From Candidatus Poribacteria bacterium (GTDB lineage Bacteria; Poribacteria; WGA-4E; PCPOR2b), in contig OZ244042.1 of the NCBI GenBank assembly GCA_965215015.1, positions 2,848,001 to 2,912,000 on the forward strand: DNA of 64,000 nt. Direction: 5' to 3'. The notes beneath the pieces are model-generated. The model was not told the DNA's origin. It was given only the letters and a program-made list of their open reading frames with translations, and did no database searches. A program made the translations under genes and the position numbers. This document shows, piece by piece, positions 1-64,000 of the stretch. Numbering within the stretch: the stretch's first letter is position 1; each line of letters starts with the position of its first letter.

Positions 1-231
1 GTTGTGCGTTGTATAATAAGCTTTCAGTACGTAAGTGCGGCCAGGCTGAATATCGGCGAGTGGAGTCACCTCAACGGGATCGGCGGGCAGGTCAAAGCGG
101 AAACTCATCAGGTCCGAAAATATCACGCCCTGCGGCGCGGCCTCGTTAATAAACACCCCCCCAGTAAACATCAAACTGAGGATAAAAAACACACTTAATT
201 TCCGAAAATTTACATTTCTTGGCTTAACCAT
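1..231 (-). CDS. 5' end of a secreted giant surface protein, paralog of 30228..37163 (runs off the window edge)
   Basis: Manual translation from ATG at 231: MVKPRNVNFRKLSVFFILSLMFTGGVFINEAAPQGVIFSDLMSFRFDLPADPVEVTPLADIQPGRTYVLKAYYTTHN. This aligns with the N-terminus of the 2311-aa ORF (MIKPRNVNFRKLSVFFVIG...EAAPQGLIFSDLISF...IEPGSTYWMRALYTTHN). RBS-like GAAAGGA lies upstream. Confidence 0.9.
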   Translation of the reverse strand, partial: MVKPRNVNFRKLSVFFILSLMFTGGVFINEAAPQGVIFSDLMSFRFDLPADPVEVTPLADIQPGRTYVLKAYYTTHN

Positions 232-470
232 AATAAAATCCTTTCGTGGGAAAATTTAATTTCAGATTAACTCAATAACAATAGATCCTTTTCACGTCTT
301 ACAACCCCTACTGCAAAAGATAACGTTCTGCCTATTGGCCCTCTTGTCATTCATTAGGTCAATTATGCACCAAAACGTTGTTGAAAACAGAAAAGGCTAA
401 TGGTGAAATAAAAGGTTTTGAATACACAGTTCTATAATACAATCGATCGAAAGATTTGTCGATCGAAATC
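232..470 (-). promoter_or_regulatory. Conserved promoter and long 5' leader of the giant-protein paralog (copy 1)
   Basis: Near-identical to 37164..37410. On the minus strand TCGACA-N17-TATTAT is present in both copies. Confidence 0.7.
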
Positions 471-581
471 GAAAGCAATTTTTGGCTTGACAAGAAAATC
501 GTTTTCCTGTATTTTCTAAACTAGCACTCAAGATTTTAAGGGGCCTTACACGATAGAAAAAAGCATCTGGAGGTATACAGC

Positions 582-1460
582 ATGGTATTTGGTACAGGTA
601 AATATAGATACACAGTCGCAGAAAATTGGGACAAAACGCCCGACGGTTGGAAGTGGGGCTGGATTCCGGCAGTGGCAACCGATTCACAAGATCGGGTCTT
701 TGTTTACTCTCGTAGTGAAAATCCACTGGCGGTTTTCGATCGGGACGGTAATTTCTTGGAGACATGGGGCAGCGGCATTCTCCCTCCCGAAGCGGCGCAC
801 GGCCTCTACATCGATGCTGAAGACAATGTGTATTGCACTGACAATAGCAACCACTGTGTCTTCAAATTCAATCGAAATGGGGAACTCACGATGACATTGG
901 GCACGCCCGGCGAAGCTGCCCCGGCGGATGGTGATCCCTTCAATTCTCCGACCGATCTGGCAATTGCCTCCACCGGCGAGTTGTTCATCTCAGATGGCTA
1001 CGGCAATGCACGCGTCCACAAGTATTCGCCCAATGGCGAACTGCTGCTGTCGTGGGGTGAGCGCGGCACTGGACCTGGGCAATTTGCTTTGTCACATTGC
1101 GTCCGCATAGACAGAGAGGATCGGGTCTGGATCTGCGACCGTTCAAATAACCGCCTCCAAATTTTCGATACAGATGGAAATTACTTGACCGAATGGACTG
1201 ATGTCCCACAACCTAACACAATTTACTTTGATCCCAACGATGAGGTGGTTTATGTCGCTGGATTAGATCATGAGTTCCTCATCTATACGTTAGAGGGCGA
1301 ACTAATGACCCGATGGGGCGGTGCAGAATCGAGTGAAGTACCGGGCGAGTTTCTCGGTGGTGCTCACGGTCTCTGGATGGATTCGTACGGCGACCTCTAC
1401 ATGGGTGAAGTGATGTTGGGAGAGCACGCTCGGATGCAAAAGTTCATCCGTCAAACCTAA
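582..1460 (+). CDS. NHL-repeat beta-propeller protein (peptidyl-alpha-hydroxyglycine amidating lyase-like)
   Basis: Repeated NHL motifs (FNSPTDLAIASTGELFISDGYGNARVHKY; GQFALSHCVRIDREDRVWICDRSNNRLQIFD). GGAGG RBS. Confidence 0.9.
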   Translation: MVFGTGKYRYTVAENWDKTPDGWKWGWIPAVATDSQDRVFVYSRSENPLAVFDRDGNFLETWGSGILPPEAAHGLYIDAEDNVYCTDNSNHCVFKFNRNGELTMTLGTPGEAAPADGDPFNSPTDLAIASTGELFISDGYGNARVHKYSPNGELLLSWGERGTGPGQFALSHCVRIDREDRVWICDRSNNRLQIFDTDGNYLTEWTDVPQPNTIYFDPNDEVVYVAGLDHEFLIYTLEGELMTRWGGAESSEVPGEFLGGAHGLWMDSYGDLYMGEVMLGEHARMQKFIRQT

Positions 1461-1511
1461 AAGGTAACGAGCAATTGTTTGAGCATAGGCGGAATCGAGG
1501 GAGAAACGGCT

Positions 1512-2549
1512 ATGAATACAATGAAGGCAGCGATTTATACTGGCATCGAACAGATAGACCTCCAAGAAGTTGAGAAAAAGCCGCCTGAACCGGGGTATGT
1601 TACGATCGACACCAGGTGTACAGGCATCTGCGGTAGTGATCTCCATAGCTATTTTGGTCACTGGGGTCAATCCAATACCCTCGCTGCAGGTCACGAAACG
1701 TGCGGGATAGTTGTTGAACTTGGGGAAGGTGTTACGACACTCCAACCGGGCGATAAGGTCACTATCGAATGTTTCTCACACTGTAGGAATTGTGTCTACT
1801 GTCGGAAAGGCTACTATAACCACTGTCTGGAACGCCAATGGGTCTCGCACAACACACACGGTGGCTTTTCGGAGTATACTACCGCTCACGCTTCGGGCCT
1901 TTTCAAGCTGTCGGAGAGCATGAGTTTTGAGGAAGGGGCCTTGGTGGAGCCGCTCGCAGTCTCTTACCGTGCTGTCGGACAGGCGCGGGCGACCTATCAA
2001 GATCGCGTCGCAGTTATAGGTGGAGGAACAATCGGACAATACACCTTGGCAGCGGCGGTAGCAGCGGGTGTCAAAGAGACACTCATCACGGTCAAGTATG
2101 ATCAGCAAGCTGAACTTGCAAAGAAACTGGGGGCTGACCATGTGGTGCACATCGGCGAAACCGATCCCACGGAGTATGTGAAGGACATCACCGGTGGGCG
2201 TGGGATGGACGCTGTGATTGAAACCGTTGGTGGTGGGCACAACTTCGACGATGCAATGGCTATGGTCAGAAGCCGTGGGGTCGTTGTCCTTGTCGCAGGA
2301 TATTACGAACCGCTAAAGGTGAACTTGGGACGGATCGTTGGATCGGAGGCGGTTGTTACCGGCTCCAACTGTTACGGTTACACCGGCATGGACACCGACT
2401 TTGAGGCTGCCATCGAACTTATCGCGTCGGGTAGGGTTGATGCGACAGCACTGGTGACCCATCGGTTCCCACTGACGGAGGTTACTGAAGCTTTTAAGAT
2501 TTCTGCCGATAAGCGTTCCGGGGCAATTAAAGTGCACCTGTGCCAGTAA
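1512..2549 (+). CDS. Zinc-dependent alcohol/sugar-alcohol dehydrogenase (MDR family)
   Basis: GICGSDLH and GHETCG catalytic Zn motifs, CxxCxxCx7C structural Zn site, GGGTIG Rossmann motif. Confidence 0.93.
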   Translation: MNTMKAAIYTGIEQIDLQEVEKKPPEPGYVTIDTRCTGICGSDLHSYFGHWGQSNTLAAGHETCGIVVELGEGVTTLQPGDKVTIECFSHCRNCVYCRKGYYNHCLERQWVSHNTHGGFSEYTTAHASGLFKLSESMSFEEGALVEPLAVSYRAVGQARATYQDRVAVIGGGTIGQYTLAAAVAAGVKETLITVKYDQQAELAKKLGADHVVHIGETDPTEYVKDITGGRGMDAVIETVGGGHNFDDAMAMVRSRGVVVLVAGYYEPLKVNLGRIVGSEAVVTGSNCYGYTGMDTDFEAAIELIASGRVDATALVTHRFPLTEVTEAFKISADKRSGAIKVHLCQ

Positions 2550-2648
2550 CGTGAAACGTGATTGGTTGATTGGCATTGGGTTTCCCTATCGTTTAACCCA
2601 ACCTACAGCACTCTGAGATTTCACGCATCAGTAAAGGAAACTCCAATA

Positions 2649-3494
2649 ATGCTTATCGAGCTCCTCCCGACGACAGTCCGTATGTCAGCACCATTGGCTT
2701 TGGCGGCACTCGGTGGTGTCTACTCGGAACGGTCTGGCGTGGTGAACATCGGACTCGAAGGCATGATGCTTATGGGCGCATTTGGCTATGTGATTGGGAC
2801 ACATGCGTCTGCTTCCCCGTGGATCGGATTAGTCATTGGCATCGGTCTCGGCGGCGGGATGGGGCTGCTCCACGCGCTCGCATCTATTACTTTCCGGGCG
2901 GACCAAATTGTCAGCGGGGTATCAATCAACTTGCTGGCAATTGGTATTACAGAATTTCTCGGACGCAGTGGGACCTCTCGGCGGGTGGAGGGCTTGAACC
3001 ATTGGGATTTGCCACTAATCGGATCGTATTCGTTCGTTGTATATCTGATACCTATCCTTGTGATTATCAGTCAGATTATCCTGTTCAGAACAGTGTTGGG
3101 GCTCCGCTTATGTGCAGCAGGTGAATCCACCGAAGTGCTGGATGCCCTTGGACTCAGTCGGTCAAGACAGCAATATCTCGGCGTACTGATCAGTGGTCTC
3201 CTCGCTGCGACCGGCGGGTGTCTTTTGGCGTCCGAAGCCCACTATTTCACCAAGGGAATGACTGCCGGGCGTGGATATGTCGCATTGGCAGCGGTCATTT
3301 TTGGCAAGTGGAAACCCCTCGGATCGGGTGCCGCCTGCCTGCTGTTCGGATTCGCGAGTGCTTTGGAACTAGCCAATCGCTGGCACATCCCCCCCCAGTT
3401 ACTCAACAGTCTTCCCTATCTACTCACCATGATTGTACTTGTGGGCGTAATCGGTAAAGCGAATCTACCAGCGAGTTTGGGCAAACACCATTGA
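2649..3494 (+). CDS. ABC transporter permease (nucleoside/sugar, BPD_transp_2 type)
   Basis: SERSGVVNIGLEGMMLMGAF and GRGYVALAAVIFGKWKP motifs; multiple TM helices. Confidence 0.9.
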   Translation: MLIELLPTTVRMSAPLALAALGGVYSERSGVVNIGLEGMMLMGAFGYVIGTHASASPWIGLVIGIGLGGGMGLLHALASITFRADQIVSGVSINLLAIGITEFLGRSGTSRRVEGLNHWDLPLIGSYSFVVYLIPILVIISQIILFRTVLGLRLCAAGESTEVLDALGLSRSRQQYLGVLISGLLAATGGCLLASEAHYFTKGMTAGRGYVALAAVIFGKWKPLGSGAACLLFGFASALELANRWHIPPQLLNSLPYLLTMIVLVGVIGKANLPASLGKHH

Positions 3495-3609
3495 CCGTGG
3501 TACGGAACACACGGGCCTATTGTTTTTCCCGCCAGTCCATCTTTGCTAGAGCGTATGAATTCAAATATTTAAAATGTTTACGGGCAATTCGCTAATAATG
3601 TTTACCCGA

Positions 3610-3967
3610 TAGGGGCTTTAGCTCGTAAAGCCCAAGCATTTATGCTTGGGATATAAGCAAGATTGTTAGGCAATGCCTAACAACCGGCTTTCGCTTTTTT
3701 TTAGATCGCCTGTGAAATGGGGTATACTTGTCTTGTCTTTCGTGGGAGATTTTCACCCCTATCGCACGATAGGATCTCCCACACCCTCGTGAAATAGGTA
3801 AGAAGGATAGAAGGACTCTCCGATGAAAACCTACAAGTTCAAGACGTATAGCCATCACGGCAACCGTGAATTGCAAAAAACGATTGAGACACACGCTGAC
3901 GTCTGGAATTCTAAGTCTAAAAGAATTAAGTAAGAATCCCAAGCCTTTAGGCTGGGAAGTATGTCAA
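3610..3967 (+). mobile_element. Internally deleted non-autonomous IS200/IS605-family (TnpB) element
   Basis: Left-end hairpins (gggcttta-gctcg-taaagccc; cccaagcat-tt-atgcttggg), TnpB-like N-terminal stub MKTYKFKTYSHHGNRELQKTIETHADVWN at 3823-3933, and right end aagaatcccaagcctttaggctgggaagtatgtcaa. Confidence 0.75.
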
Positions 3968-4102
3968 AAATACGGTCCAGGTTATGCAGCTTGGAACGGT
4001 AAATATCCTGACATGAGCTGGTATGGTGAGTTGACAGAAAGGCAAAACCGGATGCTGCAACCTCCACCGATTCGTGGCCATCTCGATGTCGTGAATGGGT
4101 GA
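3968..4102 (+). pseudogene. 3' remnant of a PhyH-family dioxygenase gene
   Basis: KYGPGYAAWNGKYPDMSWYGELTERQNRMLQPP resembles the C-terminus of 23866..24663 (YKFSPGFQAY...EDMTPEQRAVMEAP). No 5' part is present. Confidence 0.6.
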
Positions 4103-4175
4103 TGTTTAAGGACAAACAATCGTCAAACGTCCAAAAGTTGTTGAATCCGATCAAACAAAAAGGAAAGACAAACAT

Positions 4176-4994
4176 ATGAGTTCGCTGAAGAAAGTGCTGG
4201 TCACAGGTGCAACTGGGCAGATTGGCTACATGATATACAAGCGACTTCTTAAACAACCGGACAAATACGAGGCCTATGCCCTCGACTGCAAACGCGCGCC
4301 ATCTGTGCGAGTTCCCAAATCATGGACGCTCGAGATTCCCGACGATAAATTCCAGTTGTGCGACATCTCTAATTTTGATCAGGTCCGACAGGCTGTTGAA
4401 GGCATTGACATCGTTGTGCATCTCGCCGCCGATCCGGGCAGCGGAGACTGGGGGAGTCTACTGAACAATAACATCATCGGGACTTATAACGTCTTTGAAG
4501 CGTGCCGGGAGGCCGGGGTTCGGCAAATCGTCGCCGCCAGCAGTATTATGGTCTCCCAGGGACATCGTGAGAGCGAACCGTACAGGGCGATGATGGAACG
4601 GCGACACGCCGACATACCCGACGATGTTCAAATGATCACTCCAGACACACCCGCAGAGCCGAGAAGTTTGTATGGTTCGACCAAAGTTTGGACAGAGTCT
4701 TTGGCACGGACCTACGCACATCAGCATGAAATGTCGTGTATCTGCGTCCGTATCGGTCAAGTCGAACGCGACCGTCCCCGTCCACCGCAGGGCGCAGACA
4801 TCTACGTGAGCCAGCGGGACGTTGGCCAGATTATCGAGCGGTGTATCAATGCGGATGATAGCTTACGATTTGAGATTTTCTACGGTATGTCAAACAACGA
4901 TTTACGTTGGGTAGACATTGAAAACGCTCGTCGAAAGGTGGGATATGTGCCGCAAGACCGGGCAGAGGATAACCACGACTACGATGAGGATTAG
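4176..4994 (+). CDS. NAD-dependent epimerase/dehydratase (uronate dehydrogenase-like extended SDR)
   Basis: VLVTGATGQIG, VVHLAA and YGSTK (YxxxK) motifs. Confidence 0.9.
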   Translation: MSSLKKVLVTGATGQIGYMIYKRLLKQPDKYEAYALDCKRAPSVRVPKSWTLEIPDDKFQLCDISNFDQVRQAVEGIDIVVHLAADPGSGDWGSLLNNNIIGTYNVFEACREAGVRQIVAASSIMVSQGHRESEPYRAMMERRHADIPDDVQMITPDTPAEPRSLYGSTKVWTESLARTYAHQHEMSCICVRIGQVERDRPRPPQGADIYVSQRDVGQIIERCINADDSLRFEIFYGMSNNDLRWVDIENARRKVGYVPQDRAEDNHDYDED

Positions 4995-5024
4995 AAACGG
5001 TAGCATTACGTGAAGGATAATAAT

Positions 5025-5150
5025 ATGGACGCCCAAAAAGTCAGAATCGGAATCGTGGGCTGGCACGGCTTGCAACGCAGATGGCCTATTCCTTGCTGAC
5101 CTATATCAAAAACGAGGCGCGGATTTCCGAAGTCGAGTATCATGAGCTGA
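5025..5150 (+). pseudogene. Remnant of a Gfo/Idh/MocA-type oxidoreductase
   Basis: AAGGA RBS followed by MDAQKVRIGIVG, then the frame breaks down. Confidence 0.4.
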
Positions 5151-5193
5151 CCCCACACTGCATCACCCGCATAAAATTTGTTGATGGCTGACT

Positions 5194-6636
5194 TCAGTGT
5201 GCTATAGACTTGCGCCCGCGGCTCAACCGATTGTGCAATGCCTGTCTTGACATCCCCAACAGCCGGGCGGCAATAGTCTGGTTTCCGTCGGAACGCTTGA
5301 GAGCCTCCATAATCAACGACTGTTCAGCATCTTTCAAGGTGGGTAATTGATCTAAAGTCGGTAGTAGATCTGTGAATGGAAGCGGATTTTCTCGACCATT
5401 GTCGGCTTCATCTGCTTGATTCACGAGATTTTGGCACCCAATTTTAGCTTCAAAGGATTTCATAGAAAGCACCCCGCGCTTATGTCTGCTGACTGCATCA
5501 AAAATCATGCTCTCCAGTTCTCGTATATTACCGGGGAAGTGATAAACCTCAAGCAGCGTAGAAAACTCTGCGGGGAGCGTTGGTTTATTTTTGCCAAACT
5601 GTTCCGCCGCTTTGTCCAGAAAGTGTTCGATCAGTAAGGGCAAATCTTCCCGTCGGTCACGAAGCGGCGGCAGGTGAATATGATGTGTTTGAAGTCGATA
5701 GTACAGGTCTCTGCGAAATGTTTCCGCTTTCGTTAACGCATCAATGTCCCGATTCGTTGCAACGATAATCCTCGCATCGGTCAATTTTGGCACATCCTCA
5801 CCCAGCGGATAGTACTTCCCTTCCTGTAAAAGGCGCAACAACTTGACCTGCGATTCTATGCTGAGATCTCCTATCTCATCCAGAAAGAGAGTCCCTCCGG
5901 AAGCTCGATCAACCAATCCGTTACGCGCTGCATCTGCCCCAGTAAAAGCCCCCTTTTTATGTCCGAAGAGGGTATCTGCGAACAGGTGGTCATCCAAACC
6001 TGCCACATTGACCGTAACTAATTCACCGGTTCGTCCACTGAGTCGGTGGAGGGCTTTGGCGACTAACTCTTTACCCACACCGGTTTCTCCAGTAATCAAC
6101 ACTGGTAGTGCATTTTCGGCGATAGCTTCGATATATTGGAAAGTAGATCGCATGACAGGATTTTGGGTGATAATTTCGGAAAAAAGATCAGGCTGCTCCA
6201 GCTTATTGGAAAGGAGATAATCCCTGAGACGTGTGTTCTCATCGCGTAACCCCCTGACCTCTATCGCCCGCCGGACCGTTGTTACCAGACGCACTTTGTC
6301 CACAGGTTTTACCAAGTAATCGAAAGTCCCTTCTTTCATACAGTCAACGGCTGTTTTGACTTCATTGACCGCCGTGATGATGATTACTGGGAGCTCTGGG
6401 AAATCTTTTACAACCATTGGAAGCAGATCCCAACCCGATAGATGGGGCATCAGCATATCCAACACAACGACAGAAAAGTCCCCTGCGGAAAGAATTGACA
6501 TAACATTACGGCTATCTTGGCATTGTATAACATTATCAATGCCTTCCGAATTCAGACTTAAGCTAGCACTGAAGAGGAACTGTGCCTCGTCATCTACTAG
6601 TAAAACAGGGAGAGCAGGAAAAGCGGTTGAATTCAT
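5194..6636 (-). CDS. Sigma54-dependent (NtrC-family) response regulator
   Basis: Receiver domain (LLVDDE, LDMLMP), AAA+ GETGVGKE, GAFTGA, LFLDEIGD, and C-terminal Fis-type HTH (GNQTIAARLLGMSR). Confidence 0.95.
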   Translation of the reverse strand: MNSTAFPALPVLLVDDEAQFLFSASLSLNSEGIDNVIQCQDSRNVMSILSAGDFSVVVLDMLMPHLSGWDLLPMVVKDFPELPVIIITAVNEVKTAVDCMKEGTFDYLVKPVDKVRLVTTVRRAIEVRGLRDENTRLRDYLLSNKLEQPDLFSEIITQNPVMRSTFQYIEAIAENALPVLITGETGVGKELVAKALHRLSGRTGELVTVNVAGLDDHLFADTLFGHKKGAFTGADAARNGLVDRASGGTLFLDEIGDLSIESQVKLLRLLQEGKYYPLGEDVPKLTDARIIVATNRDIDALTKAETFRRDLYYRLQTHHIHLPPLRDRREDLPLLIEHFLDKAAEQFGKNKPTLPAEFSTLLEVYHFPGNIRELESMIFDAVSRHKRGVLSMKSFEAKIGCQNLVNQADEADNGRENPLPFTDLLPTLDQLPTLKDAEQSLIMEALKRSDGNQTIAARLLGMSRQALHNRLSRGRKSIAH

Positions 6637-6744
6637 GCGCTCATCTCCATTCCAAAAGTGAGGGCACGACGTTCAGTCGTTGATTTTCTCATTGGATAAA
6701 GGAGCATGTTGTTACTACTGTTTTTCAGATAAAAAAATTAAAAC

Positions 6745-8796
6745 CTAATCCAGCATAATCCGCCGAGAAACGGGCAGCATGACAGTGGCAGTTGTGCCTT
6801 TGCCAAATCTTGAAGTGAAGTGTAGATGTCCCCCGTGGTTCTTCACGATATTATAAGAAACTGACAGACCTAACCCTGTGCCGCCGGTGTCCCGCTTGGT
6901 AGTGAAAAAGGGTTCGATGATGTGATTCAAATTTTCAGGGGGAATCCCTTCTCCCTCATCTCGCACTCTAATGGTAATCAGGTCCGACTTTTCGTTATAA
7001 GATGTTGAGACAAACAGGCTCTTTTGGGGGGATTGGAGTGCTTGGCACGAATTGGTTATCAAATTGATGATAACCTGTTCAAGCTGCTGTGAATTTCCCC
7101 GAATTTTGGGTAGATTTTCTTCCAATTCCACAAAGGGGTGATGGGTTGATTTTTTAATCAGATTGTTCACGATAACCATTGCGGATTCGACGACTGCGTT
7201 GGGGTCAACCGGCTGATCTAGATCGCCCGCATCCCGACGTGCAAGGCCGCCCAATGCCTCGACAATTTTCCCAATACGCGCGGCACCCTCTGATATTCCC
7301 GAAATCAATTGGCCGATTTTCTCGTGTGCCCGGGTGTAAGGCATTCCTGCTAACAGAAAATCGCCATTCTCTTCATAGTATTTTTGGAGGATGGGCATGA
7401 CATTCTGCCAAGCCATGGCGAGGATTTCTCCGTTAAGCATGATGAAGTTATTCGGGTTATTGATTTCATGTGCGACTCCGGAGACCAAAATACCGAGCGA
7501 TGCCATTTTGTCTGCCTGAATTAACTGTTGCTGCTGCGATTCAGCAAGCTCCTCCGCTCGTTTACGTTTGGTGATTTCCTGTGCGCTTCCCGCGCAGCGG
7601 TAAATTTTCCCCTCTTTGTTTCGGACCGGAAAAATATGCGCTTCAATCCAGCGAACCTCGCCATCAGGGCGCACGATCCGATACTCATACTCGACAAACT
7701 CCCCACGGCTCTGTTTCTCGAAGTTGGCCATGACCTCCTCCCGGTCCTCCGGGTGGACAGCATCTAACCAAGACTCCGGCTGCGCTATCAGACTCTCGCA
7801 GCTGCGACCCCAAATCTCCTCATACGCCGGATTAATAAAATAGATTTGGCTCCCATCAAGAGAAGTTAACCAGAAAACCTCTCGTAAATTTTCCGCCAGT
7901 TGGCGAAATCGCTGCTCGCTCTCATGGAGTGCCTTTTCTGCCTTCATCTGCTCGGTGATGTCGCGGATAATGCCTTGGTATCCTATCACCGTCCCGTCAG
8001 CTGCGCGCCTCACCGTTGAAGTCACTAGACAATCTATCTGCGTTCCATCCTTCCTCCGGAATTTCAATTCATAATCTCTCACCGATCCCTTTCGCTCAAT
8101 CTCCCGCTGAAACACACTCCGATCTTCGGGATGGACATATAACTTCCGAACGTTCATTCCGATTAATTCATCACGGGGGTAGCTAAGCAAATCTAACCCT
8201 GCTTGATTGACATCAAGGATTTTGCCTTCGCGGGTGTTCATATAAACAGCATCTCTCGATTCGCCAAAAAGGGTACGGTATCGCGTTTCGCTCCGCCGGA
8301 GTGCTGTCTCCGCCTGCTTATACCGGGTGATATCACGCCACACCGATCTGCCGTAAAGGACATTTCCTTCTTCATCACGAACCGATGAAACGTTCAAGCT
8401 CACATAAATTTTGCTCCCATCTTTTCGTTTTAATACAAGTTCAGCATCATGGACTTCACCTGTTTTCACAAAGGATTGGAACACCTTGTGTGCGTCTTTA
8501 ATACAATCTGGATGATACCTCTCGAAAATGGAATGACCGATAATCTCCTCTCTAGTATAGCCTAGCGTCTCGACCACCGTCTGATTGCACCGAATAATGT
8601 TAGCTGTCCTGGCATCCACGAAAACGAACATATCCGGTGCGTTATCGTAGAGATCGTAATAGGTCCTCCCCGACTGTTCCAAATTTTCCAAAGTGCCCTT
8701 ATACCGTGCTCCCGCCTGTTCTAACTCCGCAACACGCTGACGGATTTCCATCAGTTCATCAAACAGTTGTGCTCTCGCTTTATCTTCGTCTTTCAT
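6745..8796 (-). CDS. Cytoplasmic triple PAS/PAC sensor histidine kinase
   Basis: Three PAS-PAC units ending in RDIT/QEIT, H-box GVAHEINNP, and N, D, G boxes (DEGEGI, GTGLGLS). No TM segment. Confidence 0.95.
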   Translation of the reverse strand: MKDEDKARAQLFDELMEIRQRVAELEQAGARYKGTLENLEQSGRTYYDLYDNAPDMFVFVDARTANIIRCNQTVVETLGYTREEIIGHSIFERYHPDCIKDAHKVFQSFVKTGEVHDAELVLKRKDGSKIYVSLNVSSVRDEEGNVLYGRSVWRDITRYKQAETALRRSETRYRTLFGESRDAVYMNTREGKILDVNQAGLDLLSYPRDELIGMNVRKLYVHPEDRSVFQREIERKGSVRDYELKFRRKDGTQIDCLVTSTVRRAADGTVIGYQGIIRDITEQMKAEKALHESEQRFRQLAENLREVFWLTSLDGSQIYFINPAYEEIWGRSCESLIAQPESWLDAVHPEDREEVMANFEKQSRGEFVEYEYRIVRPDGEVRWIEAHIFPVRNKEGKIYRCAGSAQEITKRKRAEELAESQQQQLIQADKMASLGILVSGVAHEINNPNNFIMLNGEILAMAWQNVMPILQKYYEENGDFLLAGMPYTRAHEKIGQLISGISEGAARIGKIVEALGGLARRDAGDLDQPVDPNAVVESAMVIVNNLIKKSTHHPFVELEENLPKIRGNSQQLEQVIINLITNSCQALQSPQKSLFVSTSYNEKSDLITIRVRDEGEGIPPENLNHIIEPFFTTKRDTGGTGLGLSVSYNIVKNHGGHLHFTSRFGKGTTATVMLPVSRRIMLD

Positions 8797-8847
8797 TTTG
8801 GACTCCTCCTTGCTTTAGCCCCAGCAGGGCGAAAAATGTATTAGGTT

Positions 8848-9069
8848 TCACACAATCGCCGCCACCAACGCGCTTTCACTGTAAAGCAACGCACGGGCGA
8901 AAGTGCCCTCGCCACGAAAATTTGGCGCATTCCACTGTCGTGGTGCCCTGTAATATGCCGTTACGAGGCGATCTCCCAGTTTGACCGTGGAAGGATAGCC
9001 CAAGTCATTGTCGCCGAGGTCGTCACAAACAATCAGCCGCCGTCGCTTGGGAGTAAACCAAAATAGGGG
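8848..9069 (-). pseudogene. 3' remnant of a BNR/sialidase-family gene
   Basis: Manual translation ...RRLIVCDDLGDNDLGYPSTVKLGDRLVTAYYRAP...AAIV* matches the DxGYPS last-blade motif. No start codon; in-frame stop upstream at 9070-9072. Confidence 0.6.
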
Positions 9070-9081
9070 TCAACAACAACG

Positions 9082-9858
9082 TCAATTGGGTTGAACGATT
9101 AATCGAGCCAATTCTTTGCCCCGCGAAGACAGCGTTTCATAAAGCGCACGTGGGATCGAGGGACGCAGATCTGGCAAACGGAACCAAGGTGCGAAATATC
9201 CAACGCTGGTCATCGGTCGAATTTCAACCGAATTATTGGCGGTGCCGCCATGCCAGCAGCGCACATCCCGGATGAGTGCCGTTCCGGCTGGGGCACAGAT
9301 AATTGACTGCTTCATACGGTCAGGTTCCTCTTCCATCGTCGGCACTGGCTGACGAGTCCGGTGGGTACCCGGTACAAATCGGATAGCACCGTTGATTTTT
9401 TTGAATTCAACCATCAGGAAATTTACAACGATATATGGTGTCGGTACATCGTGGATTGTCACTAGACCCAAGGGATCCTTAAAAACATCCCTGATATCGG
9501 CGTGCAGGTGTTGTTCTTTCGCGCCGGGGGTAGAGTAATCACCACCGCCGCCGGAACAGATGTAATCGGAACTCCCCCAAATTGCTTCCACTATTGGCAG
9601 AATGGTCGGTAGATCGATAAGCTGAACCCACTCCGGATGATGAAGTTGAGACCCAAAGGAGTAGCGAGCATACCCTCGGTTTGCGTCCTCAAGTGGAATG
9701 TCCCTCATTTGCTGGGCGATAACGCGGGCTGCGCCCGATTGGGCATACGCAAGCTGTTCGGGATTGAGCGCGTCTTTGATGGGGACAAACCCATCTCGTT
9801 GAAAGATAGCAGCTGCTTTTTCAATTTCGGTGGCATCGATAATTTCGACATCAAGCAT
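9082..9858 (-). CDS. Phytanoyl-CoA dioxygenase (PhyH) family Fe/2OG dioxygenase
   Basis: FQRDGF, HLHAD (HxD), FVPGTH and CWHGG motifs. Upstream TTGCAA-N17-TATAAT at 9965-9937. Confidence 0.9.
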   Translation of the reverse strand: MLDVEIIDATEIEKAAAIFQRDGFVPIKDALNPEQLAYAQSGAARVIAQQMRDIPLEDANRGYARYSFGSQLHHPEWVQLIDLPTILPIVEAIWGSSDYICSGGGGDYSTPGAKEQHLHADIRDVFKDPLGLVTIHDVPTPYIVVNFLMVEFKKINGAIRFVPGTHRTRQPVPTMEEEPDRMKQSIICAPAGTALIRDVRCWHGGTANNSVEIRPMTSVGYFAPWFRLPDLRPSIPRALYETLSSRGKELARLIVQPN

Positions 9859-10014
9859 AGCGGGCGAATCCTTTCTCCAAAGCTCTTCACACAACAATAC
9901 CATCTCATCCGACGATTGAAACCCTTGTAGCGGTTGATTATACCTAATCCGATTTTTCGTTGCAAGTTTTTTTGGGAGCTGTTACGTACGAGAAAATGAA
10001 TTCATTAACATATC

Positions 10015-10491
10015 ATGAGTGATTGCTTACTTCGTATCAGTGAAGCGGTGACGGTCAACATCGAGAATATGACTGATAATGCGCTCAGCGTCCAGTCGAG
10101 TAAGACAGACCAGACAGGTGAAGGCGTGGTGCTGTATATCGGAGATCGGACAAGGGAGATGATAAGGCTCTACCGTGATAAGGCGGGTATTACCACTGGG
10201 GCATTATTCCGTCGTATTGTTCGGGGCGATCATATCCAATCCACGAGGTTCACGGTTAATGGGGCGCGCAACGCTATCAAACAATGGGCTTCCGTCGCTG
10301 GTATCGAAGGCTTTATCTCTGGGCACTCGCTTCGTGTCGGCTCTGCTGTCTCGCTTGCTCAGGCGGGGGCGTCTGTTGTTGAGATGCAAGAAGTGGGTCG
10401 GTGGAAAAGCCCACAGATGCCGGCGCACTATGCACGGGTCAAAGAAGCGGAAAAGGGGGCTGTGGCTCGGTATCGGTATAAAAAGGGGTAG
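10015..10491 (+). pseudogene. N-terminally truncated Cre-like tyrosine recombinase (copy A)
   Basis: LLRISE (catalytic Arg), SKTD (Lys), GHSLRVG (HxxR), GRWKS and HYAR (Tyr). The core-binding domain is missing. Confidence 0.85.
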
Positions 10492-10579
10492 ATGGGTATA
10501 TTAAGGAAAAAAAACGCCGTACAGGTGCTTGCATCCCGACTTGTCGGGGGCAAATTAGGGGCTTATTGCGTCTTTTTTG

Positions 10580-10608
10580 TTGACACCGTCTTCAAAATCG
10601 TTTATAAT
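10580..10608 (+). promoter_or_regulatory. Perfect consensus sigma70 promoter
   Basis: TTGACA (10580-85), 17-nt spacer, TATAAT (10603-08). Confidence 0.85.
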
Positions 10609-10613
10609 GGTAT

Positions 10614-10862
10614 ATGATTGGTAGGTTTTTGTCGGCTGCTGTCAGGCTAACAAACCCTGTCAATCGTTTCGTTTATGGGAGCCCCAAGCCTGATACTCGG
10701 AGCTCCCGAAACGATACGAGAGTCAGCCTCGAATCGCTCTTGATTGATTAGGCGTTGGTTCACCTAACAATCGCCAATAGTATAACCCTTTAAGCCATCC
10801 GTTTCTACCTAAAACAAAGGGCTGCGCGATTCGGGATTATCCCCATCTGTAGCCCTTTTTCT
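10614..10862 (+). ncRNA. Putative structured ncRNA or attenuator leader
   Basis: Begins at the expected TSS of the consensus promoter. Successive imperfect hairpins at about 10616-10670, 10666-10718 and 10742-10772, then a GC-stem/U-tract terminator. Confidence 0.55.
10816..10862 (+). terminator. Intrinsic terminator closing the leader RNA
   Basis: aaagggctgc...gtagcccttt stem with an inner ggga/tccc hairpin, followed by a T-tract. Confidence 0.65.
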
Positions 10863-10903
10863 GTTTGCAGAGAGAAACGATGATAACGCGGAAGGAGGTA
10901 AGG

Positions 10904-11332
10904 ATGAATATCCGAAGGTTTAGGATAGCAGTGGCTTCGGTTGTTATTCTCTTACTCATTGGAATTGGTGCGTATGTTGCCTACGATATGAATACGCCTG
11001 TCCAACAGGTAAGAGTTTATGAAGTGCCGGAGCCAGGCCCTCGTGCTGTCCTTGTGGCGGATGTTGCGCGGGGTGCCCCCGTGACAGCTTTATCGAATCA
11101 AGAACCTCAGATGTTAGATGACGACGCTAGTCCCTTGCTCATTGAAGAGTGTTGCCCTGATGATTTGTCGGAGCTTGTTGCACTCGATGACGGAAGAGTG
11201 CCTGACTCTAACCCCGTATCGCCTGAAGTTATAGAAGATGCAAGGCGGCTTAGGGAGTGGCAAGAGGCTTACGCTTTGTATAATGAGAAAATGGAGGCAC
11301 ATCACGCTGAACGCTCCGAGTTGTTAATGTGA
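10904..11332 (+). CDS. Hypothetical signal-anchored exported protein (possibly truncated)
   Basis: Strong AAGGAGGT RBS; basic N-terminus, TM helix, then an acidic region with a CC pair. Confidence 0.7.
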   Translation: MNIRRFRIAVASVVILLLIGIGAYVAYDMNTPVQQVRVYEVPEPGPRAVLVADVARGAPVTALSNQEPQMLDDDASPLLIEECCPDDLSELVALDDGRVPDSNPVSPEVIEDARRLREWQEAYALYNEKMEAHHAERSELLM

Positions 11333-11619
11333 CTGGAAAAACGCGTCCAATGACTAATCAAGAAAAAGTAAATATTGCTGCTTTTGCGGCAGCTGTCGTT
11401 TGGGCAAAACAGGTTGAAAATAATGCACGGAAAAAAGTAAACAGTAAGCAAAGAGACCTCGATAGATGTATCGAGCGAAACACCCGAAACTGTGGTAATG
11501 GATCGCGGTGTGAGATTGCTCATACTCGCAATGTAACTTCTTGTGATTGTGCGGGTAATACATGGAATTACGGTTCCTGCCCCTGCGGTCCTAGTTCTTC
11601 GTCACAAAACAACAACTGA
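11329..11619 (+). CDS. Small protein with a 7-Cys C-terminal domain (may be the 3' part of a longer gene)
   Basis: GTGA overlap with the preceding ORF; C-terminus RCIERNTRNCGNGSRCEIAHTRNVTSCDCAGNTWNYGSCPCG. Confidence 0.55.
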   Translation: MTGKTRPMTNQEKVNIAAFAAAVVWAKQVENNARKKVNSKQRDLDRCIERNTRNCGNGSRCEIAHTRNVTSCDCAGNTWNYGSCPCGPSSSSQNNN

Positions 11620-11630
11620 AAGGAAGAGCT

Positions 11631-11894
11631 TTGGATATTGTTATCGTCGCATTGATAATCTGCGGCTTACTCAGCGGCTGTCTCTGGTTTACTCAGATTC
11701 GCCGCCACCTTAAAGGGCCCATACAATTAGCATTGACCTTTTTTTTAGGCTTAATGTTCGGCGGATTTCTAAAGGGGTCGAATAAATTGGAGATAGTTAT
11801 TTTTAGCACTCTAGTTGTTGTTTGCTTTTTAATTGTTTATCTTAATTTGATAGGTAGAGTTGTTAGGCTATTACGGCGTTTAGTCCGTGCGTAG
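11631..11894 (+). CDS. Small 3-TM membrane protein with a basic tail
   Basis: AAGGAAG RBS, TTG start, three hydrophobic segments, followed by a terminator. Confidence 0.65.
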   Translation: MDIVIVALIICGLLSGCLWFTQIRRHLKGPIQLALTFFLGLMFGGFLKGSNKLEIVIFSTLVVVCFLIVYLNLIGRVVRLLRRLVRA

Positions 11895-11922
11895 CACTTT
11901 TAGATTAGCAAACGCAATTCAG

Positions 11923-11964
11923 AAAGGGGGTATCTTCGGAAGTCCGAGGATACCCCCTTTTTTT
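11923..11964. terminator. Intrinsic terminator between convergent genes
   Basis: aaagggggtatcttcgga-ag-tccgaggatacccccttt followed by a T-tract. Confidence 0.85.
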
Positions 11965-12313
11965 ATGCCTCGTGAGTTCTTAGCTTCGTCAATAGTTTCC
12001 CGATGCGTTCCGTCAACGATGGGCGGGGCGGGGGTAATTGTGCTAACAGTTGGCTGTTCTGGCGGGTCTGTATGGCGAGGAGCTGGGTCAAGCGTTCATT
12101 CTGCTGGGAGAGCTGTTTAATCTGAGTGTCTTTCTCTGAAAGGATCTGTTGTATGTTGTCGTGTATGTTGTCGTTGTTGTTGTCGTTTGTGTCGTATGGG
12201 TCTATCTCATATTGATGTCCGACACGGCGGGCTTTGAGTTTACCCAGATGGATATAATGCCTGACTGTCTCTAGATTGATGCCATGTTTTCGTGCATAGG
12301 ATTCAACGGTCAT
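11963..12313 (-). CDS. Excisionase/MerR-type HTH protein with a C-terminal coiled coil
   Basis: MTVESYARKHGINLETVRHYIHLGKLKARRVG HTH, an Asn/Asp linker, then heptads EKDTQIKQLSQQNERLTQLL. Confidence 0.75.
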   Translation of the reverse strand: MTVESYARKHGINLETVRHYIHLGKLKARRVGHQYEIDPYDTNDNNNDNIHDNIQQILSEKDTQIKQLSQQNERLTQLLAIQTRQNSQLLAQLPPPRPSLTERIGKLLTKLRTHEA

Positions 12314-12416
12314 AGGACCGTCCCTGCCTCTCTTGTTACCCCCCATAGTTAGATGAGGAGTGCTCATAAGTATTGTCTGAATTGCGGCTTTAGCGGAGGA
12401 CACGGATAGGGACAAA

Positions 12417-12439
12417 CGCGCAATGAATTGCGCTACTAC
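12417..12439 (-). repeat. GTAG-type REP palindrome
   Basis: Minus strand reads GTAGTAGCGCAATTCATTGCGCG. Confidence 0.6.
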
Positions 12440-12594
12440 GAACAGGGTGATTTATGTGAGGAGTGCTCAAGTCAGATTACGCGTGGACGCCTGACCGACG
12501 GGTATGAAGATCAGTGGGGCGGTGGGGCAAGTTCGAGTTGAGAGTTTAATAGCAGTTGCGTGTTAGCCAAGCCATAGGCCATAACGGTTGTGGG

Positions 12595-12812
12595 GTTTGC
12601 GGCACACGGAATGTGCCTACTAATTTATGGGCACCCGTCAGTTAGATAGAGATCGCAACGCGGCAATCAATATCCATCGGGTGGGGCAGCTACCCTCTCA
12701 GGAGAGGTCGTCGCTCTCCGATAGAATCGGAGCTCACTTTGTTGATAGAGCAATTCAACATCTTAAAGGACGGATAAGAATCCCCACCCTTTAGGGTGTG
12801 GGAGTATGTCAA
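12595..12812 (+). mobile_element. IS200/IS605 remnant: tnpB 3' stub, omega-RNA region and right end
   Basis: CGVCG and LDRDRNAAINIHRVG (TnpB C-terminal signature), then aagaatccccaccctttagggtgtgggagtatgtcaa. Confidence 0.8.
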
Positions 12813-12920
12813 ATACAGCTTGATATCCTCTCGCTGTTCTAAGAGACTGTAGGATTTACACAGTTGAAGGCTCAAAGCCTTGTCGTTCGGCGATTTATCA
12901 CCCTTGGACGCTGTTGCCAA

Positions 12921-12943
12921 CGCCCGATGAATCGGGCAACTAC
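12921..12943 (-). repeat. GTAG-type REP palindrome
   Basis: Minus strand reads GTAGTTGCCCGATTCATCGGGCG. Confidence 0.6.
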
Positions 12944-13144
12944 AGCGGTGGGGACAGGCACCATCTAAATGGAAGCAATGTACACCATTCCGTAGGAGAG
13001 TTTATTGGGGTCATGTTGATGCCTTTCATTGGTTCAGTATGGACCTCTCCAATGACTAAACGTAAACATTAATCCTTGGGGAGTCTTTTTAAAACAGGTT
13101 CTTAGCGTTTTGCATTTTCTTTTGATATGGGTGAATCTGGTATA

Positions 13145-13545
13145 TCACCGCAGTTTGTCGGCGTATCTAGGTGCCTTCAGTTGCATCTCCGGACGGTGTA
13201 GGTTATAAAGATCGATGGGTTCATAGGGATGTTCCAGCGCAGCGTCTTCGTTGAATTTGACGCCCAATCCCGGACGGTTTGGGATCTCGAGCCAGCCATC
13301 CTTGACGACCATCGGATTTATGCAAACGTCGAAGCGCCACGGTTCAGGCGGAAAGTGCTCCAATGTCAGGAAGTTGGGGACGCACGCGGCGAGTTGAACG
13401 GCAGCAGCGTAGGACACCTCCCCGTTAGGATTGTGCGGAGCGAATGCCGCATAGTGTGAATCTGCGATGGCGGCTATCTTCCGCGCCTCGAGCACTCCGC
13501 CGCAGTGCGACATATCCGGCTGAACAATGTCTGCACCGCAGCACA
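13145..13545 (-). pseudogene. 3' half of a galactonate dehydratase-like (mandelate racemase family) gene
   Basis: ADIVQPDMSHCGGVLEARKIAAIAD...APHNPNG...PNRPGLGV. The N-terminal half is replaced by the phage-like operon. Confidence 0.8.
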
Positions 13546-13570
13546 ACCTTGATTTTGAAAGGAAAACAGC

Positions 13571-13915
13571 ATGATTACGCAACATCAGATTAAGCAAGCC
13601 GCCGCTGCATTCGTGAAAGAAAGCAGTGTGGACGCGCTTGCAGACATTCTCATGATGACGCCCCGATCGGTCAGGCGCTTCGTGAAATCAGACGCATTCC
13701 AAGCCGAACTGGATGCGCTCAATTATGATGGTCCGAGAGATTTCACAGGCCGCAAGCGGGGACGCGCTCGGAAATACCATCATGCCCGCGATTTGTGGGA
13801 AAGCATAAGAGCATCCACGCCACGCCACAAGCAGAGCCAGATTATCAGTCAAGTCATCGGCGTGCATGTCGTCACTGCCAGAGCATGGCTGAAAGAGTGG
13901 AGGGACAACGCATGA
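13571..13915 (+). CDS. Hypothetical protein with two HTH-like motifs
   Basis: GAAAGGA RBS; LADILMMTPRSVRRF and ISQVIGVHVVTARAWLKEW. First gene of the coupled operon. Confidence 0.7.
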   Translation: MITQHQIKQAAAAFVKESSVDALADILMMTPRSVRRFVKSDAFQAELDALNYDGPRDFTGRKRGRARKYHHARDLWESIRASTPRHKQSQIISQVIGVHVVTARAWLKEWRDNA

Positions 13916-14478
13916 GAAACGCCAAGCACATCACGCATGAGATCGCGTATCAGCAGATCCTCGCGGACGGCTGTCTACGACCGAAAGGCCGTGGATTTGG
14001 CAACGACTGGATAGCGGGTGATGATCGATACATCTTCCTTGCCGTGGGCAGCAAGTATAAATCGATTATGCCCGATGATCGGTATTCATTTGAGTTTGAT
14101 GCTCACACGCTGGTTGCACAAGGTGCCACGGTGGGTATTGCTCTCGGCGTGCACTACGATTTTATCATGCACGTTGCAGCCGCTGCCGTTTATGCAATGT
14201 TATTCCTAGAACGCATGTTTGGCATGGCTGAGGGGGTAATCGAAACCAACTACCACGATTTGCTATACGCTGCAACCGATCCCACAGATCAATCAGAAGC
14301 TGTCGAGCAAGTCCGGGAAATATTCCGATCGGATGTGAAGATGCTGCATCAAGCATATCGCACGCGCGGGCCGCGTGCGCTTGAGGTCTTGGAACACGGC
14401 GATGAGGATGTCGAAATCCTTGTCGATTGGAATCTCAGCCTTGACTTGTGCATAAAGCACGGAAAGGAGTCAAAATGA
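13912..14478 (+). CDS. Hypothetical protein, candidate ADP-ribosyltransferase fold (DarT-like)
   Basis: ATGA overlap; motif order HIT...ILADGCL...YIFL...EILV. Confidence 0.6.
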   Translation: MRNAKHITHEIAYQQILADGCLRPKGRGFGNDWIAGDDRYIFLAVGSKYKSIMPDDRYSFEFDAHTLVAQGATVGIALGVHYDFIMHVAAAAVYAMLFLERMFGMAEGVIETNYHDLLYAATDPTDQSEAVEQVREIFRSDVKMLHQAYRTRGPRALEVLEHGDEDVEILVDWNLSLDLCIKHGKESK

Positions 14479-15578
14479 ACAGACTCGACAGAGTTAGACA
14501 AATGCGCTCTCGCGCCCTGAGAGACGATGAAGCACGATCCGAGCTCAGGCAGAACAAGATGATTATCTGGGAGCATCTCAACTACCCAGTGACGCTTGAG
14601 ATAAAGCGTGCAAATTCAGGATGGGAAACCGCCTTTGTCGCTGAAAACCCTGCAGATATCGAGTTTCGGCATTCTGCTTATGCGTTTCCAAGCGACTTTG
14701 AGATGTCGAGATTGATCGAAGCAAACGGCATGATCTACGAGCAAACGAAGGCAGATCTTGACGATTTCAACAGCGTTCATCTGTCAAAAGCACAAAACGA
14801 TCTTGAGCCGCTCAACGCTTTCATCAAAGCAGCACCCGAGCGAGCCGCGGATATTGCTGACGAGCTGATCACCGCTGGCTTACGATCTCAGCATTTTGCG
14901 ATCCGCCCTCGCAGCGAGGTTTTGCTGAGTCATCCGAATCTGCATCACATCGCTTTGCATGAGTTTGATGATTGCGTCGTCTGTCGCATTCACACATCTA
15001 ATGCACCACCAGACGACACCGAGCCCGTAGTGACGATCTGGAAGCCAGCGATCGGATCGGTAATCAACTCACAGCCTCTCAATGCCCGATTTTCGTTTGC
15101 ACCCGTCGAAATCGACAGCGGCATCCAAGCGTTCTTGATTCTCTTGTGCGCTTCGATTGTCCGTGACTTTTGGGTGCTCGAGCAACGAGCACGGCAACAG
15201 GTGTATCAGAAACGCACCGACAAGCGCAGAGAACGCAAAGGCAAGGGTAAAGCACGGAAGATGGTGATCACGAAGGATTATACCTTCATTCCACGCTTTT
15301 CTTACAATCTGAGTGTATATCAGAATACCAAGAAGGTGCAGCATCAAGCCCGTGTGACCCTCAGCCCACATTTGGTATCTGGTCACATCCGTCGATTACC
15401 TGAAGGACATCAGGCAAGCGATGAAGCCACCCAGAACGCCCAAGAGTTTGGTATCCGTTTCAACGATGGCAAAACCTTCGTGAAGCCGCATGAGCGAGGA
15501 GAAATCGAACAACTCCGCAACTATCGGAGTCGCTCAGCGATGTTGCTTCTATTCGGCGATGGAAAGGAGAATCATTAA
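14475..15578 (+). CDS. Phage-type hypothetical protein with a C-terminal HxVxGHxR...VKPHxRG motif
   Basis: AAGGAG RBS and ATGA overlap; basic stretch KRRERKGKGKARK; SPHLVSGHIRRL and TFVKPHERG. Confidence 0.75.
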   Translation: MNRLDRVRQMRSRALRDDEARSELRQNKMIIWEHLNYPVTLEIKRANSGWETAFVAENPADIEFRHSAYAFPSDFEMSRLIEANGMIYEQTKADLDDFNSVHLSKAQNDLEPLNAFIKAAPERAADIADELITAGLRSQHFAIRPRSEVLLSHPNLHHIALHEFDDCVVCRIHTSNAPPDDTEPVVTIWKPAIGSVINSQPLNARFSFAPVEIDSGIQAFLILLCASIVRDFWVLEQRARQQVYQKRTDKRRERKGKGKARKMVITKDYTFIPRFSYNLSVYQNTKKVQHQARVTLSPHLVSGHIRRLPEGHQASDEATQNAQEFGIRFNDGKTFVKPHERGEIEQLRNYRSRSAMLLLFGDGKENH

Positions 15579-16091
15579 ATGTTGAGCGGCAAGAAATTTG
15601 ATAGAGATGAAAGCGAAGGTGGCATCAGCATCATAGAGGGGCTTTTCGTCGCGATAGCATTCTGCGGACTTTACGCGATTATCGTTTATGTGGTCGGCCC
15701 ACTACTTGGGTTTATCGATGCGGTCTGGGATTTTATCGTTGATGATATGGATGATATGCCTGAAAGGTATGCAGGACCCGTTTTCATGGGTTTTCCAGTT
15801 TTTATTAGTCTTTTTAGTGGTGTTTTGGGGGCTGTTTGTTTAATCATCCATGATGAATTGTGCAATAGAGATTCAATCGCAGCTACCATCATAGGGTGGC
15901 TTTGCATCATTCTGACACTCGGCACACTACTTTGGATTATTGACCCATGGCTTGATATTGATCGGGGGGACCTAATGAATATTGTTTTTTTTGGTGTTTG
16001 GTTTTACTTCTGCGGATATTGCGACGGTAGAGAAAGCGAAAACAAACGCATCAAACAACAACTTGATGAAATTCTGAGGAGGAACGCATGA
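15579..16091 (+). CDS. Hypothetical 4-TM membrane protein
   Basis: TAAATG abutment with the upstream gene, AAGGAG RBS, four hydrophobic segments. Confidence 0.7.
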   Translation: MLSGKKFDRDESEGGISIIEGLFVAIAFCGLYAIIVYVVGPLLGFIDAVWDFIVDDMDDMPERYAGPVFMGFPVFISLFSGVLGAVCLIIHDELCNRDSIAATIIGWLCIILTLGTLLWIIDPWLDIDRGDLMNIVFFGVWFYFCGYCDGRESENKRIKQQLDEILRRNA

Positions 16092-16579
16092 GTTTCAAAA
16101 TGACTTCTAACCTTCTGGTTGATAACCAGAAGGTTGAAAGTCTTGTATTCAGCATAATCACCGTTATTCTCATCATAGCAGGTTGTAGCCACGAACATGA
16201 ACTACTGCCACACGAGCATGAGTTACTACCTCATGACCACGAGCATGAGCATAACCACGAGCATCCGTTTCTCCCTGCGGAGATTGTTCGCATTTCAAGT
16301 GGCGTCATTGAGAAGCTATACAAATCCTACCCGTATGAAGGGCAAGTGATTATAGAGTTTTCCCAAGTGCCACGCCATACGCAAGTCAGCGCATGGATGG
16401 ACACAGGTGGGTATGAAGGGTATGAAGTCCGATGGGAACAAAACCATCGAACCGTGACCATTTATTTCCACTCGAGGCATCAACACAAAGAAGTCGGTGG
16501 CTTTATCCAGTGGGAAAGTGGACGCAAACACTTTGACATTCGCATCGATAAACGCATCGATAAGCAGAAGGGGAAATAA
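16088..16579 (+). CDS. Putative lipoprotein with a His-rich N-terminal repeat
   Basis: Hydrophobic stretch ending in IAGC (lipobox-like), then SHEHELLPHEHELLPHDHEHEHNHEHP; ATGA overlap. Confidence 0.7.
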   Translation: MSFKMTSNLLVDNQKVESLVFSIITVILIIAGCSHEHELLPHEHELLPHDHEHEHNHEHPFLPAEIVRISSGVIEKLYKSYPYEGQVIIEFSQVPRHTQVSAWMDTGGYEGYEVRWEQNHRTVTIYFHSRHQHKEVGGFIQWESGRKHFDIRIDKRIDKQKGK

Positions 16580-16644
16580 GAGGATCTACCACATTTGATG
16601 TCCATATTCGCCCCTGGTGCGATTCTTTTGGTGAATATACCCAT

Positions 16645-17331
16645 CTACCCCTTTTTATACCGATACCGAGCCACAGCCCCTTTACTCGCTTCTTTTACCC
16701 GTGCATAATGAGCGGGCATCTGTGGAGATTTCCATCTGCCCGCTTGTTGCATCTCCACAACAGACGCCCCCGCTTGAGATAAAGACACCGCAGCCCCCAC
16801 ACGAAGCGAATGCCCCGAGATAAAGCCATCAATGCCAGCGACAGAAGCCCATTGTTTGATAGCGTAGCGAGCTCCATTGACTGTGAGCCTCGTGGATTGG
16901 ATATGATCACCCCGCACGATACGACGAAATAAAGTCCCTGTGGTTATGTTTGCTTCAGTGCAGTAGTGCCGTATCATCTGCCTTGTCCGATCCCCGATAT
17001 ACAACGCCACACCCTCACCTTGTTGATTCGTCTTACTCGACTGGACGATTAAGGCATTTTCTTGGCTATCCTCAAGGTTGACCGCCACCGCTTCACTGAT
17101 ACGAAGTAAGCAATCACTCATGAGACGGATAAGTGCAGAATCCCGATAGCCCTTGATGCTTTGTTCAGATTCAGCGAACCTGCACACGAAATCGACATCC
17201 GCCCATGACAGACCGTCGACTTGACCGTTGCCCCTGTTCTGAGTATCACGCTTGATAGTGAGCAGCCGCTTATCGGTGGTTGTCCACTTCTGTAGTGAAC
17301 GCATGATGTGCTTGAAATACCACTTGACCAA
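16645..17331 (-). pseudogene. N-terminally truncated Cre-like tyrosine recombinase (copy B, inverted relative to copy A)
   Basis: RDSALIRLMSDCLLRISE, GHSLRVG, GRWKS, HYAR. The last 158 aa are highly similar to copy A. No convincing start or RBS. Confidence 0.85.
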
Positions 17332-17332
17332 G

Positions 17333-17413
17333 GATCTATCACATTCATGTTTTTAACCGCTTGTTAGGGCAGGCTTGTTAGGGGCACCCTAACAAGTCCG
17401 AATGTGATAGATC
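17333..17413. repeat. 14-bp perfect inverted repeat enclosing a TGTTAG/CTAACA palindrome
   Basis: gatctatcacattc (17333-46) and gaatgtgatagatc (17400-13). Confidence 0.8.
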
Positions 17414-17444
17414 TTTGCCTGTGCGGTTCAGAACCAGAAGGTGC

Positions 17445-17552
17445 ATCAGGATTTTGAGGATTAGGGGTTCAAATGAACCTCCTAAATCCTCAAAATCATT
17501 TAATCCTGAGAATCCTGATTCAGACAAGCTTTCATCCTGATTATGATTCAGA
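17445..17552. repeat. AATCCT/AGGATT-unit palindromic intergenic repeat
   Basis: aatcctgagaatcctgattcagaca and aggattttgaggatt units; same family as 37778-38280 and 24690-24732. Confidence 0.75.
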
Positions 17553-17662
17553 AAAAGAACGCAATAGCAAGCGATTTCCACCACTGATTTTCATGCTATT
17601 TTTAGTTGGCGACAACACCGAAATGTAATATACTTATATAAAAAGAGACAGGAGGTGATTGC

Positions 17663-17938
17663 ATTGTTGAAGAAAAAAAGTGGGTAACGACTTCCATCGT
17701 GATTGAAGAAAATCAAATGGACAAAATCACGGAAGCCGCTGCACTCTTTGATGTACCGAAAATCAAAATCATTCGAGAGTGCTTTCGAGCCGAACTGCCA
17801 CGCACATTCAAGCGATATGGGCGAAACGACAAAACGCGTGGACAAAAGAAAGGAAACTCAACAAATGGACTTTGCAGGCTGGAGCCCAAGCCACCTGATA
17901 CTGGTGGTATTCGCCATCGTTGCGTTCATTGGGCATGA
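17663..17938 (+). CDS. Putative small ribbon-helix-helix protein (start uncertain)
   Basis: WVTTSIVIEENQMDKITEAAALFDVPKIKIIRECF has an RHH pattern. AGGAGGT RBS is present, but the TTG after it is out of frame across an A7 tract. Confidence 0.4.
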   Translation: MVEEKKWVTTSIVIEENQMDKITEAAALFDVPKIKIIRECFRAELPRTFKRYGRNDKTRGQKKGNSTNGLCRLEPKPPDTGGIRHRCVHWA

Positions 17939-18215
17939 AGCGATTATGTTCTACCGCATTGGGCAAAACGATAAGAAGATAGAAAAACTGGGCGAGACAT
18001 TCTTTCATGCCCTTGAACGGCTTGAAGATCGGATGGACAAGCGGTTCGTTGAAGTCATCGGCACCATGAATCAGCGATTGGACGAAACGAACAAGCGCAT
18101 TGATGATACCAATCAACGGTTTACTGAGATGAATCAGCGCCTATCAGACATAGAAGCAAGCATCCGACAACTTAACCAGAACCACATCGATCACTTAACA
18201 CAACATGACCCTTGA
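17865..18215 (+). CDS. Small N-terminal TM plus coiled-coil repeat protein
   Basis: GAAAGGA RBS; one TM helix, then heptad repeats MNQRLDE/TNKRIDD/TNQRFTE/MNQRLSD. Confidence 0.75.
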   Translation: MDFAGWSPSHLILVVFAIVAFIGHEAIMFYRIGQNDKKIEKLGETFFHALERLEDRMDKRFVEVIGTMNQRLDETNKRIDDTNQRFTEMNQRLSDIEASIRQLNQNHIDHLTQHDP

Positions 18216-18256
18216 GGATTTACAACCTCCCAAGGCATGATACCTTCGGATAGTTA

Positions 18257-19477
18257 TCAACTCTCCCAACTTGCGATAAATTCTTCGAGGCCGAAATTGA
18301 CAGGGATTTCATTAAAGCAGTAACGCATGGGTCCCGATTGGAAGCCGGGGAAAAAATGCTCTTCGTCCCTCTGAAGTTTGGCGTCAAGTGGCTTAAACCG
18401 TTTCCATAACCTCTCCGCCTCCTGCGGCGTAAAGCGATTCGCGAATTCGGGTCCCCAATTCAGCGTGGTCGGATGTGAACTCGTCCCTCGTCTACGAAGA
18501 TCTTCAGGTCCGTCCTCAAGATTCGGGTTCTGTCGCAGATTAATAAAGAAAGCCGCCTTGCACAAAAAGATAGTTGTCAGCATTTTGCCCTTTTCACCCC
18601 TTCCCGGATGTATCTCGTCCAGTGCAGCGTGGTAGGCAGGACCGTCTTTTTCAATCACGGCACGAAGTGCAGATTCGGTGTGGGCCTGCATCCGTTCGCT
18701 CCGTCTATCCCACCGTTTTAGTGTCGCTTGGGCTTCGGCGGATAGGTGTTTCGTGTAACTTAAGTCCTCATATTTCGTGAAGTTGCAAAAACCGCCGTGA
18801 ATGGTGCGCCGCAGCTTTGCACTGTAGTCGCTCCCCCAGTGGAGGATGGGGGTGATGTAGACCACACCATCGCCGGCATTGAGATATGTTTGGACGCCGC
18901 CGGGCAAAGGGACACGCGGATTTGCTAGCAACTGACGGTTCTCCTCTTCCGTGTTGATGCGTAAATGGCTGCCGGGCACGACCCACAATACATTATCATC
19001 GTAGAGCGGTATGTTCCACTGGACATATCTCGGTCCATTCTCTATGATGTCATCGATGTACCCCTGTAGTGGGGCGGTGTCAATGGGATGGATATCGCGG
19101 TGCCAGACAGCGGGACCCCGGTTGCGTACCGGGCTACACATCATCATCATTTCGGTAACGGCTGCATCCGGCTCTCCGATCAACTGGGTGCTGACACGCT
19201 GTGTGTTTTTGTGAAGCCAGATTTCTACTGTGTTCGCTGTCTGCCTATCGATCTGATCTAACAGGGGACGTTGATGTAATGCCAAGCGCGGTTGTGCTCC
19301 CGTCTCCCATACGCCGCCCGGCGGATCGTTTGGATTGCGGTCCCTTGCCCAAATCTCCCGCTGTCGATCGACCATTCGCTCATAACCGGCGCGTAAATCT
19401 TCCAACTCTACCGGTAGGATAACCTCACGTAGGATTAAATACCCATCTTCCATGAATTGTTCTCGATTGAATTGCAT
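18257..19477 (-). CDS. PhyH-family dioxygenase with a C-terminal helical extension
   Basis: FMEDGY, WHRD, VVPGSH and ILHWG; paralog of 27570..28772. Confidence 0.9.
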   Translation of the reverse strand: MQFNREQFMEDGYLILREVILPVELEDLRAGYERMVDRQREIWARDRNPNDPPGGVWETGAQPRLALHQRPLLDQIDRQTANTVEIWLHKNTQRVSTQLIGEPDAAVTEMMMMCSPVRNRGPAVWHRDIHPIDTAPLQGYIDDIIENGPRYVQWNIPLYDDNVLWVVPGSHLRINTEEENRQLLANPRVPLPGGVQTYLNAGDGVVYITPILHWGSDYSAKLRRTIHGGFCNFTKYEDLSYTKHLSAEAQATLKRWDRRSERMQAHTESALRAVIEKDGPAYHAALDEIHPGRGEKGKMLTTIFLCKAAFFINLRQNPNLEDGPEDLRRRGTSSHPTTLNWGPEFANRFTPQEAERLWKRFKPLDAKLQRDEEHFFPGFQSGPMRYCFNEIPVNFGLEEFIASWES

Positions 19478-19732
19478 TGGTGTGTCTCCTAATTGAAGGC
19501 GTTGAAAACGCTGGTCTCAGGTGTATAATTGCGAACGGGTTGCATATTACGTGAGAAAGAACCCTTCGTTACCCTCAGTCTACCGTGCATCAGTAGGTTG
19601 ATTTTCCAAAATCGAAACTACGGAGAACATTGCGCGATAGAATACCAGACACTATGGGACGACAATCCTGGCTCAATCGGCCCGGGGCATTACGCTATAG
19701 TCCGGATGTTTTGTCGAGATGTGAATCTTGAC

Positions 19733-20458
19733 CTACGAGCTACCTAGCAACCTGCGATAATATACCATCTCCATCCGCAAGCCTCGTTCATCAAACTCCG
19801 GTTCCTGCGGAATTGACGCGAGATTTTGTCCTCCCATTAGCCCGGTTACTGCGGCGGCCAGTGCATCAAGAATGTCGTCCCTCACTACATCCTTGCGCCT
19901 ATAGGTAGATAGTGTATGGGTGATAATATCAGCGGTCTGTGGATAAATTGAATGGAGGAGCTGCGTCCGTTCCGACAGTCCCTCACTCCGTTTTTTGGCG
20001 TGTAGCATCGGACTGCCCGCCAATCCCCAAAAGCAGAGTTCCGGATGGATTTCTCTGATGTGCGCTCTCGCGGAGGTATCGTCCGAAAGGAGGTAATCCG
20101 TCTCACGAATTTTTGGGATAATATTCCAGTTTTCAACGGACAACCGTTTGCCTGTCAACCGTTGGTTGATATCGCAAGCTTCCTGATATGATGATGTATA
20201 GATTGCCTGCCGGCACGGCGCAGGAAATACACTCGACCGCCTCGGTCCGAGCAGTTTTCGGGCTTCCGGGTCACACCGACGTTCAGCCCTGCCATCAGTC
20301 CTCAAGCCGATAGGAATGTCAATCAGTATCAAGGAGGCCCGTCGGTGATGATCCCAAAGACTATACATATCTGGAAAAATATTGACCTGCCAGCTAGCCT
20401 CCATTTCCAACCCGATGGCGAGCCAGCCCGCCCTGCAACCATCCACACCAACGAACAT
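19733..20458 (-). CDS. DUF429-family (RNase H-like nuclease fold) protein
   Basis: VGVDGCRAGW, IDIPIGL, REIHPELCF and DDILDALAAA motifs. Confidence 0.85.
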   Translation of the reverse strand: MFVGVDGCRAGWLAIGLEMEASWQVNIFPDMYSLWDHHRRASLILIDIPIGLRTDGRAERRCDPEARKLLGPRRSSVFPAPCRQAIYTSSYQEACDINQRLTGKRLSVENWNIIPKIRETDYLLSDDTSARAHIREIHPELCFWGLAGSPMLHAKKRSEGLSERTQLLHSIYPQTADIITHTLSTYRRKDVVRDDILDALAAAVTGLMGGQNLASIPQEPEFDERGLRMEMVYYRRLLGSS

Positions 20459-20465
20459 CTCTACT

Positions 20466-21197
20466 CTACGCTCCTAGCTGACTTGCCAAATCATTGAAAT
20501 CGTTCACCACAACATCAAAGGAGGTATCGTGTTCTAAATCTCGGTTACGGTGCGGTCCGTATTCTTCGGGTCGAGGCACAAATCCGGTCTTAAACCCAAC
20601 AGCCGCCGAAGCGAGCAAATCGCCGGGGTGTGCGGCGACCATCATAATTTGGTTCGGTGGAAGGCCCAGCAAGTCGGCAGCGGTTTGATATACCTCCGGA
20701 TCTGGTTTGTAATGCTTTGCCAACTCCGAGGATAGAATACAGTCCCACGGCAGCCCGGCGTGTTTCGCCATGTTGGTAAGCAAGGCGATATTGCCGTTGG
20801 AAAGGGGTGCGACAATAAATCGCTCACGCAATCGCCGGAGGCCGCTGATGGCGTCGGGCCAGGGAACGAGGCGATGCCACACGCGATTCAGGTGGTCCTT
20901 CTCCGCTTCGCTCATCCCCCCAATCTTGAACTCGTCAAGTAGCTCGTCCAGAATCATACGGTGCAGAGCATCTATGTTCAGCCACGGTAGTTCGCCCTTA
21001 CGGACGCGATTCATCGAGGGACCATATCCCCCTCGCCATTTGTCTGCAAACTGTGCCCAATCCACGTCAAGTCCGTGAGTTGCCTCAAACGCTTTACCTT
21101 CACGGATAATACTGCCGCGCCAGTCCACAACTGTACCGAATACATCAAATGTCAGTGCCTTGATCTCAAGGATCTCTGTTTCTTTATTATTTTTCAT
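20466..21197 (-). CDS. Haloacid dehalogenase, type II (HAD superfamily)
   Basis: FDVFGTVVDW, LSNGN, YKPDP and MVAAHPGDL motifs. Confidence 0.9.
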   Translation of the reverse strand: MKNNKETEILEIKALTFDVFGTVVDWRGSIIREGKAFEATHGLDVDWAQFADKWRGGYGPSMNRVRKGELPWLNIDALHRMILDELLDEFKIGGMSEAEKDHLNRVWHRLVPWPDAISGLRRLRERFIVAPLSNGNIALLTNMAKHAGLPWDCILSSELAKHYKPDPEVYQTAADLLGLPPNQIMMVAAHPGDLLASAAVGFKTGFVPRPEEYGPHRNRDLEHDTSFDVVVNDFNDLASQLGA

Positions 21198-21260
21198 AGA
21201 AACTTCTCCAGACAAACGAGGTTCGTTCGGTTGAGGCAGAGGTTTATCGAAAATTTACGT

Positions 21261-22262
21261 CTATCTAAGTGCTACCCCATCCGTTATGCCGCAACCGGCG
21301 AACAGTGTCCGCTGCACAGTCATATCATGCGCTAGGGTGTAATCCGGCTGTTTTTCCTCGCGAATGCAGGCGGCAAGTTCCCGCAGCAACGATCCAGAAC
21401 TTGACGACCGAGTGATGGTCACGTCCTGCGAACCAGCCGCATAGCCTTCGACCGCCGTTTCCAAACTGAGGTTGAGGTTATCCGATCCGATTGGCGTATG
21501 GATGGCGGTGCCCTTCGTGCCGTACACCTCAATACGGCGGGTTTTGCCGCTCTCGATGTGCATACCGGCGGTGTCGATCGTGCCGATTCCACTTTCAAAC
21601 TCATGGACGACGACTGCGTTATCCACCTCAGACCGACTGCCGTAGTGTCGTCCCAAGACGGGCTGCACCCCCTTTGGTTCTCCCATCATGATTACCATCA
21701 GGTCAGCCAGATGTCCTGCCATCTCGAAGTAAATCCCGCCGTGATAGACCTTGAACTCCTGGGCCAACTGTGGGTGCCACGATATCGGCTTAGGGATGTG
21801 TCCTCGATAGTAGAAAATATCGCCAAATGCCCCCGATTTAGCGAGCCGCAGCATTTCGTGAATGGCGGGATTGTAACGCCACATATACGCCATCTGAAGG
21901 CACAATCCCTTTCGCTCTGAGAGTTCGTGAATCCGCTGCAACTGTTCTATATTGACGCCCGCCGGTTTTTCGAGCAACACATGTTTTCCCGCTTCAAGTC
22001 CCTGCTCTGCATAGTCCAGATTCTGGTACACATGGCCTTCAACGATAACGGCCTGGGCGTCACTGTCCAACACCGCTTCAGTTGATGGAAAAATGGTTAG
22101 GTCAGGAAAGGATTCAGACCACTCCCCCTCTCTCCGCGCAACGACCTCCGGATCCGGGTCATAAAATCCAATGGGTTTGAATTCCTCCGGACGTTCTATT
22201 GCCTCGCGGATGTGCATACTGGCGTGGCTGTGCCATGCCCCCAAGTAAGCAAATTTTAACAT
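21261..22262 (-). CDS. Gfo/Idh/MocA family oxidoreductase
   Basis: AGKHVLLEKP and GGIYFEMAGHLAD motifs. Confidence 0.9.
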   Translation of the reverse strand: MLKFAYLGAWHSHASMHIREAIERPEEFKPIGFYDPDPEVVARREGEWSESFPDLTIFPSTEAVLDSDAQAVIVEGHVYQNLDYAEQGLEAGKHVLLEKPAGVNIEQLQRIHELSERKGLCLQMAYMWRYNPAIHEMLRLAKSGAFGDIFYYRGHIPKPISWHPQLAQEFKVYHGGIYFEMAGHLADLMVIMMGEPKGVQPVLGRHYGSRSEVDNAVVVHEFESGIGTIDTAGMHIESGKTRRIEVYGTKGTAIHTPIGSDNLNLSLETAVEGYAAGSQDVTITRSSSSGSLLRELAACIREEKQPDYTLAHDMTVQRTLFAGCGITDGVALR

Positions 22263-22350
22263 AGGTTATCTCCTCTCAGCGATGAACCTTCCGAGAAAAC
22301 TGCTAGCTAATTGTGCTTAGTTCAAAACCTTCGCACGGTTGAATACTTTT

Positions 22351-22400
22351 CACCGCAGAGATGCAGAGTTTCTTTTTGCATTTCTCTGCGCCTCTGTGGT
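22351..22400. repeat. CACCGCAGAG-type palindromic intergenic repeat
   Basis: caccgcagagatgcagag ... ctctgcgcctctgtggt imperfect inverted repeat. Confidence 0.6.
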
Positions 22401-22438
22401 TGGTTTTATCCCGTTTTCTGTCCTTCACATTTCACACA

Positions 22439-23764
22439 TTACGGCTTCGCCGGCTCGTATATTCGTGCCAGCACAGGATTGTCCGCAGGCTCCTTCCCAC
22501 CGTAGAACCACGTCAAGGGCAGCACCTTCAGCTTCTGATTGAAGCCCCCCTCCTTCTGACTGCTCAGAACCATCTCAGCGCGGGTCGGGTGTTCCTCATA
22601 AAACGAATAGGTGTGAGTGATGAGGACGCGGTCTTTCATCACAAACACAGACGGATACGACCAACGCCCGTGAAAATTGAAGGGGAGGATATGTTCTCGT
22701 TCTCGGTCTGGAGCAGGCAGCCCCGGGTCAAAGTTGTATTCCGCCGGACGAACAGGACGAATGGGTACTGGCTCAACCCGCGTTTCCTCGTGCATCGATT
22801 CCACATTTTGGAAAAACTCCCACACGCTGCCGCCATTACGGCTAATTGCAGCAGAGACCCGCGTCCGATTATAGCCCCGTTTAATTTCGTCTTCGCTCTC
22901 CTGGTTCCAGACCGCTAGGAGGTGTCCGTTGGGCAGCGTCCGGATTTGAGCGGGGGCTGTGGACGAAGCGAGGGAAGTCGGTTGTGGGCGTGTCCAGGTC
23001 TCCCCGTTGTCCTCCGACCACGCCTGAAAAACACGTCCCAGCCCATTCCGCATGAACATCAACAGTCGTCCCGGACTGACTTCCGTCACTGTTGGTTCGT
23101 TGGTATAGCTGAACGAGGCGTTCCAGTCCAGTAGGATAATCAGTTCCCCATCCCGATTGCACTGCCACGTCCGTCCATCGTCGTCCGAATAGTAAACGCA
23201 GGACGCGGAGAACCGGGGGTCGAAGAAGTGTGCAGCAGTGGACACCCATTGACCATTTACCAATTTCCCAGACGCAGGCGGTTTGACATCATTCGGTCCA
23301 GAGGCTTGCCCCAGTGAGATGTATACCGGCAGAACAATGCGTCCTGAGGAGGTGCGAAGTAGTACATCTTGATAGGCGTAGGTGGCGATTCCCGGCGGCG
23401 TTATGCGGACTGGTGGTTCCCAAGTCTCTCCTCCATCTTCTGATCGCCAGAAGATTAGATGGGTTTCCCGCCGCATATTCTCGGAAGAACCCTCAGAAGG
23501 TCTCCGCATGGCTGCCAGGCCGATGCCGCTACCGGACAACCGCACGAGCGAAGTTCCGCCGCCGCCCACCGGATTTCCCTCCGTATCGCCGCATGAGAAC
23601 GACCCAGACCATGTAATGCCGCCATCGTCGGATGTGTTGAATTTCATTCCAGCGGCATGCAGAATGCGCCCATCCTCCAGTCCCGTAAAGGTAGACGAAT
23701 GGAAGTATCTCGTTTCATGAATCGCCAATGCCTCTTCGGGGCGTGTCATCGGAACGTTGCTCAT
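22439..23764 (-). CDS. Exo-alpha-sialidase-family (BNR/Asp-box) protein
   Basis: Asp boxes SDDGGITW, SEDGGETW, SDDDGRTW, SEDNGETW and SRNGGSVW; SYPS. Confidence 0.9.
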   Translation of the reverse strand: MSNVPMTRPEEALAIHETRYFHSSTFTGLEDGRILHAAGMKFNTSDDGGITWSGSFSCGDTEGNPVGGGGTSLVRLSGSGIGLAAMRRPSEGSSENMRRETHLIFWRSEDGGETWEPPVRITPPGIATYAYQDVLLRTSSGRIVLPVYISLGQASGPNDVKPPASGKLVNGQWVSTAAHFFDPRFSASCVYYSDDDGRTWQCNRDGELIILLDWNASFSYTNEPTVTEVSPGRLLMFMRNGLGRVFQAWSEDNGETWTRPQPTSLASSTAPAQIRTLPNGHLLAVWNQESEDEIKRGYNRTRVSAAISRNGGSVWEFFQNVESMHEETRVEPVPIRPVRPAEYNFDPGLPAPDREREHILPFNFHGRWSYPSVFVMKDRVLITHTYSFYEEHPTRAEMVLSSQKEGGFNQKLKVLPLTWFYGGKEPADNPVLARIYEPAKP

Positions 23765-23865
23765 GGGTTTCTAACTCCTTTCTGTGGTTCTGTTGTGGTG
23801 TGCTGAGTACAGTGAAATTTCAAATTGTGGCCTATGGATATGATCTGTTTCCACCCTGTCTGCTT

Positions 23866-24663
23866 TCATGGTTTCGATCGCCGGAGGTACGGTGCCTCCA
23901 TTACTGCCCGCTGCTCCGGTGTCATATCCTCAATATAGTCAGGGTAGGTGATTTGATGCGCCCCTGCGCTGTATGCCTGAAATCCGGGACTGAATTTATA
24001 AAGCAGTGCCCGTCGCTGATGCTCAGCTTTCCACGGTAAAGTCCCATGGGTCAAAGTTTCACTGAAGATAATGGCATCGCCTGCTTCCGCATTGACTTCG
24101 AGCACATGCTCCTGATGTTTCTCCCACAACCTCATACTTTGGGGACAGGGAAGGTTTGCTTTATGACTACCCGGAACGACCGCTAATCCGCCATTTCCCG
24201 GACCTTCGTCCGCGAGCATATATTCGACGACCGTGAGTCCGGTGTAGATACGTCCATCTTTGAAGAAATAGGCTTCGGAAAAGTTCGGACGCTCAATGCC
24301 CCCGCCGTGCAACGTACCGCCCTCTGCCCCTCTGTCCATTGCAATCATCCCCGGTCCGTGATCCAACCGGTAGCCTTCCCCTAATATGCCGTCGAGATAG
24401 GGTTTGATCCGCGGGTGAATGAGAAATTGACGAAAAGGTTCGCACCACGGGTGTTCCCACGCCAGCATCCCGCCCAAATCCTTACGGCGGGATGCCCCTG
24501 ACAACGTTTTTGAACCGCCAGCCAGCGACCTGTCCATCTCTCTAAGTTGGTCAATGTGGTGGTCAATCGCTGCGTTACAACGCTCAATCTCTTTAGAAGT
24601 GAGCACGTCTTTAACAACAAGATAGCCTGTCAGATCAAATAGATAGCGTTCATCTTCGGTCAT
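23866..24663 (-). CDS. PhyH-family Fe/2OG oxygenase with HGG in place of HxD
   Basis: FDLTGYLVV, TLHGGG, VVPGSHK and LTHGT motifs. Confidence 0.88.
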   Translation of the reverse strand: MTEDERYLFDLTGYLVVKDVLTSKEIERCNAAIDHHIDQLREMDRSLAGGSKTLSGASRRKDLGGMLAWEHPWCEPFRQFLIHPRIKPYLDGILGEGYRLDHGPGMIAMDRGAEGGTLHGGGIERPNFSEAYFFKDGRIYTGLTVVEYMLADEGPGNGGLAVVPGSHKANLPCPQSMRLWEKHQEHVLEVNAEAGDAIIFSETLTHGTLPWKAEHQRRALLYKFSPGFQAYSAGAHQITYPDYIEDMTPEQRAVMEAPYLRRSKP

Positions 24664-24836
24664 CGTATGCCAACCTCCCTTGCTTATTACCAGGATTAAA
24701 GGGATTGAGCAGGATACAGCCCTTTAATCCCGGTCAACTCTCGATGTTGTTGGATCGCGCCAATCCTTACAACATTGCGGATTCACGATTCCGTAAGCGT
24801 TAGAGCAACACAACGGAATCGGAACCCTCTTGAAGC

Positions 24837-25481
24837 TTAACTATCTGCCGCCCATTGAACACCCTGGCCCATCAGTTTCTGCATGGCAGGTTGCTCAAAG
24901 GTGGCGGGACCGTGTCCCAGCGATGTGTAAAATACCCGTCCATCGCCATAGGATTTTGCCCATGCCATCGGGTGTTGTTTTTCCGCCCATTCCGCGGACG
25001 CGAGGATGTGGAGATAGGGGTCATAAGCGGACATATAAATCTCGTCCTCGACCTCAAAGTCCCCAACGCCCTGTGTAATCGGATGATTTGAATCGTCGAT
25101 ATTCACTGTGAAAGTCCCCCCCGGTGGATGCCAGTTGGCATGTCCACCGATAAGGTCAACGGCACGCCCTCCAATCCACCACGCCGTTCCGTGAATGCCG
25201 ACCAGTCCCTTTCCACCACTGATGAATTGAAAGAGACCGTCCTCCTGCTCAGTCGTGAGGTCTGGCTCCCGCTTGGGAGTGCCATCAGGTTGACTGACTG
25301 TACGAGTGAACCCGGTGCCGAATACACAGACATCAAATTCGTCCAGTTGAGACGATGCCAAGACCTCTTTATCATCCGTAAGTTCTACCGACATATCGCC
25401 TCGTGCCGCAAGGAAATCGTGGATGACGGACGCACTATCTGCAAACCGATGATTTGGGCCTGATAAAACCAAAACTTTCAA
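24837..25481 (-). CDS. ThuA-like (trehalose utilisation, GATase1-fold) protein
   Basis: GKGLVGIHG, HPITQG, DEIY and GRVFYTSLGH motifs. Confidence 0.88.
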   Translation of the reverse strand: MKVLVLSGPNHRFADSASVIHDFLAARGDMSVELTDDKEVLASSQLDEFDVCVFGTGFTRTVSQPDGTPKREPDLTTEQEDGLFQFISGGKGLVGIHGTAWWIGGRAVDLIGGHANWHPPGGTFTVNIDDSNHPITQGVGDFEVEDEIYMSAYDPYLHILASAEWAEKQHPMAWAKSYGDGRVFYTSLGHGPATFEQPAMQKLMGQGVQWAADS

Positions 25482-25727
25482 TGTGGGTGCCTCCTCTATT
25501 CCTTCTGTTTGTTGTTACGTTTCTGCGCATATTTGTAAGGCGCAGCTATGTTAAGCCTGTTGTCAGTATAGAAGAAAATAGAAGCCCTGTCAAGACAATT
25601 TTAGCTGCTTGTTTAGTACAGGAATCACAGGTTAGCAAAGCTGTGGCTACGAAGAGGTTGCCATTGTCGTATGCCAAAGTCTTACACAATTTTATATGTG
25701 GTTGCTTTGCTTCTATAAGAAGGAATA

Positions 25728-25756
25728 TTGATAACTTACGGCGTGTGTTGTATAAT
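25728..25756 (+). promoter_or_regulatory. Sigma70 promoter
   Basis: TTGATA-N17-TATAAT, 33 nt upstream of the ATG at 25790. Confidence 0.7.
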
Positions 25757-25789
25757 ACGCAAATATAACGATGTATAAAGGAGGCAAAC

Positions 25790-26548
25790 ATGGCACAAAA
25801 GAAAATACTGATTACCGGTATGAGCGGATTAATCGGTGGCATCGTGCGGGAGCACTTAGAGGAAACCTATGCTTTGAGCGCACTCAATCGCCGCTCAGTA
25901 GATGGAATCGAATGCCATCAGGCGGATATCGCTGACCTCGATGCGATACAACCCGCCTTCGAGGGAGTTGATGTGGTCGTGCATTTAGCAGCAAATGCAC
26001 GGGGCGGTGCGACGTGGGAAGATCTCTTGAGTCCCAATATCATTGGAACCTACAATGTTTTTGAAGCGTCCCGCCGGGCGGGCGTTAAGCGGGTTATCTA
26101 CGCTAGCAGCGGCTCAACGGTTAGCAATTGGGAGCGGGAGTTTCCTTACGATGCGCTTGCTGAAGGACGTTACGATGAGGTCCCCGAAACGTGGAAAAAG
26201 CTGGACCACAATTCGCTGACACGACCAAGCGGGCTTTATGGATGTACCAAGGTATTCGGCGAAGCGTTAGCTAGACATTTTACGGACGCTTGCGACATCT
26301 CAATAATCTGTTTGCGCATCGGTGCAGTCACTCGTGAAAACCGTCCAATGCACCCGCGTATGTTTTCCGTCTGGTGTAGCCATCGAGACATCGCACAGAT
26401 GGTCGAAAGGTGCATCGAGGCACCTGACAGCGTGGAGTTCGATATTTTCTTCGCCGTATCGGATAACAAATGGAGTTATCGCGACTTTTCACATGCCCGT
26501 GAGGTGGTTGGATTTGAGCCACAGGATGCAGCAGAGGCCCACCGTTAA
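25790..26548 (+). CDS. NAD-dependent epimerase/dehydratase (uronate dehydrogenase-like)
   Basis: ILITGMSGLIG and YGCTK; paralog of 4176..4994. Confidence 0.9.
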   Translation: MAQKKILITGMSGLIGGIVREHLEETYALSALNRRSVDGIECHQADIADLDAIQPAFEGVDVVVHLAANARGGATWEDLLSPNIIGTYNVFEASRRAGVKRVIYASSGSTVSNWEREFPYDALAEGRYDEVPETWKKLDHNSLTRPSGLYGCTKVFGEALARHFTDACDISIICLRIGAVTRENRPMHPRMFSVWCSHRDIAQMVERCIEAPDSVEFDIFFAVSDNKWSYRDFSHAREVVGFEPQDAAEAHR

Positions 26549-26571
26549 CCATGACTCGGAGGACAATTTTG

Positions 26572-27459
26572 ATGAACCAATCTATTGCTATCACCGAGGA
26601 ACAACGACAACAGTTTGATGAGGATGGGTTTATTCTAATTGAAGATGCCCTCAGTCCCACAGAGGTTGAGACGTTAATTGAAATAGTGGATGAGTTAAAT
26701 GGGCGGTATCGGAACGAAAAAGGAATTGGACCGGATGAACCGTTCCAGATTCGGAACGCCCTCGCGCACCATGAGGAATTGTTGCACTTGATCGATCACC
26801 CGATTTTGCTGCCGCTTGTAGTAGATGTTCTCGGCGTCAATATCCAGATTCGCACGTCACACCTCGATGTTCGTCCCCCCTGTCCGCCCGAATATGCAAC
26901 TCAGAAGCTGGGGGCAAAGGATAGCTTCTTCCCTTGGCACTCGGACGGCCCGAATTTTGGGTATCCGATGACCAACGGACAGGTGCCGTTTGTGGAGGTC
27001 AAGGTCGGTTACTATCTGACAGATCTGACGGAACACAACAGCGGCGCAATTTGTGTGGTGCGGGGCAGCCATAAGCTATCCCCGGCACTGATACATAAGG
27101 AGGGCTACGAGATCGATTCCGACCGAATCGTAGAGGTAAACGTCCGTCCCGGTACGGCGATGCTTTGGCGCACCGCGCTCTGGCACTGCGTCACCCCGAA
27201 TCTATCAAACTACGCTCGAAAGTGTTTGTACTACGGTTATCACTATCGTTGGATTCGTCCCGCCGACTACCTCCACCAAGCCCCGGACCTAATCGCTCGC
27301 TGTACACCGATTCAGCGGCAGCTACTCGGAGAATTGGGCGATGGCAAAGGGAACTACATGGGAGATGACCCTCAAGTGCATCCGATTTCCAGACATTGGC
27401 GTCCGGACGCTGATGATATTCCACTTCAAGCTTGGGCGGAAGCACAGATGAGTCAATAG
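26572..27459 (+). CDS. PhyH-family dioxygenase
   Basis: FDEDGF, WHSD, VVRGSH and LWHC motifs. Confidence 0.9.
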   Translation: MNQSIAITEEQRQQFDEDGFILIEDALSPTEVETLIEIVDELNGRYRNEKGIGPDEPFQIRNALAHHEELLHLIDHPILLPLVVDVLGVNIQIRTSHLDVRPPCPPEYATQKLGAKDSFFPWHSDGPNFGYPMTNGQVPFVEVKVGYYLTDLTEHNSGAICVVRGSHKLSPALIHKEGYEIDSDRIVEVNVRPGTAMLWRTALWHCVTPNLSNYARKCLYYGYHYRWIRPADYLHQAPDLIARCTPIQRQLLGELGDGKGNYMGDDPQVHPISRHWRPDADDIPLQAWAEAQMSQ

Positions 27460-27480
27460 CCCGTTTCGCTCCCGCGACTG

Positions 27481-27509
27481 TTGACAAATGTGGATGGTAC
27501 GCGTATAAT
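27481..27509 (+). promoter_or_regulatory. Perfect consensus sigma70 promoter
   Basis: TTGACA-N17-TATAAT upstream of 27570. Confidence 0.8.
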
Positions 27510-27569
27510 CTCGCGTGAAACCGTTGAGTTTTTTCTTACGAAACCCAAAACTTCCGATAAGGCACTATC

Positions 27570-28772
27570 ATGCAAGTCAGCCGGCAACAACTTATGGACG
27601 AGGGCTACAACATCTTGAGTAACGTGGTTCCTCCGGATCAGCTTCAACCGCTGCGCAATAGTATTGAGCACATGGTCAATCGGAGAAAGGAACTCTCTGT
27701 TCAGCGGCGTACTCCCGACCAACCACCGGGGGGTGAATGGGCGGCGAGTGGTCAACCACGATTGAGATTTTCCACAGATTGCGACAGCGAATCTGCCAAC
27801 GTCATCGAATTCTTGCTTCACGAAAATACCTTGGGTGTTGCCCAACAACTGATGGATACGGAAGATGTCGTACCACACAATCTTGCTTGCATCTGTAGTG
27901 CGACCGCCGGTGAGACCGGCCCGGCGAAGTGGCACCGCGATGTTGGTCCGGGAGAACCCGCCCCGTTGCGTGGCATGATTTCCAATATGCGGCACCACGG
28001 TCCCAGCTACCTCCAATGGAACATTGCCCTCTATGACGACAGCGTATTTTGGATTGTCCCCGGCAGTCACCGCCGAGTCAACACCGATGAAGAAGATTGG
28101 CAATTGACTGAAAACGCGTCGGTCCCGCTGCCCGGCAGTATGCCTGTTGAACTCAACGCCGGCGATGGGGTTGTGTACACCCACCTATTGCTGCACTGGG
28201 GAAGTTACTACAGTAGCAAAATGCGACGGACACTGCATCCCGGTTACCGTCCTTTGCGCTTCTCCTCCTTTCCCAACGTTCACTGGCGACATTGGGAACC
28301 GGGTTTTTATCACTATCTTCCGGACACTATAAGGACACAATTTGAGGTGTGGGACGCGCTCTTCTTTGCAGAGTTTGATCTGGTTGCAAAGATCTTCCAT
28401 GCAATCATAAACAAAGATGTTGGCGCATTTGAAGCGGGGCTAGACCAACTGCATCCATCGCCATACGACCGAATAGTCTGCGTCGTTATGCTCTCAAAAT
28501 TGAGTCGGACGTTGTATCGACTTAAACACACGGATACCCCACCTGATTCACTCTGGAGTAACGGTCGAGACATCGTCTACCTCGGAACCCACTTCACCAC
28601 TGAACAAACGGAAATCCTGTGGAAGCGGTTTGGTACACTTGATAAAAAATTGAAGAACTCCGATCAGGAAGCCCACCCTGGTTTCCAGCGGAGTATGTCA
28701 ATATACAATTCCGACAACATGCCTGCGGCTTTAGAGGTTGCAGACTTTATCAATAGTTGGAATAACGCCTAA
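27570..28772 (+). CDS. PhyH-family dioxygenase with a C-terminal extension
   Basis: WHRD, IVPGSH and LLHWG; paralog of 18257..19477. Confidence 0.9.
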   Translation: MQVSRQQLMDEGYNILSNVVPPDQLQPLRNSIEHMVNRRKELSVQRRTPDQPPGGEWAASGQPRLRFSTDCDSESANVIEFLLHENTLGVAQQLMDTEDVVPHNLACICSATAGETGPAKWHRDVGPGEPAPLRGMISNMRHHGPSYLQWNIALYDDSVFWIVPGSHRRVNTDEEDWQLTENASVPLPGSMPVELNAGDGVVYTHLLLHWGSYYSSKMRRTLHPGYRPLRFSSFPNVHWRHWEPGFYHYLPDTIRTQFEVWDALFFAEFDLVAKIFHAIINKDVGAFEAGLDQLHPSPYDRIVCVVMLSKLSRTLYRLKHTDTPPDSLWSNGRDIVYLGTHFTTEQTEILWKRFGTLDKKLKNSDQEAHPGFQRSMSIYNSDNMPAALEVADFINSWNNA

Positions 28773-28815
28773 TCTACAAACGAGTATTCACATTCTACCT
28801 CAAAGGAGGCACCCT

Positions 28816-29619
28816 ATGCCGAAGTTCCGCCTCACTCCAGAACAACTCCGTTTTATGGATACATTCGGGTATCTCCATTTCCCCGGATTTCTCGATGACT
28901 GCGTCGATCAGATTATTGAGGCTTTTGAACAGGTCTGGGTTGACCTGAACGTAGATCACCCCGAAACGAAACGCACATTCATCGTACCGTTCATCGGTCA
29001 AAGCGAATACCTCAGTTCCCTCCTCGACGATGACCGGATTGATGGAATCTTCGCTAGTCTATTGGGCGAGGATTACACCTATCTCGGCAGCGATGGCAAT
29101 TTCTACAGTGGGGATACCGGTTGGCATTCCGACGGCGGTTGGCCTCGTCCTGTCCGATATTATAAGATGGCGTTTTACCTTGACCCACTGACCGCGGGCA
29201 CCGGGGCAGTGCGTTTCATTCCCGGCAGCCACAGATATGGAGATTTATATGCCGAGACAGTCCAACAAAACATCACCAGTTTGGAAGAAATCTACGCGCT
29301 CGATGGACCTTCAGTCCCTGCGGTCGCTCTCGAATCGAACCCGGGGGACCTAGTCATTTTCAATCAAGGTTTAAAGCATAGCTCATGGGGTGGTGGCACA
29401 CAACGACGCATGTTCACGATTAACTGCGGGTATCGATACAAAGAAGATGAGATAGACCTTCTACGCAAAGAACTTGACCTTGTATCGCGTTTCGGGGAGG
29501 GCAAGGTCTATGGGGACAAGATGATCGCAACGGCGGGAGCTGATCGGATGGTACATCTTGAACAGGCTTTGGTGCTCGCCCCAAATGGTGTCTGGACTGT
29601 CTCGGAAATGACAGGGTAG
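28816..29619 (+). CDS. PhyH-family dioxygenase
   Basis: FMDTFGY, WHSD, FIPGSH and LKHSS; AAGGAGG RBS. Confidence 0.9.
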   Translation: MPKFRLTPEQLRFMDTFGYLHFPGFLDDCVDQIIEAFEQVWVDLNVDHPETKRTFIVPFIGQSEYLSSLLDDDRIDGIFASLLGEDYTYLGSDGNFYSGDTGWHSDGGWPRPVRYYKMAFYLDPLTAGTGAVRFIPGSHRYGDLYAETVQQNITSLEEIYALDGPSVPAVALESNPGDLVIFNQGLKHSSWGGGTQRRMFTINCGYRYKEDEIDLLRKELDLVSRFGEGKVYGDKMIATAGADRMVHLEQALVLAPNGVWTVSEMTG

Positions 29620-29717
29620 GGAGGTCAAGAAAAGGGTTAGGGTCGATTGTAACTTGGGTTCAATAATACAAAATTGCTATAAATGCTTGACCCCGCGTGA
29701 GATAGTCTATACCCTCT

Positions 29718-30071
29718 ATGGCAATGATAGATTCATCCCTCCCAAAAGTAGAGCAGCAGCGGGTCGAAGGTGTCACCGTTAAATCCCTCCTCATCGCCTC
29801 TCTTCTCATCCCAATTAACTGCTACTGGGTCATTGAGATGGAGGTTATCCGGTACTCTGGTCATCCGGTCACCATCTCCCTCTTCTTCAATGTCGTTTTC
29901 AGTCTTTTTGTAGTTATCGGTGTCAACCCGTTTCTTAAGTGGTTTTCGCCCCGTTCTACACTGAATCAGGGAGAACTTATCATCGTCTACCTGATGCTGT
30001 CTATTGCGTCTGGCATCACGGGGCACGACATGCTCGAAATCCTCGTGCCGATGTTTTTGACATGGCTATGA
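29718..30071 (+). pseudogene. 5' part of a split polytopic membrane protein gene (DUF6785/DUF6784-like)
   Basis: TM-rich N-terminus (...LNQGELIIVYLMLSIAS...) ending abruptly. The matching 3' part is at 38325..39596. Confidence 0.7.
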
Positions 30072-30120
30072 TTTCAAAAGAAACTTCATAATTACAAACA
30101 ACGGGGTTTATCATTGGTAC

Positions 30121-30164
30121 AAAAAAAACTGCTAAATGCCTCGTTGCGAGGAGGCATTTAGCAG
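30121..30164 (-). terminator. Intrinsic terminator of the giant-protein gene
   Basis: 14-bp perfect stem ctgctaaatgcctc/gaggcatttagcag followed by T8 on the minus strand. Confidence 0.9.
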
Positions 30165-30227
30165 CTATATCTAAGTCAGGCAGATGCCCCCCCCTACGAA
30201 TGACTTGGTAGGAGAGGCCTCACCAGG

Positions 30228-33200
30228 TTATTTCAGAATCAGCATCTTACGGGTTGCCGAGAATTCTCCTGCACTGAGGCTGTAGAAGTAGATGCCACTG
30301 GCAACCTGTTCACCGAAACGGTTTCGCCCGTCCCAGTAGATGGCTTTGGCTCTCGACTCATAGACCGCCGCGGTCTGATGCCCCATATCAAGGGTTCGCA
30401 CCACCTGACCCGCGGTATCATAAATCGTCAAGACCACATCCGCATCCGATGCCAACCGATACGGTATCCAGGTCTCTGGGTTGAACGGATTCGGATAGTT
30501 CCGAAGTAGCTCCGTCTCTGACGGAATCTCATAGGCGATGAGGTCTGCCAACTCAATCCGAGTGGCTTTCACATCGTCAACCGTAACGATATGCCGCACG
30601 GGTTGGACACCGATTAACGGACTTGGGGAATCTGCCGAAATCTCGAGGACATCGCCCACCTGTGCCGCATGACCGACCTTCAGGTCAACAAAGGTCATGT
30701 TGTAACCTGTTGCTGTCTCAGCAGAGGTCACCCGGTTGAGTGCGGCTTTGGTGGACAGATTCTTCACCTTGACCCGGAATCCGTCCTGCACGACTCCGGT
30801 GGTCTCATCAACGACCGAACCGTTGACATCAAGGACGGGGGTTTGACCGGCAACCTGATGGGTAACCAAGCCGCTAGGGGCAGCCCCCGTTGTGTCCTGA
30901 CTCCAACCTGTTCCGAGAAGGATAGCCGTTGCATCGGTGGTCGCTGTGACCAGATAGGCAGCATCGCCCATGACCGGTTCATCGTTTACATCCTCGACCA
31001 GTCCATCATTTACATCCGCTGCCGCTGCAACGGACTTGTATCCCTCCGCGGTTAAAACAACGACACTGACGACAACGCCGCGCGCAAAGAGCCCTGCAAT
31101 GTCGCTGACATTGTTCAGTCTCGCATCGTTAACGGGTAGGCCGATGAAGTTAGAACCGGCGGTGAGATTAAGGGTTGATGCGCCGTCGTCCCAGGCATAC
31201 CCGGTGAAAGTCACCGTCGCTTCAGCACTCATTGAAAGGAGGATACCCAGGTCTGCGGTAATCGGTACATCGTCGCTGCGACTATTCCATAAATCGGTCG
31301 CCCTATCATAGACAATGAGCAGATTGGCGTTGCTGCCAAGCATCTCGCGGAGGTCGCCTACCGTGTCGAGCCCCTCAACTGCCAACGGGACGTGGAACAG
31401 ACTGATCCCTGCCGGTATCTGTGAGGTATAGGACAGTTTGTTATCCAACGTAACCATCGCCGTGCCGCTGCCGCTGTTGCCTGCGGCGTCGATCGCGGTT
31501 ATGGTGATGGTTTTGGCCCCGTTGAGGGCTGTGTTAGCTTCACTGACAACGACTGAGGCACTATACGAACCATCGGCCCCCATCGTCAGAGCGACCGCAT
31601 CGGTTTGGGTGGTATCTAACATGGAGACATCCGCCATCACGGAGGTGATGCTGCTCGCGTCGGAGACGGTCGCAGAGATTTCCACCGACTCACCGTCGGC
31701 AACGGTCTCAGGAGACGCCATCGCCATCACGGTCGGCATCGTGCTGTCAAGTGTCAACGCATTGGACACCATCGCACTTTGACCATTCAGACTGACAGAC
31801 ACATCATACATACCATCGGGGTGCTGAACGACATCGGCGTGCGGATCAGCGACGACGGTAAACGACCCGCTGTAGGCACCGCTCGATACTTCTGCCATCG
31901 ACCGGTCGGTGACAATCGAACCGACGGAGAACATCACGGTTCGGCCTGCCGTGCCCATCGCACTGACGGTGACGGTATCACCCGCCCTCGCGAGTGCCGG
32001 TTCAATCGTGACGCTGCCTTCGGTAATGGCTATGACAGAGGTTGTGACCGTCACCGGATGGCTTGCCATCGTCAGTCCCGGTGCAGTCGCGGTAATCGTT
32101 GCCATCCCGGGAGTCGAATCTTGATAGTAGACCATCGCTGAGACGTCGCCGCCTGCAACGGTCACGGTGATGCTTTCGGTTCCCGTCCCTTCAGCGAGCT
32201 CAGAGAAGGTGCCTGCGGAGCTGGAGGTCAGGGTGACCGCCACATCGGACGCCATCGCTACCTCATGCCCCTCGGCATCTCTCAATCCAACGGTGATACC
32301 TAACGGCATCGCCCCGTCGTCGGCAGAAACCGTGCCGGCACTGCTGAGTGTCAGTTGGCTCGGTGTCGAGGCTTGGACGCGGACCGACACGTTGGAATCT
32401 ACCGGTCGCCCATCAAAAAGCATGACGAAGTTAGAGACCTCACGGTTGGCTGGGGCGTCGGCATTGTGGTAGGTGAAGCTGATTTCATCCCCCGCTTCGA
32501 CCTCAAGCCCCCCTAATTTCACCCGCGCCACCATGTCTCGACCGACTGGTGCCAGTTTCTCGACACTCACCGTCGTCGTAACCCCCATATGCCGGTGTGC
32601 AACGGTGTAGGTTCCCTTATTTTCAGGGTCCATCGCCGCACTGCTCGGCGCAGTCCACCCGGGGGGCACCTGCACCCGGAACTCCCGCGGCGCGTTGACG
32701 AGGCCGACAGCAGTGTAGGTAAAGGTCAGGTTCACCCCTGTCGCACCGGCGTCTACAATCCTCGGTGCAACCTCACCGGAACCGGCACCCTGTCTCGCCT
32801 CGTCGACGTCGACGGTCAGCATGGTCTCATCGCCGGAGACATCGTCAAAATCATCGGCTGCATCGCCCCCGTGGACTCCAACCGCAAAGGCGACACCGGT
32901 GCCCACGTTGGGCTGCACATCACCTGTATAGACAAAGGTCACCGTCCCGTTGGCACTCAAGTTGACCCCTTCGACGATAGCCATTTGACCACTAAAGGTG
33001 GGGGCGATTGCGGGTGTAATCGTCACCGTATCCGCCGTCGGTGCAGACCAACCGGCGGGGACCGCGAGCCGCACCTTGCCACCGACCATTTGACCGGCTG
33101 CCGTGTAGGTCACGGTCAGCTCCCTGCCGGTATCACCGGTATGAAGCGTACCCTCCCCATCGGTCACAGCAATGACCGCTTTGCCTTTACCACTGGCTTG

Positions 33201-36200
33201 CGGGTTGACTGTGACGGTCGGCTGCGTTCTAATCGGTGCCAGGTTACCGCTTTCACCGCCCCGAACCGCAAACCGAAACGCATCAACCCCGGTCGTGGCA
33301 GACGCTACCGCGCGCCCGGCATCGGTCGCACCGTAGGTAATCGTTATCTCATTGGCTTTGTCAAGCGAAAAGATAGGCACGGTGACAGAGAATCTATCAT
33401 CGTCCGTGACGCTGCCAAGCCCCACGCCATCCACCTCAGTATACCCCGGCAGACTGACCTCTTCGACCTGCGGTTGACTCCAGCTCGACGGGACGGTGAA
33501 TTTCAGCTCCCCATCTTCAATTGTCTGACTCGGTTTGTAGGTAAACACCAATACCACATCGTCGGACGCCGCACGGACGGAGGAGGTATCCAATGTAACC
33601 GTTCCCGTCCCGTCCAATGCGCTCGTCACTTTGACTTGTAAGATACCGGCGGCATCTTTATAAAGAAACTGGGTCTTGTCCGGGTTTCTTATCTTCTCCC
33701 GGCCGGTGTGTTCCAAGGTGCTGGTAATAGCCTCGAAAACGCCGTCGCCGTCCCCGTCGGATCTAATCACGAACTGGGCGGTGCCAACATTGTCCTGGAC
33801 CTCCGCACCGACGTCAGAACCGGTGCCACCCCCATAGATAAATCGGAAACTCCCCCCTTCGGCAAGCGTATCGATGGTCGCTATCGCATAGCGGTCGGCT
33901 ATCTCCACGGCGGAGACTCCCGCACCGCGCGTCGTCACATAATTCCGCTTGGTCGGATCCTCCTGCAGCGACCCCCAACCGTCTGGAATTTCAAGGCTCA
34001 CGGCACCGCCGTCCATCGTGCCGGCTGCGGTGAACTCCACCTCAATCGCCCGATTGCTACTACCCGCCTCAATCGACCCCGGCGACAACCGTGCTGTCCC
34101 CGTACCGTCTTCGACGTTGCTCAGCGTGACGGTGGCGGTTCCAGCGGTCCGGGTGCTGGCACCCGATGACGTTCTAAAGGTGCCGGACACTTGGACTGCA
34201 CCGGCGGCATGATGTAAGACTGCTTTACTATCATCGGCAGCACCATACGTAATCGTGACGGATTCATCGACATCGAGCCGACCGATTGCAACGGTGATGG
34301 TGCGACCGGAGATGGTTATCTGGTCCGCACCAATACCCCCGGCACCCCCGCTCTTTAGGGCCTCGCCGGAGACGGACACCTCACCGGCAGTCGCGTCTGC
34401 CGTGGTTGGTTTACTGCCCAAAGTGGGCGGGATGGTCAACCGCACCTCACCGTCCCGTATGGGGGTCGAATCCGCTATAAACTTAAACTTGATAGTCGCT
34501 TTACTTCCGGCACGGAAAGTGTTCTCGCCATCAACTTCAAATCGAACCGCATCGCCTGAGGTCTTCACAACCGAGAGGATGGGGCGATCATCAATGTCGG
34601 TCCCCTGGCCCGCCTGAAGTGGTTCATCATCAACGTTCACCTTCCAGAGATACTCGTCGGCTTCTGCGAGGATATTGACCCTGCGGATTCTGGCGGTCAC
34701 GGTTTTCCCTTTTTCAAGGTCGAGCCCGGACCACTCAATCTTGTTTCCATCAGCGTTTACCACTAACCCTTCAGAACCCGAAACATACCCATAGTCCGTC
34801 GAGGTGTCGGTTTGGAGTTTCTGATCATCATCGAGAACAATACCATCCGGCTCAATCGTTAGCGTGGCATTCTCAAGATCGGTATAGGCTTCATACGTCA
34901 GGGTGATATCTCTCCGTTGAGAACCCGCCTCCACAGACGCTGGTACCAAGTCCAACTTACCAGAACCCGCCACATCAACCCACTCCCCACCAATGATTTC
35001 TTCTACATGAGCTCCTAGCCTTGTTCTGCGCGCTATAGAGAACCAGGCAGCACCGGTAACAACGGTCCTCGCGGTGATACTCGGGGCGATAAAATCATCA
35101 CCGGCACCCGTCCCGGGACCAATCCCCTCCTCACGAGTATACGAAACAATAATTTGCTGACCCTTATCAAGCGTAATGGAGTTAATTTTTAGCTTCGCGG
35201 GATCCGTGGCCGTACCGAGCGTAACAGACAAATCATCTTGAGTTGGATCGTCTGCCCCGCCCCTGCCTCTCACAGTAAAATCAGTCTTATCAAACGTGTC
35301 CATAGGCCCTAAATGTGCCATATCTACGCCTTCGGGGCCAAATAATAACTCTAGGTCACTATCGTGCATCGGCCCAGGAGCTGTGAAGGTGAGAGTGAAT
35401 TCGGTATTTGTCTCACCCGAAAATACCCGCCCCGGTTCAATTGTCAGCTTTCTTTTGAGGGAGTCACGGGCACCCCCTCCTATAATATTACCAACTCTGA
35501 CCTTGGGCCGACTGAACAGACCAAGCACATCATTCCGGGTACTCTCACTACATAGGAATTCATAGGTCTCATAAGCAGTACCCCGGTTGTCTGTAGCAGG
35601 TAGACGAGAAGGAACCGGAGTCGTTACATCACCCAATTGGATGATGAGGTATCTATCAACCCGCTGGGGCCCCCACGCCGAATCGAGGGCGACGGTTATC
35701 CGCTTGTCCGCTTCAAAGTCCACCCTACTCGTATCAGTACCTGAGACGGTGCCATCCTTATCCGTTTTGTATATTTCTGTGTCACCATCCATGACCGATA
35801 GAAACTTGTTAGACACCTCCCAACCGGATGGAAACGCTATCCGAAAGCGGCCACCAGACAGGTTCTCAGCCGTTGGTCTGTAGGTAAATTCCAGAACGTT
35901 CCGAAGACTGCCAGCAGCAAGCGGATACGTGCTGGCCGCCTCATCCGCATCAGTGGCAACAGTAATATACGGAGGCTCATCGGCAGCCGCTGCTCGGAAA
36001 TCCCAACCTACTTGTACTTGTACACTTGGAGCCCGGACTGTTACATAAAAGTTGGCATCACTGGGGGTGCCTGTTTGTCTCCTGTTTTCAATATATTGGG
36101 TAGTACTAACACCAGCGGGCCTCCCTGCAGCTCCATGAGGGCCATATACGGGCGCACGGTTCTCGGGACTATATATCTCGTTGCGTGAGTTGGCCGCAAG

Positions 36201-37163
36201 TGCCGCAAAGTCTGCTGGTGTTCTTACAATAAAATGATGGAAGCGGGACGGGAGATTTTGTATATCTAGGGACGTCGTGTCCAGCTCCCTCCAGCCGTCG
36301 TCTTCGGTCTCGACCTCGTAGCTGAATGTATAGGTCGCATCATCGGTATTGACAGGGAAACGGACCTTATAGGTGAGTAGGTAGTGAACTCTTACTACCG
36401 GAGCATCCATTTTATGGTCATTATTTCTTTGATCCGCAGCTTCACCCAAAGCTTCCAAATCGTCAACTGATTGTCTGATTGTTATCCTATTGTCTATAAC
36501 GAATATACCCTTCTGATTCTGATCGCTTAGGGCAAGCGGATCCTCACTATAATCCATCTCATATGCATAGGGGTTCTCCGCGAACCAGCCCGTATGATAG
36601 CCTCGTGAAATCGCGATTTCATTGCCGTAAATCACCCCATCACCTTCATCACCCGGTGGAGTGCCGCGCGACCTCCATAAACGACCAGGCCGTACATTGG
36701 TGTGATCCCTGGCTAGGGTGTATCTAGGTAGATAGTCAACCGCGCCCGGGAACCAACCATCGACTACATTTGGTGGAGGAGTTGATGAACTAAGTTCATC
36801 GTTGCTATAACTTGTGTGGAAAGCACGCACCCGGACGGACAGGGTGCCTTTCGGGTCCACCAACTCAACCTCGGGTGGGATGTCCAACCGAAACCCTTTC
36901 TTACCGTCGTCGTTGTGCGTTGTATAAAGAGCTCTCATCCAGTAAGTGGAGCCAGGCTCAATAGCGTCTAGTGGAATTATCGTACCTGATAGTGGAGCCT
37001 CCTCATCGGCCCCGCGGATCGGGTGAAATTGGAAACTTATCAGGTCCGAAAATATCAAACCTTGCGGCGCGGCCTCGTTAATAAACAACCCCACAAACAA
37101 CACCAAACCGATAACAAAAAATACGCTTAATTTCCGAAAATTTACATTTCTTGGTTTAATCAC
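30228..37163 (-). CDS. Giant secreted/surface protein: signal peptide, about 8 tandem Ig-like repeats, C-terminal FlgD-Ig/T9SS-type sorting domain
   Basis: N-terminal signal peptide; recurring GxGxxxxxPxxVxAG...LxFTYxA...GxxxLxIPxGWxxP units; C-terminus TELLRNYPNPFNPETWIPYRL...WDGRN..GE.VASGIYFY...RKMLILK. Confidence 0.92.
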   Translation of the reverse strand: MIKPRNVNFRKLSVFFVIGLVLFVGLFINEAAPQGLIFSDLISFQFHPIRGADEEAPLSGTIIPLDAIEPGSTYWMRALYTTHNDDGKKGFRLDIPPEVELVDPKGTLSVRVRAFHTSYSNDELSSSTPPPNVVDGWFPGAVDYLPRYTLARDHTNVRPGRLWRSRGTPPGDEGDGVIYGNEIAISRGYHTGWFAENPYAYEMDYSEDPLALSDQNQKGIFVIDNRITIRQSVDDLEALGEAADQRNNDHKMDAPVVRVHYLLTYKVRFPVNTDDATYTFSYEVETEDDGWRELDTTSLDIQNLPSRFHHFIVRTPADFAALAANSRNEIYSPENRAPVYGPHGAAGRPAGVSTTQYIENRRQTGTPSDANFYVTVRAPSVQVQVGWDFRAAAADEPPYITVATDADEAASTYPLAAGSLRNVLEFTYRPTAENLSGGRFRIAFPSGWEVSNKFLSVMDGDTEIYKTDKDGTVSGTDTSRVDFEADKRITVALDSAWGPQRVDRYLIIQLGDVTTPVPSRLPATDNRGTAYETYEFLCSESTRNDVLGLFSRPKVRVGNIIGGGARDSLKRKLTIEPGRVFSGETNTEFTLTFTAPGPMHDSDLELLFGPEGVDMAHLGPMDTFDKTDFTVRGRGGADDPTQDDLSVTLGTATDPAKLKINSITLDKGQQIIVSYTREEGIGPGTGAGDDFIAPSITARTVVTGAAWFSIARRTRLGAHVEEIIGGEWVDVAGSGKLDLVPASVEAGSQRRDITLTYEAYTDLENATLTIEPDGIVLDDDQKLQTDTSTDYGYVSGSEGLVVNADGNKIEWSGLDLEKGKTVTARIRRVNILAEADEYLWKVNVDDEPLQAGQGTDIDDRPILSVVKTSGDAVRFEVDGENTFRAGSKATIKFKFIADSTPIRDGEVRLTIPPTLGSKPTTADATAGEVSVSGEALKSGGAGGIGADQITISGRTITVAIGRLDVDESVTITYGAADDSKAVLHHAAGAVQVSGTFRTSSGASTRTAGTATVTLSNVEDGTGTARLSPGSIEAGSSNRAIEVEFTAAGTMDGGAVSLEIPDGWGSLQEDPTKRNYVTTRGAGVSAVEIADRYAIATIDTLAEGGSFRFIYGGGTGSDVGAEVQDNVGTAQFVIRSDGDGDGVFEAITSTLEHTGREKIRNPDKTQFLYKDAAGILQVKVTSALDGTGTVTLDTSSVRAASDDVVLVFTYKPSQTIEDGELKFTVPSSWSQPQVEEVSLPGYTEVDGVGLGSVTDDDRFSVTVPIFSLDKANEITITYGATDAGRAVASATTGVDAFRFAVRGGESGNLAPIRTQPTVTVNPQASGKGKAVIAVTDGEGTLHTGDTGRELTVTYTAAGQMVGGKVRLAVPAGWSAPTADTVTITPAIAPTFSGQMAIVEGVNLSANGTVTFVYTGDVQPNVGTGVAFAVGVHGGDAADDFDDVSGDETMLTVDVDEARQGAGSGEVAPRIVDAGATGVNLTFTYTAVGLVNAPREFRVQVPPGWTAPSSAAMDPENKGTYTVAHRHMGVTTTVSVEKLAPVGRDMVARVKLGGLEVEAGDEISFTYHNADAPANREVSNFVMLFDGRPVDSNVSVRVQASTPSQLTLSSAGTVSADDGAMPLGITVGLRDAEGHEVAMASDVAVTLTSSSAGTFSELAEGTGTESITVTVAGGDVSAMVYYQDSTPGMATITATAPGLTMASHPVTVTTSVIAITEGSVTIEPALARAGDTVTVSAMGTAGRTVMFSVGSIVTDRSMAEVSSGAYSGSFTVVADPHADVVQHPDGMYDVSVSLNGQSAMVSNALTLDSTMPTVMAMASPETVADGESVEISATVSDASSITSVMADVSMLDTTQTDAVALTMGADGSYSASVVVSEANTALNGAKTITITAIDAAGNSGSGTAMVTLDNKLSYTSQIPAGISLFHVPLAVEGLDTVGDLREMLGSNANLLIVYDRATDLWNSRSDDVPITADLGILLSMSAEATVTFTGYAWDDGASTLNLTAGSNFIGLPVNDARLNNVSDIAGLFARGVVVSVVVLTAEGYKSVAAAADVNDGLVEDVNDEPVMGDAAYLVTATTDATAILLGTGWSQDTTGAAPSGLVTHQVAGQTPVLDVNGSVVDETTGVVQDGFRVKVKNLSTKAALNRVTSAETATGYNMTFVDLKVGHAAQVGDVLEISADSPSPLIGVQPVRHIVTVDDVKATRIELADLIAYEIPSETELLRNYPNPFNPETWIPYRLASDADVVLTIYDTAGQVVRTLDMGHQTAAVYESRAKAIYWDGRNRFGEQVASGIYFYSLSAGEFSATRKMLILK

Positions 37164-37410
37164 AATAAAATCCTTTCGTGAAAAAATTTAATTTCAGATT
37201 AACTCAATAACAATAGTACCCTTTTCACGTCTTACAACCCCTACTGCAAAAGATAACGTTCTGCCTATTGGTCCTCTTGTCATTCATTAGGTCAATTATG
37301 CACCAAAACGTTGTTGAAGACAGAAAAGACTAATGGTGAAATAAAGGGTTTTGAATACCCAGTCCTGTATTATAATAGTATCGATAGAAAGGTTTGTCGA
37401 TCGCAATCGC
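37164..37410 (-). promoter_or_regulatory. Conserved promoter and long 5' leader (copy 2)
   Basis: Near-identical to 232..470; TCGACA-N17-TATTAT/TATAAT on the minus strand. Confidence 0.7.
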
Positions 37411-37424
37411 TCATTTTTTTTAGA

Positions 37425-37585
37425 GAATCTGTGGATAGAACCCCGTCTTTTAAGACGGGTATACAGATTGGCAAAGGGTATTCAGTCAAACAACGGTTGA
37501 AATTGTCAGATTGTTAGGCTCTTGAATCCATCAGGCTATCAAGTCCCTAACAATCGCAAAATGGGGTATACTTGTTTTGTCTTTA
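37425..37585 (+). mobile_element. IS200/IS605-like left-end remnant
   Basis: Hairpin cccgtctt/aagacggg, the gattgttagg...cctaacaatc stem and aaatggggtatacttgtYttgtcttt. The last two are shared with the element at 3610-3967. Confidence 0.55.
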
Positions 37586-37664
37586 GCCGGCGATCATCGC
37601 TTATTTCCGTGAGCAAGAGGGGCAGCAGGAGAATGGGGAGAGGGTCAGTGAAAAGCAATCAGGA

Positions 37665-38285
37665 TTGCCTGTTAGCGCATCTGGTAGCGTTCCGCTAACA
37701 GAGAGGCTAACAAGCGAGGATGAGGTGCCAGTAGCCGTTGACTGCGAGTCGATGGTTGTTAGTAGCGGACAAAAAATGTCTGAATCAGGATTAAATGTTA
37801 GGCTATCCCCGGCAGCACTCAGCCTGCTCAAACGGTTGATCCGTGAAAGGGATTTGGTGTATCGGGGGATGGGCTTAGGTGGCTTTGACTTGAAGATTGA
37901 CGGCGTAGGGGCGGAGGTACTGGCCTCCTATATAGACCATCTGACACGGTGCCGTCCTGAGATGTTAGCAAAAGCTGTAGCGATACGGGACGCTAAAAAA
38001 AATCTGAATCATAATCAGGATTCTCAGGATTAGAGGATTTTCAGGAGCTTGTTAGCGGAACGCTAACAGGCGAAGCTTGTCTGAATCAAGATTCTCAAGA
38101 TTAAAGGATTTTCAGGATAAGGATTTACTGGGATAACAATCTTCCTGATTCAGACATTCACGCCCGTTAGAAGTTGGTAAGGCCTCTAATAACCGAATGA
38201 GGCATACCCCCCCCTCCTGAAAATCCTTTAATCCTGACGCTTGTTAGCGTTCCGCTAACAAGCCATCCTGATTCAGACATTTTTG
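37665..38285. repeat. Cluster of nested AATCCT-family and TGTTAG/CTAACA palindromic repeats
   Basis: Multiple tgtctgaatcaRgatt / tcctgattcagaca units; gcttgttagcggaacgctaacaggc (38047) and gcttgttagcgttccgctaacaagc (38239). Confidence 0.8.
37776..38033 (+). CDS. Small hypothetical protein embedded in repeats
   Basis: ORF-track segment MSESGLNVRLSPAALSLLKRLIRERD...; both ends lie in repeat sequence. Confidence 0.35.
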   Translation: MSESGLNVRLSPAALSLLKRLIRERDLVYRGMGLGGFDLKIDGVGAEVLASYIDHLTRCRPEMLAKAVAIRDAKKNLNHNQDSQD

Positions 38286-38324
38286 TATGCTACTAATAAC
38301 CGTTATCTAGGAGTGAACGGTGAA

Positions 38325-39596
38325 CCGCCTGTATTGTGGGAACACTGGCATTGCTAAACGGGCTGCACTTTATTTTTCCTGTTATCCCCGAACTTCGGAC
38401 ACGGATCCGGAGTTTCCAGCTGTTTACCGAATAATCCCTGGAATGCCATGGGGCGAATTCCCCTCTCGTTCTACCCATTTGCCATCGGACTCGGATTTTT
38501 TATTCCGCTTGATCTATCGTTTTCGTGTTGGTTTTTCTTTTGGTTTTGGCGGTTGATGCGCGTTGCTGGGACGGTAATGGGCTTACGAAGTCTGCCGCAC
38601 TTTCCTTACATGAGAGAACAGGCATCGGGGGGCTATATCGCGCTTGCTGTCGTTGCGCTCTGGGCAAGCCGCAGGCACTTGACAGCGGCCATTAGAAAGG
38701 CGTTCGGTGGAGCAGGGGGGCTGGATGATTCAAACGAACCGATGGGCTATCGTGCGGCGGTGTTGGGACTAATCGGGGTGATGGTGTTCCTTGTCTGTTT
38801 CTGCTATCGCGGTGGAGCAACGGTAGCCATCACGATCAGTTTCTTCTGCTTCTATTACGCTATCTCCATCGCCATTACCCGTATGCGAGCGGAGTTAGGG
38901 ACACCTGTCCATGACCTGCACTATTCTGGTCCCGACGAAATCCTCACACGAACAATCGGCACGCGAACGCTGGGGCGCGGGAATCTGGTAATGTTTTCAA
39001 TGTTTTGGTTCATCAATCGAGCCTATCGCAGCCATCCGATGCCGCATCAACTGGAAGGGTTCAAAATGGCGGAGCGAACACGCATGAATCTGCGGCACCT
39101 CGCACTTGCACTGATGCTTGCCGCATTGCTCGGCTCACTCTCCGGCTTTTGGGCACTGATTGATCGTGGCTATCGCCTGGGAATGGAAACGCGTGCCTTT
39201 TGGCCCTCGTTGAGTGCCTTCGGCATCGAACCGTATCGACGGCTTGACCGTTGGCTGAGTACACCGACAGATACATTGATTGCTGAGAGTGGCTTCATGG
39301 TCTGCGATTTTATTATCGCCAGTTTCCTGATGCTCTTCCGCATGCGGTTTGTGGGGTGGCCCCTCCATCCCGCCGGTTTTGCTATCTCGACGAGCTGGGG
39401 GATGAATGTGACATGGAGTTGTCTTTTTATCAGTTGGCTCATCAAGTGGCTGCTATTGCGGCATGGTGGAATTGGGCTGCATCGTCGCGTTGCTCCCTTC
39501 TTCTTGGGGCTTATTCTCGGTGAGTTCACTGTTGATAGTCTCTGGACAATCTTCGGTATTCTAGGGAAGATGTCGACCTACGGTTTTTGGGTATGA
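38325..39596 (+). pseudogene. 3' part of the split DUF6785/DUF6784-like membrane protein gene, frameshifted near 38431
   Basis: ACIVGTLALLNGLHFIFPVIPEL...FTE*, then after a frameshift PWNAMGRIPLSFYPFAIG...TRMRAELG...WPLHPAGF...PFFLGLILGEF. Confidence 0.75.
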
Positions 39597-39659
39597 GGCA
39601 TAGGAACAGGTCTGAACCGCCGATTGATACAGCGTATTGGATTTTGTTAATTTTAGCAG

Positions 39660-39826
39660 TAGTCTCCTTTAGGGTTAACCCCCAAAGGTTTACCTTTGGG
39701 GGTAACACACTCGCTTTAGCAGATTTTTACCGTCTGTTAGTGTACTGCTAACAGACAGGATAGAGCCGTTCCACTCCTAAAGGAACAAGTAAGAATCCCA
39801 AGCCTTTAGGGGTGGGAGTAGGTCAA
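39660..39826 (+). mobile_element. IS200/IS605 right-end / omega-RNA remnant
   Basis: gatagagc...taaagga...taagaatcccaagcctttaggggtgggagtaggtcaa, homologous to 12744-12812 and 3931-3967. Upstream hairpin cccccaaagg/cctttggggg. Confidence 0.75.
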
Positions 39827-39827
39827 T

Positions 39828-39896
39828 GATAACCTACACCGCTATGTCAAAGGAGAACCGCTGATCAACGTAGCGTACAAGGAAAAGGGGTATTAA
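39828..39896 (+). pseudogene. 3' stub of a D-2-hydroxyacid dehydrogenase gene
   Basis: DNLHRYVKGEPLINVAYKEKGY* matches the typical C-terminal ENLxRYxxGEPLxNxVDxxxGY motif. Confidence 0.6.
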
Positions 39897-39905
39897 ACAA
39901 TTCAT

Positions 39906-40652
39906 TTACCGCGTAGAGATTGTGCCCCGAACATACGAAGCAGCGTCGGACGCGAGGAATGTCAGCACACGGGCAACTCCCTCCGGTTCACCTAAAGATG
40001 TGCGGGCATTTTCAACTGCTGCTTCGGGGGAGCTGCCTGTTCGTTCAGCGGATTCGGCGATTTGTCGGAGTTTCAGGGGGGTTGCAATACTACCGGGACA
40101 GATTGTGTGAACGCGGATATTAAGTGGCGCCAGCTGTGGTGTGATAGTTAATACCATCCCATTGACACCGCCCTTGCTTGAACCGTAAGCCACCGATGAG
40201 CTGCCGCCGTGCACACCGGCACCGGAAGCGATGCACAATATCACGCCACCACCGCTTCGTTCCATAATTGGCACAGCGTGCTTAACCGATAGAAAAGTAC
40301 CTCTGAGATTTGTATTAATAACCGACTCAAACACCGCTTGCTCAAATTCATCTACCCGGATGCTTGGACCGCTCAAGATGCCCGCGGAGGTTACCAGCAC
40401 GTTGAGCTGACCAAAAGCTTCGTCCGCTATTTTCATTAGATTGGCGACTTCGGATTCTACGTTGACATCGGTGCGGACAAATTGGGCGATGCCACCTTCA
40501 GATTGAATAGTTGCTACCGTTTGTTCACCGCCTTCGACGTTTATATCGCCAACGACGACCTTCGCACCCGCTCGGGCATAGAGAATTGCTGATGCTGCGC
40601 CGATTCCCGTTGCTCCCCCGGCAATCACAGCGGCTTTGTTTGTTAACTCCAT
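39906..40652 (-). CDS. Short-chain dehydrogenase/reductase
   Basis: AGGATGIG and YGSSK (YxxxK) motifs. Confidence 0.92.
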   Translation of the reverse strand: MELTNKAAVIAGGATGIGAASAILYARAGAKVVVGDINVEGGEQTVATIQSEGGIAQFVRTDVNVESEVANLMKIADEAFGQLNVLVTSAGILSGPSIRVDEFEQAVFESVINTNLRGTFLSVKHAVPIMERSGGGVILCIASGAGVHGGSSSVAYGSSKGGVNGMVLTITPQLAPLNIRVHTICPGSIATPLKLRQIAESAERTGSSPEAAVENARTSLGEPEGVARVLTFLASDAASYVRGTISTR

Positions 40653-40853
40653 ATCTTTCTCCTAATTAGTAAGATTTGAGAAATAGTGCGTTTGGAATTG
40701 TAGCACGGTGGGTATCTGTTGTCAATTTGTAAGTTAAGCTCGGAGATTTCCTTGTCCGGCGGCTTAACACATGATAAAATGGTATCTATCAATACAATTT
40801 TTTAGAAGGCTTATAACCTTTCATGTCCCGTATTAATCGGATCTGGAGGAAAA

Positions 40854-41378
40854 ATGCAGATAGCTTATAAAGATATATTACCGAAGATTCACTCCTCTGC
40901 GTTCATTGCCCCCGGTGCAATGATTATCGGTGCCGTTACCATTGGTGAAGAAGCGAGTGTCTGGTTTAACTGTGTTTTGCGAGGTGATTTGGAATACATC
41001 GAGGTCGGTGAGCGCACGAACATTCAAGATGGTACGGTTGTGCATCTTGATCCGGGCTTTCCCTGTGTGATCGGAGCCGATGTCACAATCGGTCATGGGG
41101 CAATCGTTCATGGCTGCACAGTTGGCGATGGTGCAATGATTTCAATGGGAGCAACAATCCTGACGGGTGCCAAGATTGGTGATCGGGCAATCATCGCCGC
41201 GGGTGCAGTTGTACGAGAAGGCCAGGAAATTCCACCGGACGCATTGGCAATGGGAATTCCAGCACAAGTTAGGCGAGAGGTTACTGAGGCAGATTTGGAG
41301 CGTGTACGGCTTGGACGGGAGGGGTACGTTGCGCGGGGACAGTTGATGCGGCAGTCGTTGAGCGAGCGTACCAATTAG
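40854..41378 (+). CDS. Gamma-carbonic anhydrase family (hexapeptide repeat) protein
   Basis: VLRGD, NIQDGTVVH and TIGHGAIVHGC motifs. Confidence 0.92.
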   Translation: MQIAYKDILPKIHSSAFIAPGAMIIGAVTIGEEASVWFNCVLRGDLEYIEVGERTNIQDGTVVHLDPGFPCVIGADVTIGHGAIVHGCTVGDGAMISMGATILTGAKIGDRAIIAAGAVVREGQEIPPDALAMGIPAQVRREVTEADLERVRLGREGYVARGQLMRQSLSERTN

Positions 41379-41434
41379 TAACAAATCAGATGTGCTGACG
41401 CAGCTGGGGCAAGGGAACGGGTCTCGTACTGCAC

Positions 41435-43165
41435 TTAGCAGGCACCACATTTCTTACAAACGGTGGTATCGCACGGACTCGTCATGAACCGCTTTTCGTG
41501 CTTATTGTGTTCGAGGCGTAGAAACTCTGGCTTGACATTTAGATCGAGGTAATCCCACGGATTGAACTCACCGATAGAACGTGGACGCAGGGCGTAAAAA
41601 TCGGGATCCAAACCATGTTTGCGGAAGGTGGCTTTCCACGCTCGCCCTTTGGCAAGATCCAAAATAACCCGACTCAGTCGTCGGTCGCCTCTGGCAAATA
41701 CTGCTTCCTGATACGCAAGTCGTGCGCTTGCTGAAGAGAACTTCATTCCACCAATGCGTCCCAACTCTTTTTTTAGGAAGGTGAGTTTGCGAGAGATTGT
41801 CTTCGGATCTTCCATCGCAACCCATTGGAAGGGCGTGTGGGGTTTAGGGACCATCGGCGAAATGGTGAAACCGATCCGTGCCATCCGTCCAGACTTTTTG
41901 GCGTAAGGGAGAATAATAGATCGCATCTCCGTCGCCATGTCAACAATGGCTTCAACATCGGCGGAGGTTTCGTGGGGCACACCAATTAAGAAATAGAGGC
42001 GGAGGTTGAGGATGTCCCGTTTGACAGCTTCTTCGAGGACATGATATAGACGTTCACGGGGGATTGCTTTGTTGACAACTTTTTGTAGATTTTCGGTGGC
42101 GACTTCCGGTGCAATCGTGATGGTGCCTTGTTCGCTGTCAGCAAGCGCGTCGAGCAAGGGGGGACGAACGGTTTCTGCCCGCAGGGAAGCACAGGAGATG
42201 CGGAAGCCTCTCTCTACCAAGCCTGTCGCAATCTTATCGATATCCGGGTGATCTGAGATTGACGCTCCGACTAGACCGATCCGGTCCGTGATACCACGGG
42301 CTTGTTCGGCGAGTTGAAGCGTGTTCTCTACAGATCGATGTCTTGGCCATCGCCGAGCATAGTCCGCCACGCAAAAGCGGCATTGCCGCCCGCAGCCACG
42401 TACAATCTCAATCAGGTGTGCGTTAGAAAATTCCGTATTCGGTGTAAAGATTTTCGTACAAGTTTCGGCGTCATCAAGGCTCGGAATCGCCCCAGAACGG
42501 ATGCGAGCGGGTGCAGGTGATTTTGCTCGCATCTCTTCAATGCCGCCTTCATCATTATAATTGACTTCATAAAAGCGCGGGACATACAGCCCGGGTACTG
42601 TTGCCAGCTCCCATAACAACTCTTCTTTAGATGCTTCTTCCTCCTTCCACTTCCCAAAAATATCCATAAGATAATGAATGGTCATCTCTGCTTCGCCAAC
42701 AACAAAAACATCAATGAAATCGGCAATAGGTTCGGGGTTATAGGAGATATTGATACCGCCCGCAATAACGAGTGGGTCGGCATCCGACCTATCAGCAGCA
42801 AGAGGCTCAAGTCTCGCCATCTCTAGCGTGGTCGGAATATTAACGTAATCCGATTCAAATGAGACGGAAAATCCAAGTAGATCGAACTGATTGAGTGGGG
42901 TTTGTGTTTCAAAGGAAAATAGCGTGGCCCGGCGGTCGTCGAGTTGATGTACCATCCGCGGTTCAGGAAGGAATGCGCGTTCGCAGGAGGTATCCTCGCG
43001 CTGATTGAGGAGAGAGTAGATGACTTGAAGTCCAAGGCTCGACATGCCGAGGGAATAGGCCCCCGGGTAAATCAGCGCAAACCGATTTTCCTTTCTAAAA
43101 TTGAAGGGTGGGCGGTGCTCCGCCTTGAGAAGTTCTCGGTAGGTTTGGCGTAAAACTCGTTGCAT
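41435..43165 (-). CDS. Radical SAM protein with a B12-binding-like N-terminal domain
   Basis: GMSSLG, CERAF, EIVRGCGRQCRFC (CxxxCxxC), PKPHTPFQW and a C-terminal CxxCGAC. Confidence 0.9.
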   Translation of the reverse strand: MQRVLRQTYRELLKAEHRPPFNFRKENRFALIYPGAYSLGMSSLGLQVIYSLLNQREDTSCERAFLPEPRMVHQLDDRRATLFSFETQTPLNQFDLLGFSVSFESDYVNIPTTLEMARLEPLAADRSDADPLVIAGGINISYNPEPIADFIDVFVVGEAEMTIHYLMDIFGKWKEEEASKEELLWELATVPGLYVPRFYEVNYNDEGGIEEMRAKSPAPARIRSGAIPSLDDAETCTKIFTPNTEFSNAHLIEIVRGCGRQCRFCVADYARRWPRHRSVENTLQLAEQARGITDRIGLVGASISDHPDIDKIATGLVERGFRISCASLRAETVRPPLLDALADSEQGTITIAPEVATENLQKVVNKAIPRERLYHVLEEAVKRDILNLRLYFLIGVPHETSADVEAIVDMATEMRSIILPYAKKSGRMARIGFTISPMVPKPHTPFQWVAMEDPKTISRKLTFLKKELGRIGGMKFSSASARLAYQEAVFARGDRRLSRVILDLAKGRAWKATFRKHGLDPDFYALRPRSIGEFNPWDYLDLNVKPEFLRLEHNKHEKRFMTSPCDTTVCKKCGAC

Positions 43166-43188
43166 AACAATTTTGGCGAGGCCACCCC

Positions 43189-44442
43189 CTATTTTTTGTC
43201 CTTCATATTGCGGACTCGCAAAAACGCTGGGATATCCAGTAAATCCTCATCATCTGTCGCAATGTCAGGTTTGACTACACCACTTTTGGGTTGCTCTGGC
43301 ATCGCCTGTGCCCCCGGCGCAAATGAATCTGACCGTCCTCTATCATAATTGGTTTGCCTTGCGTCTCCTGAACCACGTGCCCCCCGGTCAACCCGTGGGA
43401 AATTACGTCCCAAGAACTCTTCCAGATTCACAATATCGGCTTGCCCTGCTGCCTGCCTATTGCTTCGAGTTTGTGGGTCAAATCCTGTTGCGATTACAGT
43501 CACACGTAGTTCGTCTTCCAAACTGTCGTCATAAGCCAGCCCAAAAATTACTTGCTCTGTATCCGAAGCCTCCCGGATAACCTCCATGGCATCTTCCAAT
43601 TCGTGCATCGCCATGTCGCTCGGCCCCGTGATATTCACGATAATTCCTGTTGCGCCCTCAATGGAGTTTTCTTCCAACAATGGCGAGAGGATAGCTCGTT
43701 TTGCTGCACCTTGGGCACGATTGTCGCCTGTTCCGGCACCAATTCCCATCAATGCCCCCCCCGCTTTAGACATAATCGTTCTGACATCGGCAAAGTCAAG
43801 ATTAATTTCGCCAGGGACCATAATCAGATCGGAAATACTCTGGACAGCGTGTAGTAAGATTTGATCTCCCATCCGAAATCCCATTTGTATCGGCATATTC
43901 CGATCCGCTTCCTCAATAAGGCGTTGGTTCGGAATAACAATAACGGAGTCAGTGTTCTCGCGCATCTCATTTACACCTGCTTCCGCTTGGATGGCTCGCC
44001 GCCTTCCCTCAAAGGTAAATGGACGTGTAACAACACCGATTGTCAAGGCTTCCGTCTCCGTGGCAAGGTTTGCAATGATAGGGGCTGCGCCTGTGCCGGT
44101 ACCGCCTCCCATGCCTGCGGTAACGAATACCATATCCGCGTCTTCGACAATACTTCGGAGGTTTTCCTTGCTCTCCTCTGCTGCCTTACGTCCTACCTCC
44201 GGGTTCGATCCAGCACCGAGCCCTCCTGTTGTATTTTCGCCAATCTTCACCCGGGTTGCATTATGACACGTTCTTAGTGCCTGAACATCGGTATTGACTA
44301 CATAGAATTCCACACCCGCTAATTCGGCCTCAATCATGCGCCGGACAGCGTTGCTTCCGCCGCCGCCAACACCGATGACTTTAATACGAGCGACATTTGC
44401 AAATTCATCCTGTTCAACAAATTCGATCACATTATCATTCAT
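43189..44442 (-). CDS. ftsZ: Cell division protein FtsZ
   Basis: GVGGGGSNA, GGGTGTG tubulin signature, NLDFAD and C-terminal LDIPAFLR. Confidence 0.99.
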   Translation of the reverse strand: MNDNVIEFVEQDEFANVARIKVIGVGGGGSNAVRRMIEAELAGVEFYVVNTDVQALRTCHNATRVKIGENTTGGLGAGSNPEVGRKAAEESKENLRSIVEDADMVFVTAGMGGGTGTGAAPIIANLATETEALTIGVVTRPFTFEGRRRAIQAEAGVNEMRENTDSVIVIPNQRLIEEADRNMPIQMGFRMGDQILLHAVQSISDLIMVPGEINLDFADVRTIMSKAGGALMGIGAGTGDNRAQGAAKRAILSPLLEENSIEGATGIIVNITGPSDMAMHELEDAMEVIREASDTEQVIFGLAYDDSLEDELRVTVIATGFDPQTRSNRQAAGQADIVNLEEFLGRNFPRVDRGARGSGDARQTNYDRGRSDSFAPGAQAMPEQPKSGVVKPDIATDDEDLLDIPAFLRVRNMKDKK

Positions 44443-44899
44443 GATTTTCGGTTAGACTCCTGTTGACGAAGTAACCTAATTCCTCCTTTGTCTTATACAT
44501 ACCCGAGCGTCAAGATGTGAGTGCAACGCGGCCTAAAATCTGACCATCTCTAAACTCCACCTGGTAAACCGAAAATCCGAATCTCATGAGCACGGGTTGA
44601 TTTCTCCCATACTTATAGGAATTTGGCTCTCGTGTGGGGAAGGAGGATTGGGATGACTCAAGACTTGCACCGAAGTGTACTCAATTTTGACATTAGAAAT
44701 TTCTTCCCTACCCAATTTGGCTCCAATTTCAATTCCATCAGAGCGGAATCTTTGGTCAAGCCGGAACCAGCCGGAGCTTGGAAATTGTGAATTCATCTCG
44801 GATCGACGTTTCTATATTTTTAACGGAAAACTACAATACATATCAAAGCAGCAGGCCGCAAACAATGCACGAAACATCTGGGCCACACACTATTTTCAG

Positions 44900-44928
44900 A
44901 TTATAGAGAATCGGTAAATTAAAGTCAA
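44900..44928 (-). promoter_or_regulatory. Internal sigma70 promoter upstream of ftsZ
   Basis: Minus strand TTGACT-N17-TATAAT in the ftsA-ftsZ spacer. Confidence 0.7.
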
Positions 44929-44970
44929 TACTTTTTTGTAGATACTACAAAATCTCGACTGGACTTTGCA

Positions 44971-46212
44971 CTACAACCAATCTTGAAACCAATGTTTCAT
45001 ACGTTTGAAAATTTGATCAAATAGGTTTGTTCCTTTGATGAAGGTCCTTTTGGGGGCCCGGTAGTGTTCCATCGCACCCGCAAGGACAAGCCCAACCCCT
45101 GTTGCATAAACTGGACTGTGTATTTTCTCGGTTAATCCTTTCAGTGGGCAGGGGTACCCAATCCGCACTGGACAAGGAAAAGTCTGTTCAGCAGATTCAA
45201 GCAGCCCATCAAGGAGTGCAGTGCCACCGGTAAGCACGACCCCGGCCGGAATGGTGAGATTGCAATTGTAAATTTCCTGACCAATTAGACTTAAGAATTC
45301 GTCCATACGACACTGAATAATTTCTGCCAGATCTCGTCGAGTGATGAAACGCGGTTTGTGCATACCTCCAACTGTCGAAATCTGAATGGCGTCATTCTGA
45401 TCCACAAAGTCAACCGATGCACAACCGTAGCGCAGTTTAATCTTGTCTGCATCTTGTGGTGTTATTTTTAACAGTTGTGCGATATCATTGGTGATATGAT
45501 GCCCGCCCAGTGAGAGCACTGCGGAATGATGGAGAGCACCGTCCTTATAAACGACCACATCTGTGGTTCCTCCACCCATGTCGGCGAGCGCAACGCCCGC
45601 TGCTTTTTCCTCAGTGGTCAAGACTGCTTCCGCGGAGGCGATAGGTTCTAAAATAATATCTTCAACAGAAACCCCCGCATTATAAATACTTTTGACAAGG
45701 TTTTGTGCGGATGCCACGGCCCCGGTAATGATGTGAACATAAGCTTCAAGACGAACTCCAGACATACCGACTGGATCTTTAATACCATCCTGATCATCAA
45801 CGATAAAACCTTGTGGAACCACATGAAGGATCTCCCGTTCAACAGGAATTTTCATCGCTTGGGCAGCGTTGATTGCGCGTTCGACATCGGACTGTGTAAT
45901 CTCGTGTCCTTCTCCTGACACTGCAACGAGTCCGTGGGAAGTTTGTCCGGTGATATGTCCACCTGCAATGCCGGCATATACAGATCCAATCTGCACGCCT
46001 GCCATGAGTTCAGCGATTTCAATGGCTTGACGAATCCCCGTTGTTGTGAGATCTATATCAACAACAACCCCCTTCCGCAACCCTTCGGAAGGGGCGGTTC
46101 CAACACCTATTATTTCAATTTTTTCTGGATCGCCCTGCCAAGTATTCCCGATAATAGCAGCAATTTTGCTAGTACCGATATCTAGGCCAACGATGATCTC
46201 TTCTGCCGCCAT
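44971..46212 (-). CDS. ftsA: Cell division protein FtsA
   Basis: GLDIGTSKI, GLRKGVVVD, DMGGGTTD and VLTGGTA motifs. Confidence 0.98.
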   Translation of the reverse strand: MAAEEIIVGLDIGTSKIAAIIGNTWQGDPEKIEIIGVGTAPSEGLRKGVVVDIDLTTTGIRQAIEIAELMAGVQIGSVYAGIAGGHITGQTSHGLVAVSGEGHEITQSDVERAINAAQAMKIPVEREILHVVPQGFIVDDQDGIKDPVGMSGVRLEAYVHIITGAVASAQNLVKSIYNAGVSVEDIILEPIASAEAVLTTEEKAAGVALADMGGGTTDVVVYKDGALHHSAVLSLGGHHITNDIAQLLKITPQDADKIKLRYGCASVDFVDQNDAIQISTVGGMHKPRFITRRDLAEIIQCRMDEFLSLIGQEIYNCNLTIPAGVVLTGGTALLDGLLESAEQTFPCPVRIGYPCPLKGLTEKIHSPVYATGVGLVLAGAMEHYRAPKRTFIKGTNLFDQIFKRMKHWFQDWL

Positions 46213-46213
46213 C

Positions 46214-47053
46214 TTATTGCCCTCCCCAATATATAGCGTCTTCAAACCGAGCGTCCAAATAGCCATTCAGAGGATTTGGAGCGTGTTGTCCTTTCTTCAT
46301 AAGCGCCGGTTGATTTTTCATAAATAGATTAATGTGATAAATGCCAGTTTTAATCAAATCCGATGAAATCCATGCTATAGGAATATTGCTGAATTCGAGA
46401 GTTATCTTATCCGGGTGATTTGCATCAATTTTTTGTAGCGTAGGGACAATCTCCGGTGTTAGATTCAGCACTAAGTTGAGCACATTCAGGGCAAGTTGAA
46501 CACTATCAGAATCAACTCGATCTCCCACGTCGGGAATGTACTGTTCATTACCGATAATCGTAACAACTGAATCGGGAGCTGGTAGGGAGTTTACATATTC
46601 TAACACATACCCCTCAAGGTCAATCAACACCAAGGAAATACGACTATTTTCAGGATATTTCAATAATGCAACAGGTTCTCTTTCAGTTATCTCAAGCTTT
46701 AACGAGCGTTTTAGAATATTTTTTGAAATGTGTGCTTGTTTGACGTAACTCAGTTTTTGTTTGAGACGTTCTTCAATTACAGACCTTGAAATGGTATGTA
46801 CATCACTTTGTCGAGGGCTTAAATCTAAAGCGGCAATCACTTCCTTTTGCGTATAGTGCGCGTTGCCGGAAACGGCAATTTGTTTCACACGAAAGAAACC
46901 AACCTTTAATGTCAAGTAGTGAATGAAAAGCAACCCAATTATACATACTATGCCAATTATTAAATACCGTCCAACATGGCAAGGAGAATCTTCAGGTGCT
47001 GAAAGTAGCCGGTCTTTAAACCGATTAGAAAATTGAAGTGATGAAAATCGCAC
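46214..47053 (-). CDS. ftsQ: Cell division protein FtsQ/DivIB
   Basis: TM helix plus POTRA domain (FRVKQIAVSGN...LEITEREP) and YLDARF; lies directly before ftsA. Confidence 0.85.
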   Translation of the reverse strand: MRFSSLQFSNRFKDRLLSAPEDSPCHVGRYLIIGIVCIIGLLFIHYLTLKVGFFRVKQIAVSGNAHYTQKEVIAALDLSPRQSDVHTISRSVIEERLKQKLSYVKQAHISKNILKRSLKLEITEREPVALLKYPENSRISLVLIDLEGYVLEYVNSLPAPDSVVTIIGNEQYIPDVGDRVDSDSVQLALNVLNLVLNLTPEIVPTLQKIDANHPDKITLEFSNIPIAWISSDLIKTGIYHINLFMKNQPALMKKGQHAPNPLNGYLDARFEDAIYWGGQ

Positions 47054-47317
47054 GAAATATAGACCGAGTAGATGCGTATGTTAGATGTAAATCTCCATAG
47101 CAAATGAAAGCCTGCTCTCGAGCTGCTAAAAAGTAATCCCTATAACATTTTAATCTGGATACCTCTGGGATGGGGCACAGTTTTCACGATCAGGATTCAT
47201 CATAAATCCTTAGAATCTGTTCCGAAGGTTGGTTCTACCAATACCCGGGTAATGACACTTGAATTTATATTTGAGCGGGGCTGCTCGTTTTCTTTTGCTA
47301 GCATCCCGGGTACATCG

Positions 47318-47515
47318 TCAGGCTTGATCTTGATTTGTCGAATCAGAAACATCATTCACCTCCGCCAGATCTTCTTCCTCTTGATATTCTTCGTAAAACT
47401 CAAGGACACAAAGTCGTATGACCTGACTGATGGACATACGTTTGAGCTTGGCATATTTCTTCACGAAATCGTGCAAATCCTTATCCAATCGAAATTGTAC
47501 AACTTGTTTAGCCAT
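47318..47515 (-). CDS. Ribbon-helix-helix (CopG-like) protein with an acidic tail
   Basis: MAKQVVQFRLDKDLHDFVKKYAKLKRMSISQVIRLCV has an RHH pattern. Confidence 0.7.
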   Translation of the reverse strand: MAKQVVQFRLDKDLHDFVKKYAKLKRMSISQVIRLCVLEFYEEYQEEEDLAEVNDVSDSTNQDQA

Positions 47516-47800
47516 GATGTAATTGATTATACGACAAACAATTGCAAATATCAACTAAAATTTAACGCAATTTACCCCCAATCGTGCTTTTTGTGCGATT
47601 TTTTGTGTGTTTTCAAAAAAACACACAATATCTCGTAGCTTCCCCATCTAAGAAGGCATCTCCGCTAACAAAAATCTATCTTTCTCTGCGAATGATGCGA
47701 AGGAGAATCAAAGGAAAATCTAGGGATTTTGCGTCTTCTTAACAAACACAACATACCGGTGCACTCTATTCAAAAGATTTGAATCGAGCGAAAATTCTGT

Positions 47801-49189
47801 TCAATCTCTGTTCGACACCCCATTGGCGTCATCCAGTTTTTCCAATAATTCACGGCCAACCTGCCAAATGTCGCCAGCCCCAACTGTGATAACAATATCA
47901 TTCGGACGAACGATTTCTACCAGAGTTTCTATAATCTTATTTTTATTAGGAATATAAATTACATGCCGATGTCCGTATGCTTGAATCGCATGTGCTAGTT
48001 TTTCTGCAGTCACTCCTTCGACGGGGGCCTCCCCGGCACCATAGATTGAGGTAACGATGAGCACGTCCGTTTGATAGAACGATCTCGAAAACTCTTCAGC
48101 AAGATGCTTTACCCGCTGATAACGGTGTGGCTGAAAAACAGCAACGATACGGCGATTATAGCTTTCACGGGCCGCACTAAAGGTTGCTTTTAATTTCGAT
48201 GGATTGTGTGCATAATCGTCAACCACAATGATGTCGTTGATCTGACCAATAATTTCAAAACGACGATGGACCCCTCGAAAAGATTCTAAGGCCTCTCGAA
48301 TGGCATCGAATGGCACCCCTAACTCCAAGCCAACGGCGACCGCCGCCAGTGAGTTTAAGATATTGTGGTTGCCCGGCATTTTGAGATGGATTGTTCCCAA
48401 TACTGCTCCGTGTGCATGGATGCGGTAGTGAGAAGTGGGGCCATCAACACTCAACCGTTCTGCCCTCAGGTCTGCACGGGTGTCAATTCCATAAGTCAGA
48501 TAGCGTTTTTCGATTCGAGGAATTAGCTGCTGGATATTTTCCTGATCCAAACATAGTACCGCAGTGCCGTAAAAGGGGACTTTGTTGATAAATTGTAGAA
48601 ACGTCTCCCCAATTTCTTCGACGCTGTTATAATAGTCAAGATGATCGGCATCGACCGATGTCACTACGGCGATTGTTGGGAAGAATTTTTCAATGGAACC
48701 GTAGGCTTCGTCCGCCTCAACAACCATCATCTCTCCTCGCCCGATTCGAGCATGACTGCCCAAACTGACCAGTTTCCCACCGACAACAACGGTTGGATCC
48801 AGTTTGTCCAGTACAGCTGCTGTCATCGCGGTTGTCGTAGTTTTTCCGTGCGTGCCGCTCACTGCGATACTGAACTTCATCCGCATAATCTCCGCGAGCA
48901 TTTCTGCCCCGCGAATAACAGGGATCTTGCGTTCCTTTGCTGAGACCACCTCAGGGTTCTGAAGTGAAACGGCGGGAGACATCACCACAACATCTGCACC
49001 GGCAATCTGTTCTGCCGCGTGACCATAATACACACGTGCCCCTAATGCTGCTAAGCGTTCGGTGGCCTCTGTTTCGCGCAAATCAGATCCGGACACCTGA
49101 AAATTGAGATTCAACAAAATTTCAGCAATCCCGCTGAGTCCTGCACCACCAATGCCGATGATGTGAATGTGCCGAGTTTTTCCAAACAT
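47801..49189 (-). CDS. murC: UDP-N-acetylmuramate--L-alanine ligase
   Basis: IGIGGAGLSG, GTHGKTTT, EADE, DDYAHNP and FQPHRY motifs. Confidence 0.98.
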   Translation of the reverse strand: MFGKTRHIHIIGIGGAGLSGIAEILLNLNFQVSGSDLRETEATERLAALGARVYYGHAAEQIAGADVVVMSPAVSLQNPEVVSAKERKIPVIRGAEMLAEIMRMKFSIAVSGTHGKTTTTAMTAAVLDKLDPTVVVGGKLVSLGSHARIGRGEMMVVEADEAYGSIEKFFPTIAVVTSVDADHLDYYNSVEEIGETFLQFINKVPFYGTAVLCLDQENIQQLIPRIEKRYLTYGIDTRADLRAERLSVDGPTSHYRIHAHGAVLGTIHLKMPGNHNILNSLAAVAVGLELGVPFDAIREALESFRGVHRRFEIIGQINDIIVVDDYAHNPSKLKATFSAARESYNRRIVAVFQPHRYQRVKHLAEEFSRSFYQTDVLIVTSIYGAGEAPVEGVTAEKLAHAIQAYGHRHVIYIPNKNKIIETLVEIVRPNDIVITVGAGDIWQVGRELLEKLDDANGVSNRD

Positions 49190-49208
49190 GGGTGTAAACT
49201 TTCTAAAT

Positions 49209-50315
49209 TTAAGGATTATGTTTCAGAAAAGAAAAGATTGATTGGGCAATTTCTTCGCCGGCGTGCGGATTGCCTAACTGGCGACTTCGATATGCCATCT
49301 GTTGATGCTTTTCTGGATCGTCTATAATTTTGATAATTGCTTCAGCAAGTTTGCTGCCCGTTAATGTGCGTTGATTCAGCACAACCCCTCCACCTGCGTC
49401 TGCAATTGCTTGGGCATTCAATCTCTGATGATCTCCGGCAGCGGTTGGTAAAGGAATAAAAATTGCTGGAATACCACACGCGGTGATTTCGGCAATTGTC
49501 ATACCCCCCGCTCGACATACCATCAAATCAGCAATACTGTAGATTGTTTCAATAGGATCAAAGTACGGTTGCACCCAATGTTGTATTGAGGAGGTTTGAT
49601 ACCGCGCTTTAACTGCTTCATAATCAGTCTGACCTGTCTGATGGACGAACTGAAGCTGTTGATGGAATGACTCTAAAGTATCTAGGGCCTCCCTCACATT
49701 TTGGTTAATTGCTTGTGCGCCTTGGCTGCCGCCCATCACAAATACAGTTTTTCGTTCCGGGTCTAGTCCAAGTGAATCGTAAGTTTCACGGTTTCGTTCA
49801 ATAGATCCGATTGTTCGGCGGATAGGGTTCCCCACCACCACCGTTTTCTCAGTTAGAAAGTGTGTGCCAGCAGTTTCAAGCGCAAGATAAATCGTTTTTG
49901 TCCAACGCGCTAGGATGCGATTTGTCAGTCCAGGTACAGCATTCTGTTCCTGTATGACTGCCGGGATACCGAGTAAAATAGCTGCCAAAAGCACAGGGCC
50001 GCAGACATATCCCCCTGTTCCCACCACAACGCTGGGTTTCAAGTTTTTGAGCAGCCCTAATGATTTTACAAAACCGGAACAGACCTTGTAAATAACAGGT
50101 ATCCATTGCCATGTTAATTTGCGCGGAAAACCGGCAACGGAAATCGGTAGGAAGCGAAAACCGTGCTGCGGGACGAGGGTTGATTCGAGCCGGTCTGCTC
50201 CACCGATGAAAACAACTTCGGTCTTTGCGTCGAGTTGTATCAGTTCTTTAGCAATACCGATTGCCGGATAGATGTGACCGCCTGTACCACCCCCCGAAAT
50301 CACAATTCGCGACAT
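49209..50315 (-). CDS. murG: Undecaprenyl-PP-MurNAc-pentapeptide GlcNAc transferase
   Basis: GGGTGGHIYP, GTGGYV, EQNAVPG, GNPIR and GGSQGA motifs. Confidence 0.98.
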   Translation of the reverse strand: MSRIVISGGGTGGHIYPAIGIAKELIQLDAKTEVVFIGGADRLESTLVPQHGFRFLPISVAGFPRKLTWQWIPVIYKVCSGFVKSLGLLKNLKPSVVVGTGGYVCGPVLLAAILLGIPAVIQEQNAVPGLTNRILARWTKTIYLALETAGTHFLTEKTVVVGNPIRRTIGSIERNRETYDSLGLDPERKTVFVMGGSQGAQAINQNVREALDTLESFHQQLQFVHQTGQTDYEAVKARYQTSSIQHWVQPYFDPIETIYSIADLMVCRAGGMTIAEITACGIPAIFIPLPTAAGDHQRLNAQAIADAGGGVVLNQRTLTGSKLAEAIIKIIDDPEKHQQMAYRSRQLGNPHAGEEIAQSIFSFLKHNP

Positions 50316-50444
50316 CAACTTAGACCTCATTCGTACTATGTGTGCTCCCACAGCCTACTGCGTAAAGCGTAACGGTTTGTCAGATAAGGGGTCCTCTCGC
50401 GACAGTGGGAACCGTTGAACCGGCCGAGACACTTGCCGATAAAC

Positions 50445-51611
50445 TTATCTCGATTGGCTCATGTGGCGTGAGATGTTCAACAAAATTCCAATGCTGAACA
50501 GGCTGACTAAGAGTGATGAACCACCGTAGCTTATGAAAGGCAGCGTAATCCCTTTCGCAGGCAACATACCGGTTACCACACCAATATTGAAAACTGTTTG
50601 TAATCCGATGAGTGTGGTAATTCCGATAGCAATCAAACATCCAAAGGCATCCGTGGTATGTTGGGCAATATGAATGCCCCTCCAGATGAGCAACATAAAC
50701 AGGGCAATAATACCAACTCCACCAACGAAACCGAGTTCTTCACCGAGAATCGCAAAAATGAAATCGGTATGCGGATAAGGGAGATGAAAGAGCTTAAAAA
50801 TGCTATTGCCAATGCCCGCACCGAATAATCCACCAAGAGCAAGGGCATTTAAGGATTGGTTAATCTGATAGTGCCCTTCATACGGAAATTTCAGCGAGCT
50901 CAGAAAACCGTGAATTCGCTGCATTTTATAGGTGTCGCCCTGTATCAAGGAATAAATGAAAAAACAGGCAATTCCGACAACAAGAATAATCTGTGACGGA
51001 CGCGCGCCTCCTACGAATAGCAGCGCGAGGACCAATAGGCTTAATAAAATCGCTGATCCAAAATCAGGTTGTTTGTATAAGAGGATAAATGTGATTGACA
51101 GGATAACAATGGTCGGCAGTACGCCTCGAGTGAAGCTATGAATCTGGTTACGTTTGTTGACGAGAAAGTGAGACACATAAATTATCATCCCAAGTTTTGT
51201 CAGCTCAACGGGTTGAAATTGAAAACCAGCAACCCGAATCCATCTATGAAATCGAATACCATCCGCCGAACGAACATTGAGTCCAATCGGAGAAAATACC
51301 AGCAACAAACCAATCAACGACAGGACCAAAATCAGCTTCGCGTACTTTTGATAATACTGATAAGGGAAGTGTGACGCGGCAAACATGCTAATCAAACCGA
51401 GCATGCAGGCGATTAGTTGCATCTTCAGATAGTGATAACTGTCTTTGCTATACAGTTCATAAGCAAGCATGTTGCTTGAACTGTAGACCATCACAATTCC
51501 GATTGCAACAAGACATAGCGTGATGAACAGTAGGACATGGTCTATCCCTCCTTTAATCGGATAATTTGTCCAGCTAAGTATCGGATTTTGGGATTGCTTC
51601 TGTTGATTCAA
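50445..51611 (-). CDS. ftsW: Peptidoglycan polymerase FtsW (start uncertain)
   Basis: RWI, FQPVELTK, QPDFGS, HTDFIFAILGEELG and LPFISYGGSS motifs. Confidence 0.95.
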   Translation of the reverse strand: MNQQKQSQNPILSWTNYPIKGGIDHVLLFITLCLVAIGIVMVYSSSNMLAYELYSKDSYHYLKMQLIACMLGLISMFAASHFPYQYYQKYAKLILVLSLIGLLLVFSPIGLNVRSADGIRFHRWIRVAGFQFQPVELTKLGMIIYVSHFLVNKRNQIHSFTRGVLPTIVILSITFILLYKQPDFGSAILLSLLVLALLFVGGARPSQIILVVGIACFFIYSLIQGDTYKMQRIHGFLSSLKFPYEGHYQINQSLNALALGGLFGAGIGNSIFKLFHLPYPHTDFIFAILGEELGFVGGVGIIALFMLLIWRGIHIAQHTTDAFGCLIAIGITTLIGLQTVFNIGVVTGMLPAKGITLPFISYGGSSLLVSLFSIGILLNISRHMSQSR

Positions 51612-52974
51612 GGTAGTTAACAGCCTCCCGAAACGCTTGACCCCGTGCCTTATAATCTGTGAACATATCAAAACTTGCATTCGCCGGAGACAAAAGCACG
51701 ACATCGCCCGATGCAGCGTATGAGTACGCGCGTTCGACAGCGTCGCTCATTGTTGCTGCATTCTGTATAATAACGACGTGCGCCGCAAGCGCGTTTCGTA
51801 TTATTCCTGTGTGTGCCCCTAGCAGAATTAACCCTTTGACCTTCGATCGGACGCATTCGATCAGCGGTTGGTAATTATTTCCCTTATCGTATCCACCCAT
51901 AATCAACAAAATCGGATCTGACAATGATTCGAGTGCTGCCTTAACCGCGGCGACATTCGTGGCTTTGGAATCGTTAATAAACCGGATACCATTAATCGTC
52001 TTGACCGGCTCAAAGGCGTGTTCAAGGGGGGGATGCTCGGCAGGGGAGAAATCGCAAATCGCGGAACGCATTATATTTGGCGAAATGCCGAAAATCTGCC
52101 CTACTGCTACAGCAGCGAGAACATTTTGGAGATTATGCCTTCCGGGCAAGGGGCTGTCTCCAACATCACAAATCCAGTGAGATTTGCCCTCCCATTTGGC
52201 AAAAATCTTGCCTTCCTCTACATAGGTGCCCATTTCAACAGTAGCGGCGTCTGTGAAGTAAACACCTTTCGCTTGTGTCCCATCAGCAAAGGTTGTAATG
52301 TTTTCATCCGAAGCATTCAGAACAATCCAATCCGTTGATGTTTGGTTCGCACAGATTTTCATTTTCGCTGCCCGATAGGCCTCCATTGTTCTATGCCGAT
52401 CTAGGTGATCGCGCGACAAATTTAGAACGACACTGACGACGGGGCGAAATCTCGTCGTCGTTTCAAGCTGAAAACTGCTGGCTTCGATGACAACGAGGTC
52501 CTCAGCCGTTAACTGCTGGACTTCGCTCGACAGTGGTACTCCAATATTACCCGCGGCACAAACCCTGCGGAAATTCCCACACTTGAGGAGTTCGGCTGTT
52601 AAAATTGTGGTCGTTGACTTGCCTTTGGTCCCTGTAATCGCAACCATCGGCGCAGCGCAGCGGCTAGCAGCAACTTCCAGTTCACCAGTGATTGGGATAC
52701 CTGCTGAACGCGCTTCTTGCAAAATTGGGAGGTCTAACGGCACGCCCGGCGAAAGGACAATCAGATCCGCCTTCTCAATGCAGCGTTGATTGTGGCCGCC
52801 GAGAATGAAATCAATTTCTCGATCGTTTAGGGCATCAATGTCCGCTTGGAGCTGGTCGCTGGATTTTGGATCTGTCACAAGAACCTTAGCTCCGAGATCA
52901 TCTAGTAATTTGGCAACAGCAATGCCGCTGCGATGGAGTCCGAAGACGGTAATTCGTTTATCAGCAAATGTCAT
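51574..52974 (-). CDS. murD: UDP-MurNAc-L-Ala--D-Glu ligase
   Basis: SPGVP, ITGTKGKSTT, EASSFQL, DHLDRH, NDSKATN and LLSPANASFD motifs. Confidence 0.97.
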   Translation of the reverse strand: MTFADKRITVFGLHRSGIAVAKLLDDLGAKVLVTDPKSSDQLQADIDALNDREIDFILGGHNQRCIEKADLIVLSPGVPLDLPILQEARSAGIPITGELEVAASRCAAPMVAITGTKGKSTTTILTAELLKCGNFRRVCAAGNIGVPLSSEVQQLTAEDLVVIEASSFQLETTTRFRPVVSVVLNLSRDHLDRHRTMEAYRAAKMKICANQTSTDWIVLNASDENITTFADGTQAKGVYFTDAATVEMGTYVEEGKIFAKWEGKSHWICDVGDSPLPGRHNLQNVLAAVAVGQIFGISPNIMRSAICDFSPAEHPPLEHAFEPVKTINGIRFINDSKATNVAAVKAALESLSDPILLIMGGYDKGNNYQPLIECVRSKVKGLILLGAHTGIIRNALAAHVVIIQNAATMSDAVERAYSYAASGDVVLLSPANASFDMFTDYKARGQAFREAVNYLESTEAIPKSDT

Positions 52975-53036
52975 TTATATTGACCCTACACACGGAACAA
53001 CGCTGGCATAATATGGGAGGATACACAGGTATTCTC

Positions 53037-53771
53037 CTACGAGCGGGACACAATTTTTTCTACCCAAGCTGCCACGACTGCATCTACCATTGCATGCCCA
53101 TGTTCGGCGTTGGCGGTCCAGCTATTCTTCTTCTCATCTTGACGACAGTACCAAGGGGCGGTATCGTCCAAGCGATCTTGCTCTACTAATTCGGGACGGG
53201 TTGCCAACAGAAAAGAGGTCTCATTATAGCCGGCGTGGTCACCTCCAGCCGGCGGCGATGTCTCGGGGAGAATCATCGGTTGGACGTCGATCTGACCGGA
53301 CAGGGGTCCCGCTTCATCCTTCAAGGATTCCACACCCCACCAACCGCGCGGATAACCTCGCTCCAAGATGCTCTCGAAGGCAAGTTCTGCTGCTGCTTTT
53401 TTGAAAGCCAACGCAAGCGGTGCCTCCATGCCCTGATGCATGATAATCACGTAGATGGTCTTGAAGCCCATCTCACGGAAATTTCTCAGAATCGCTTTGA
53501 CGTGCCCCCCAAATGCAGCATAATCCGGATCAATGGTGCCCTCGGCGGGCCCACCAAGTGCATACCCGGTGGGACCGTAGTCGAAGGATGGGGCGATGAC
53601 GATTTCTACTTTTTCGGCGATTCGGGCGCAAATTTCTTCAACAATGATTGTGTCGTGTCCAATCGCCATGTGGGGGCCGTGAGTCTCAATGCAGCCTGCT
53701 GGTACGAGCAGGGGATGCCCACGCTCTACAGCTTCCTTTAATTGGTAGGGACGTATATGTTTTAAGTACAT
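53037..53771 (-). CDS. Creatininase-family amidohydrolase
   Basis: PAGCIETHGPHM.IGHD and DHAGYNETS motifs. Confidence 0.9.
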   Translation of the reverse strand: MYLKHIRPYQLKEAVERGHPLLVPAGCIETHGPHMAIGHDTIIVEEICARIAEKVEIVIAPSFDYGPTGYALGGPAEGTIDPDYAAFGGHVKAILRNFREMGFKTIYVIIMHQGMEAPLALAFKKAAAELAFESILERGYPRGWWGVESLKDEAGPLSGQIDVQPMILPETSPPAGGDHAGYNETSFLLATRPELVEQDRLDDTAPWYCRQDEKKNSWTANAEHGHAMVDAVVAAWVEKIVSRS

Positions 53772-54164
53772 GGTATCTCCACTTCTCAAATTCGAGGGTT
53801 TCTACCGGATTTTATTTCAAATTTAATTTTTGGATTCGTGTTAGGACTTACGCGGTTGAACGTTCAAACCCTCGTAGTTCGGTGCCTTATTAAAGACCAG
53901 GTGTGTCCCTCGACAGTGTTTGGTGAATTGAAAAGATCTAGTATGTTGCGCGATGTTCCGGGTATATTTGCACTTTCTTTTTATATGAGTCTTAATTTTT
54001 TAGTAATTAAAGAAATGGTTGGAATACCTAAATAGTAACACGATTCAGCCATTAGATCAACTGACTTTTCTTGATTGAATTCCTAATTGATGTTAAACTT
54101 TAGTGGGAATTGAGAGCGTGTGCGGTGAGATGCCAGCAGAAATTTCATGGAGGATGAATAGATA

Positions 54165-55397
54165 ATGAAAAAACGACCCGATATACACAGCAAAGCCAGC
54201 CCTGATGGATTGGAAATTATCCAACTGACAACGGAGGAGGTGCCCAGTTCACACATCTATATGGAGGCGCAAATTTTTACGCCGGATTCAAAGCGATTTA
54301 TCCTGCACCGCTCCGCGCACCCACACGGTTCAGATCCGCAAGACCCCGAACATCAATACCTGATCTGTGATCTGGAGAACAACTGTGAGCTGATTCCAAT
54401 TACCGAAGAAATCGGTGCGACCGCTCCCGCTGTCTCACCCGATGGGTTGACCCTCTACTATTTTATTGATGAGACCCACCCCGGCGGTGGGAGACTGACG
54501 CTCAAGCGAGTTGGTATGGAGGGCACTGGCAGAGAGACACTATTGACAATTGACGCGCCGCTGCCTGGCACTAATTTTCGTCCGAGCCGCCCCTATCCAC
54601 TATCTACAATAGCCTCTGATGGAAAGCGGTTGGCGATTTCTGCCTTTTTTGGCGATGGCAAAACAACGGACGCACCTTGGGGCTTGATGGTTTTTAACCT
54701 AGAGGAGGCATCCGTCAAACTGATTATTCATGGACAGACATGGTGTAACATGCACCCACAGTACAGCCGATCCCTCAATGTTGAGGAAACACACGATATT
54801 CTAATCCAAGAGAATCATGACAATACCTGCGATCCGGCAGGGAAAGTCACTCAGCTGGTTGGAGGAGATGGAGCAGATATCCATGTCATCCGCGATGATG
54901 GGACCAGACTCAGAGATCTGCCTTGGGGGCGCAATGGGGTTGAATTCTGTCAAGGTCACCAGTGCTGGATTGGGCGGAGTGCACGGGCACTTACCAGCAC
55001 TTCTACGCGGGAACCCAAAAGTTGTCAACTTATTGAGGGACAGGCACTGTCTCATGTGGGACATTTGGGCCTCAACACACCGGGCGGTAGGCGTAACGAC
55101 CTATCGCGAAATTTCCCTAACCCTGACTTCTATCATTTTGCCACAGATCTCGCTGGCCAGCGTCTGATTACGGATGCCGGACCTAGAGATGATGGTGGCG
55201 CAATTTACCTCGCCGAGCTGCCCACTGATGAAATGGGTCCGTTAGAAAATATCACTTTCTTGCTCAACCCACGCTCTTCTTGGCAGAAAGGGAGCCATAT
55301 CCACCCATTTCTCTCGCCAGATGGCAGGACAGGATTTTTCAATTCCGACGAGAGTGGCATATTGCAGGCATACATGGTGAAAGGTTGGGCGGTCTGA
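54165..55397 (+). CDS. Oligogalacturonate lyase-family beta-propeller protein
   Basis: HIYM...FTPDSK, HPQYS, GHQCW and HIHPFLSPDG...FNSD motifs. Confidence 0.75.
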   Translation: MKKRPDIHSKASPDGLEIIQLTTEEVPSSHIYMEAQIFTPDSKRFILHRSAHPHGSDPQDPEHQYLICDLENNCELIPITEEIGATAPAVSPDGLTLYYFIDETHPGGGRLTLKRVGMEGTGRETLLTIDAPLPGTNFRPSRPYPLSTIASDGKRLAISAFFGDGKTTDAPWGLMVFNLEEASVKLIIHGQTWCNMHPQYSRSLNVEETHDILIQENHDNTCDPAGKVTQLVGGDGADIHVIRDDGTRLRDLPWGRNGVEFCQGHQCWIGRSARALTSTSTREPKSCQLIEGQALSHVGHLGLNTPGGRRNDLSRNFPNPDFYHFATDLAGQRLITDAGPRDDGGAIYLAELPTDEMGPLENITFLLNPRSSWQKGSHIHPFLSPDGRTGFFNSDESGILQAYMVKGWAV

Positions 55398-55576
55398 CTC
55401 AGCGAAGGCATCCACTTTCTTGCAAGAATTAATGGATTCTGCTCTCTCACCAGTCATTTCTTGAACAACTTTGGGAAATCTGCTAATATATCGTTGAGCG
55501 AGAATAACTAAAGTATATTTTTCTTCCTTGAATATAGTTTTTATGCGAATTGAAGCCGCCCTATACGAGGAGGGTT

Positions 55577-56827
55577 ATGATGAAAATTACCAACATCGAA
55601 GTGATTCCGATTTATCCCCGCCTAGCAGAACGCTACGAAAATCGCAAGGTTGATTTATACGGCATAGACCACCGCACTGTCTTCAAAGTGGAAACAGATG
55701 CCGGAATAGTCGGCTACGGCGACCAGCGCGTCCGCCCCGGTGGACAGCCGGACCCAGCAATCGCAGCATCACTTATCGGCCGCAACCCATTTGACTTTAT
55801 CAACAACCATCTCCCCTACGGCTCCGCCTTGAATTGCGCCCTCTACGACGTGATGGGAAAATATCTTGGGGTGCCCGTCTATAAGTTAATCGGACAGAAA
55901 GTGCGGGATGCGGTGCCGGTTGCAGCGTGGACTCGTCCCGCATCACCGGAGACATTCAGAGCCGAAATCAGCCGGGCGGCGGACCAAGGTTATACCATCT
56001 TTAAGATGCACACCTGCGATTACCACGACGTAATGGAACAGACACGCCTCGCCGAAGAAGTTGCTCCAGAGGGTTTTAAGATTCATTATGACTTCAACGG
56101 TAACCGGAGCCTAGCGGCGGTCCTGCCCATCATTCAGGAATTGGAGCGCAACCACCCGATTGTCGGTTATATTGAGGACCCGCTTGTGAAGAACGATATA
56201 AACGGTTGGCGTCAATTGCGCGAACAGACCCGTCTGCCGATTATCATGCACGGCACACCGCTCGGAAGCGTCCAAGAAATTATCCACAGTGTTGCCGACA
56301 TCTATATGATTGGGGGTTCGATTGGCGATACTGTTGCCACCGGCTTTGCTTGTGGAAAAGCGAATATCCAGACAATACTTCAGTTTGAGTCCGGCACCCT
56401 TGGCAAGGCGATGGCACTGCATATAGCAGCTGTCCTACCCACCCACACGGCGCACTCCATCAATCTCGACGACCAATATGAGGAGGATTACACTACCGAG
56501 CGGATTCCTGTTATTGAAGGGTCATCACCTGTTCCAGATGGTCCGGGCCTCGGATACGAAGTAGACGAAGACGCACTGGCACGTATCGCAGCGAACAAAC
56601 CGATTGAACCGCCCAAACACGTAGGTGTGCTGCACATGCCGGGCGGGAATACGTTCTACGGTCGCTCCTATGTGTCACCTACCAGAGTGACAGGACGTGA
56701 GGAAGGCACGATTCGGGGGATCAGGTCTGAAATATGGGAAGATGATGGCTCAGCGGAATTCACTCGTATCTTTGAACGGGTGCAGAAGGAAGGAACGTTC
56801 CGTGTAGATTCGCAAGGCAGCTTGTAG
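55577..56827 (+). CDS. Mandelate racemase/muconate lactonizing enzyme family protein
   Basis: VETDAGIVGYG, ALYDVMGK, FKMH, YDFN, IEDP and PDGPGLG motifs. Confidence 0.9.
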   Translation: MMKITNIEVIPIYPRLAERYENRKVDLYGIDHRTVFKVETDAGIVGYGDQRVRPGGQPDPAIAASLIGRNPFDFINNHLPYGSALNCALYDVMGKYLGVPVYKLIGQKVRDAVPVAAWTRPASPETFRAEISRAADQGYTIFKMHTCDYHDVMEQTRLAEEVAPEGFKIHYDFNGNRSLAAVLPIIQELERNHPIVGYIEDPLVKNDINGWRQLREQTRLPIIMHGTPLGSVQEIIHSVADIYMIGGSIGDTVATGFACGKANIQTILQFESGTLGKAMALHIAAVLPTHTAHSINLDDQYEEDYTTERIPVIEGSSPVPDGPGLGYEVDEDALARIAANKPIEPPKHVGVLHMPGGNTFYGRSYVSPTRVTGREEGTIRGIRSEIWEDDGSAEFTRIFERVQKEGTFRVDSQGSL

Positions 56828-56868
56828 GATAGGTCGAGCCTCGAAAATTGAGGGAGGACGGAACACCA

Positions 56869-57450
56869 ATGACTGCATTTAATCAGGTATTACAAGAGGT
56901 CGATGAACAATGCCGAGAACAGCACATCCCGATGCTTGGCTCGGAAAAAGCCGAGTTTCTCGTGAATCTCGTTCAAAAAGCGGGGCCGACCTTGATTGTT
57001 GAATGTGGCACCGCTATCGGCTATTCGGGACTTTGGCTGGTCTCCGCACTCAAATCGGCGGGCAAGGGCAGATTAATCACGGTTGAAATTGATACGGGAC
57101 GCGCCCACGAAGCACAGGCAAACTTTAGACGCGCCAACGTTAAAAATATAGTTGATTCGCGGATTGGAGATGCCGCGGAGGTGCTGAAAACTATCCATGA
57201 GCCGGTTGATTTTCTGCTGCTGGACAATAACTACAGCAATTATTTCCCCTGTTTTCGGGCAATTGAATCGCAGCTGACGGATGGGGCAACTGTTGTTGCA
57301 GATAACGTGGGAATCGGGGCAGCGGGTATGGCGGACTATCTCAACCATGTCCGTTCTCACTATGAGAGTCGAACTCATTGGTTTGAGACAGACCTGCCCT
57401 GGGTCAAGCGTGATGCCATGGAAGCAACTATCTACCGTAAGTCCCGCTAA
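56869..57450 (+). CDS. Class I SAM-dependent O-methyltransferase
   Basis: VECGTAIGYSG, DFLLLD and VVADN motifs. Confidence 0.9.
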   Translation: MTAFNQVLQEVDEQCREQHIPMLGSEKAEFLVNLVQKAGPTLIVECGTAIGYSGLWLVSALKSAGKGRLITVEIDTGRAHEAQANFRRANVKNIVDSRIGDAAEVLKTIHEPVDFLLLDNNYSNYFPCFRAIESQLTDGATVVADNVGIGAAGMADYLNHVRSHYESRTHWFETDLPWVKRDAMEATIYRKSR

Positions 57451-57644
57451 ACCATCGAACAGGTAGCTTAACTGACACGCTTATCAACTAATGGTGCTAG
57501 TTTGCAACTGTTGATACCTAACGTGAAACTTGAAAACTATCTGTTCATGGGTTCATCAATGGACTTCTGAACTAGTGAACTCTTGAACGATGTGGAAACG
57601 AAATCCTCACCAACTTGCACCAAAGATTATCAGGAGGCTGTATT

Positions 57645-58433
57645 ATGGCGAACCTACACGGACCCGTTTTGACCGATGACGAACTCGCAACATTTCACGA
57701 GCAGGGATATGTGCGTTTGGGCAAAGTTGCGCCGGAGGGAGAGATTGAGGCTCTCTGTCAGCGGATCGACGATATTATGCTGGGGAAGATCCGCTACGAC
57801 AATATGCTCATGCAGCTATGTCCGTCAGCCGGTCGCCCGGAATTATCGAAGCAGACAAAAGAGTTTAAGGGATCTACGCTGAAATACCGAAAAATTCAGG
57901 ACCTTGATCAGGATCCACTGTTTCTGCCGTACATACGACACCCGCTGTTTCGGGACATCACACAGAAGATTATTGGAGAAGAAGTTTCCGCTTTTCGGAC
58001 GATGTTTTTCAACAAGCCGGCACAGCAAGGGGTCCTCATCAATTGGCATCAGGACGGTGCCGGTGGCTGGGGGCTAAGCATTCCTCCAAAGGTGACAATC
58101 TGGACCGCCCTAGATCCGACCGGTATCGCCAACGGCTGTCTACAGATTATTCCGGGGTCGCACAAAAGCCTCATTCCCGAAAAAGGCGACCAATTATCTC
58201 CGGAGGAACGGGCGATTCACGCCCCGGACGAAAAGCGAATCTATCTGGAAATGGAGATGGGAGAGGTGGTGCTGCTCCATAATTGGACCTTACATCGCTC
58301 AGAGATTAACACCACAAACCGTCCACGGCGCGGATTCAGCGTGTGTTACATTGATGCAGCAACCTGTCAAGTCTCCACCGGACGGGGGTATCCGAAAGTG
58401 TTTCCGGAGTATGTGCCGGTGGAGGAGGTATAA
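57645..58433 (+). CDS. PhyH-family dioxygenase
   Basis: FHEQGY, FFNKP, WHQD, IIPGSH and TLHRS motifs. Confidence 0.92.
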   Translation: MANLHGPVLTDDELATFHEQGYVRLGKVAPEGEIEALCQRIDDIMLGKIRYDNMLMQLCPSAGRPELSKQTKEFKGSTLKYRKIQDLDQDPLFLPYIRHPLFRDITQKIIGEEVSAFRTMFFNKPAQQGVLINWHQDGAGGWGLSIPPKVTIWTALDPTGIANGCLQIIPGSHKSLIPEKGDQLSPEERAIHAPDEKRIYLEMEMGEVVLLHNWTLHRSEINTTNRPRRGFSVCYIDAATCQVSTGRGYPKVFPEYVPVEEV

Positions 58434-58459
58434 AATAGGCAAATTGACTAGGCCTCGTT

Positions 58460-58880
58460 GTGAATCCGAAAGTGCTCCCCTATATTGATGAGATAGTGGA
58501 TCGTCCTAGACTCAAGTCAACGTGGTTGACATTTAAGTGGAATGGAGGCAGGACGGTTTATCACTCCAACCATACCCCGTCAGTAACGCACAATTTTTAT
58601 CATTTTAACGGCCGTATCCATCACACCCTCCTCGCAGGTGTTTTACGCAATGCGTGACATCAACCCCGGCGAGGGTGGGTTGCAGGTGATTCCGGGGAGC
58701 CACACAGCAAACTACCCATCGCCCCCGATGAGGTATTGAAGGGTATGTACATTGCAATTCCGATGAAGGCGATACGCTTTACCAAAGCCCCTTTGAAGAT
58801 GCCCCGGACGGGAGCTGGTTAAAGGATCTCCCCCGCACTTTGAACGGTTGCCCAGAAACATACCCAAAGCCTGAAGGTAT
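58460..58880 (+). pseudogene. Degraded PhyH-family gene
   Basis: PRLKSTW...YHSNHT...YHFNGRIHH, then after a frameshift YAMRDINPGEGGLQVIPGSHTANYP. Multiple deletions. Confidence 0.7.
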
Positions 58881-58959
58881 GCCGGCGATCAAAATAAAAA
58901 TAGAGTCGCGGAATTTAGGCACCATCTCAGGTTTGATAACTCTATAGGGTTAAATTATC

Positions 58960-59760
58960 TTATGTCAAACAGATTGTGATTGTGTCCCCCCGCCTGAGTC
59001 CTAGGACTTGTGCCGCATTACCTTGGTTGATTGAGATTTCGAGCCGATTAAAGCTGCCAACGATTGCTAGCACCTCGCCAACTGCCGATTCAGCGTAGGA
59101 TCGGTTGAGATGATTTATCTCTGTACCTCCCGCATGGATAGTAACACCGTTTTGTCCTTTCAGTGATTCCAAGATTTCCTGAGAAATGTTTGTGACCAAA
59201 TTCCCGAAGGAATCGATCCAGATGATATGACCGATAACCCCTTTGTCCGTCACTTCTGGTCTTGGAACGGGGAGTTGAACGGGATGTGTAATAGGGTTTC
59301 CCAAGTTATCAATTGGTATACCGCGTGAGAGGTACGCTGCGATGGGGGCGAAAATGTCCCTGCCATGAAACGTGTTACTCACCTGCGGCAGAAAGTAAGT
59401 CGAGTTCTCCACTGCTAGGGTGCGGGTACGCTTTTCATTGCAGAGGATATGGGTCAAAATACCGTTATCCGGGCAGACGAAATAGGCTATGTCTGTTTGG
59501 CAGACGATGGCTCGGCGTTCACCGCCCACCCCGGGATCTACGACGATCACATGAATCGTTCCGGTTGGGAAATAGCGATACGTGGAATCAATCAGGAATG
59601 CAGCACCGTGGATATCCTGCGGCGGAATGGCGTGCGTGATGTCAACGATTTGGACTTGCGGATTAATATTCAGCAGCACACCTTTCATAACACCGACATA
59701 GTGGTCGCTTGTCCCAAAATCGGTCATCAGTGTGATAGTACGGGATGGTGCAAGATTCAT
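58960..59760 (-). CDS. SAM hydroxide adenosyltransferase (DUF62; chlorinase/fluorinase fold)
   Basis: TDFG, VVDPGVG..RR, PDNG, TFHGRDIFAP and DSFGN motifs. Confidence 0.92.
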   Translation of the reverse strand: MNLAPSRTITLMTDFGTSDHYVGVMKGVLLNINPQVQIVDITHAIPPQDIHGAAFLIDSTYRYFPTGTIHVIVVDPGVGGERRAIVCQTDIAYFVCPDNGILTHILCNEKRTRTLAVENSTYFLPQVSNTFHGRDIFAPIAAYLSRGIPIDNLGNPITHPVQLPVPRPEVTDKGVIGHIIWIDSFGNLVTNISQEILESLKGQNGVTIHAGGTEINHLNRSYAESAVGEVLAIVGSFNRLEISINQGNAAQVLGLRRGDTITICLT

Positions 59761-59850
59761 TCTGGCTTACCTCACAAATATAGACAGGTAGATTACATAG
59801 ACCCAAAAGTCTACCAGAGCGAACAACCGTAAGCAAGACGAAATATTCGC

Positions 59851-59879
59851 TTGCACTGTCCCATGCGCTGGGCTATAAT
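59851..59879 (+). promoter_or_regulatory. Sigma70 promoter of the methyltransferase gene
   Basis: TTGCAC-N17-TATAAT. Confidence 0.6.
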
Positions 59880-59937
59880 ACTGATATAAGATTTTGAGAA
59901 CTTGTGTGGAGCACCTAACGAAAAGGCGAACTAAAAA

Positions 59938-61524
59938 ATGATGGAAGACAGAGATTTAATGACAATTCCTGAAGCCAGCAAATGGGCAACGGATTATCTT
60001 AAAAAAAACGTAACCGTTTCCAATATCTCCTATCTAATTCAGTATGGAAGAATCCGAAAATATGATAACAATGGTTCCACACGGGTTTCAAAACAGGACT
60101 TGCTTAAATATTATCATTCATATCTAGGAACACGAGAAGTCGACTGGAAGGCGCAACTAGGCGAAGACATCAATTGGGGGTTGTCATTTGATTATCTGAA
60201 AGAAGCTGATACAACGAAACATGTCCATAGGCTCCATCCATATAAAGGCAAATTCATCCCCCAACTGGTTGAATACTTCTTAGACAATCACACAGATGAT
60301 TTCAAAAAAGATGTGTGTTTCAAACAAGGTGATATTATCCTCGATCCGTTTTGTGGTAGCGGCACAACACTGGTGCAAGCTAACGAACTTGGAATGCGCG
60401 CTATCGGTATTGACATTTCCGCATTTAATACGCTCATCAGCAACATTAAAATAGAAAAACATAATCTTGTTGATGTACAGAATGAAATTCACAACATCAC
60501 AAACGGTCTTAAACGATTTATCAGCGAATCCAATATCGCTCAATTTGAAGCCCAACTCACCGCGGAACTTAACGAGTTTAATCACGAATATTTCCCCTCC
60601 CCTGATTTCAAATACCAAGTTAGGCAGGGACTGATTAATCAAGAAAAATACGGGAAAGAAAAAGAGGAGCAATTCTCACTCAGATATTTTCAACTCATTA
60701 ACCGATATGGAGTCAAATTAGGGCAAAGACAATCAGAGAATTTCCTCGATATGTGGTATTTATTGCCTGTAAGGGAAGAGATCGACTTTGTCTTTGAGCG
60801 CGTTAAACACATCCAAAACCGTGAAACACAACGGGTAGTCCAGATCATTTTGAGTCGAACGATTCGCACTTGCCGAGCAACAATGCATGCAGATTTGGGC
60901 ACCTTAAAAGAACCTGTAACAGCGGCTTACTACTGTGCTAAACACGGTAAAATGTGCAAGCCGTTGTTTTCAATATTAAGTTGGTGGGAGCGATACAGTC
61001 AAGATACAATTCAACGCCTTGTTCAGTTTGGTAAATTGAAAACTGGTACGTTTCAAACCTGTCTAACCGGAAATTCCCGGACAATTGATATTATTGAAGC
61101 ACTAAAGGCAGATAACCCAGGTTTTGCCCAATTCGTGAGGGAACAGAAGATTAAAGGGGTTTTCTCTAGCCCACCGTATGTTGGGCTTATCAACTATCAC
61201 GAACAACACGCCTACGCCTATGATTTATTTGAATTTGATCGAAAGGATGAACTAGAGATTGGGCCGCTCTCTAAGGGTAAAGGAAAAGAAGCCAGAGAAC
61301 AATATATCAAAGGTATTTCAGAAGTGTTGAGGAATTGCACGAAATTCTTAGCCCGAGATTATGATGTTTTTCTGGTGGCAAATGATAAGTTCAATATGTA
61401 TCCAACGATTGCGGAGTGTTCGGGGATGCGAATCGCTAATCAATATAAACGCCCCGTTCTCAACAGGACAGAAAAGGACAAAGGCGCGTACTCCGAAAGT
61501 ATTTTCCATCTGAAATCAAAATAG
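59938..61524 (+). CDS. Type II DNA amino-methyltransferase (SPPY, likely N4-cytosine) with an N-terminal HTH
   Basis: HPYKGKFIPQ, DPFCGSGTT (motif I) before SSPPY (motif IV); N-terminal LMTIPEASKWA...ISYLIQYGRI; AT-rich. Confidence 0.9.
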   Translation: MMEDRDLMTIPEASKWATDYLKKNVTVSNISYLIQYGRIRKYDNNGSTRVSKQDLLKYYHSYLGTREVDWKAQLGEDINWGLSFDYLKEADTTKHVHRLHPYKGKFIPQLVEYFLDNHTDDFKKDVCFKQGDIILDPFCGSGTTLVQANELGMRAIGIDISAFNTLISNIKIEKHNLVDVQNEIHNITNGLKRFISESNIAQFEAQLTAELNEFNHEYFPSPDFKYQVRQGLINQEKYGKEKEEQFSLRYFQLINRYGVKLGQRQSENFLDMWYLLPVREEIDFVFERVKHIQNRETQRVVQIILSRTIRTCRATMHADLGTLKEPVTAAYYCAKHGKMCKPLFSILSWWERYSQDTIQRLVQFGKLKTGTFQTCLTGNSRTIDIIEALKADNPGFAQFVREQKIKGVFSSPPYVGLINYHEQHAYAYDLFEFDRKDELEIGPLSKGKGKEAREQYIKGISEVLRNCTKFLARDYDVFLVANDKFNMYPTIAECSGMRIANQYKRPVLNRTEKDKGAYSESIFHLKSK

Positions 61525-61543
61525 CGTACAGGTTGAGACAAAT

Positions 61544-61762
61544 ATGCCGCTATCCAAGTAACAAGCAACATCGCCGGAACCCTATAAGCGTTGGACAGCA
61601 AAAGGGATGTTGGATTTAGGACAAGAGTTAAGGGTTGCCGATGAATTTTGGGATTTCTTAAGTGGAGATAGCGCGTATCAGGATTTATTAGATTGTTTTG
61701 AAAGAGTTGGTATTGAATTATGGACTGAGATTAATCACTATTTTGAGAAATTTAGAAATTGA
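61544..61762 (+). pseudogene. Internally deleted type II restriction endonuclease (TdeIII-like C-terminus)
   Basis: MPLSK* then in frame PEPYKRWTAKGMLDLGQELRVADEFWDFLSGDSAYQDLLDCFERVGIELWTEINHYF. Confidence 0.7.
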
Positions 61763-61786
61763 TTCAAAACTGAAACAGGAGCGACA

Positions 61787-62923
61787 ATGGAAAGATTTTT
61801 ACCGATCGCAGACTCAACGCTTTACCCCGTCTACGAGAAAGTTCAGGCGGATGAACGCCTCTCTTTTGAAGATGGGGTAAGGCTCTATGAAAGCCCGGAT
61901 ATCAACGGCGTTGGCTATCTCGCCAACATCGTGCGAGAACGACAGAACGGGAATCTTGCCTACTATAACCTGAACCAACATATCGACTACTCGAATGTGT
62001 GTATCTTACATGCACGTTGTCACTTTTGTGCGTTTGCACGGAAAAACATACAGACCGCCGGGGCATGGGAGATGAGCATTGATGAATTTCTGGATAAGGC
62101 GATGTATTCCATTGACCACGGCTGCACAGAAATTCACAGCGTCGGCGGCCTGCATCCGAAGCTACCGTTTGAATACTATCTCGACATGCTTCGCGGATTG
62201 AAGCAGCGGATGCCACAGGTTCATCTCAAGTTTTTCACGGCTGTGGAAATTCATCATTTTTCACGGATATTCAAGATGTCAATTGAGGAGGTCCTGATTG
62301 CATTGCGCGAGGCAGGGCTAGATTCGCTGCCCGGCGGCGGGGCGGAGATTTTCGCGGAAGAGACACGAGAAAAAATCTGTCCCGGCAAATTGAGCGCGGA
62401 AGGGTGGCTTGAGGTACATGACATTGCTCACCGGCTGGATATCCCAACGAATGCGACGATGCTCTATGGACATCTCGAAACGACTGAAGATCGGGTGGAT
62501 CACCTGATTCGCCTTCGCGAGCAGCAGGACAAATCGGGCGGTTTTGTCACCTTTATTCCGCTTGCCTTCCATCCCGAAAACACGCGAATGGATTATCTAC
62601 CGAGCACATCCGGTTTGACCGATTTGCAAAATGTAGCGGTGTCGCGTCTATTGCTTGACAATTTCCCACACATCAAAGTGTATTGGATTATGACCGGACT
62701 GAAGACCGCCCAAATCGCGCTGAGTTTTGGGGCAGATGACATTGACGGCACCGTAACGGAAGAGAAGATTACACACATGGCAGGTGCCGACACCCCAGAG
62801 GCAATCTCAGCAGAAGAGATTACCCAGCTAATTGAGGAGGCCGGTCGCATATCCGTTGAGCGCGACACGCTCTATAACGAAATTATCCGAGAAGGAAATC
62901 AATGGCACAGAAAAGCCGCGTGA
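61787..62923 (+). CDS. mqnE: Aminofutalosine synthase (radical SAM, CofH/MqnE family)
   Basis: YSNVCILHARCHFCAF, VGGLHP, SLPGGGAEIF, NATMLYGH and FIPLAFHP; adjacent to mqnA. Confidence 0.88.
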   Translation: MERFLPIADSTLYPVYEKVQADERLSFEDGVRLYESPDINGVGYLANIVRERQNGNLAYYNLNQHIDYSNVCILHARCHFCAFARKNIQTAGAWEMSIDEFLDKAMYSIDHGCTEIHSVGGLHPKLPFEYYLDMLRGLKQRMPQVHLKFFTAVEIHHFSRIFKMSIEEVLIALREAGLDSLPGGGAEIFAEETREKICPGKLSAEGWLEVHDIAHRLDIPTNATMLYGHLETTEDRVDHLIRLREQQDKSGGFVTFIPLAFHPENTRMDYLPSTSGLTDLQNVAVSRLLLDNFPHIKVYWIMTGLKTAQIALSFGADDIDGTVTEEKITHMAGADTPEAISAEEITQLIEEAGRISVERDTLYNEIIREGNQWHRKAA

Positions 62924-63714
62924 AAGTTGGGGCGGTTTCGTTTCTCAACACGAAACCACTGATTCACTCCCTTGTGGAAGACCCTCAATTCCCCGGCAGC
63001 GAGGCAATAGAACTTAGCTTAGCAGTACCAAGTCGTTTAGCAACGGAATTAAAGGACGGAGCTCTTGACGTTGGATTGATTCCAATCATTGAATACTTCC
63101 GAACGGACAACGAATATAGAATTATACCGGACATTTCAATCTGCTCGCGGGGCCCCGTTTTGAGCATCCAACTGTTCAGTCATGTGCCTATTCCTGCTAT
63201 CCGTCACGTTGCGCTTGACACCAGTTCACGCTCATCTCGTGCGCTTGTACAGATTGTGCTCGCCGAGAAATATAACCTACATCCCGAATTTTATTCCTGT
63301 CCACCCACGATCAATCCGCAAGCGGCAGATACAGACGCAGTGCTATTAATCGGGGATGCGGCATTGCGAAGACTCGGTGCAACGGATTATACCGTAGATC
63401 TTGGTGAGGAATGGACTACATTGACAGGGCTACCGTTTGTTTATGCTTGCTGGGTAGCACGGGGAGAGGTTGAGTTAGGACAAGCTCCCCAAACGCTTTT
63501 GAAGGCAAAAGAATGTGGCATTAATAAAGTGCCTGAGATTGCCCGAATCGAGTCCCAAAGACTCGGTTTTCCCGAAACGCTCTGTCGAGATTATCTGACC
63601 AAGCATATTTTCTACGAACTTAGTGATTCAGAAATTGTTGGATTGATGAGGTTCTATGAGCTTGCGGTGAAATATGATCTTGCCCAACCCGATGTGAAAC
63701 TGAGGTTTGTATGA
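62902..63714 (+). CDS. mqnA: Chorismate dehydratase (futalosine menaquinone pathway)
   Basis: GAVSFLNTKPL, SSRSS, LLIGDAAL and DLGEEWTTLTGLPFVYA motifs. Confidence 0.93.
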   Translation: MAQKSRVKVGAVSFLNTKPLIHSLVEDPQFPGSEAIELSLAVPSRLATELKDGALDVGLIPIIEYFRTDNEYRIIPDISICSRGPVLSIQLFSHVPIPAIRHVALDTSSRSSRALVQIVLAEKYNLHPEFYSCPPTINPQAADTDAVLLIGDAALRRLGATDYTVDLGEEWTTLTGLPFVYACWVARGEVELGQAPQTLLKAKECGINKVPEIARIESQRLGFPETLCRDYLTKHIFYELSDSEIVGLMRFYELAVKYDLAQPDVKLRFV

Positions 63715-64000
63715 ATTTCTGACGATGTGGGCACCTAACTGGAGGTTGGTCTCCGAACGGCTTTTCGAGACAGCAGAACCGAATTGAATGAAGAAGATTC
63801 AACTATTGAAGGAATTGGAGTTGTGAAGAGTAACCCCCCGCCTACAGCTCGCATCAATACAAACATATAGGATTCATTCTAACTTCTCAGTGCTATTATG
63901 AGTTTGACTTGATATCTCCCCACGGCTTTGGAGCCACCCCCTGCACCGAGACCGGCAGCTGGCTATTCCATTCGCTGGGGGAGGTATCATTCGCCGGATG

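What the first reader, a model, noticed from the sequence alone, without database searches (positions are those of the whole stretch)
10580..10903. Perfect promoter driving a ~250-nt multi-hairpin, terminator-capped RNA immediately downstream of a tyrosine recombinase
Seen: TTGACA-N17-TATAAT lies 90 nt after the recombinase stop. From the predicted +1 come stems gattggtaggtttttgtcggc/gctaacaaaccctgtcaatc, cgtttcgtttatgggagc/gctcccgaaacgatacg and gattgattaggcg/cacctaacaatc, with many G-U pairs, then a single-stranded stretch and an intrinsic terminator 42 nt before the next ATG. I do not recognise it as a known riboswitch or RNA family. Inference: either a recombinase-associated ncRNA, or an attenuator gating the downstream exported, Cys-rich and membrane genes, which have no evident promoter of their own. 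An alternative reading is a leaderless 45-codon ORF from the ATG at 10614. This is the best candidate here for an undescribed system.
Basis: partly seen in the sequence, partly recalled or inferred. Interest (0 to 1): 0.85.

Follow-up and report, generated by a model that had tools for sequence, protein, structure and literature searches.

The report
Conserved leader RNA heading exported-protein cassettes
The promoter-plus-hairpins stretch is one copy of an undescribed, structured leader RNA that sits in front of secreted and membrane protein genes in a group of sponge-symbiont bacteria, and it probably controls them by stopping transcription early rather than serving the neighbouring recombinase.

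Summary
There is a perfect TTGACA-N17-TATAAT promoter, three locally stable hairpins, and a strong terminator 42 nt before the ATG.

It is not a one-off. Window 10669-10867 is one of about 10 copies in this genome. A covariance model finds it in 17 of 19 other species of the genus and in a few related genera (Candidatus Poribacteria). No Rfam family matches.

Covariation supports a 12-bp hairpin P1. It also supports a long-range pairing of a 10-nt segment (10728-10737) with the terminator loop (10826-10835).

The element ends 27-40 nt before the start codon of mostly exported or membrane proteins. In orthologous loci, homology runs through the leader and stops at the start codon, so the leader is a conserved head on swapped cassettes.

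Best reading: a cis-acting transcription attenuator (riboswitch-like or protein-dependent) with an unknown signal.

The recombinase here is a truncated Cre-like gene. It sits with the leader and cassette inside a genome-specific insertion. The family lies next to leader copies more often than I would expect by chance (own estimate). But 26 of 27 leader loci checked in other genomes have no recombinase upstream, so it is not an obligate partner.

The 45-codon ORF is not conserved. No expression data were available.

The parts
10015..10491 (+). C-terminal fragment (158 aa) of a Cre-like tyrosine recombinase. It is a neighbour of the RNA, not part of it.
   Evidence: Pfam Phage_integrase 5.9e-12. 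Matches residues 172-333 of the intact 333-aa paralogue. The intact paralogue's only PDB sequence hits are Cre and the Cre-derived Tre recombinase, best E 1.4e-6.
10580..10608 (+). Sigma-70-type promoter TTGACA-N17-TATAAT. The predicted start is about 10614-10616 (inferred from the spacing).
   Evidence: 12 of 12 match. TTGAC lies within 75 nt upstream of the element in 25 of 34 family loci, mostly preceded by an A-tract.
10616..10666 (+).
   Evidence: -19.2 kcal/mol, z -3.3. It is present only in copies whose TTGACA lies 51-65 nt (89 nt here) upstream of the core. The sequence varies but stays self-complementary by eye.
10677..10707 (+). P1 hairpin, GGGAGCCCCAAG / CTCGGAGCTCCC with a 7-nt loop. 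This is the start of the conserved core.
   Evidence: 11 of 12 pairs show changes on both sides across 36 sequences.
10708..10720 (+). Region 1 (J1/2 plus the P2 5' strand, GAAACGATACGAG). It is the candidate sequestering partner of seg2.
   Evidence: Pairing with seg2 is 78% of cells, but the columns barely vary. Covariation score reached by 4 of 500 shuffles; 2 of 11 pairs with double changes.
10728..10737 (+). seg2 (CTCGAATCGC), the segment that pairs with the terminator loop.
   Evidence: 94.2% of cells paired, 4 of 10 pairs with double changes, 0 of 500 shuffles as paired, slid controls 13-49%. This helix was not part of the model that made the alignment.
10742..10772 (+).
   Evidence: 5 of 10 pairs with double changes, but the alignment is gappy and only 69% of cells pair. 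The same palindrome type occurs elsewhere in the genome.
10773..10815 (+). Conserved mostly unpaired stretch (AATAGTATAACCCTTT..GCCATC) and the small hairpin P3 (10801-10815).
   Evidence: Nearly invariant columns in A1 and A3. P3 is 77.8% paired with 3 of 5 pairs double-changed.
10816..10866 (+). Intrinsic terminator: stem 10816-10825 with 10849-10858, loop including GCGATTCGGG (10826-10835), U tract 10856-10866.
   Evidence: -23.6 kcal/mol, z -4.6. 97.2% of cells paired, 3 of 10 pairs double-changed.
10874..10906 (+). Conserved post-terminator segment GAAACGATG.., Shine-Dalgarno GGAAGGAGG (10890-10898) and start codon ATG (10904).
   Evidence: The segment is complementary to 10794-10805: 84% of cells paired, modest covariation.
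10904..11962 (+). The controlled operon: ORFs 10904-11332 (N-terminal membrane anchor), 11329-11619 (Cys-rich), 11631-11894 (hydrophobic). It ends in a hairpin plus T-run at about 11926-11962.
   Evidence: ORFs. No Pfam family. End hairpin read.

Best explanation
Window 10580-10903 is a promoter plus a structured 5' leader RNA. The conserved core of about 190 nt spans 10669-10867. This copy also carries an extra 5' hairpin, P0.

The leader belongs to a multi-copy family that heads operons for exported and membrane proteins in one Poribacteria genus and a few related genera. It most likely acts in cis as a transcription attenuator, as follows.

1. RNA polymerase starts at about 10615 and transcribes P1.
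2. It then transcribes a 10-nt segment, seg2 (10728-10737). seg2 can pair backwards with the strand just 5' of it (10708-10720), which sequesters it.
3. Alternatively, seg2 can pair forwards with the loop and top of the terminator hairpin (10826-10835).
4. The forward pairing should hinder or remodel the terminator and allow read-through into the operon 27-40 nt downstream. Otherwise the strong terminator stops a roughly 250-nt RNA.
5. An unidentified signal decides between the two. It could be a small molecule or an RNA-binding protein acting on P1 and the conserved unpaired stretches.

Shown: the promoter, conservation, P1, the seg2-loop pairing, the terminator, and the position before exported-protein genes.

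Inferred: that the pairings are mutually exclusive, that a signal exists, and that the RNA is made at all.

The recombinase is a travelling neighbour, not a component.
For: **Family**
- The core is repeated in the own genome. BLAST gives 10 matches. The CM gives 10 sense-strand copies at E<=1.2e-13, of which 7 are full length.
- CM R1 finds it in 25 of 151 related genomes including G000. Among the others: genus g1 17 of 19, g11 4 of 10, g5 1 of 4, g14 1 of 60, plus a weak match in g15 (1 of 2, terminator part only).
- A phylum-wide draw gives f1 18 of 25, f3 4 of 10, f2 1 of 100, other families 0 of 15.
- Rfam has no match.

**Structure, on 36 aligned copies**
- 86.1% of cells paired, 26 of 47 pairs with changes on both sides, 0 of 500 shuffles reach this, slid controls 24-52%.
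- The seg2 x terminator-loop helix was not in the model. It is 94.2% paired, with 4 of 10 pairs double-changed (reached by 6 of 500 shuffles).
- seg2 is also complementary to the strand 5' of it (78% paired). This gives the three-element layout of classical attenuators.

**Position**
- TTGAC lies at a fixed distance upstream in 25 of 34 loci.
- An SD-preceded start codon lies 27-40 nt after the element in 18 of the 27 loci where my criterion found an ORF.
- 18 of those 27 first ORFs have a clear N-terminal hydrophobic segment. Others show lipoprotein or Tat signals by eye.

**Constraint beyond duplication**
- In orthologous loci of three species (L023, L026, L027), 83-89% DNA identity runs from the upstream gene through the leader and stops 33-40 nt after it, at the start codon. 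L022/L029 and L019/L041 behave alike.
Against: - No transcript evidence. No RNA run holding the stretch was listed, so promoter use, termination and read-through are all untested.
- Whether the seg2-loop helix and the terminator stem exclude each other is unresolved. The terminator loop is 13 nt in 12 of 32 copies, where I argue from pseudoknot geometry that both cannot form fully. It is 21-25 nt in 20 of 32 copies, where a pseudoknot could coexist with the stem.
- If they are exclusive, the terminator fold is the more stable one in 27 of 32 copies, by up to 24 kcal/mol. Read-through would then need kinetic or ligand help.
- The sequestering hairpin and a second candidate antiterminator (CCCUUU with AAAGGG) show no covariation beyond shuffles, or barely any.
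- Copies are paralogues and relatives. They are not independent, and shuffle counts overstate significance.
- Alignment A2 was fitted to P1, Pvar, P3 and the terminator, which biases their pair counts.
- No ligand or protein can be proposed: the controlled proteins have no Pfam family and no Atlas hit.
- High sequence identity over unpaired stretches could partly reflect gene conversion between copies.
Confidence: 0.55

Rival explanations
1. A constitutive structural 5' UTR module. The pseudoknotted leader always folds one way. It would serve as a stabiliser, an insulator or a leaky terminator that sets a fixed low expression level for the cassettes, with no sensing step.
For: - The seg2-loop pairing could coexist with the terminator stem in the 20 of 32 copies with 21-25-nt loops.
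- No alternative pairing other than seg2-loop has covariation support.
- The element behaves as a portable head joined to unrelated cassettes.
Against: - seg2 has two conserved complementary partners.
- The 13-nt-loop copies cannot hold both helices in full (geometry argument; loop lengths).
- Long, nearly invariant unpaired stretches are more typical of a binding site than of a passive structure.
Confidence: 0.15
2. An independent trans-acting small RNA of about 190-250 nt. It would end at the terminator and act on other transcripts, for example on the terminator loops of the copies that lack the 5' half. The downstream operon would be expressed only by read-through.
For: - The unit has its own strong promoter and a strong terminator.
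- The same 10-nt complementarity is shared by all copies, so any seg2 could pair with any loop.
- Copies without P1 and seg2 keep the loop sequence.
Against: - The distance to an SD and start codon is fixed, and there is no other evident promoter for the operon.
- The element is always in the sense orientation, directly upstream of a gene.
- About 10 near-redundant sRNA genes per genome would be unusual.
Confidence: 0.1
3. Primarily a DNA-level recombination module. The conserved leader is the shared arm at which cassettes are exchanged. This could be by homologous recombination between copies, or by the Cre-like recombinases acting at the palindromic Pvar hairpin, in an integron-like or shufflon-like way. 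The RNA structure would be secondary.
For: - Homology between orthologous loci breaks at the 3' end of the leader.
- L024 and L028 share the promoter, leader and gene, but not the upstream flank.
- 5'-truncated copies begin at model positions 103-115 in 8 of 11 cases, just after Pvar, and one begins with Pvar itself.
- Recombinase genes lie within about 0.1-3 kb of leader copies in G000 (4 copies) and in G017 (2), G012, G015, G019 and G018 (coordinates).
- The window's unit lies in an insertion that other species lack.
Against: - Compensatory changes in P1 and in the seg2-loop helix point to selection on single-strand folding.
- 26 of 27 leader loci examined in other genomes have no recombinase upstream.
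- Pvar is missing from several full copies. Its loop length varies from 4 to about 10 nt, unlike a fixed recombinase spacer.
- The palindrome is also part of a separate dispersed repeat.
- No recombination junction was seen (contigs only).

This reading can be true in addition to the main one.
Confidence: 0.1
4. A recombinase-guiding or recombinase-bound RNA, analogous to the bridge RNA of IS110 or the omega RNA of TnpB, encoded just downstream of its enzyme.
For: The element sits immediately 3' of the recombinase gene in 4 copies in G000 and 1 in G019.
Against: - Most copies have no recombinase nearby. In G017 and G012 the gene is divergent and the leader lacks P1 and seg2.
- The window's enzyme is truncated.
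- Tyrosine recombinases of the Cre type are not known to use guide RNAs (general knowledge, not tested).
- I saw no variable loops that match element ends.
Confidence: 0.03
5. A short coding sequence or leader peptide. Either the 45-codon ORF from 10614, or a frame starting at the RUG that opens P1.
For: - The ORF 10614-10751 exists.
- 35 of 36 copies have GTG or ATG at the start of P1, and 7 copies share a 29-codon frame.
Against: - The 45-codon ORF starts in the optional P0 hairpin and is in a different frame from the P1 RUG.
- The P1 frame is open for only 5-11 codons in 15 of 36 copies, and its length ranges from 5 to 63.
- No frame is consistently open.
- The substitutions are pair-preserving.
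- There is no SD, and the predicted start lies about 7 nt before the RUG in most copies.
Confidence: 0.03

Closest known systems
Terminator/antiterminator leaders: transcriptional riboswitches and protein-dependent attenuators such as the trp-leader type 1:2 / 2:3 / 3:4 layout (general knowledge)
   Same: - A promoter-proximal structured 5' UTR ending in an intrinsic terminator just before the SD.
- A middle segment with two alternative conserved partners.
- Conserved unpaired stretches.
- Several copies per genome in front of functionally related genes.
   Different: - No Rfam family matches.
- The forward partner of the switch segment is the loop and top of the terminator hairpin, not its 5' arm.
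- No ligand, protein or leader peptide is identified.
- Sequence identity between copies is unusually high, and the promoter is part of the conserved unit.
ZTP (pfl) riboswitch, as a mechanism: a long-range pseudoknot competes with terminator formation. I saw only the search listing and abstract of bioRxiv 10.1101/521930; the rest is recalled.
   Same: A long-range pairing joins an upstream segment to a segment at the terminator, across a variable linker. It could gate termination co-transcriptionally.
   Different: - No sequence or structure match to the Rfam ZTP model at E<=10.
- Different helices.
- The downstream partner lies inside the terminator loop.
Integron-type or recombinase-associated cassette arrays, such as the tyrosine-recombinase-linked immunity-gene arrays of Bacteroidales
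   Same: - A conserved intergenic element heads variable cassettes.
- Tyrosine recombinase genes are often adjacent.
- Tandem runs of the element 2-3.6 kb apart occur in some genomes (coordinates).
   Different: - Each cassette carries its own promoter and leader.
- The element is at the 5' end of the cassette and is transcribed.
- The recombinase resembles Cre, not tested against IntI.
- Most copies have no recombinase.
- No attC-like R/L box structure was found.
ctRNA_p42d (RF00489)
   Same: A GC-rich hairpin followed by UUUUUCU..UUUGC at 10814-10868 aligns to it.
   Different: 17.8 bits against a gathering score of 50, E 0.55. Only the generic terminator part matches, and there is no plasmid context.

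Membership tests
Any Rfam 15 family | Score at or above the family's gathering threshold | tested here: not met
   0 hits in the 64-kb window. The best sub-threshold hit is ctRNA_p42d at 17.8 bits against 50. 0 hits at E<=1 in 10 homologous loci.
Intrinsic (Rho-independent) terminator | GC-rich stem directly followed by a U tract | tested here: met
   A 10-bp stem, 10816-10825 with 10849-10858, then TTTTTCTGTTT. It is conserved, with 97.2% of cells paired. Termination itself was not tested.
Cis-regulatory leader / riboswitch-like attenuator | Lies between a promoter and the start codon, at a constant short distance, in the sense orientation | tested here: met
   TTGAC upstream in 25 of 34 loci. 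Start codon 27-40 nt after the element in 18 of 27 loci with an ORF by my criterion.
Cis-regulatory leader / riboswitch-like attenuator | Conserved secondary structure supported by compensatory changes | tested here: met
   26 of 47 pairs with double changes, 0 of 500 shuffles. For the seg2-loop helix.
Cis-regulatory leader / riboswitch-like attenuator | Mutually exclusive terminator and antiterminator folds | tested here: inconclusive
   Two loop classes, 13 nt and 21-25 nt, and the energies favour the terminator in 27 of 32 copies. The alternative helices have little or no covariation.
Cis-regulatory leader / riboswitch-like attenuator | Binding of a ligand or protein that changes the fold or the expression | not testable with these tools
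   This needs in-line or SHAPE probing, termination assays or reporters.
Integron (IntI plus attC cassettes) | attC sites with paired R''/L'' and L'/R' boxes at the 3' ends of promoterless cassettes, next to an IntI integrase | tested here: not met
   The element is at the 5' end and carries a promoter. The Pvar palindrome has 9-14-nt arms and no second box. The recombinase's PDB sequence hits are all Cre or Cre-derived Tre. The IntI-specific insertion was not examined.
Recombinase or transposase guide RNAs (IS110 bridge RNA, TnpB omega RNA) | The RNA is encoded at the end of the element with its enzyme, with loops or a guide matching the target or donor | tested here: not met
   The enzyme is a tyrosine recombinase. 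No recombinase in 26 of 27 loci of other genomes. I saw no variable guide-like loops in A2.
Protein-coding small ORF | A reading frame kept open across homologues | tested here: not met
   The frame from the P1 RUG is open for 5-63 codons, and for 11 or fewer in 15 of 36 copies. No frame is consistently open.

The most novel reading that the evidence does not exclude
The leader is the RNA-gated 'expression head' of a cassette-exchange system of sponge symbionts.

- A portable promoter plus switch RNA is joined to hypervariable exported-protein cassettes.
- Each cassette carries the matching terminator-loop 'lock', and seg2 in the head is the 'key'.
- Cre-like recombinases, or recombination between leaders, move cassettes or heads at the palindromic hairpin between the two halves.

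This would be a new kind of integron-like system in which compatibility and expression are set at the RNA level.
Probability: 0.1. Interest if true: 0.85.

Novelty: new variant of a known kind. Interest (0 to 1): 0.62.

Why it matters
- Poribacteria are uncultured sponge symbionts for which I found no described regulatory RNA. Searches: Poribacteria with riboswitch gave 1 irrelevant paper. Poribacteria with tyrosine recombinase gave 0. Of Poribacteria, non-coding RNA and terminator, only one unrelated review held all three terms among the 12 papers listed.
- This motif would define a regulon of up to 14 operons per genome for orphan secreted and membrane proteins. These are the class of genes most likely to face the host.
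- If a ligand or protein is found, it would point to the signal that these symbionts sense.
- The terminator-loop pairing is an unusual expression platform.
- The conserved-head, swapped-cassette pattern and the recurrent Cre-like neighbours suggest a way in which exported-protein repertoires are diversified.
- The motif is well enough defined (covariance model, 36 aligned copies, about 100 matches) to be submitted as a new RNA family and tested in vitro without culturing the organism.

Tried and rejected
**Expression data**
- The look-up of sequencing runs listed no RNA holder.
- Read laying on 4 runs returned only short-read contigs, which break at the repeated parts (10021-10042, 10473-10485, 10804-10830). 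The joints have short sides of 21-57 nt, at depths far above the local depth. I drew nothing from them.

**Other tools**

**Structure**
- RNAalifold on the mixed full and partial copies predicted only the terminator.
- A mutual-information scan with APC gave mostly subfamily signals and no new helix.
- An apparent link between columns 71 and 175 turned out to be a subfamily difference.
- The candidate antiterminator CCCUUU:AAAGGG and the 4-bp P2 have no covariation beyond shuffles.
- Pairing of 10794-10805 with the post-terminator segment, extended to an anti-SD, is 78.5% paired with modest covariation (8 and 23 of 500 shuffles). I kept it only as a possibility.

**Function of the controlled proteins**
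- Pfam gives nothing for 17 of the 20 neighbour proteins scanned. The hits are the two recombinase queries, a sub-threshold DUF4643 match, a Tat-signal GMC oxidoreductase, a winged-helix protein, and two sub-threshold matches on the L030 protein.
- The ESM Atlas gave no usable hit.

**Mobile-element libraries**
- No similar DNA in the plasmid or phage collections.

**Other ideas dropped**
- An invertible promoter: the only inverted repeat near the promoter (10507-10517 with 10568-10578) lies wholly upstream of it and looks like the recombinase gene's terminator.
- A TnpB remnant at 12428-12800: this rests on a recalled C-terminal motif only. Pfam finds nothing.
Full report
**Observation**

- TTGACA lies at 10580-10585 and TATAAT at 10603-10608, with a 17-nt spacer. 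This is the only 12 of 12 promoter-like site in 9000-13000. It begins 89 nt after the stop codon of ORF 10015-10491.
- The three stems fold on their own better than nearly all shuffles. 10614-10668 gives -19.2 kcal/mol, 10666-10722 gives -23.6, and 10740-10775 gives -10.7. The terminator 10812-10868 also gives -23.6.
- The whole 248-nt stretch has z = -4.24.
- The start codon with a GGAAGGAGG Shine-Dalgarno is at 10904.
- The recombinase is a fragment. Its 158 aa match residues 172-333 of an intact 333-aa paralogue elsewhere in the genome. That paralogue's only PDB sequence relatives are Cre and its derivative Tre.

**It is a family**

- BLAST of 10560-10905 against the window's own 5.94-Mb genome gave 10 matches, covering mainly 10673-10880.
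- An HMM and then a covariance model (R1) give 10 sense-strand copies at E<=1.2e-13. Seven are full length, three lack the 5' half, and there are two further remnants.
- R1 finds the element in 25 of 151 related genomes, G000 included. It is in 17 of 19 other species of the genus, at 1-14 matches each. It is also in 4 of 10 of genus g11, 1 of 4 of g5 and 1 of 60 of g14, with a weak terminator-only match in g15.
- A phylum-wide draw gave f1 18 of 25, f3 4 of 10, f2 1 of 100 and the other families 0 of 15.
- Record titles of related loci name Candidatus Poribacteria.
- Rfam 15 has no match at gathering score. The only hit at E<=10 is a 17.8-bit terminator-like match to ctRNA_p42d. There is nothing at E<=1 in ten homologous loci.
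- The plasmid and phage collections hold nothing similar.
- Three literature searches on Poribacteria with riboswitch, tyrosine recombinase, and non-coding RNA plus terminator found nothing relevant.

**Anatomy**

In most copies an A-tract plus TGTTGACA lies so that transcription should start about 5-8 nt before the core (inferred from spacing). TTGAC is within 75 nt upstream in 25 of 34 loci.

Copies whose -35 lies 51-65 nt upstream (89 nt in the window) carry an extra, variable hairpin, P0.

The core, in window coordinates, runs as follows.
- P1: 10677-10688 with 10696-10707.
- A conserved joining strand.
- seg2: 10728-10737.
- An optional palindromic hairpin, Pvar: 10742-10772.
- A highly conserved, mostly unpaired stretch.
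- A small hairpin, P3: 10801-10815.
- The terminator: 10816-10866.
- A conserved GAAACGAUGG segment, the SD and the start codon.

Pair counts on 36 copies aligned to the model (A2):
- 86.1% of cells pair, and 26 of 47 pairs have changes on both sides. No shuffle in 500 reaches this. Slid controls give 24-52%.
- P1 has double changes in 11 of 12 pairs.
- seg2 pairs with the 5' part of the terminator loop (10826-10835). This helix was not in the model, so the alignment is not fitted to it. It gives 94.2% paired, 4 of 10 pairs with double changes (6 of 500 shuffles), and slid controls of 13-49%.

Caveats: the copies are relatives and paralogues, so the shuffle counts are not probabilities. The other helices were in the model.

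**How it may work**

seg2 is also complementary to the strand just 5' of it. That pairing is 78% of cells, but the columns hardly vary, so support is weak. The result is a three-element layout: region 1, seg2, and the terminator loop.

Terminator loops fall into two classes, 13 nt in 12 of 32 copies and 21-25 nt in 20 of 32. By the usual geometry of H-type pseudoknots (my reasoning, not a computation), a 10-bp loop helix and the closing stem cannot both form with only 3 nt left over. In the long-loop class they might coexist.

If they exclude each other, the terminator fold is the more stable one in 27 of 32 copies. Read-through would then need a kinetic advantage or a bound factor.

A further pairing joins 10794-10805 with the post-terminator segment 10874-10884 and could mask the translation start. 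It is 84% paired with modest covariation. Two other candidate helices have no support.

I therefore commit to a cis-acting attenuator with an unknown signal. The switching step is marked as inferred.

**What it controls**

- With a simple SD-plus-start criterion, 27 of 34 loci gave a first ORF. In 18 of those 27 it starts 27-40 nt after the element. Also 18 of 27 have a clear N-terminal hydrophobic segment. Several more show lipoprotein or Tat signals by eye.
- The commonest arrangement is a small secreted, often Cys-rich protein (MFxTKGRLKV...) followed by a 330-450-aa membrane-anchored protein.
- None has a Pfam family apart from a Tat-signal GMC oxidoreductase and a winged-helix protein, the only matches above their curated cut-offs. 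The Atlas gave nothing.
- The window's operon is 10904-11332, 11329-11619 and 11631-11894. It ends in a hairpin plus T-run at about 11926-11962.

**A conserved head on swapped cassettes**

- In three species that share the same upstream gene (L023, L026, L027), DNA identity of 83-89% runs through that gene and the leader. It stops 33-40 nt after the leader, at the start codon.
- L022/L029 stop 14 nt after the leader, L019/L041 38 nt after, and L018/L040 116 nt after.
- L024 and L028 share promoter, leader and gene, but homology begins only 49 nt before the leader.
- So the promoter-leader unit is kept while the genes behind it, or the flank before it, are exchanged.

**The recombinase**

- The Cre-like family has 20 matches in at least 11 places in this genome, many of them broken.
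- Four copies lie directly upstream of a leader on the same strand (window, L002, L005, L007). One lies directly upstream of a leaderless membrane-protein gene (L054).
- In other genomes, comparing coordinates shows family members within about 0.1-3 kb of a leader copy in G017 (twice, divergent), G012 (divergent), G015, G019 (same arrangement as here) and G018. The divergent cases carry a different 5' module, without P1 and seg2.
- That is far more adjacency than a few genes of each kind scattered in 6 Mb would give (my estimate).
- Even so, only 1 of 27 leader loci fetched from other genomes has a recombinase remnant upstream. The enzyme is a frequent fellow traveller, not a required partner.

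**Synteny**

- The PhyH gene that ends at window 9903 is followed directly by the homologue of window 18224 in the closest species (G003).
- In four other species it is followed, about 60 nt later, by the homologue of window 13134.
- So window 9904-13133, at least, is an insertion here. It holds the recombinase fragment, leader, cassette and a helix-turn-helix-like ORF.

**Truncated copies**

Truncated leader copies begin at model positions 103-115 in 8 of 11 cases, just 3' of Pvar. This keeps a recombination role for that palindrome alive. However, the same palindrome type is a dispersed repeat in its own right.

**Coding rivals**

- The 45-codon ORF begins in the optional P0 and is in a different frame from the RUG that opens P1.
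- The P1 frame is open for only 5-11 codons in 15 of 36 copies and ranges up to 63.

**Verdict**

This is a genuine, undescribed, covariation-supported leader RNA family of Poribacteria. It is most likely an attenuator for exported-protein cassettes. Expression, the switching step and the signal are all untested. No RNA run was available, and the contig lay-out gave nothing usable.

Noticed in passing
window 9904-18223: About 8.3 kb is absent from the orthologous locus of the closest species (G003), where PhyH joins directly to the homologue of 18224. Four other species have the homologue of 13134-13539 about 60 nt after PhyH. The segment looks like a mosaic island with recombinase fragments at both ends.
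   Followed up: partly
window 16648-17331 (-): A second copy of the same Cre-like recombinase family, 5'-truncated (residues 106-333, 93% identical to the intact paralogue). It is in inverted orientation relative to the fragment at 10015-10491.
   Followed up: partly
window 17333-17415; also L005 about 1415-1480: A MITE-like unit of about 75-80 bp. It has terminal inverted repeats GGATCTATCACATTC / GAATGTGATAGATC around a CTTGTTAGGG..CCCTAACAAG palindrome. It sits at the broken end of one recombinase gene and just after the stop codon of another.
   Followed up: partly
whole genome G000; window 3663, 10763, 11860, 17361-17395, 37511-37553: A dispersed 25-nt palindrome, G(A/C)TTGTTAGG-N5-CCTAACAA(T/G)C. 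The 8-mer occurs 9 times in the window against 1.5 expected. A pattern allowing 1 mismatch per arm gave 37 starts (some overlapping) in the genome. Some lie near recombinase genes and two lie inside leaders.
   Followed up: partly
window 12428-12945: Short ORF pieces whose C-terminal motif I recalled as TnpB-like; Pfam finds nothing. The region has very high contig depth in public runs, as a repeated insertion sequence would.
   Followed up: partly
L003 about 1440-1500 (-) and L004 about 1430-1545 (-); L002 403-1391: Apparent 1-nt frameshifts inside the signal-peptide region of the small secreted ORFs of two leader copies, and in one recombinase copy. These could be real pseudogenes or long-read homopolymer errors.
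   Followed up: no
L049, L050, L051, L052: A variant leader type. It has its own promoter-like site (TTTACA..TATATC), a different 5' hairpin (GGAAUGCGAAUGCAUUCC), and only the 3' half of the motif. In three cases it is divergent from an intact recombinase gene.
   Followed up: partly
G017:C2 4785375-4791506 and G009:C1 3622642-3629602: Tandem runs of 3-4 full leader copies spaced 2-3.6 kb apart, which suggests arrays of leader-headed cassettes. Seen as coordinates only.
   Followed up: no
window 13145-13597 (-): A 150-aa ORF that is only the C-terminal domain of an enolase-superfamily (MR_MLE_C) protein. This gene neighbours PhyH in other species.
   Followed up: no
L019 1985-2875 (-), L030 201-1346 (-), L014 and L016 flanks: Transposase-like ORFs lie next to, or between the genes of, leader-headed operons in other genomes. 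I judged these from the first residues only and did not scan them.
   Followed up: no
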